Source of the DNA: the human T2T-CHM13v2.0 reference genome, Homo sapiens
Direction: 5' to 3' (one strand)
NCBI RefSeq assembly: GCF_009914755.1
Contig: NC_060939.1
Length of the DNA: 64,000 bases
Within the stretch, counting starts at the first letter, position 1. Every line of letters starts with the position of its first letter. The translations under genes were made by a program, and so were the position numbers. Below, piece after piece: positions 1-64,000 of this stretch. Below the pieces are notes generated by a model. It did no database searches and had not been told where the DNA came from. It saw nothing but the letters and a program-made list of their open reading frames with translations.

Positions 1-381
1 TCCTATAATAAAAAAATATTTTGTCTGTGATGTAGCCATCAAAGTTTTAGGGGGAAAAATTGGCATTGTCTTTCCCTGGAGTCTAGACCTATAGGAAAAA
101 AATTGAAGGCTAATATTTGGGTTCTAGATGACGCAAAATAAATAATAAAACATCTGTGATTACCTTGATTGAAAAGTTTGTGCATAGAAATTATTCTGGT
201 ACTTTGGAGAGCTACGAGAAGGCCTAACAGAAAAAAAAACTGATAAATACAATTAAAATAACAGTCGAGCATATATTAAAGCACTTACTATGCACTAAAC
301 TCTATATATCTCCTGTCATTAGTTGGATGCAATTATTAGACATCTTTGGTCCTCCACAACATAGGTGATTAAAAAGTCTAA

Positions 382-776
<395 letters not shown>

Positions 777-869
777 CACTTCCTCTTTTTACTGTTTTCA
801 CTTAGAAAAACTGAGAGGACTTTTGCTGCCACTGAATGACACAGCATAGTTGAAGCGGTTTTCTTGTCA

Positions 870-1183
<314 letters not shown>

Positions 1184-1211
1184 TGTCTATCTATGTATCT
1201 ATGTATCTATG

Positions 1212-1262
<51 letters not shown>

Positions 1263-1281
1263 TTATCTATGTATCTATCTA
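1184..1281. repeat. (TATC)n/(TATG)n tetranucleotide STR
   Basis: Visible compound repeat at the Alu tail. Confidence 0.97.
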
Positions 1282-1624
1282 AAATAAATTAAATTAAAAA
1301 ATAAAAAATAATGAGGCAAAGAAAAGAAAGTTAATCCTCAATATAACAGTATTAAGAAGTAGGGCATTTAAGAGGTGACTGGGTCATGAGGGCTCCTTCA
1401 TGAATGGATTAATGGATTAATGGGTTATCCTGAGAATGGGTCTGTTATAAAAGCCAGTTTCGCTCTTTCTCTTGTGCCCCTCTAAATCTTTATCTTTAGC
1501 CATGTTATGATGCCTCTCTGATATCTTTACCCATGTTATGATGCGGAACAAAGCCCTCACCCAAAGCAAACCAGATACAGCCCCTCAACGTTGAACTTCT
1601 CAGCCTCTTCCATACATTTTTCTT

Positions 1625-2205
<581 letters not shown>

Positions 2206-2403
2206 CTTTTTTTTGTATATTACCTGATCTCAGGTATTCTGCTATAGCAACAGAAAGACGAAGACAGAATCCTTAGCTGTCTGCAAGTGTGCATGCCATT
2301 TTCATCATCTGAAGAGTCAGCGAGTGTCTTAGGTGGAGTCTTGCAAAAGCAGGCCCTGAGCCAAAGATTTGGATGCAAATGACTTGTTAAGAAAGGGCTC
2401 TTC

Positions 2404-2467
2404 GAGACCGTGCCATTGCACTCCAGCCCGGGCAAGAAGAGTGAAACTCTGTTTCAAAAAAAAAAAA
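2404..2467 (+). mobile_element. Severely 5'-truncated Alu
   Basis: Last ~50 nt of Alu plus A tail. Confidence 0.85.
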
Positions 2468-3271
2468 GTGGGGGGCTCCTAGGAAAAGAACAGTAAAGGA
2501 GTGGGGGATGAAGGACAGGGAATGGGAAGAAGCCAAGCGAGAGCATGATTTCCGAAGTCCTACACTCAGCCTGATCACACGGGAAGCTTTAGAACAAAGA
2601 ACACACCTCAGAGTTTTTCCTGCCTCAACACAAAGGAGCTGGGCTTTGGTGCTCTTCATCAGCCTGTCTTTGGCTATCCAGGGTTGTGGAACGAGGTGAA
2701 ACATAAAACTCCGAGATACTTCCGGCTCCCTCCAGTGTCTGAGGGTAATCTGCAGGACTGAGGGTAATTGCAGATGCTAGCTGTTAGCAGCAAACTATGC
2801 AAAAGCTGAGGACTGGCTTATAAAGCCAGATCTGGGTGAGTCATGTTTCCTGTCAACATCCTCTGCTGGGCCCATAACACATGCAACCCCAAACTTCCAT
2901 TACAAGTTCAAAGTTTCTAAGGGGATAGCATTACAGTGTGTATGATATTGGACTCAGACCTGAGTTTGAATCCTAATTCCACAAAAGAAATTGGAAAAGA
3001 GTCATATTGCTGACTTGACCCTTTGTCACCATATCCATAAAATGGGATAATTATTCCTATATCATAAATTTACTTATTTATTCACTTAGTCATTTGTTAA
3101 ATAAATACGGAGTGTCTACTTTGTGCCGGGCACTCTTTTTAGGGTGGTTCTGAGAAGGGGATGGCAATGAGAAGGGCTCTCTAAGATGCAAGACTCCAGG
3201 CAACTGCTTTTACTTCCAGTGGTTCTTTATTTTCACAGCTCATTAGAGCAAATTACCACAGCAGGGAGATA

Positions 3272-3505
3272 CAGGTTGAGTGTCCCTTATCCGAAAAGCC
3301 TGGCACCAGAAGTGTTTTAAATTTTGGATTTTTTTTTGATTTTTGGAATATTTGTTAATTATCAGTTGAGCATCTCTAATGTGAAAATCTAAAATCCAAA
3401 ATGCCCCAGTGACCCTTTCCTTTGAGCATCATGTTGGTGCTCAAAAAGTTTGAGATGTTGGAGCATTTAGGATTTCAGATTTTTGGATTAAGGATACTCA
3501 TTTTG
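3272..3505. mobile_element. Tigger4/MER46-like MITE (TcMar)
   Basis: Imperfect TIRs CAGGTTGAGTGTCCCTTATCCGAAA / TTTGGATTAAGGATACTCATTTTG with TA on both sides. Confidence 0.8.
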
Positions 3506-4308
3506 TACAATGGAAAACTTCTTGGCACTAATCTGATGAAAGAAGAAACTACGGGAGAATCCCTTTCCCTAAAAGGCTTTCAGTAACAAGATGGCCCTGA
3601 CTCATTCTGGACAGTTCCTCCAAAGGTAGGCCTACAGGTAGAACTCTTTTCTGGCAGCATAGGGGTTTTCCAGAATGAAGGTGTATTTTTTTTTTACTGA
3701 GGCCAGGAAAGGTGAAGAGAATGAAGGGTTCCTAGTGACGATGCAGCAACCAAGTCATTTATGTAATGGAGCCTTATCTGACAGATTTCTAGGATAGAAA
3801 CTCAGTATCCAAGCTCAGGCTTGGCAGACTGAGGTGGGCACCGTCCCCAGGATTGCAGTGTGGATTAGAGGTTTCAACCCCAATCATATTCAACAGCTCC
3901 CTTTCCCCCAACAACCCCTTTTTATAACAGTTGTTTTGTGGTGATTCTTTTACTAATATGATCATGAAAATTAAGTAATTTAGCTTGTGAATGCTCTAGC
4001 TTGGCTGCACTGCTGGTATAAAGAAGTGCCAGACACTTGCAACTGCCTAGGATCTCTGTGAACCAGCGGCATGGAAGACTGAGAGGCACGCTGGATTGAT
4101 GGCTCAGATTCAAGTATGGTATTGCAGGTTCTGGCGTAATTTTCTAAAATGGCGAAAATCTCTAGGTAAAACTCCAAAAATAAAAAACCAACATACATCT
4201 TCCTTTGAGTTACCTGGTAGTTATATTCCTGGAAAATTCAGTGTATATGAGCCTGAGGTAGTAGATGGTCAATAAATACTCAAGAAATAAAAAAATCAAA
4301 AAATATAA

Positions 4309-4653
<345 letters not shown>

Positions 4654-4834
4654 GCTTTTTTATACATTAAGTGTGCTTGCAGAGGACTGCGACCTCTGGC
4701 CCTCGGCCTCTTAATAAATACTCCAAGTGACTTCATTGGAACAACCACTGAGAATCACTTATCTAGAGAGTGGGAAGTTGCTGATCTCATCACTGCATGG
4801 GGTGGGGTGAGGGAAGCAACCCTGCCCTTCCCCT

Positions 4835-4960
4835 TTCTCGGAAAGCAGCTGGCTTTGAAGAAAGAGAAACCAGGACGGGAAAGTCCTGATTTCTAATCTG
4901 AAACAGCGCTTTTTGTCCAGAGACCGGTGACGAGCGACCCTGGGCTCGGGTTTTGATTGG
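4835..4960 (+). promoter_or_regulatory. B2M-like promoter module: GAS, E-box, ISRE, kB, S, X1/X2, Y boxes
   Basis: TTCTCGGAA 4835-4843; CAGCTG 4846-4851; GAAAGAGAAACC 4860-4871; GGGAAAGTCC 4877-4886; CTAATCT 4893-4899; TCCAGAGACCGGTGACG 4916-4932; ATTGG 4956-4960; ISRE-to-Y order matches recalled B2M promoter. Confidence 0.75.
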
Positions 4961-5700
4961 GCAGTTCGGAAACTGTAAAAGCGAATTAAAAGGGTGACAA
5001 GCTAGTGTTTTAGCCTATCCAGTTCCGGGAGTTTGCACGCAGACTCTCTGCTTCGTGACCTTGGCTCTGCTCTGTGGGCGCCGCCCCCAGCCTGGGCGCG
5101 TCCATCGTCGAGTACCTTCTCCTCTGCCTCCCCCTCCCTCTGCTTCTATCTCTCTCCAATTGCCCTCCCTGGCCTGCGGCCGCCCGGTCCTCCTTCCCAG
5201 CCCAGTGCAGCCAGGCACCCGGGTTCGGCTTGCTCAGGTCTCTGTCCGGGACTGGGAAGCCACGGAGGGCCGGGAAAGTGGCACACTCCTGGAGCTCAAG
5301 CTTCCTACTCTCTCATCGCTGAATAACTACCGGGCAGGACTGGGTGGAACAGACAGCATATTTAGGTCATTGATGGGCTGCTGGGTGGATGGAGCTGGAA
5401 AGTGATGGGCACTGCTTTCTGGGGCTGCCCAGGTTCCTTCCGAGGGCTCGCTTTTCCTGGGCAGAGCGGGAAAGAGGAGGGGCAGGCCGGTCGCGAAACG
5501 CAAATAGTCGAGAATAGCGATCCGGGGAGAAGCAGGTGTCTGTGGGGCCCAAGAGAAGTACCATCTCGGTAAGTAGGCCGGTGCATGCAGGGGAGCGCAG
5601 AGCCCTAAGCCCTTCTCTGGGGTCCGCCCGTTTTCCTGCTGGGCTTCTCATTTCCTCACTAGGTTCTACGGTTTGCCGATCTAAATCCAGTTCGTGTCCT
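4920..5700 (+). promoter_or_regulatory. CpG-rich promoter and probable non-coding first exon (donor at 5569)
   Basis: High GC/CpG versus flanks; donor TCG|GTAAGT at 5569-5574. Confidence 0.8.
5043..5113 (+). pseudogene. Relic of B2M exon 1 (signal peptide exon); ATG and donor lost
   Basis: ACT CTC TGC TTC GTG ACC TTG GCT CTG CTC..GCCTGGGCGCGTCCATC GTCGAGT versus recalled B2M ATG TCT CGC TCC GTG GCC TTA GCT GTG CTC..GCCTGGAGGCTATCCAGC|GTGAGT. Confidence 0.65.
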
Positions 5701-5734
5701 ATTGTATTGTGTAACATTTTTGGCAGCTTACATC

Positions 5735-6450
5735 TTTGTTTATTGAGATATAGTTCACAAACCATACAATTAACATATTTAAGTGTACATTTCAGTGGGT
5801 TTTAGTATATTCACAGGGTTGTGTAACCACCTCAATTTTAGGACATTTTCGTCACTCCCAAAAGAAATTTTGTACCAGTTCGGTGTCACTCCCATTTCTC
5901 CCAAACCCCTAGTCCTAGGAAACCACCAATCTTTCTGTCTCTATGGGTTTGCCTATTAGTATTTCATAGAAACAGAAACATATAATATGTGGTCTTTTGT
6001 AACTGGCTTCTGTTTTCAAAGGTCGTCATATTGTAGCAAGGATCAGTTCTTCATTCCTATTTATTGATGAATATTACTCTACTGTATAGATATACTAAGT
6101 TTTGTTTATCCATCTATAGTTAATGGGCATTTGGGTTGTTTCCACTCTTCGGCTACTGAGAATAAAATGTGGTTATCAATATTCATGTATAAATTTTTGG
6201 TGTGGACATAGATTTTCAATTCTCTTGAGTATATATGCAGGAGTGGAATTGCTGGGTGATATGGTAACTCTATGTTTAATCTTTTAAGGAACTACTAGGC
6301 TGTTCTCCAAAGCTGAATGTACCATTGTGTATGAGAGTTCCAATTTTTCTACATCCTCACCAATACTTTTAATCTTTTTTTATTATAACCATTCTAGTGG
6401 ATACGAAATGGTATCTCTTTATGGTTTTGATTTGTATTTCCCTAATGACT
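5735..6450 (-). mobile_element. Old L1 (L1MB/ME-type) 3' end
   Basis: Typical antisense L1M 3' sequence (GGAGTGGAATTGCTGGG..GGTAACTCTATGTTTAA; TTTGATTTGTATTTCCCTAATGACT). Confidence 0.8.
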
Positions 6451-6785
6451 ATGCATTATTTTAAAATTATAAGCTAATTAATTTTTACAAAGATTTACAT
6501 GCTGTGATTTTGACAACTTAACTTCTAGGTCACATGCTCAAAAGTCACAGAGCCTAGACCCAAACCAAGCCTTTCTATGGCTAATGCTCGAACTCCATCC
6601 TCTCTTTCCTAGAAGGCAATCTGGGATAAATTTTTCAGAACTCCATTTGTTGCCTCTGTTAGAAAGAAAACACTGGGCAAGATGAACCTGCAAGTAGAGT
6701 AAATGGTTTATTTCTTATTTGCTTTTAGGAGTGTGTAAGGAGATTTTTTGGTCTCCCGTTTTTACTTTATAAAAAATGAGTGAGT

Positions 6786-7070
6786 GTGCCAAGCGCTGTG
6801 GCTCATGCCTGTGATCCCAGCACTTTGGGAGACCGAGGCAGGCAGATCACCTGAGGTCAGGAGTTTGATATCAGCCTGACCAACATGGCAAAACCCCATC
6901 TCTGCTAAAAATACAAAAATTAGCCGGGTGTAGTGCCATGCACCTGTAATTCCAGCTATATGGGAGGCTGAGGCATGAACATTGCTTGAACCCCGGGGAG
7001 ACGGAGGTTGCAGTGAGCCAAGATTGCACCACTGCACTCCAGCCTGGGTGACAGAGTGAGGCTCTTTCTC

Positions 7071-7099
<29 letters not shown>
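6786..7099 (+). mobile_element. Alu (AluSx-like) with long A tail
   Basis: Full Alu plus A-run 7071-7099. Confidence 0.95.
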
Positions 7100-7101
<2 letters not shown>

Positions 7102-7519
7102 AAAGAGAAAGCTCTTAATTGAAGTAGTAACCCTTTCTTGGGTGTTCAATGATATTGTGCTTCTCTTCATGTAAGTGCCCCTTAGATTCCTCCTCCTCAC
7201 TACCATCAGGTCATAGAATAGGGAGGGGCACTCAGTTTCAACAGCAGTGGCCTCCAAATTTTGTTCAAATGCATAACTATAAAAAGTTTTTTGTATACAT
7301 TCTCTATATATAGCTATACATTTTATACATACACTACTATCAGTCTTGATTTAGACATTACTAAAGCTTAATTTTTCTCTCATTTTTTTTCAGTTAAAAA
7401 TTCAGATTGAACTATCTTACAAATGGCTCCCAGAAGATCCACTCCCTGTGGGAACACAGCAGTTGTGGAAGTGAAGACAGGACTGGACCCAGAATAAGGG
7501 TTCAAATATGTGGGGAAAT

Positions 7520-8215
7520 CTGACCTCTAAATTCTTATAAGTCAGAGAGTGACTGAACAACAGCAGTGAGACATCGAAGAGTTTTAATATCTGCTGTAAA
7601 CCTTGGCACAGATCATTTACTTCTCTAAGACTGAATCCAAAAAGCACAATGGAATACTATAATAAGCTGAGACAGCATGGTGAATTCCAGACAAGCCTGA
7701 GCATTCCCTATAGCCAGAGAAGGAGGCCCAACACCTAACATAGCCTTGGATGCAGAACTGATAGAACTTGGGGAAAGTGATGAAGTAGTTGACCTCACCT
7801 GTGAATCTCTAGCACCTGTAGTGATTGACCTAACTCACCGTGACTCTGTAGTGATTATTGAACAAAGGAGGAGGCCAAGAGCAAACACAAGGCCACTCCA
7901 AGACCACACTGGCAGTTGTGTGGTGAACAATGATGAGGAGGGAGTGAAAAGGGACAGAGATGTATGTATAACCAACAGTGCCCACCATAATTCCCTGCAA
8001 AAAAATTTTTTTTGTCATATACTACCTGGTTATATTCAGTGTCAAGTTTGCATGGATGGATGCTCAGAGATTGAACTTAGTATACAACACATCTACTCTA
8101 TAGAATGTGGCCACATCTGTAGTCAGTGCTTCTGCACTTCCTTTACACATACTAACACTGCCCAGTTTGTTTGAAAAAAATCAGCCTCCATCAGTATCAC
8201 TGCAGTTATATATGA
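7520..8215 (+). pseudogene. RNF4 processed pseudogene/retrocopy (SUMO-targeted ubiquitin ligase-like)
   Basis: Intronless frame 7701-8174 with LIEL..VVDLTCESLAPVVIDLTHRDSVVII SIM array and CQVCMDG..ECGH-ICSQC RING; stop at 7698-7700; after a 1-nt frameshift near 8158 it reads CPVCLKKISLHQYHCSYI* (stop 8213-8215), matching RNF4 C-terminus CPTCRKKINHKRYHPIYI*; 5' boundary approximate. Confidence 0.92.
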
Positions 8216-8530
8216 TGTATGCCTTATTGCTCAAGACAGATCCTGTGGCTGGATTTTTCCATGTCTTTGTGCAGGAACTATGGGTTGTTGGCATCCAATG
8301 CTCTGAGCTTAAAAATACTGATTTTTAAAATTGCTATCTGCAGTATATAAGAAACTCTTTGATTTCTCATATGCTCTGAGACTGCTTTTTGTTTCCTTTG
8401 GTTTTATGCTTCAGCTCTGGACTTCAGTTGCCAGAGTGTGCCAGATACTGGGGTCGTCCTTAAAGCAACTTTCCCTTTCTTATAGTCATCAATTTTTAGT
8501 TGGCCACATGTAGACATTCTGGACCACATA

Positions 8531-8536
8531 AATAAA
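8531..8536 (+). terminator. Candidate polyadenylation signal for retrocopy transcript
   Basis: AATAAA ~320 nt after the ancestral RNF4 stop. Confidence 0.4.
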
Positions 8537-8975
8537 GACAACACCCTAGAGATGGTGAAGTAAGTTGTAAACTAAAATCCTAAGCCCCCTAATTGACTGA
8601 ATGGAACCCCTCTTGACCAAAGTGACCCCAGAAAAACCTTAAAACTGAGTTCCTGGCCATGACGGGATGGGAGGTCAGACACGCTTCATTATATCTCCGT
8701 CTCTTTTATGGTTTAGACACAGCAACTGACCAGCATTAATGTCAAAATAAAGATCATAAGGCTGACAGAATAGACCCTTTGTGGCAATAACAAATTATTC
8801 GTAAGATCTAAGGTCATGCCAGGCAAGTGTTATGTCATGCACTCCTACACTTAAAGAATAAACTATGTTCTAACTGCCACAAGATTTTCTATTTATTTAT
8901 TTATTTATTTTTTGAGACGGAGTTCTGCCCTGTCAGTTTTTCTTTTTGTTTAGCAGCTAAACAAGCACCAGCTGA

Positions 8976-9286
<311 letters not shown>

Positions 9287-9421
9287 ACTTTCTCTTGATA
9301 AGAAGACCACTGACTATGGGCTGGTTCTGGCCAGTTTATAGAGGCTAAGCACCCTTGTTCCTTCCTGTCCTGAACAGGCATTTTGACTTATAGGGTCTAA
9401 TTGTTATGCATTTAAGTGTTA

Positions 9422-9750
<329 letters not shown>

Positions 9751-10243
9751 AGAGTTAAGTCTCTACCTCAAAGTGAACATGGGTTGTATGTTACATGCAT
9801 GTTTGTTCAATAAGCATGAGTCAGGATGACCTTCATAATTATTCATAGCTCCTCCTGTAACCTGTTGAATATGTATGTTTAGCCAACCTATTCAGCATCA
9901 AGTTCCTACCCCTGCTCCTCCTTTGAAGTGCCTGTCTCTGGTCTTTGCCAGAGATTGTACTTCCTGGCCTGTGGGATGGCCACCTTGCAGGCCTTTAACC
10001 CTTTATAAGAAATAAAGTCTCCTCTCCAAATTTATGGATGTTGTGAGTTCTGTGTTAACAAAGTAGAGAGAAGGAATTTGGGAGACTGACAACTTTGCAA
10101 ACCAGAGCCACTATAGAAGTTTGGACTTTTACTTAAGAGAGAAATAAATTTCATTCTTGCTTAAGCAACTTTTATACTGGGTATATTAGTCAGGTTGACA
10201 TACAAAATTAACCATCACTCTGGGTCTCGTTTACAGCAATGGA

Positions 10244-10581
<338 letters not shown>

Positions 10582-11119
10582 TGAAGTACTCTTTGTGAAG
10601 ATTGAGACTTCTTGCTACATAGGATTTGGAATCACAGGCTTCTAGAGACAGAAGGGGGTCTTAGGAATTCACATTTTAAAGAAGGAGGAACTGACACCCA
10701 TAGGAGTTAAATGTCTTAGCTAAGGCTACTCAGTGCTCTGGTGAGAGACAAGGCTTCCATCTTCTAGGCCAGTACTCTTACCCCTAGGCTAAAGGTTCAA
10801 AAATGTGCAGGCGCTGGCTTTAGTAAAATCAGCTATACTAAGCATTGTCAAATGTTTTAGCCAACAACAAAACAATCAAGATGAAACAAAATTACTTTTT
10901 TGACTAAGTGATCACCAGCATTTCATAGACATTTATCTGACAAAGGTTTTGATCTAACAAATGCCATGTATTGCCAAGGTGAGCAAGATACAGTACTACC
11001 TATCCTGTGGTTTGTTCACAACTTAGTGGAGGGGCAGACATGCAATCAAACAATTAGAATACACTCTGTTAAAGCCACGTGTACAAAGATCTAGGGTGCT
11101 ATAGAAATGTGTAAAACTA

Positions 11120-11236
11120 GGCCAGGCGTGGTGTTGCTCACACCTGTAATCCTAGCACTTTGGGAGGCTGAGGTGGGAGGACAGCTTGAGCTCAGGAATT
11201 TGAGATCAGCCTAGGCAACATAGTGAGACCCTGTCA
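11120..11236 (+). mobile_element. Alu left monomer (FLAM-like)
   Basis: Monomer whose tail expands into a purine tract. Confidence 0.85.
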
Positions 11237-11482
11237 GAAAGAAAAGAAAAAAGAAAAGAAAAGAAGGAAAGAAAGAGAAAGAGAAAGAAAGGGAGAAAGA
11301 AAGAAAGAGAGCAAGAGAGAAAGAAAGAGGAAAAAGAAAGGAAGAAAGAGAAAGAAACAGAGAGAGAAAGAAAGGGAGAAAGAAAACAGAAAGAGAAAGA
11401 AAGAAAGAGAAAGAAAAAAAGAAAGAGGAAAGAAGGAAGGAAGGAAGGAAAGAAGGAAGGAAGGAAGGAAGGAAGGAAGGGA
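11237..11482. repeat. Polypurine (GAAA/GGAA)n low-complexity tract
   Basis: ~245 nt almost entirely A/G, ending in (GGAA)n. Confidence 0.97.
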
Positions 11483-11488
11483 GTAAAG

Positions 11489-11717
11489 CTGTGTTTCTCA
11501 ACTGGGGAGTGATTCCAACCCCTGCCCCCAGGAGACATTTGGCAATGACTGGAGACATTTTTGTTATGACTGGGTTTGGTGCGGGGGGGTGGCTACAGGC
11601 ATCTAGTGTGTAAACGCCAGGGACACTGCTAAATATCCTAAAATTCACAGGACAGCCCCTCTAACGTAAGACTTAGCAGGCCCAAAATATCAATAGGGCT
11701 GAGGTTGGTAACCTCTG
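11489..11717. mobile_element. MER20 (hAT-Charlie)
   Basis: GTTTCTCAAC..GACATTTGGCAATGACTGGAGACATTTTTG..GGCATCTAG..GGCCCAAAATATCAATAG..GAGGTTG. Confidence 0.85.
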
Positions 11718-12461
11718 GTATAGAGCCAGCAAAATATCTTCTACAAGAGACAGGGAAGTGGGTAAAGCTTGGTTTGGGGATGAGGGGGTGGTTAGGGAAG
11801 AGTTTAGTAAAGAGATAATGACGGGGTTGTGGGGGAAGGGAAACTCCCATCCGAAGGGACAACATATACAAAGCTGCAGAAGCGTGACATATTTGGGCGA
11901 TCCCAAACACTGGGGAAAGAGCTGTGGTCATTAAGTCTGGACAGCTAGGCAGGAGCTAGACGTGCAAGAAATCATATTGAGTTAGAGGAACTACTGTAAG
12001 AAAAACTGTTTGGCTCTGTGGTGGCTCTTTATAAGTCACTCAGGAGCACAGTGTTGGTACATCTCTCTGCGAGCTAAAACTGCTGAAGAAAGCTGTATGA
12101 AATGAAGCTTTTTTCATCCTGCTTTCTTAGGGCCTGGTGTTTCCCAGGCCGGTGTTACTGTCTCAGAGATAAAATCAGGGCTGCTTCATTGGAATATGAG
12201 AGGTGAACTAGCTCTCTATTAAAGCCACTCAGCTGGTGTCTTGATGGTGTGATGGGATCATGAACAGGGGTGAGGTGGTTATTTTTCATGAGTTAGGCTT
12301 AATATAGGCTGCTGCTGACGTGTATTTCCTCTTTCATAGAGCATCCTTAGTCCAGAAATGGGGAGCTATGAACCTTAAGATTAGACTACTAACTCGAATC
12401 TAAATGAGCTGCCCTTGTCTCCTACAAAAGAAAAGTTGGGCAGGTAGGGTATTCTAATGAG

Positions 12462-12475
12462 GGTTTCTCTTTCTC
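12462..12475 (+). promoter_or_regulatory. TRIM69: ISRE in TRIM69 proximal promoter
   Basis: GGTTTCTCTTTCTC fits RGTTTCNNTTTCY ~230 nt upstream of the ATG; TRIM69 is a known interferon-stimulated gene. Confidence 0.7.
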
Positions 12476-12702
12476 TTAAGCAAATGATGATCAAAGTTAA
12501 CTGACAAACCGTCACGGAATCTGCCAGACCTCACTCTGGCCTTGCTGCTTCTCTCCAGCTCCTGAACTTTTCTTTCTTCCATCATGCTCTGAGCCCATTC
12601 CTTGAAAACTAAAAGGTCCCTGACTCCCAGTCTGCAGCCATCCTGGGCCTGCTGAGCTCTGATTCAAGTGCCTGCCTCTGCCCCTTGGTGGGCTGAAGCT
12701 TC

Positions 12703-12708
12703 ATGGAG
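12703..12708 (+). CDS. TRIM69: TRIM69 coding exon 1 (Met-Glu)
   Basis: ATGGAG|GTGAGT; joins exon 2 in phase 0 to give MEVSTNPSS. Confidence 0.9.
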
Positions 12709-14019
12709 GTGAGTGACCCTTTTTTTTTTTTAACTTAGCAGGGCTTCTAGGAATAGTGTGGAAAACAGGATCATAGAAGAGGATATGGATTTAGGAGCAC
12801 AAAAGGAAATTCATGAAGGGAAGTATTTAACTTGTGACAGCTGGTAGCTACTATACTCTCTCCAAGCCTTGGAATAACTGATAATTTATACTAGAGAAGC
12901 TGGTAGGAAAGTAATGAAATCCACCAAAACATTTTGAGAAAAAATAAACTATATACTATATACAATTTACTTTCATTATCAATGTAATCATTTTATTTTA
13001 GATTTAAAAATTATTATGTATAACTTGGTTTGCTTACAATACCTTCACATTTGATTATTTTATATTTAAGGCAGAGTTGATACTTAGATAGTAAACATTT
13101 TTAATTGAATTCTTCCTTTAAGACCTCTTCAGAGCTAAAATAAAGGAAGTTATGTTCTTCTGAACTTAGTGTTTTCCTGATTGTCAAACAAAAGAAAATG
13201 GTTATTTACTACATGAAAGCTTGAAAAACTCACTAAGGGTTTTTCAGGGGCCCTTGAATCCTGAGTTATCATCCATTTCCACTAGTTTCCACTTCTTATA
13301 AAGTTTAATTTCATTATATTAATCATTAAGATCAGTTTCTAATTTCCTCTATCATAGGACCTTTAGGTTTGCTGCTACTCATCTCTGTGCTTAGCTATTG
13401 AAGCAAACAGGGCTATAAGCATTTTGTTTATAATTTCTAGGGCAAAAATAAACACTATTGCCTAAACCTACTATATTCTTATTACTTTAAGGCCAAGTCA
13501 GTGAAAATAGACACTTTTCCATAATAGTAAAAAAATTGTTTGTGTGATAGTGAGTTTCCCATTACTTCAGATGTTCAGGCAGAGGTTGGAAAGGAGTGAA
13601 TTAAATGGCTTAAAATTTCTTTCAACTCTGGGAAGCTCCAAGAAGTCAGAAAGTTCAGAATCTTGCCTTCTTATGTGCAAATGGCTTGACTCGTGAAGCA
13701 GGAGTGTGTCTTGCTCTTAGGTTTAAGCTGGCTGTGCTATATAGTTTGTCTCTGTGGATGAACTGTATTTTTCTGCTCTCAAAGTTAATTCTTCATAAAA
13801 ACTGCCCATCAAAGTTTAAAAATTACTTTGAAGGAATAAAGGTTGAAAAGCAACAAATGAACTCTCCTTAGATATCTTAACTATGATTTCAAAAATTTAC
13901 AACACAAAACTTCTCAGGAAAAAAAAATCTCTGGTAAAAATTAAGGATTTCTTATGCAAGCTTCCATGGACTTCATAGCTCTTTGCCTTTTCTCTGCTCT
14001 TTGAGAATGTGCACAGTGA

Positions 14020-14364
<345 letters not shown>

Positions 14365-14659
14365 GATGTGCTTTCTTATAAAGTGATTCCTGCCAGCCAG
14401 GGCTTTATAAGGATGAATATCAATTCCTGACTCGAGTTTCTCTCTCTCTGCCTTAAGGTTAGACTTCTTCCCCTAAAAGGGGCTGGCAGTAGATGTGTTT
14501 CCTAAAAGATTTCCAGGTCCAGAAATTTTAGACTCTCATTTGGTTTCCAATTCTATAGCTCCCTCTAGAGCAGTAGGAAGTTATTGCAGATATTTTGCTT
14601 CACAAATTTGATCCATTTAATAAATTCAATTCCACAAAACATATTGATGGGCTCTCTGC

Positions 14660-14880
14660 TGACTCAGTGGTTAATAGGCTTTGGGGTCAAATAAAGAGTT
14701 CAAATCTGAGACCCACTACTTAATAATTGTGACTCTGGGAAGATACTTGAAGCAATCTGAGCTTCAGTTTCCTTAAAATATGTAGTAATAATACGTATTT
14801 CATAGGGTTGTTCTGAGATTAAATGAAATAATGTATGTAAATCCTCTTCCACAGTGAATGCTCAGTAAATATTAGCTAAT
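14660..14880 (+). mobile_element. MIR
   Basis: GAGTTCAAATC..ACTTAATAATTGTGACTCTGGG..CTGAGCTTCAGTTTCCT..GAGATTAAATGAAATAATGTATGTAAA core. Confidence 0.75.
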
Positions 14881-15228
14881 ATAATTAATCCCTTGTTTTA
14901 CAGAAAAGGATATATTATTGAAAGTCAGGGGAATTGGCAAACCCTCAGCTAGCAAGATGAATTAACCATATAAAACCAGTCAATCATATAATATCAATAA
15001 TTAATAACATTAAATATATTTTCATATCATATAACTCACCCTTTTGAAGTTTACAATTCAGTGATTTATAGCATATTCACAAAGTTGTACAATTATCACC
15101 ACTATCTAATTCCAGAACATTTTCATTATCCCCAAAAGACATTCCATACCCATTATCAGTCACTTCCCGTTCCTCTTTGCCCTGCCTTGGTAACCACTAT
15201 ATATTTTAAACATACTTTAAAAACACAC

Positions 15229-20461
<5,233 letters not shown>

Positions 20462-22520
20462 TGGTGGAGTAGAGAAGTCCCAAAGTCCATCCCTCCACAA
20501 AAACTGGCAAAAATTTTGAAGATCGAGTTTTTTAAAACTTGAAACTAATCAAAAGCTTACAGCAACCAGGGAAATATTTAATAATAATTAAATAAAACCT
20601 TGAATCTCTGTAAAATAACTTTTTAACACTTTAACTTACTCAGGTTTTCCTCATTTCCCACCTTGATGGTGGTTTTAAAGACAGCTGACATTCCAACTAC
20701 AGGTACATAATACAAGTGGGAGCAGCATGGACCTTATTCCCAAAGAACTGTGGCTTTGACCTGTCTGGTGCTTCCATGAAGTATTACATAAAAGGCTTGC
20801 CATTAGTTTGTTTAACTCAGAACTTTTTCACAGATGAGATGGCTACCCTGGAGGTATAGTTTGGAAACATTTAAAAGCAAATGTTTTTATTGCTGCCACC
20901 TGGGGAAAGGCATAATAGTTGGGGCAAACAATAGAGTAACCAAAAAGCTGAGAAAGAAAGGCTGGGGAAAGAGTTATTTTGGGGAATACCCTTTGAAAAG
21001 TACCCACATATTCCTGGTAATCTAGAAGGCCAACTGCATGCCCAGGACTGAGTGCATACTAAAAAAAAAAAAAAACCTGAGAAAGACCCCAAGTTTTCTT
21101 CTCGGAGTGACTTTTAGGATCTGTGTAAGCAGGAACTGAGGACTAAGGAAGTTGTAAACTGTGTGTTGAAGGCATGCTCAACATATACGAAGCCCATTTA
21201 CAAAGACTGGGAGGTTTTTGTTGTTGTTGTTGTTTGATTTGGGTTGATTCTAGGCATTTAAGGAAATCTCTGTTGAACTATTAGATGACTACTAAGTTCA
21301 TGGGACAGAATTCAGTAGCTACATGTGACGAAGAATACAGACTTTACAAAATTTGTTTAGAAAAGTCACTAACTAAACAAAACAACTACAACAAGAAGTA
21401 ACAAAAAACCCCAGAGAAGGTGGAAGATTCTGATTTCCAGAGATTTCACATTATACTTGTCAAAGTATCGGATATTCAACAAGTATAAATAAATAAGAAC
21501 ATATGGCCCATGGACAGGAGAAAAGGAAATTAATAGAAACTATTCCTGAGGAAGCTCAGACATTGGACTCACTAGACAAAGATTTTATATCAATTATTTT
21601 AAATATTCTCAAATAGCTAAAGGAAACAATTTGCAAATAAGGAAACCATGAGACTGATGTCTCACCAAATAGTGAATACCAGCAAAGATGTAGAAGTTAT
21701 AAAAAGGAACCAAAGAGAAATTATGGTGTTGAAAAGCATAATAACTGAAATGAGAAATTCGCAAGAAGTGTTCAAATCAGATTTGAGCAGGCAAAAGAAA
21801 GAATTCATGAAACTGAAAATAGGTCAATTGAGATTATGCTGAAGATCAGGGAAAAAAAAGAATGAATAAAAATGAGCAGAGCCTCAGAAACCTGTGGGAC
21901 TGTTATGCATAGTTGGAGTCCCAGAAGAGAGGAGAGAAGGGGACAGAAAGAATGCTTAAGGAAATAATGGTTTAAAACTTTTGAAATTTGACAAAAGACA
22001 TAAAGCTATACATCAAAGAAGCTCAACAAACTCTATGTAAGATAAGTTAACAGAGAGCCACACCAAGATAAGTTATAATTAAACTATTAAAAGCCAAAAA
22101 TAATCTTAAAAGTAGCAAGAGTGAAGTGACTTATGTACAAGAGAGCCTCAATAAGTTAACAGCTAATTTTTCATCAGAAATCATGGAAGCCAGAGAGCAA
22201 TGGGATGACATCTTCAAAGTAATTGAATAATCCACAAAGAATTTTGTATCTGGCCAAACTATCTTTCCAATATGAAGAAGAATTTAAGACATTCTCAGAC
22301 AGACAAAAACTGAGCTTATCTCTAGTAGATCTTACCTACAAAAAATGACAAAGGGACTTCTTCAAGCTGAAATGAAGGGACATTAGACAATAACTTGAAC
22401 CCAGACAAAGACATAAAAAAAGCACTCATCAAAGAACTACCTATTTTTGGTTTGTAACTCTTCTTTTTTTTCTAAAGTTTTAAAAGATAATAGCATAAAC
22501 CAATAATTGTATATAAAAAA
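20462..22520 (+). mobile_element. Ancient L1M 5'UTR/ORF1 remnant
   Basis: Degraded ORF1-like coiled-coil reading (IKRNQREIMVLKSIITEMRNS) and ORF1 motifs (AGAAACCTGTGGGAC, CATCAGAAATCATGGAAGCCAG). Confidence 0.75.
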
Positions 22521-22747
22521 AGAAATCAATCTTAGTTTAAAACTCAAGTGTGCAAAGAATAGCACATAGTATTTTCTATAACACTAAATATTGGCTTTGC
22601 ATTCCCATTCCTGTGGGCTGGAGGTAAATTTGTTATCTTTCAGGAAAGGCATCCACACTGATTAATGCTGAAAGTCCATTACCCAGTCTAGTCAAATTCA
22701 TATATTGAGGACATTTGAAATATTCTGCCCACTCCCAGCACGTGCAC

Positions 22748-22774
22748 GTGCACACACACACACACACACACACA
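22748..22774. repeat. (CA)n microsatellite
   Basis: ~12 CA units. Confidence 0.95.
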
Positions 22775-24453
22775 TCTTTCTTTAAATATATAGAAACGTT
22801 AAAGTGTCAATAACAATTTAAGTGTTAGTTTTTAAATGGTGGATTAAAAACTAATTTTCTCCCTTCTCTTAGAAACTCATCCTTCTTTAAGTCAAAAACC
22901 ACAAGGAGAATGAAAAATAGACAAATAATTTGCAATGAAACTAGAGACATCAAATAGCTTGGACTACAATCTATGAGGAAGGACTGCCAAATATAGTGAA
23001 AGTCAAGCAGGAATGTGAGAAAGGATGCCTAGGGAAGCAGACCTTACATGAAGGGAGGTGGTACTTTTCCAAAGAAAGTACCCCATCCTGTTGGCCACAA
23101 CCCACAAGCCCTGGTACAGAACAAAGAGAACAGGCAAGCAGGCTTAAGCTGGAGTAACCCATTTGTTATACAGATTTGAGATATGGGAAAGGTGAAGTTG
23201 AACAAGGACAAATATGCCATATTTTCAGAAAGCAGTCTGTTGCTGAGGTAGAATGGAGGACAGAGACTCTGCATTGCAAACAACCCTGCAGTGTTGATCA
23301 TGGGGAAAAAAGAACCCATGCAAACATTGTTTTATAAAGAAAATAGCCTCAAATATAACCCTGCCTCCATCCTCATACAAGTCTCTTGCAAATAGCTGAT
23401 TCAGGAAGAACTCACCTCATTCAAAGGTGTTTAAAGAAATACAAAATAAATAGCATCTATAAAACAACAAAATGGGAGAAAATGTCCAAAGCAAAGCACA
23501 GAAAGTTATGGAGTTAGAAGATATGAAAAAGAAATTAATAGAAATAAAGACTGGAGTGAGAAGCGTCAACATCTGTCTGATAGGAATTTCAGAAAAAGAG
23601 GCTACAGAGAATGGTTGAAAGGCAACATTCAAAGAGAAGATGGCCATATTAGGTCCAGACAGGCAAGACCCAGGTTTGGGGAGATCAGGCATCAGCAATA
23701 GGGAACACAGGCTATGTGAGAAACTATGGAGCAAAGGGCTACAGACTCAATCAAAAGCATTTTCACAACAAAAGTGAGAATGTAGACATGGAATGAGGGC
23801 AATATAAATAGTTATTAATGAGAATGGAATTTGATCATGAGGCAAAGAATGTTTAGCCATGTTCCCCTGGCTAGAATAAATCTGAATATAAGGGAAACTA
23901 AGCCCATAAGGAGAGGTAAATGTAAACTTCTAACGAGGAATGGGCAGGGTTAGGAATGAGGAACAGAGCAGTTCTGGATACTCCAATTCTCAAGTGGATA
24001 TATAGCAGATGGAAATTGCTCTGGCCTTCAGGATAGAGTTCTTTGAATTCCCTGATTTCACCAGTGACTTGAGTGTCAGAGCAAGTTCGTACTCCTCTGA
24101 GCTCCAGTTTTCCTCTCAAGAACAGAAGAGTAACCTCTGGACAAACTCTCAGGGATTTTGCCTCAGAATACATCTTCTGTCTATATTTAAGTTTTTTATC
24201 CTTCAGAGGAAGATGATATGCAAGTTGAAAAGTAGAAGCTAGGGACTTCTAGTTGCACTTTGTCCTGGTCCCATAAATGTAGTGGAGGTCCAGATGTGAG
24301 CAGCTCTTGGGCAGAGCCTCTATGTTATTCATTTCTATGACCCAGGAAGTATGGGCATAGAAACAAAGCTGCCATCACTGAATGTTTATTTACACCATTA
24401 GACCTTTAGGCACTGAGATTGAAGCCACTTCTGGTGGCCACTTCTGGTGGCTA

Positions 24454-24853
<400 letters not shown>

Positions 24854-24881
24854 TCAAATGGCTTCAGTTTAGTATTATTAA

Positions 24882-25180
24882 TTTTTTGAGATAGGGTCTT
24901 ACTTTGTCGCCCAGGCTAGAGTGCAGTGGCATGATCTAGGCTCACTGCAGCCTTAACAGTCCAGGTTCAAGCGATTCTCCAGCCTCAGCCTCCCGAGTAG
25001 CCGGGATTACAGGCACGTGACACCACACCCAGTTTTTGTTTTTGTTTTTGTTTTTTCCGGTAGAGACAGGGTTTCACCATGTTGCTCACGCTGGTCTCAA
25101 ATTCCTGGGCTCAAGCGATCAAGCTTTGCCTTGGCCTCCCAAAGTGCTGGGATTACAGGCGTGAGCCATCATGCTTGGCC
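24882..25180 (-). mobile_element. AluJ-like
   Basis: Antisense Alu, tail-to-tail with the preceding Alu. Confidence 0.9.
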
Positions 25181-25189
25181 TACAGCTTC

Positions 25190-30421
<5,232 letters not shown>

Positions 30422-30881
30422 TGAAATGTGTTTTTTTAAAAAGGAGTGAAGGGGACCCTGGATGGTTGACGATATCACACTACTGACTAAGGAATCTGAT
30501 TGATTTTCCAATTCTTTGTATATAATTTCTAGAAAACAAAAATAAAATAAAGGTAATAACTAGTAGAGCAGAAGTTGAAAAATAAAACTTTCAAAAGACA
30601 CTTGGGGAAAGTGGGTAAAGAGAGAGATGTACAACAAAGTACATTTCTTTGATTTAGTACTGTTTCTTCCTCTGCCTTGATTCTTTATTAAAGTTTAAAT
30701 AGCATCATACGCTATAATTTCAGAAAACACTCAAGTTACTGGTTCACTTTCAAAGGAGAGATTATGTGCTTTTACTTTAGTTGTACCAATTTTCAGCTCC
30801 TTTAGGAATGGCGCCATCATCCTGGAGTGTTAAAATGGGCAACAAGAAAGATAAACTCATTTTAGCTGTTCTTTTCTAAAG

Positions 30882-31358
30882 GTATCCACCAACCCCTCCT
30901 CCAACATCGATCCAGGCGACTATGTTGAAATGAATGATTCAATCACCCACCTACCCTCTAAAGTGGTGATACAAGATATTACTATGGAGCTACACTGCCC
31001 TCTGTGCAATGATTGGTTCCGAGACCCACTGATGCTAAGCTGTGGCCACAACTTCTGTGAAGCCTGTATCCAAGACTTTTGGAGGCTGCAAGCAAAGGAA
31101 ACATTCTGTCCTGAGTGTAAGATGCTATGTCAGTATAACAACTGTACATTCAACCCTGTACTGGACAAGTTGGTAGAGAAGATTAAGAAGTTACCCTTAC
31201 TCAAGGGCCATCCACAGTGCCCAGAGCATGGAGAGAACCTGAAACTGTTCAGTAAACCAGATGGGAAACTGATCTGCTTTCAATGCAAGGATGCTCGGTT
31301 GTCTGTGGGGCAGTCTAAGGAGTTCCTGCAAATCTCTGATGCTGTCCATTTCTTCATG
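30882..31358 (+). CDS. TRIM69: TRIM69 exon 2: C3HC4 RING and degenerate B-box
   Basis: ctaaag|GTATCC acceptor; CPLC..CGHNFCEAC..CPEC; donor ATG|GTGGGT; 477 nt, phase 0-0. Confidence 0.97.
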
Positions 31359-32349
31359 GTGGGTGAGCCCTGGGCCTTGAACAATCCCTTAGAAAAACTA
31401 GGAAAAATATTTCATAGGGCTTCTTCTTTCTTCCAACCCCATCCCTTTATTCAAATGATGATTAGAAAGCCCAGACTGCTCAGAAAGTACAACGTATCTT
31501 GCAAAGTTCTTTTTCTAGAGTTGCTGCTTATAGGAAAGGAACAGTGGAGGAGCCCTGGCTTACTCCCTCAATCAAATCTGTACCTAAACTCTGCCATGGT
31601 AGCACTCTGCTAAACACTGTGTAGAATATGGATAGATAAGATATTGCTCTTGTTATAAAAAATTCAAAATTTGGTTAAGTTTAAAATGAAGAAAACAACA
31701 GAAGCAATATTAAGATAGCCTCGTGTTAAAAGTTAAATTTTGTCACATTTGTAATTCTTAAGGGTTTAGAATTTCTGAGACTATTAGAGAAAAATGAAAT
31801 AGGGGACATATAGTGAAAGAAAGGGAAAGGACTTGAACTGGGAAATCATTTGGATTTTGAAGGGCAGAAGGAAGAAACAAATGTTCCAAGTGAGAACAAC
31901 ACAAGTAAAATGATAGATGCTGAGAACAGTATATAACTAGAGTGGAAAATGTGTAGAGTTCTATTCCCTTCTTCAAATCCCTGTAGCTAGCTACTAAGAG
32001 AGAAAAACTAAGTTTTAAGCTGTAATTTACTCCATAATTCTTTTTTTTTCTTTGTTTTGAGATGGGTCTCACTATGTTGCCCAGGCTGGTCTCAAACTCC
32101 TGGGCCCAAGTGATCCTCCCATCTCAGTCTCCCAAAGTGCTGAGATTACAGATGTGAGCTGCCACACCCGGCCTTTTCTTTTCTTTTTCACAATTCTTGA
32201 ACGAGACAAGAACTATGATACAGGGGAAGGGGAAGATTTTTGCAGCAAGAGCTTGCTTTTTTCTTGCACACTGGGGCCTTGGGGAAGATGTCCTTTATGG
32301 TCCTTCATCTCCCGAGTTAGTCTGGGTTAATTCTATTTGATATTCCCAG

Positions 32350-32445
32350 GAGGAGCTTGCCATCCAACAGGGTCAACTGGAGACAACTCTGAAGGAGCTT
32401 CAGACCCTGAGGAACATGCAGAAGGAAGCTATTGCTGCTCACAAG
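32350..32445 (+). CDS. TRIM69: TRIM69 exon 3: coiled coil
   Basis: cccag|GAGGAG..CACAAG|gtgagg; 96 nt, EELAIQQGQLETTLKELQTLRNMQKEAIAAHK. Confidence 0.95.
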
Positions 32446-33174
32446 GTGAGGAGCAAGAAAGAGGGGTTATGAGATAGAACTGGAACACACCCTCCATGTA
32501 ACTTCAGCTATGGGTACAAAGGTGCCTAACATATATTATCAACACACTAAATGGTACCTAGGCTATGGAATTGGAAAACTGAGTCTGTAGGGTGGAAAGG
32601 AATATGGTGGTGGAGTAGGTTCCTAATAGCTGATCAACAGAGCAGATTAACCTTTCCCCTAATATGCTGATCTTTTCGATAGTTCAGTCACCAGGTGACT
32701 GTCGTGGCGTTGAAATGTGTCTGGTCTTTGGCTTTATCTATGGCAAAAAAAAAAGGAACTTATTAGAAAAAAATCAATCACTAAAGATTGCTATGTCGAA
32801 AGAAATACCTTTATTTCCTTTGAGTTTATAACCAGACACCTCTGGACTAGGTCTCTAAGGTCATAGGCTTTTCCCAGCTGATTTGATCTTCTTAGCTTCC
32901 TCCAAGCTAAATAAAGCTATTGTCTGCACTTTCAACTTCATAGGCACTCTAGGACAACATTAATGGCTAGAGCTTTGGCAAATCAGTCCCTAGATTGGGG
33001 GTGCTAAATTGGAAGTTCTGTTTCTTTATTCATTATTCTATGGAGAAGAGCCTTCTCAGGTATTTGGCATCTGGAAGAAAAAAATATGCAGACTCAGGGA
33101 AAGAAGAAGGATATATGGAAGTAATGATGTCTTCAGAAAATCTTGTTCCTTTTGTAAAAGTTCCTATTAGTGTG

Positions 33175-34160
33175 AGCATTCATTCATTCATTTAACAAAT
33201 ATTTATTGAGTGGGTCAGGCATAATACTAGACATTGGGGATGGGAGACAGCTGTTAATTAAATAATCCCATGAGTAATAATAAAATAACAACTGTGATAA
33301 GTACTATAAATGAAAGTATAGGGTATGATGATAGCATATAAATGGAGAACATAATCTAGACTGGGGGAGGGGTGTTCTCTGAAGAAGTCACATTAAAAAT
33401 TGAGAATTGAAGGATAAGTAACTTATCCAAGTGAACTGGGTGAGTGGGGATATGAAGGAGGTAGCCTGGAGAAGAACGTTCTAGGAATAGAAAAGAGTAT
33501 CTGGAAAAGTCCTGAGATGGAAAGTTAGCTGCTATGTTAAACAGAGAAAAGGCCAATAAAGCTGGAACATGCTAAGCAAGATGATATTGATGAGGTGGAT
33601 ATGGGCTCACTGTAACCTCATACTCTTGGGCTCAAGAGATCTTCCCACCTCAGCCTCCTGAGTATCTGGGACTAGTTTGCCACACATGGCTAATTATTTT
33701 ATTTTTGGAGAGACTGGGTCTCACTATGTTGCCCAGTCTTGAACTCCTGTTCCAAGCAATCCTCCCAGCTTGGCCTCTATAAGTGTTGGAATTACAGGTA
33801 TGAGCCACTGTGCCCAGCCAAGACTATCTTAAGGTGCAATAATAATTATGGACCATGGGATCCAAGCTAGATAAGAGAGGACATGAAGGTAGAAGTTCCT
33901 GAATAGAAATGGAGGGATCGGTGAATAGGAGGTTTCAATGAGATCCAATAATTGTTGCAATAGGAGTATCTGAGTGAGCCTGGTGCATAAAAAGTTATTT
34001 TGGAGATGATACAATTGCTGGGGGTGATAAAATCCTAGGTGAGACTATAGGAATGAATCAATAAATGTGGAAATCACTAGAAATGAGGAGAATGAGGAAC
34101 TGAGAAGCCAGGATGTCAAATAGTTTAACTGTGAGGATGTTGAGGTAACCCAAGGAAAAA
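33175..34160. mobile_element. L2 remnant with AluJ fragment (~33600-33820)
   Basis: CATTCATTCATTTAACAAATATTTATTGAG L2 terminus and degraded L2 body. Confidence 0.7.
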
Positions 34161-34600
34161 GCTGCAAGTGTAACAGTGGCATTCCCCCAGTTCTGATTTC
34201 TAGGTAAGGACAGTTCTTCCAGCCTCCCAATACCCCCAGTCTAACAGTACCACTTGGCAGCTTTTGGATTACCAATCTAGGAGGGTATTATCTTTCATTC
34301 TAGAATGTTTGACTAACTCCACAGTCTTATTTAATATGGCATTGGTTACCATCTCAGTACTGCAATAGGAAACTAGAGGTCACTTTTGCCTATTTCATCC
34401 TGAACTATTAAATTAGTTGGAAAAGGAGTAAGTCTCCCAAAGGACTCATTTTAGTATGACTGAATTTGATATTCAGTAGCCATTTGTATGCATTTTTCTG
34501 TGATGGTATTTACCAAGTGTGTGAGTGTTGGTGGTGTGGGCCCCCATCCCCAAGCACTAGTCTCTGCAATAACCATGGTGATAATCATGGAGGTTTCCAG

Positions 34601-34834
34601 GAAAACAAGCTACATCTGCAGCAACATGTGTCCATGGAGTTTCTAAAGCTGCATCAGTTCCTGCACAGCAAAGAAAAGGACATTTTAACTGAGCTCCGGG
34701 AAGAGGGGAAAGCCTTGAATGAGGAGATGGAGTTGAATCTGAGCCAGCTTCAGGAGCAATGTCTCTTAGCCAAGGATATGTTGGTGAGCATTCAGGCAAA
34801 GACGGAACAACAGAACTCCTTCGACTTTCTCAAA
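34601..34834 (+). CDS. TRIM69: TRIM69 exon 4: coiled coil
   Basis: ttccag|GAAAAC..CTCAAA|gtgaga; 234 nt. Confidence 0.96.
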
Positions 34835-35619
34835 GTGAGAATCCACACCAATATGATTATGGGTACCTTCCTACCTAGAGGGGGGAAGAGGTTTGGAAAG
34901 AATGCGGAAGTGGCTTTTCACATCCAGGGAAAACAAAACAAAACAAAACAAAACTGTTATAGTGCTTTTAAGATTCTCTGGAAGAAAAGGAGGAGGCTGC
35001 TTCAGCTATACGCACAGCAGAAAGCTTTACTTTCATCCTCTTAGGAAATACGATTTTTAAATTCCATTAATAATAGTATATAGTAATGGTTTAATATTTT
35101 TCCATAAAGAGCTTGATGCTTTATTTCTCAAAAATAAAAATGTTGCAGCCTGAGTTGTATCTTTGGCTCTCAGCAATCATAAGCTGACCTGTCTGAAAAG
35201 CTGTTTTCTAACCTTTGCTTTCTTAAGCTTCACCTCTAAAGAAGCGTTGGTTACCATCTCAGCACTCAGAAGTTTAATTAGCTAGAGTAAGGAAAAGTGG
35301 CCTTGGGACTGGGATACCTAATGTGTTTTTCTTCTGAGACTATTTGAAAGTATAGGTAAAGATAGCTTAACCTTAAGTATTGTCTTATTGGCTTCTGTCT
35401 TGCTCCCTGTAGAAGAGAACTCTAGAAAGAGCAAAAGATCAATTTAACCTGGGTTAGGATCAGGGATGAAGATTAGAAAAAGTGTATGAAGGATGAAAGA
35501 AGTTGGTAGAGATGAGTTCGGGACCATCTGCACAAATTCTGGTGGTGGCTGGTATCACCAAAGAAATTTTGAGAGTTGATGAACGGGCATCTGATGTCTC
35601 TCTTTCTCCTTTCTTCTAG

Positions 35620-35642
35620 GACATCACAACTCTCTTACATAG
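35620..35642 (+). CDS. TRIM69: TRIM69 exon 5: 23-nt microexon
   Basis: Long pyrimidine tract, ctag|GACATC..CATAG|gtaagt; size typical of TRIM-SPRY genes; needed for frame. Confidence 0.93.
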
Positions 35643-35727
35643 GTAAGTGTTTCCCTATGGTACTATTAATATCATTCCTTGAGTCTCTGGAGGATGTCTA
35701 AGGATAAATGATTTATGTGCCCTGCAG

Positions 35728-35852
35728 CTTGGAGCAAGGAATGAAGGTGCTGGCAACCAGAGAGCTTATTTCCAGAAAGCTGAACCTGGGCCAGTACAAA
35801 GGTCCTATCCAGTACATGGTATGGAGGGAAATGCAGGACACTCTCTGCCCAG
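35728..35852 (+). CDS. TRIM69: TRIM69 exon 6: linker
   Basis: tgcag|CTTGGAG..TGCCCAG|gtatca; 125 nt, LEQGMKVLATRELISRKLNLGQYKGPIQYMVWREMQDTLCP. Confidence 0.95.
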
Positions 35853-36589
35853 GTATCAGTGGGTAGTAACTATTGGTTCTTGAGGCTCCTAATCTACGTT
35901 TAATCTGTGGGACTTCTTCTGTGGCCCTAATTAAGTTTTTACAGTCTGGGATAGGGAAGGGGTACAGTTTGGCCAAAAGGAGGCTAGTTGGTATGACTGA
36001 ATTTCTTCTAGTACCATGACCTAAGAATTTATGACTTTGTGCTGGTAAATAGATATGAGTTTGATATCAGGATTACTTCTTAGCATATGATTTTGACTGA
36101 TTTATGAAATGTGGCAACAGCCAAAATTTTATCTTGTTTTGCTAAATCAGCTATATGAATCCCAGGGGCTTCTCTGAAGAAGGAGGAGGTTTCTGAACAT
36201 ACTCTTTTTATGTACACTGGGTCTTTACAGTTTCTTTTGTGCTTGATGTTCATAGCGTAGAACATTTTAGAAGATTGTTTAGATCTTCAGTGCTTCAGAA
36301 GAAAACCAATAATTTAAATAAACATACCTAAGAAGGACACTAAGTTTTTGTGTTCCTGTAGATACCAAAGGACTGAGCAAGACAAAATAACACACATGGC
36401 ATTTCAAGAACATCAAATAAAGTTCTAAATAAAAATCTTTATAGAAATAAAATTCTAAATAGAGTTTTTATAGAATTCATAGACTCATCATTATTATTAT
36501 TGTTTATGGTTATTGATTTAATGAGAAATCACAAATATATCCCTGATTTAATGAAAAATCGCAAATTTTTCCAGGTAATTGACATTGAA

Positions 36590-40130
<3,541 letters not shown>

Positions 40131-40474
40131 CTTGGTATGACAGAGTTTTTCTTCCTGTATACTTTGCTCTGTAAAGCCAAACTTCACTTCTAGCAATCTT
40201 TTAAAATGCAAACTGATTTTTAAATTTTTGGTATAATTTTACATCAAGAAAACCAAATGAGATTTATTTAATATATGACTATTTATTAATAATGTATTAT
40301 TTATCCATATACTCTCCCTCTATACAGAGTGGGAAATTGTTTTTCTATGGTAACTGTGGTCAGACCTTTGTAAAATATATTCCATACTTTTTATTTCTAA
40401 GTCTTTGCTTATTTTGTAGATCCATATATTCTCCTTTTCTGCCAGCCTTATAAATTAGGCTGTTGCTTTAGAGC

Positions 40475-40692
40475 AGGAGCTGGCACTTTTCTGTAAAGGT
40501 TTGAAGAGTAAATATTTTAGGCCTTGCAGGTGTATGGTCTTTGTTGCTGCTACTTAACTCTGCTCTTGTAGTGAAAAAGAAGCTACAGACAACATATAAA
40601 TGAATGGTCATAAATGTGCTCCAATAAAACTTTACTTACAAAGTAGGCAGTGGGTCAGATTTGACCTGTTGGTTGTAGATTGCCTACTCTAG
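40475..40692. mobile_element. MER58A-like (hAT-Charlie)
   Basis: TTTTCTGTAAAGG..AGTAAATATTTTAGGC..CTCTGCTCTTGTAG..CCAATAAAACTTTA. Confidence 0.8.
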
Positions 40693-41529
40693 CTTAGGGA
40701 ATTTTTCAATTTAAAATATTTGCATGAACAAATGCCCAAATAATGTGGAGTGAACCATATGGGGAAAAAGCATTCTAGGACAAGGGAAGAAATTATAAGG
40801 ACCCTGAAGTAGGAATGATCTTCATTATGTTCAAGGAACTGCCAAAAGACAAGGGTGGATGAATCAAAGTAAATGAGGGAAAGTGTGGTAGGAGATGAAG
40901 TAGAGAGGTAGGTAAATCATGTGGCTCTTTTTTCCTCTATAAGGACTCTGGATTTTATCTCAGATGTGACGGTAAACATAAGAGTATGCTGAGCAGGGAA
41001 ATGGCTTGATCTCATTCATGATATGTGTAGAATAGGGTGCAGATGGGCAAGAGAGGAAACAGAAGAGTAAAAAGCTATTGCAGTAGTTCCAGGCCAGTGA
41101 TATTTCTGGAAGTAGTCAGAAGTGTTTGGGCACAAGATATATTTTCAAGGTGGAGCTGACAGAACTTTTCGTTATATGAACATGGCATGAGAAGGAAAGA
41201 GAGGACAAAAAGCTGACTCATGGGAATCTTCAGAGCCAGTGCAGGCTGAACTAGCTAGAGATGTGTCAGAGGCTTAGCAAAGAGAGCAGAGTGGGATTCC
41301 AAAACGTTGCTAAAAAGTCTTTATGGTACCTCCAAAGAAAACCCAGTCCTCACATCAGAAAGATTAACAACCCAAAGTGAATGGGGATATGTAAGGGGAT
41401 AGGGATTTAGCCTATATGGAAAAATTCAAGATTCTTAATTCTTCAAAGCCTCTTGTTGGAAAGAGAAGTCCCTGGGATAATGGAAAAGACTCAGGCTTTT
41501 CTGAGAAGATAGAGTTAGACTAGAGTTCA

Positions 41530-41739
41530 TGACTAGCCTGGCCAACATGGTGAAATCCTGTCTCTACTAAAATTACAAAAAATATCAGCTGAGCGTGGTG
41601 TTGCATGCCTGTAATCCTAGCTACTCAGGAGGCTGAAGCAGAATTGCTTGAACCCAGGAGGCGGAGGTTGCAGTGAGCCGAGGTTGTGCCACTGCACTCC
41701 AGCCTGGGGGACAGAGCAAGAATCTATCTCAAAAAAAAC

Positions 41740-41772
<33 letters not shown>
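41530..41772 (+). mobile_element. 5'-truncated Alu with (AAAAC)n tail
   Basis: Begins mid left arm. Confidence 0.9.
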
Positions 41773-42752
41773 CAGAGAGAGAGAAACTAGATTGATTCTG
41801 CTTCCAAGGATAAATAAATCCAATAACAACAAATGCATGCATACATGTATCTGTGTCCATGGTGTGCACACACATAGCTATTAGGTCTCCTTTATCAAAT
41901 TTCATGTCAAGGTCCAATGATCTCACATCTGGAATTTGTGTCATCCTCTTGCTGGTCAGCTTTCAACCTCTCTTCATTTAGTTTAGATATTCTTTTTTAT
42001 ACTGCTGCCCTTTGAATTGTCTAAACCAATGCTTGTAAAATTATCTGTGATGAAGGGCCAATCAAAAAAATCTCAATCTGTCATGGACTGATACTTTTGT
42101 AGAATACAATATAAATTACTTGAAAAAGTAAAATTAAAAAAAGCAAAGATTACAAAGTACAAGCCCAATTTTGTAATTATTAGATTCAACTGACATAAAA
42201 TTACTGTCAATTTGCTATGAAAGTTTTTAAAAGTTTACTGTTAATTTCTATACTATCTTTGTCCGAGACTGTTAACCACATGGTATGTGGACCACATTAT
42301 GAGTAGCAATGACATAAACCACTCTAGATCTCAAAAATCTCATTATCTGTTAAACCAAAATAAACCTCTCACTATTGTCCTCTAAACTCTGTACCAGTTA
42401 GTTCAGTCTTGCCTGTGTCTAACAGGCAAGCTCTTGTGTTCTCTTCCACACAGGGGACTGTTTTTAATCCATTTCTTTCTTTCCGTTTATTCAAAACATC
42501 CTAAATACATCTCATGTATATACAACTGAATACTTACCTTCCTCAGAAAGCTTTCCTAGAACATCCTTACCTAATTTTTACCCCTTTGGCATTTGTATTT
42601 TCTTATATTTATTAGTATAGGTTTATATTATTTGTATTGTTTCCTTTAGTAGAGCATAAATTACTTCTGAGTAAACCCTGATTTTTACCCTAAATATAAA
42701 AATGTCTAGAATATAGTAACATGGATACCCAAACAATAAAAAGCATGTAAGT

Positions 42753-43075
<323 letters not shown>

Positions 43076-43220
43076 CATATAAGTAATTGCTTGCCTGTCT
43101 AAGAGTCTATGTGTATGGGGAGATAAAGTACTATTGAATATGAAATACTATCTTTTACTGTGGGAATTTGTGTTTACCCCCTTTTCTCCCATGCTCTGCT
43201 TTCTTTTATTTTCTTACTAG

Positions 43221-43762
43221 GCCTGTCTCCACTAACTCTGGACCCTAAAACAGCTCACCCAAATCTGGTGCTCTCCAAAAGCCAAACCAGCGTCTGGCAT
43301 GGTGACATTAAGAAGATAATGCCTGATGATCCTGAGAGGTTTGACTCAAGTGTGGCTGTACTGGGCTCAAGAGGCTTCACCTCTGGAAAGTGGTACTGGG
43401 AAGTAGAAGTAGCAAAGAAGACAAAATGGACAGTTGGAGTTGTCAGAGAATCCATCATTCGGAAGGGCAGCTGTCCTCTAACTCCTGAGCAAGGATTCTG
43501 GCTTTTAAGACTAAGGAACCAAACTGATCTAAAGGCTCTGGATTTGCCTTCTTTCAGTCTGACACTGACTAACAACCTCGACAAGGTGGGCATATACCTG
43601 GATTATGAAGGAGGACAGTTGTCCTTCTACAATGCTAAAACCATGACTCACATTTACACCTTCAGTAACACTTTCATGGAGAAACTTTATCCCTACTTCT
43701 GCCCCTGCCTTAATGATGGTGGAGAGAATAAAGAACCATTGCACATCTTACATCCACAGTAA
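43221..43762 (+). CDS. TRIM69: TRIM69 exon 7: PRY-SPRY (B30.2) domain
   Basis: actag|GCCTG acceptor; LDPKTAHPNL, YWEVEV, LDYEGG motifs; TAA 43760-43762; spliced total 1503 nt = 500 aa. Confidence 0.98.
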
Positions 43763-43794
43763 TGAGTCATAATATTATACAAATTCAGAGTGTT

Positions 43795-43800
43795 ATTAAA
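43795..43800 (+). terminator. TRIM69: TRIM69 polyadenylation signal (ATTAAA)
   Basis: Common variant hexamer 32 nt after the stop codon. Confidence 0.65.
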
Positions 43801-44641
43801 GAGGTTTTGAAATATTTTACCAGTCTCACTGGATTCTCTTCTCAATTTTTGGGGAACTATGGAATAATGAAAAGAGGATGCGCAAATCAAATTCCATTCT
43901 TTCAGTATCCTAAATGGATTTCACTGGAGGCTTTCAAGGTATCATTCTTCTCTGGGGTCTTTTATGACACAGGAGCCACTCTCATGAGAGTGATCATCAT
44001 GCTACTGTTACTGGAGCAAACTGCAACTTGAGTTTGTGATGTTTGGGAACCCTTTTCAAATATGCCCAGAAATGATCATGTTGTCATATTTTCCAGCTTA
44101 ATGACCCTTAGCAGATGAATTTTCAGGTGTTCACTCTTCTTACTATTTTTTGATATACATTTTCATCGTATTTCTTTTTTTAGAACTTACTGCTGTAATT
44201 TTATTTTTTTGAGACAGAGTCTCGCTCTGTTGTCTAGGCTGGAGTGCAGTGGCATGATCATGGCTCACTGCAGCCTCAACCTCCTGGGCTCAAGCAATCC
44301 TCCCATCTCAGACCCTGAGTAGCTGGGACTATTGGCGCACGCCACCACAAGTAGAGATGGGGTTTCATCATGTTGCCCAGGCTTTTCTGGAACTCTTGGG
44401 CTCAAGAGATCCTCATGCCTCAGCTTTCCAACCTGTTGGAATTATAGGTGTGAGATACCATGCCTGTCCTGTAATTTTAAACCATGCTCCACAGGCTTAA
44501 ATAAAAAAGTAGGAAATGATCTGGACTAGTTTATAATCTTGTCTTGAATTCTCTCAAGATACATTTTAGTCCAGCAAATCTGTAATTCTTTCCTTTCCTT
44601 TCTCAGTTCCATTTCCCTGCTTTATCTATCTGCAGGAGACA

Positions 44642-44644
<3 letters not shown>

Positions 44645-44694
<50 letters not shown>
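44645..44694. repeat. (TA)n microsatellite
   Basis: ~24 perfect TA units. Confidence 0.98.
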
Positions 44695-44697
<3 letters not shown>

Positions 44698-45889
44698 GTC
44701 TGAGAGATGGGGTCTCACTATGTTGCCTAGGCTAGTCTTGAATTCCTGACCTCAAGCATCCTCCCACCTTGACCTCCTAAAGTTCTAGGATTACAGATGT
44801 GAGTCACCACACCCAACCTCCATCTACTTTTGACTACGTCCTTTTTCATCATTCCTGCCTATAATTTAAGTAGTATTTTGCATCTTGTTCTCTCCAATAT
44901 ACTCATCCTTGAGCTTTTTCCAAGTCTAAAATTCTTAACATCATTGATCTCAGCAGTACTCTTGATTGACTGTCCCTATTTCCTTTCTTTGGAAGTCCTC
45001 ATCTAAATGGGCTTTATTCTCTATAGTTGACAGTTTTGGGGGGACTTTTTAGGACCTTCAGCATTGGCCCTCTAAAATTATAATTAGCACAGTTTTTTTT
45101 TGGGGGGGGTCAGGGCAAAAGCTTAAATGTATGTATGGGAAAAATAATGCAAATACTACAGACAATATTCATGTAGTTTGTTATATACAATATGCATACA
45201 TTTACAACTGATTTGGATAAACAGCCATAACAGGATTAAGACTACATTTAAGAAACTGCCTTGTTTTTTTTGAATTCACTTCAATCAGAACGTAGTAAGA
45301 ACATATTTTGTGCCTGGAATCTTGCTTAATGTCTTAAAGGGTATAAAAGCAGCATAAAAAGAAAAAGAAAGGCATGCCAATAGAAAGTAATCTGACTAAA
45401 AATTAATTCACTTCTAAGGTATAAAAAGTTACAGCTGAAATATATTATTTTTTAAGACAAAGTCTTACTCTGTCACCCAGGCTGGAGTACAGTGGCACAA
45501 ACACGGCTCTTTGCAGCCTGGGACTCTTGGATCCTCCCACCTCAGACTCTCGAGTAGCTAGGATTATAGGCGCAGGCAACTACGCCCAACTAAATTTTTA
45601 TTTTTAGTAGAGACGAGGTCTCACTATGTTACCCAGGCTTGAAATATGTTATTCTTAAGATGCAATGGTTCTTAACCCTGGATACACATTAGGTTCATGT
45701 AGGAAGCTTTAAAAAAATTTAGATGCCTGGAATCCAGCCAAGACCAATTAAGGAAAGATCTCTATCAAGTGAAACCCTGCTAGAGTCCCAGTGTACAGTA
45801 GCTACAAGCCACTAGTTTCTAAAAGCTCTCAGGCGATTCTAATGTGTGGCTGGGGCAGACAGCCACTGAACTAAAGCAACATGTTTTAT

Positions 45890-51370
<5,481 letters not shown>

Positions 51371-51879
51371 TTTCTGATTATAAAGAGAAAAACACTTATG
51401 AGACTATTATTTTAAAAATCTACAAAACAAAGAAGAGAGAACACTCAAAGTTTGCACAATGTCTTTGGAGATAATCTGTTAGTCCAGAATCAAATTTCCT
51501 AAAAGTATTAGGTGACCATAAAAGGAGAGAGAGGAAGCATGACCTCATCATGAGATGAGAAAAGTTGGCAATTAAAATTTACTGCTGATAAAGGGACAGA
51601 AAACATGTTAGAAGGGTTCATTACAAGATAATTTAATAAAAAATATTGAAAGCAGCAAAGAAGAAATCCAATGTTACAGAAATTTCATCTGTCCTGCAAA
51701 GGACATACCTGAAAAGCTGAGGAGCAATTCTGAAATATAAAGAAAAAACAAACAAACAAAAAAGAATAAATATCAAATAAATATGAATATAAGTAAAATA
51801 GGACAACTCACTAAATACCACGAGATAAATAAATAATATCTTCAGTTTGTAAGGGATCGTGTCAGAAATTCTGCATGCT

Positions 51880-52957
<1,078 letters not shown>

Positions 52958-53090
52958 ATGAGTCGCTGACTTTTAAAAAATATTTTTAATTGACAAGGAA
53001 AAATTATATTTATGGTGTAGAACATTATATATATGTACTTTTATATATACATATATATACCTTTTTATACATACCTTTATGTTTATATAA

Positions 53091-53432
<342 letters not shown>

Positions 53433-53599
53433 AATATATTGTTCTTAACTGCAATCACCATGGTGTAAGATAAATCTCTTTAACTTATTCCTTCTTTCTA
53501 ACTGAAACTTTGTGTCCTTTGACCAACATCTCCCCAATACCCCCACCCCTCAGCCTCTGTTAACTTCTGATGTGGCTTTTAAGGCATCAATTGCTAATC

Positions 53600-56090
53600 A
53601 ACACATTCACATTGACCCTAGCTGTCATTTATATGGGAAGGCAAAGAAAGATAATCTCAAGAATGAAAGAGACTTGAAAATACATTATCTTTTAAAAATT
53701 ACTTGAAGATGGACATGAAACACTGACAAAAGATAAAGCAAAATTCAGATACCAAGACAGGAGAAATCATAATATAAAATTATTGGTAGAGACTAGTGAT
53801 AACGACTAATACAAAATGACTAAATTATTATAAATATGACTTAATACAAATGATAATATGCTCATGAAATACATAATACAAAACTATGAAATTGCATAAA
53901 GCTAAATTAAAATGTAAGTTTGTATAAGTAAATAGAAAAGAAAAAGAGAGTACATAAAAGTATGTTCAAATTCTTATTTTAAATTATAAAGGGGACTTAA
54001 GGGAAACCAATTGTTATATCAAATAGATATACGTTATCACGTTTGAAAAAAATTTAAAGGATTAAAAATGTGGTGTTAAAATAGACTGAAATTAAAGTAC
54101 CCAAACTGCTGGAGAAAAGAAAAACAATGAATGCATCTAACATACAGCAAAAGACAGAAATGACAAAAAAAGCAAAGCATGAACATCAACAACCAAATAA
54201 AAACAAAATGACAGAAGTAGGAGCAAATATATCATTTATTGCAATGAACATAGAAAGATTAAAATTCCGTATTAAATATAATTGATACAAAAAGAATCCA
54301 ACTAAGCAAAAAGCCTAAAGTTGAAAAAATACATCAGACAAACACAAATAAACTGAAAGCTACAATTGAGTAATAAAATCAGACACTGCTGAATTCAGGG
54401 CAAATATATTAAAAAGGATTCTTAATGACTTTATAATTAACATTTTATAATGAAAAGAATAAAATATGTAGTTACATTATAAATATCCACAAATATGCAT
54501 CAGTCAACATTGCTTCAATATATAGAATGAAAAGAAGTATAAAAACAAGACAAAATTGTTAAAAGCACAGTTATAATGCTATTGACAGATCAAATAGATA
54601 TAAATAAACAAACATAAAACAAAAATTAATCCTGTAGTTGTTCATCTTTTTAGACTCTTGGACCCCTATGGGAATCTCATGAATTTTCTCTCCTCACTCA
54701 GAAGCATGTGCATATTGCCTGCATGTCAGGGAATTTAATGATACCTTGAAGCCCATTCATGAACTTCTTTGTGGCCCCCTATGGTTTACTAATACTAGAT
54801 AAAAGGCTTTGAGTTAAATAATAAAGGTTGGTCTAATAATTACCAAACTTTAACTCTATGGAGAATAGATTTCCAGTGCCCATGGCTCATTCACATAAAT
54901 CTATCATATTAGACCACAAAGACAATCTATAATTCTAAAAAGTATATATTATGCAGACCACATCTCTAAGCAAAGTGCAGTAAAACTAGAGACTAATAAG
55001 AACATATTAACCCTAAAAATAGAGTCACTTTGAGTTGTTAAAAGTCACTCTCTAAAATAACTCTTTGGTTAAAGAGGAAAAGAAAATGATGACTAGAAAA
55101 AAATTAGCAAAACTAAGAACACTACATACTATATCTTAGAAATGTAGATGAGTGATTAACACCACATTAGTTATTAAAAGCTAGCTCTTTCAATAAACTG
55201 CGTTGGGACAACAAGCTAATAAATTGGCACTGAGGATACAAAGGAAGAATAGAATTCATGAAGAGCTAAGTCAGTTTTGAAATAAAAGAGGAAAGATGAG
55301 GTGGGGAGAGCACATTATTCTTTATGATATTAAGATGTAGGAAAGGCCATTGTTATATAAACAGTATGGACTAACATGGATAGAGATAAATAGAACAAAT
55401 CGGAACAGAATAGAGACCTCAGAAATAGATTTGTTTGCGTGTGACTTTGATTCACAGTAGATGTGACTCTTTAAAGCAATAGGGAAGGGATGATTTGGTT
55501 GGCATATAGCATTGAGAAAACTGATTCCCTAGGACATGAGGAGATGATGCAGAGAAGGGATTCCTGAATGGCCAAAATACATATAAGGAGACTCTTACAC
55601 ACACAAGTATATAGATAAATAAAAACTAAAATGACAGTGAGATACCATTGTATATCCATTATAATACAAAAATTAGAAAGATGGTGAAGATGTCAGAAAA
55701 CCGGCTCCTCATGCACTACTGACAGTTGTATAAACTGGTACGGCCCTCCTAGAAAGCCGTCTGGTTGTGTCCTCAATAAAATAAGTATGCACACATCTGT
55801 GATCCATAAGTCCCTCTCTTGGGCATATATCCTAGAGAAATTTTCCAGCAGGTTGGTAAAAATGCATTTTAGAAGATGTTTTAATGCATATTTTTGGTAT
55901 TGGAGATAACGTAGGTATCCAACAATTGGGGAATGGGTAAGTTAAAGGTAGAAAATGTAACGCAACATTATTTAGCCTCAAAAGTCATGAATGAGACAGC
56001 ATTCAGCACCATGGACAATCATTTAAAACATGCTGGGTGAAAAGTTTTTAAAAAGACAGAAATTTATAGTATAATGCCATTTGCATAAAC
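53600..56090 (+). mobile_element. Highly degraded L1ME-type remnant
   Basis: A-rich sense strand with residual ORF2/3' motifs (GAACAGAATAGAGACCTCAGAAATAG, ACAGTGAGATACCA). Confidence 0.6.
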
Positions 56091-57442
56091 TTGTTTAAAA
56101 TTTTGTGGGTACATAGTAGTTATATATATTTAGGGGGTACATGAGATGTTTTGATACAGGCATGCAATGTGAAATAGGCACATCATGACGAATGGGGTAC
56201 CTGTTCCCTCAAGAATTTATCTTGTGAGTTACAAACAATCCAACTTTACATACAACAAACTATTTTTCAAAGATAAATAAATTTGATTATATATAAAGTG
56301 TATGTAACAGATACCTATGGAAGAAGATAAATGAGACAGTGAAACAGGGATAAAGGAAAAATTAATGGATTCACACAAGAGAGGGGCCTTACATGGATGT
56401 ATGATTACAATGTGCTATGATTAACTCAACATTGTGATCTATTTCTACTTATTAAAGTATGTTTTAAAACACTAGCTTGCTTCTCCTCTAATTTAGATTC
56501 AGTTAGCATTTGCAGAGCATCTACGAGTGCCAAGTACTTTCACATTCTTTCTTTCATGTAATGCTTACAAGAAACAGGGATGTTTGCTATGATTGTCTAC
56601 ATTTTGCTAAAGGGAAACAGGCACCTGAATTTAAAGAATTTACCCAAGGTCACAAAGTTAGTAAGTAGAAAAGAAGGGATTGAGACCTGGGTCTGTCTGA
56701 CGCATTGTGTTCCCTCTAACATAATCTACAGTGTCTGTGTGTGGTGTTACAGTGTTGAGACATCATTTAAACTCATGAATCATAAATCATGCTACTAGAA
56801 CTATAGACAATAGACTGGATACTGACTCCTAAGAACAATAAACAAAGATATTGATTCTGCTGTGATGACAGAAATCACAACACAACAACACAAGAATGCA
56901 TAAATCCTGCCATGACCTCTCTTCCCAGTGGGGTTCCTCACCACAGGAAATATACACAAGAAACTAGAGGGGCTTGAAAAATGCAGTTGAAGGTTATGGC
57001 TCAGACCTGTCGGCCTACACTAAGCTTCCTCCTTTCTCTCCTTGAAATAAAGATAACCAGGCCCTGAGACTACTTAAACAGAATCCTACCCTCTTTGGAG
57101 AGTCATCAGAACATAAGATAGTGATCTTCTCTATCACAAGGCACAACAAGATTTTACATAATAATTCTGACTTTGTACAGAAGCTTCAGCTGAGACTCCA
57201 AGATTTGTAAGAAGTCAACAGAAAGTGTGTCCATTGCCCCAGAAAAATGAGTAAGTGCTTATGACGGGGATCCACCGATATCCATGTCCTCTGCCTCTTC
57301 TGGTTACACTGCTGGACTACATTTTATAGTCTCCTCTTCCATGTAAGGGAGGCCTGATAACTAGCTTTCAGCAATGCAACGTAAGTGAAAGGAACTATCT
57401 CACCAACCAGCCATGTCAATTAAAAGGAAAGTTATCTTCCTT

Positions 57443-57830
57443 GTATCAGTGAATTATTTCTATGAAACAAACCACCCCAAACGTAGTGGCTTAAAATAAC
57501 AACCATTTATTTATATCATAATTCAGCAGGTCAGCAACTTAGGCCAAGCTTGTTGGGTGATTCGTCTAGTCTTGTCATGGCTCCCTTTTGTGTCCACAGT
57601 CAGAGGCAGGTCAGCGACCTTCTCTCCTTCTGGAGTTTGGCTAGCTATAGGCTGGGGTGACTGCACAGCTGGCCACGTGTCTCTCATTTTCCAGCAGACA
57701 AATCCAGGCTTGTTCATTTGGAAGTGGCAGGATTTGAAGAAAAAGAGCAGAAATGTGCAAAGTTTCCTGAGTCCCAGGCTCAGAACCAACACAATATCAT
57801 TTTTAACCACACTCTATTGGTTTTAACAGA
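57443..57830 (-). mobile_element. MLT1-type LTR
   Basis: ACAAACCACCCCAAACGTAGTGGCTTAAAATAACAACCATTTATT antisense MLT1 signature. Confidence 0.7.
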
Positions 57831-60211
57831 CTACCAAAGGAAGCCATGGCACAAAATAAGACCATTCACATAGAATACAGCAAATACACTAGTGAAAGAA
57901 GTCTAGATACTGAGCAACTACACAGAGCAGAGCTCCTCTACAACCACCAACATATTGACCACTTTCGTCAATGACATGACCATTTAAAGCCACTGAGGTG
58001 TTTGTTATAGCATTTAGCCTATGCTGACTTGGCTCACTAAGCCACCAAACTCATTCAGCCCATCTTTAACATCCAGCTTACGTGAAAGAAGATTTGTGTT
58101 AATTAAAGGGGGAATCATTAGAGAAGATTCTTGCCCCTCACCTACCCCAAAACAACAGACGGAGTTCCCAAAAACTAATTTTTGGGGATTGGCATTGTCA
58201 GATAGGAGGAACAAGTTGAAACTTCCTCCCTGGCTGAAGGTTTGCACAGCCAGAGAATCTTGTGATGAGGCTGGAATGTGAGAGAGCTGTTGGGAGAAAT
58301 GGACATGGTTTCCCTAGAATCTGGGGAGACATGAACGTGAAGGGCTAGCTGGAGCACCACCTGAGGGCAGAATAGAAATGGACTGTACCTTGAGAATTTA
58401 GTGGATCAATGAAGCCAATTTTTCATGTGGACCCTATGAAGTTTAGTCCACGCTTAAGCTATCTTGAGAGGACCTCATCAAAGACACTGCCTGTGTCCCC
58501 AGCCATGGAAATCTTCATACTTTGTTTTAATGAGAGTAGACATATCTGAGGACAAGAGATCTTCTGAAACCAGATGAGTTTGGCCACACATTCTCTGCGT
58601 TTTGCATCTTTCTGAAAGCATTCCTTTGAAAATTTTTGGTGTTGGTTAATAGGGTGATCATCATTCAGGAGGAAAATGTTCAGAGAGGGAGAACAGATGC
58701 AAGCATGTGACTCATCCCATGAAGCCAAAGGTATGCGAAACACCCAGACTCAGAATTAACTGTGACAGATGGTGCCTAAACATCTGCCTCCGGTAGGAAC
58801 CAGACTACTGCTCCACCTGCTACTAAGAGAGCTTGCAATCATCTCCCCCAATACCCTTCTCCCCAGGGAAGCCTTCTCATCCAGCAAACTCCTCTCCACT
58901 TGCCTCCTTCACTGTTTTTTCCTCTTTTGAAATCATAACCCCGTAATCACACCTGTCCTCTGGGGCTTCCATTCCCCTGTAGGGCCATCTGACTTTCCAT
59001 ATGTGTGCTTCATCTCCTTTCTGAAAAATGTGGCTTAGTATTTCAACCCTCCTCAACATGGCACCAAGAGTATATCTACTTTGTTCTGTAGTTCTTGAAG
59101 AGCCTTAAATCTAAACCATGACATCAGCCAGAGTTTATAGGATTACTTGATAGTTTGCAACGAAAGTCATACTCATTGACAATAATAACAACAACATACA
59201 TACCAATTGCTATATGCTGGGCCTATAAGGTATTATTTTCTCTACTTTATTGATGCAGAAACTGAGGCAGCAGAACTGTAAAAGGACTTGTAAAAGTTCA
59301 TACAGTAAGTATATGGCAGAGCCAAGATTCAGGGCTGCCATGTATGGCTGTGCAGGTTATGCTTTGCACTGTATCAGGAGGTACCATTTGCCTCGGCTGA
59401 TATACAGCCTGCACAACACTACACACCAGAATCTGAATGTAGGCAGACTGTCTCCAAAGTTCTTACGGACTCTCTAACAAAGGGAGTTAAAGCATAGCAT
59501 AAGATTTATGTATGAAGACCTTCATCACAGAAGTGTTTATCCTAGCAAAAAAAAAAAAAAAAAATATTGAAGCAACAATAGAGGAATGACTAAGCTAATT
59601 ACATTTAGGCCACTTCACAAATAATTTTAAAACTATTAAAAATAATGTACAAAAATGATGTAATATTGAAAGATACCTTAAATTATAGTGAGGGATGAAA
59701 AGAATCAACATATGAAAGTCAAAAACAGAAACACACCACCCACCTTGAGCTCCTGAGATGATACTATACCTTCTGGGACCAACTGAATACCTTCTGACAA
59801 GTCAATTATATTTTACTCCTGTCATCATGTGCAGGAGAGCAACTAGTCCTCAATGGAATAAAAATTGTTTCTAGCTGAAGTTTTCTTTTCCTGACATCAT
59901 GCTTGTTCCTGCAAATCCACGATGTCCAATCAGGGTATCTCAAACAACATTGCGCCTGGCAATGGAACTCACCTCAGAGTAAAAGAAAGCAGGTAATGAC
60001 TAATACCAATGGAATTTACCAGGCTTACCATTACTTCATTATCCAGAAGTAATTAGCCTTACAGACCAAGCAAAATATTTGCTTTCTCCTTCAGATCATA
60101 AAAGTATTACACTAAAAATTATTTCCAAAACTTAACTCCTCCATTTCTGACCTGGATAAGATGGCAGACTCTTGCCCTCTCTAGTCCTCTCCACAATGCA
60201 CAATAGCAAAC

Positions 60212-61205
60212 TGTAGAGACTAGCCGTACACGGTCTGTGGGTCTTTCTCCCTGTGTGCGGAGAGGAGAGATCATAGAAATAAAGACACAAGACAAAGAGA
60301 AGAAAAGACAGCTGGGCCCGGGGGACCACTACCACCAAGACGCAGAGACTGGTAGTGACCCCGAATGCCTGGCTGAGCTGTTATTTATTGGATATAAAGC
60401 AAAAGGGGCAGGGTAAAGAGTGTGAGTCATCTCCAATGATTGATAAGGTCACGTGAGTCATGTGTCCACCGGACAGGGGGCCCTTCCCTGTTAGGTAGCC
60501 CAGGCAGAGAGAGAGAGAACAGCTTACGTCATTATTTCTTCTATGCTCTTTTCAGAAAGATCAAAGACTAATACTTTCACTAATTTTGCCACTGCGATCT
60601 AGAGGGCGGAGCCAGGTGTACAGAGTGGAACATGAAAGTGAAACAGGAGAGTGACCGCTGAAACACAGCATCACAGGGAGACGGTTAGGCCTCCGGATAA
60701 CTGCGGGTGGGCCTGACTCCACAAGAGGTGGTGGAGCAGAGTCTTCTCTAACTCCCCCGGGGAAAGGGAGACTCCCTTTCCCGGTCTGCTAAGTAACGGG
60801 TGCTTTTTCTAGGCACTGACGCTACCGCTAGACAAAGGTCCGCTAGGCAACCGGCGTCTTCCCAGGCGCTGGCGTTACCGCTAGACCAAAGAGCCCTCTA
60901 GTGGCCCCGTCCGGGCATAACAGAAGGCTCACACTTGTCTTCCGGTCACTTCTCACAGTGTCCCTTCAGCTCCTATCTCTGTATGGCCTGGTTTTTCCTA
61001 GGTTATGATTGTAGAGTGAAGATTATTATAATATTGGAATAAAGAGTAATTGCTACAAACTAATGATTAATGATATTCATATATAATCATATCTATGATC
61101 TATATCTAGTATAACTATTCTTATTTTATTTATTTTCTTTATTATACTGGAACAGCTTGTGCCCTCGGTCTCTTGCCTTGGCTCCTGGGTGGCTTGCCGC
61201 CCACA
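60212..61205 (-). mobile_element. LTR13 solo LTR (HERV-K13/HML-4)
   Basis: Reverse complement starts TGTGGGCGGCAAGCCACCCAGG..GCAAGAGACCGAGGGCAC; TG..CA ends; 6-bp TSD (G/A)CAAAC. Confidence 0.9.
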
Positions 61206-62649
61206 ACAAACATTGCAAAAATAACTCAAGAGACAATGAAAGGGGAACTCTGAGAGGTAGAAGACGAGGGTGCATCGGTTTGAGACCCCAGGCAGGACTG
61301 GAGAAGCGACACAGTGTCAGGGCATCCTATGTCCTTCCAACCTACAAAAGAGGTGATCCAGGTCAAGCATTTTCTGATCTGAGCCTAGCAACAGAAGGCA
61401 GCCCAGGTAGGCTAAGGTCTCCCCCACATTGAATAGGAGTCTACCTATACCACCACCTGAGCCCAGCAAATAGGGTGGATCAGAAGCCCACTTACATACT
61501 AAGGGGCCAGGGAAGCTTTCTTCTTCCCTGATGGGCCTGAGACTCTCCTCCTCCTCCACCCAGAGACACCATGCAGTTGGAAGGCACCAGAAAGGGAAAC
61601 ACACCAAAATAAGAGAGCGTCATGACTAACTGAATTCGTTTTGCAGACAACAATGAAAAAGAAAATCCAAAAAGAAATAAATTTTTTGAAAGCATTTACA
61701 TTGCCATCAGACACAAGAAGGTCCTGTCAGGCATGGACAAAGTCTATACAGTCATAACTCATGGCCTAGAGAGCCCTTGGAATGTACAGCTACAGACAGC
61801 TACAGATACCCCATATCCTTGCCCCTAGGGACATCAGGAAACAGGGTTTCATCTGCCAGACTGTGGTGACCATGACTGAGGATTACTTCCCTTCAATCCC
61901 CTCAGAGACAAAATGAAATGAAGGGAAAGTCATCCCTGACTTTGTTTAAAACACAGCATCCTACACAGGTTTTACAAACATCTTATTTTTTACGACCTTT
62001 TTCTGTTATTTCATTTTTAAGAAACCCACCGCTCACCTATTCATCCCCTGAGAGAAGCTTATTTAAAGCTCATGAGAAAGCAGAGAACTATTTCACAACA
62101 TTGAAGCAAAATAATCTGACTGAACCAAGCTTTCACAGGGGAACTGGGGAAAGAGTGAAGAACCAAGCAAAATAGACGAGTCAGGAGACTAAAGTTGTAA
62201 AATAGTTTGGTTTTGAATTCTTATTTCTAGTTTTTCCAAAGTAGCATTATAACTAAGAGATTTTCCTCTAAGTTGCTATAAAAAGCAAAAGTGGGCCCAG
62301 ATGTTACCAGGGAGCTGTCAAGGCTCTCCTGCCTCAAGAAACACACCTTACCCTTCCTAGAGAATGACTTTGGGAAGAGGTCACTCTCAGAGTATTTACC
62401 AAGAGAGAGAAGGAAGTCAGTACTCCACAATTCTCCTGGATTTGTAATCCCTTGCTCTTCTGCTGGCTTTTAATTTCTATCTGGATGGCCTACTATGAGG
62501 CTGCCCTGACCAGATTCTTCCCCAGAACAAGGAGCTTTCAGTAAGTGAGAAGAGAGGAGTGACGAATCACACTCCACTTTCAGAGTGTCTTGTTATGGAA
62601 AATTTTCTTGCATCGCATCCGAGAGCATTAACATAAAATAATTGCACTA

Positions 62650-64000
<1,351 letters not shown>

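What the first reader, a model, noticed from the sequence alone, without database searches (positions are those of the whole stretch)
4835..5700. Upstream CpG promoter looks like a decayed duplicate of the B2M promoter, exon 1 and intron 1 with an MHC-I enhanceosome
Seen: ordered ISRE (4860-4871), kB (4877-4886), S-like (4893-4899), X1/X2 (TCCAGAGACCGGTGACG, 4916-4932) and Y/ATTGG (4956-4960), plus GAS and E-box just upstream. Recalled: the human B2M promoter (..GAAACTGAAAACGGGAAAGTCCCTCTCTCTAACCTGGCACTGCG..GGAGACAGGTGACG..CTGATTGG) aligns collinearly, including spacers. Similarity continues through a signal-peptide exon relic (5043-5113) and patches of intron 1 (TTTAGGTCATTGAT; GGGCAGGCCGGTCGCGAAA; CGGTAAG). 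B2M is the recalled upstream neighbour in the same orientation. Inference: an old partial tandem duplication of B2M left an RFX/CREB/NF-Y plus NLRC5/CIITA, IRF- and NF-kB-responsive promoter that now feeds the RNF4 retrocopy and/or antiviral TRIM69, which would place TRIM69 in the MHC class I regulon. I am not aware of this being described.
Basis: partly seen in the sequence, partly recalled or inferred. Interest (0 to 1): 0.85.

Follow-up and report, generated by a model that had tools for sequence, protein, structure and literature searches.

The report
Old B2M promoter copy driving RNF4BP
About 17 kb downstream of the human B2M gene lies a very old, decayed copy of B2M's promoter, first exon and start of intron 1, which still carries B2M-style immune control sites, is bound by the MHC transcription machinery in published data, and now serves as promoter and first exon of the dead RNF4-derived gene RNF4BP.

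Summary
Window 4833-5573 aligns collinearly with B2M -170..+560 (promoter, exon 1, first ~460 bp of intron 1). Identity is 61% and the HOXD70 score is 7156. No shuffle reached it (0 of 200), and it stands far above off-diagonal bands, 226 other window tiles and six HLA class I promoters. So this is common descent, not motif convergence. ISRE, kB (10/10 identical), S, X1/X2 and Y keep B2M's order; S-to-X2 spacing is 33 bp in both. The start codon is lost, and no later B2M exon was found.

The annotated RNF4BP transcript starts 11 bp from the B2M-TSS-equivalent position. It splices from a donor in intron-1-derived sequence to a processed RNF4 copy. Relatives of that copy are intact in 10 of the 12 fetched mammalian proteins. 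A published ChIP-seq supplement (PMC4243378) lists this site as bound by RFX5, CREB1, NF-Y and ATF1, and by CIITA after IFN-gamma.

TRIM69 control by this element is not shown. TRIM69 has its own ISRE-bearing promoter 7.5 kb downstream, and no annotated isoform starts here. My searches found no description of the B2M paralogy; one paper reports no partial B2M duplicate in human. Interest is moderate.

The parts
4833..5573 (+). Whole block paralogous to B2M -170..+560 (promoter, 5'UTR, exon 1, first ~460 bp of intron 1)
   Evidence: HOXD70 local alignment score 7156, 61% identity over 677 ungapped columns. No shuffle reached it, 0/200. Supported by the band scan, the tile control and MAFFT. No on-diagonal signal beyond either end.
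4835..4851 (+). GAS-like TTCTCGGAA (4835-4843) and E-box CAGCTG (4846-4851)
   Evidence: Regex hits. B2M has no GAS at the aligned place, so these are not part of the shared motif set.
4860..4871 (+). ISRE GAAAGAGAAACC
   Evidence: It aligns with the B2M ISRE region at L002 1850-1867, 9/18 identical. The GAAANNGAAA consensus is recalled.
4877..4886 (+). kB site GGGAAAGTCC
   Evidence: Identical 10/10 to the B2M site at L002 1868. The kB-to-S distance is 18 bp in both.
4893..4900 (+). S-box-like element, core AATCTG
   Evidence: B2M and all six HLA class I-like promoters have AACCT here. S-to-X2 spacing is 33 bp, as in B2M and the HLA-B-like and HLA-C-like promoters.
4916..4934 (+). X1 (TCCAGAGACCGG) directly followed by X2/CRE-like TGACGAG
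   Evidence: X1 is 8/13 and X2 is 5/6 identical to B2M. RFX5, CREB1 and ATF1 ChIP marks are in the PMC4243378 supplement.
4954..4963 (+). Y box, inverted CCAAT (TGATTGGGCA)
   Evidence: ATTGG at 4956. X2-to-Y distance is 28 bp, against 26 in B2M and 25 in the HLA-B-like and HLA-C-like promoters. NF-Y ChIP mark in the PMC4243378 supplement.
4974..4982 (+). TATA-like TGTAAAAGC, about 28 bp upstream of the annotated TSS
   Evidence: Aligns with B2M's TAATATAAG at L002 1962-1970. The role is inferred.
5004..5568 (+). RNF4BP (NR_125376.1) exon 1, non-coding. It is made of B2M-5'UTR-like, exon-1-like and intron-1-like sequence.
   Evidence: Hub annotation table. The B2M TSS (L002 1994) aligns to window 5015. 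CpG observed/expected is 0.62 at GC 0.58 for 4833-5573.
5043..5106 (+). Relic of the B2M signal-peptide coding exon. The start codon is lost (ATG aligns to ACT). The old donor GT is retained at 5107-5108.
   Evidence: 40 of 67 B2M coding positions are identical.
5569..5574 (+). Splice donor GTAAGT used by RNF4BP, lying in B2M-intron-1-derived sequence
   Evidence: One search gives CG|GTAAGT. It aligns with GGTAAG at L002 2548-2553. The exon end comes from the hub table.
7394..8882 (+). RNF4BP exon 2, a processed RNF4-derived copy. The acceptor is TTTTTTTTCAG|. The decayed ORF is at 7746-8174. The last ~314 nt are a high-copy interspersed repeat.
   Evidence: Hub table. Acceptor sequence. ORF matches RNF4 chains in the PDB, 4ap4 at 8.4e-15 and SIM peptide 2mp2_C. 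The parent gene is split into exons on C4. Repeat matches.

Best explanation
Window 4833-5573 is an ancient partial paralog of the 5' end of B2M. A DNA-level duplication, not a retrocopy, placed a second copy of the B2M promoter, exon 1 and the start of intron 1 about 17.5 kb downstream on the same strand. Any later exons are lost or decayed beyond detection.

A processed copy of RNF4 landed about 1.8 kb further on. Transcription from the B2M-type promoter now starts at the equivalent of B2M's TSS. It reads through the dead signal-peptide exon, uses a GTAAGT donor in ex-intron-1 sequence and splices onto the retrocopy. That built the gene RNF4B. RNF4B looks intact in many placental mammals and is a unitary pseudogene (RNF4BP) in human.

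The promoter keeps the B2M layout: ISRE, kB, S, X1/X2, Y and a TATA-like box. In human blood cells it is still open chromatin bound by RFX5, CREB1/ATF1 and NF-Y, and it recruits CIITA after IFN-gamma.

Shown here: the homology, the motif order and spacing, the processed nature of the RNF4 copy, and the RNF4B-type protein group in other mammals.
Taken from print or annotation: the TSS, the splicing and the factor occupancy.
Inferred: the order of events, IRF and NF-kB responsiveness, and that the RNF4B genes of other species use this same promoter.
For: Homology:
- Collinear alignment, score 7156, 61% identity. No shuffle reached it, 0/200, for the whole region, the promoter-only part or the transcribed-only part.
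- On-diagonal bands score 3006 and 3180, against 1575 or less in the other 42 of 44 bands.
- 226 other window tiles reach at most 2559.
- Identity is even across the promoter (62%), exon (62%) and intron (60-61%), as expected from one old duplication.
- The window promoter scores 3707 against B2M but only 1044-1668 against six HLA class I promoters that carry the same kinds of boxes.

Gene structure:
- B2M's TSS aligns to window 5015, against the annotated TSS at 5004. ATG aligns to ACT.
- Strong donor and acceptor sequences.
- The ORF is RNF4-like. The parent is split over at least 5 exon pieces on C4 while the window copy is contiguous.

RNF4B family:
- Ten intact proteins of about 189 aa from whale, hippo, camel, three bats, lynx, dugong, manatee and a lemur group with the human and gelada copies.
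- The supported forks agree with the species groups. These proteins are 63-89% identical to humpback and 51-61% identical to canonical RNF4.
- HGNC calls RNF4BP a unitary pseudogene named from functional orthologs (PMC12807706, passage).

Occupancy (PMC4243378 supplement sheet S1.7, row chr15_45020911_45021455):
- The interval maps to window 4711-5256, centre about 4984.
- RFX5 in B cells 2/2, in naive monocytes 2/2 and in treated monocytes 2/2.
- CREB1, NF-Y and RFX5 in LCL and K562; ATF1 in K562; DNase hypersensitive in both cell types.
- CIITA 2/2 in IFN-gamma-treated monocytes only.

The hub table lists RefSeq enhancer elements at 3925-4912 and 4913-5898.
Against: - No relic of B2M exon 2 anywhere in the window (best tblastn E 0.83). 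No homology past 5573 or before 4833. So the original extent of the duplication is unknown.
- The distal intron part is weak on its own (2/200 block shuffles reach it). Strict 120-bp tiles downstream of 4980 were not significant.
- CT-rich low complexity alone can reach 2559.
- Motif columns are not significantly better kept than spacers (46/70 vs 15/34, Fisher p 0.055). Selection on the boxes is therefore not shown.
- The S-box core has a C-to-T change relative to B2M and all six HLA promoters. X2-to-Y spacing is 2-3 bp longer.
- CIITA was not called in B cells or naive monocytes.
- I could not check that RNF4B in other mammals sits next to B2M or has this promoter.
- Canonical RNF4 is represented in the tree only by a human retrocopy proxy.
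- Mouse NLRC5 ChIP-seq and motif scan list nothing at Trim69 (PMC4374748, passages and 2 held supplement files).
Confidence: 0.8

Rival explanations
1. The element is mainly an upstream alternative promoter or IFN-gamma/CIITA/NLRC5-dependent enhancer of TRIM69, so TRIM69 belongs to the MHC class I regulon.
For: - It lies 7.5 kb upstream of TRIM69 on the same strand (hub table).
- Wong et al. assign the CIITA/RFX5 interval to TRIM69 as the nearest TSS. Their TRIM69 array signal is higher in IFN-gamma-treated than in naive monocytes, 5.62 vs 4.90.
- TRIM69 RNA is among the genes correlated with HLA-I protein in tumours (PMC10629274, passage).
- TRIM69 is IFN-gamma/STAT1 inducible (PMC6102291, passage).
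- RefSeq marks enhancers at 3925-5898 (hub table).
Against: - No RefSeq TRIM69 transcript starts here (hub table).
- TRIM69 has its own promoter with TTTCTCTTTC at 12464-12473, 53-62 bp upstream of its TSS. That is enough to explain interferon induction.
- The disease-associated TRIM69 CpGs map to 11883-12070, not here.
- Assignment in the ChIP paper was by proximity only, and TRIM69 is never discussed in its main text (0 occurrences).
- Co-expression with HLA-I is what any interferon-stimulated gene would show.
Confidence: 0.22
2. In human the element is a functionless leftover. The gene it served is dead, and the factor binding and transcription are neutral residue that has not yet decayed.
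For: - RNF4BP is a pseudogene. The ORF lacks the last RING cysteine pair and the N-terminal part has stops.
- Motifs are not significantly better kept than spacers (p 0.055).
- There is an S-box change and altered X-Y spacing.
Against: - The block still meets CpG-island measures (observed/expected 0.62, GC 0.58).
- The kB site is 10/10 identical and X2 is 5/6 identical after a divergence of about 0.58 substitutions per site.
- Full enhanceosome occupancy and IFN-gamma-induced CIITA recruitment are reported.
- RefSeq lists enhancer activity (hub table).
- None of this proves selected function.
Confidence: 0.35
3. The similarity is convergence or composition. On this reading it is an independent SXY/ISRE/kB promoter in a CpG island that only looks like B2M because both use the same boxes and are GC- and CT-rich.
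For: - A loose S-X2-Y pattern is no rarer than chance genome-wide: 12 hits vs 24 for the reversed control.
- CT-rich sequence at 11278-11379 scores 2559 against B2M intron 1.
Against: - Similarity continues for about 570 bp past the last box, through the dead exon and intron, on the same diagonal.
- Block shuffles that keep local composition never reach it, 0/200.
- Six HLA class I promoters with the same box types score at background.
- Reverse-complement and reversed controls score 1899 and 2042.
Confidence: 0.03
4. The element acts as a downstream shadow enhancer of B2M itself, sharing the same factors.
For: - It has the same factor set as the B2M promoter and lies about 17.5 kb away on the same strand.
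- RefSeq enhancer marks (hub table).
Against: No contact or perturbation data were seen. It has its own TSS and spliced transcript (hub table).
Confidence: 0.1

Closest known systems
Human B2M promoter (ISRE, kB, SXY module) with exon 1 and intron 1
   Same: Same order of ISRE, kB, S, X1/X2, Y and a TATA-like box. The kB site is identical. kB-to-S is 18 bp and S-to-X2 is 33 bp in both. The TSS is at the equivalent place. There is collinear 61% identity over about 740 bp. RFX5 and CIITA occupancy is reported for both.
   Different: No start codon and no later exons. The S core is AATCTG rather than AACCTG. X2-to-Y is 28 bp rather than 26. It has an added GAS-like site and E-box upstream. It drives an RNF4-derived transcript. 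CIITA was called only after IFN-gamma, whereas the B2M interval carries CIITA calls in B cells as well (8 of 8 B-cell marks, CIITA_CEmark).
HLA class I promoters (enhancer A, ISRE, SXY; NLRC5 and CIITA targets)
   Same: Same kinds of boxes and the same S-to-X2 spacing of 33 bp as the HLA-B-like and HLA-C-like promoters. General layout as in PMC3837245 (passages).
   Different: No sequence homology beyond the boxes: scores 1044-1668, which is background. ISRE lies upstream of kB as in B2M. That this order is reversed in HLA class I is recalled, not tested here.
Non-MHC targets of the RFX/CIITA enhanceosome (RAB4B, TRIM26, RFX5, TPP1 and others)
   Same: It is a site outside the MHC bound by RFX5 with CREB and NF-Y that recruits CIITA (PMC4243378, passages and supplement).
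   Different: Here the module can be traced by descent to B2M's own promoter, not only recognised by its boxes.
Retrogenes that gained expression by splicing onto a pre-existing upstream promoter and 5' exon (a class known from retrogene surveys; recalled, no paper read here)
   Same: It is a processed copy with a new upstream non-coding exon, an intron and a CpG-island promoter (hub table).
   Different: The donor promoter is itself a stranded fragment of a duplicated immune gene. I did not find this described in my searches.
B2M duplications in cetartiodactyls (PMC5558954)
   Same: Extra B2M sequence in the same EIF3J-TRIM69 interval.
   Different: Those are young (99-100% identical) and cover whole genes or exons 3-4. 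That BLAST survey reports no partial B2M duplicate in human, mouse, cat, dog or horse (section 21). The human relic is the 5' end and is far more diverged.

Membership tests
Paralog (DNA-level duplicate) of the B2M 5' region | Significant collinear similarity that extends beyond functional motifs into exon and intron sequence | tested here: met
   The transcribed-only part scores 4949 against a shuffle maximum of 3611 (0/200). On-diagonal bands score 3006 and 3180, against 1575 or less elsewhere.
Paralog (DNA-level duplicate) of the B2M 5' region | Similarity specific to B2M, not shared with other promoters of the same functional class | tested here: met
   score 3707 against B2M, 1044-1668 against six HLA class I promoters.
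Paralog (DNA-level duplicate) of the B2M 5' region | Remains of the rest of the gene (exons 2-4) | tested here: not met
   best tblastn E for exon 2 is 0.83; no on-diagonal signal beyond 5573. So it is a fragment, or the rest is lost.
Paralog (DNA-level duplicate) of the B2M 5' region | Presence at the orthologous place in other mammals, needed to date it | not testable with these tools
   No non-human vertebrate genomes are held. K2P of about 0.58 between the copies only suggests an age of the order of 100 Myr or more.
MHC class I / B2M-type SXY enhanceosome module | S, X1, X2 and Y boxes in order, with X1 abutting X2 and a fixed S-X distance | tested here: met
   S-to-X2 is 33 bp, as in B2M and the HLA-B-like and HLA-C-like promoters. 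X1 and X2 are contiguous.
MHC class I / B2M-type SXY enhanceosome module | X-to-Y distance as in known targets | tested here: inconclusive
   28 bp, against 26 in B2M and 25 in HLA-B/C-like promoters. PMC4374748 stresses that spacing matters but also reports outliers in H2-T genes (passage).
MHC class I / B2M-type SXY enhanceosome module | Class I-type S box, the determinant of NLRC5 specificity (PMC4374748) | tested here: inconclusive
   The core is AATCT here and AACCT in 7 of 7 comparison promoters, B2M plus six HLA. 9/12 identical to B2M. The published consensus logo is in a figure I could not see.
MHC class I / B2M-type SXY enhanceosome module | Occupancy by RFX5, CREB/ATF and NF-Y, and recruitment of CIITA | not testable with these tools
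   Not tested here. It is reported in the PMC4243378 supplement, sheet S1.7, and mapped to window 4711-5256.
MHC class I / B2M-type SXY enhanceosome module | Recruitment of NLRC5 and dependence of transcription on it | not testable with these tools
   I found no human NLRC5 ChIP data. The mouse NLRC5 study lists nothing at Trim69.
Processed retrogene with a recruited upstream exon | Contiguous copy of a parent coding sequence that is split by introns at the parent locus | tested here: met
   RNF4 on C4 appears in at least 5 separate pieces. The window copy is in one exon.
Processed retrogene with a recruited upstream exon | Spliced 5' exon not derived from the parent | tested here: met
   Exon 1 (hub table) is B2M-derived. 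Donor and acceptor sequences fit consensus. I did not look at transcript evidence itself.
TRIM69 alternative promoter | A transcript that starts here and splices into TRIM69 exons | not tested
   None of the RefSeq TRIM69 models in the hub table starts here. No RNA data are available to me.

The most novel reading that the evidence does not exclude
RNF4B is a SUMO-targeted ubiquitin ligase that became part of the antigen-presentation and interferon programme before the placental radiation. It did so by capturing a stranded copy of the B2M promoter, so that in most placental mammals a STUbL is switched on together with B2M and MHC class I through RFX, CIITA/NLRC5, IRF and NF-kB. Catarrhines lost the protein but kept the enhanceosome-bound promoter. 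There it now works as an IFN-gamma/CIITA-responsive enhancer for its neighbours TRIM69 and/or B2M.
Probability: 0.2. Interest if true: 0.75.

Novelty: new member of a known kind. Interest (0 to 1): 0.55.

Why it matters
- It adds a site to the short list of MHC-enhanceosome modules outside MHC genes. Its origin can be traced by descent from B2M's own promoter.
- It gives a clear case of a retrogene obtaining regulated expression from a fragment of a duplicated gene.
- It corrects a published statement that human has no partial B2M duplicate.
- It explains an unexplained CIITA/RFX5 ChIP-seq interval that was assigned to TRIM69 by distance alone.
- It raises a testable question: is RNF4B an interferon- and MHC-co-regulated ubiquitin ligase in mammals where it is intact?
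- In human the driven gene is dead, so any medical relevance depends on an unproven enhancer effect on TRIM69 or B2M.

Tried and rejected
- **Whole-genome DNA search with the element.** It found only the element itself. It missed B2M, so it is too insensitive at 61% identity and says nothing about further copies.
- **Global alignment with free end gaps in 120-bp tiles.** Only the SXY tile stood out. The design lets alignments slide off the ends, so I replaced it with banded and local HOXD70 alignments.
- **tblastn of all stop-to-stop peptides of the B2M locus.** The output was swamped by Alu matches. The B2M exon-2 peptide gave only noise.
- **Search for homology beyond both ends.** None found.
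- **Genome-wide loose S-X2-Y pattern.** 12 hits against 24 for the reversed control, so the pattern alone carries no weight. Four of the 12 are the HLA-B-like, HLA-C-like, B2M and this site.
- **DNA search with RNF4BP exon 2.** It hit only a high-copy repeat at its 3' end. A protein search found the parent instead.
- **Motif versus spacer conservation.** p = 0.055, not significant.
- **Supplements of the Raji CIITA ChIP-seq paper PMC4381081.** No TRIM69 or matching coordinates in 6 held files. One file could not be searched, so that paper may still list the site.
- **Mouse NLRC5 paper supplements.** Only 2 small files are held, and they show nothing at Trim69.
- **Literature searches.** None found a description of the B2M paralogy or of RNF4B biology beyond the HGNC naming note. 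One search listed only 15 of 371 matching papers.
- **A score of 2559 on the minus strand at 11278-11379** proved to be CT-rich low complexity.
Full report
**What was checked.** The window is human chr15, and B2M lies just upstream of it. I did not rely on recalled sequence. I fetched the B2M locus from the same assembly (L002 = C15:42517500-42527499; B2M TSS at L002 1994) and read the finding's region.
- GAS-like TTCTCGGAA at 4835
- E-box at 4846
- ISRE GAAAGAGAAA at 4860
- kB GGGAAAGTCC at 4877
- S-like AATCTG at 4895
- X1/X2 TCCAGAGACCGGTGACG at 4916-4932
- ATTGG at 4956

**Is the similarity to B2M real?** Yes.
- blastn with word size 7 gives a plus-strand HSP, window 4858-4960 vs L002 1848-1949, 70/105 identical, E 6.7e-7. 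The remaining strong HSPs are Alu matches at 4601-4660.
- With +1/-1 scoring the promoter alignment scores 29, against shuffles of mean 9.2 and maximum 15 (0/300). The downstream part scores 21 (2/300 reach it) and the exon-1 part scores 16 (3/300).
- With a matrix made for diverged genomic DNA (HOXD70, gap 400/30), one local alignment runs from window 4833 to 5573 against L002 1824-2553. Its score is 7156, with 412 identical of 677 ungapped columns (61%) and 117 gap columns. MAFFT gives the same collinear picture.
- Shuffle controls, number reaching the observed score:
  - whole region 0/200 (block-shuffle maximum 3074)
  - promoter only, 3707: 0/200
  - transcribed part only, 4949: 0/200 (maximum 3611)
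  - intron part, 3503: 0/200
  - exon-1 part, 1868: 0/200, with a shuffle maximum of 1842
  - distal intron, 2061: 2/200
  - reverse-complement and reversed controls: 1899 and 2042
- A band scan of the transcribed part alone puts the signal on the diagonal set by the promoter. Those two bands score 3006 and 3180, against 1575 or less in the other 42 of 44 bands.
- Against real sequence, tiles over the element score 6636, 4949 and 3398. The other 226 of 230 tiles of the window have mean 1372, sd 209, maximum 2559. That maximum is a CT-rich tract.
- An early design using strict scoring in 120-bp tiles showed only the SXY tile as significant. I judged that design uninformative, but it shows that the downstream similarity is diffuse, not patchy-strong.

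**Descent, not convergence.** I located six HLA class I promoters through Pfam MHC_I matches. They carry the same classes of boxes but score only 1044-1668 against the window promoter and 1079-1366 against B2M. That is shuffle background. Window against B2M scores 3707. Identity is even across promoter (62%), exon (62%) and intron (60-61%), with K2P about 0.58. This fits one old duplication that then drifted. A loose S-X2-Y pattern is not rare genome-wide: 12 hits vs 24 for the reversed control. The boxes alone would therefore prove nothing.

**Anatomy.**
- Spacing is kept: kB-to-S is 18 bp in both, and S-to-X2 is 33 bp here, in B2M and in the HLA-B-like and HLA-C-like promoters. X2-to-Y is 28 bp here against 26 and 25.
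- The kB site is 10/10 identical, X2 5/6, S 9/12, X1 8/13, Y 5/10 and ISRE 9/18.
- The S core reads AATCT where B2M and all six HLA promoters read AACCT.
- Motif columns are kept somewhat better than spacers, but not significantly (46/70 vs 15/34, p 0.055).
- B2M's TSS aligns to window 5015, and the annotated RNF4BP TSS is 5004. B2M's ATG aligns to ACT at 5043-5045. The coding part of exon 1 aligns to 5043-5106 (40/67 identical). The old donor GT is still at 5107-5108.
- The block ends at the GTAAGT donor that RNF4BP uses (5569). It aligns to GGTAAG in B2M intron 1. A local alignment ending on a match is partly expected.
- The block is still CpG-island-like (GC 0.58, observed/expected 0.62). 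TRIM69's own promoter is not (0.17).
- No homology extends past either end, and no exon-2 relic exists in the window.

**What it drives.**
- The hub table gives RNF4BP exons 5004-5568 and 7394-8882. The acceptor is a strong TTTTTTTTCAG.
- The ORF at 7746-8174 matches RNF4 chains in the PDB: RING, 4ap4, 8.4e-15; SIM peptide, 2mp2_C.
- The parent RNF4 on C4 is split into at least five pieces, while the window copy is contiguous. It is therefore a processed copy.
- HGNC names RNF4BP a unitary pseudogene after functional orthologs elsewhere (PMC12807706, passage).
- A protein search returned 28 hits among 31 candidates. I fetched 12 named ones of the 28 and left 16 unnamed or fragmentary rows out of the tree.
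- Ten of the 12 are intact proteins of about 189 aa labelled 'RNF4-like' or similar. They come from humpback whale, hippo, camel, three bats, lynx, dugong, manatee and a lemur.
- In a 13-row tree they group with the human and gelada copies. The supported forks agree with the species groups: sirenians 92/91; camel with whale and hippo 90/91; bats 100/99; human with gelada 100/100. The backbone fork is drawn as open.
- They are 63-89% identical to humpback but only 51-61% identical to canonical RNF4.
- Canonical RNF4 is represented only by a near-identical human retrocopy on C1, and synteny in those species was not checked.
- Taken together, RNF4B looks older than the split of Afrotheria from other placentals. 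That agrees in order of magnitude with the divergence of the promoter copy from B2M.

**Published occupancy.** In the supplement of Wong et al. 2014 (PMC4243378, sheet S1.7; row and header read through supplement searches) the interval chr15:45020911-45021455 (hg19) is listed with TRIM69 as the nearest TSS. Its marks are:
- RFX5 in B cells 2/2, naive monocytes 2/2 and IFN-gamma-treated monocytes 2/2
- CREB1, NF-Y and RFX5 in LCL and K562
- ATF1 in K562
- DNase hypersensitivity in both cell types
- CIITA 0/2 in B cells, 0/2 in naive monocytes and 2/2 in treated monocytes ('CIITA_CEmark')

I fixed the coordinate mapping with three CpG probes from an EWAS paper. They fit the window at only one offset within +/-1500 bp. 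The interval is window 4711-5256, centre about 4984, between the Y box and the TSS. TRIM69 is never mentioned in that paper's main text.

**TRIM69.**
No RefSeq TRIM69 model starts at the element (hub table).
- TRIM69 has TTTCTCTTTC at 12464-12473, 53-62 bp upstream of its TSS. This is the same ISRE core as at 4860, inverted.
- The TRIM69 promoter CpGs that co-vary with NLRC5 methylation (PMC5740109, passages) map to 11883, 11898 and 12070.
- TRIM69's correlation with HLA-I (PMC10629274) and its IFN-gamma induction (PMC6102291) are what any interferon-stimulated gene would show.
- An enhancer effect over 7.5 kb remains possible and untested.

**Novelty.**
- A BLAST survey of this very interval states that partial B2M duplicates were not observed in human, mouse, cat, dog or horse (PMC5558954, section 21). 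The relic is too diverged for that approach.
- My searches found no description of the paralogy, and nothing on RNF4B beyond the HGNC note. One search listed only 15 of 371 matches.
- One supplement file of PMC4381081 could not be searched.
- Each ingredient is a known kind of thing: an SXY promoter, a gene-fragment relic, and a retrogene borrowing a promoter. This instance and its traceable origin appear to be new.

**Verdict.** The origin and the link to the RNF4 retrocopy are supported. Enhanceosome binding is already in print in a supplement. The TRIM69 and NLRC5 claims remain open. Interest is moderate: a tidy evolutionary and regulatory story, tempered by the driven gene being dead in human.

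Noticed in passing
window 7746-8174 (+); proteins P0002-P0022: RNF4B looks like an old, separate branch of RNF4. Ten of the 12 fetched proteins are intact at about 189 aa (whale, hippo, camel, three bats, lynx, dugong, manatee, lemur). The human ORF lacks the last RING cysteine pair, and the gelada copy diverges after it. The camel entry is labelled plain 'RNF4' but has the RNF4B-type sequence.
   Followed up: partly
G000 C1:230402599-230403024 (L023 1408-1977): A second, young RNF4 retrocopy with an open 190-aa frame that is almost identical to the translated parent exons on C4.
   Followed up: partly
window 8569-8882: The last ~314 nt of RNF4BP exon 2, including its 3' end, are a high-copy interspersed repeat, 78-82% identical to 39 other scored places in the genome.
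   Followed up: no
window 12464-12473, 11883, 11898, 12070: TRIM69's own CpG-poor promoter carries TTTCTCTTTC, the same ISRE core as at 4860 but inverted, 53-62 bp before its TSS. The three EWAS CpGs reported as 'TRIM69 TSS1500' map to 11883, 11898 and 12070.
   Followed up: partly
window 12360 vs 12526: The hg19 TRIM69 TSS used in the 2014 ChIP-seq table maps to window 12360. That is 166 bp upstream of the current RefSeq TSS at 12526, so distances quoted from older annotation are offset.
   Followed up: yes
window 11278-11379 (-): A CT-rich, microsatellite-like tract gives a spurious score of 2559 against the CT-rich start of B2M intron 1. It is a useful gauge of how far composition alone can go.
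   Followed up: yes
window 4601-4660: The end of an Alu lies directly upstream of the unique stretch that precedes the paralogous block. It matches Alus inside the B2M locus on the opposite strand.
   Followed up: no
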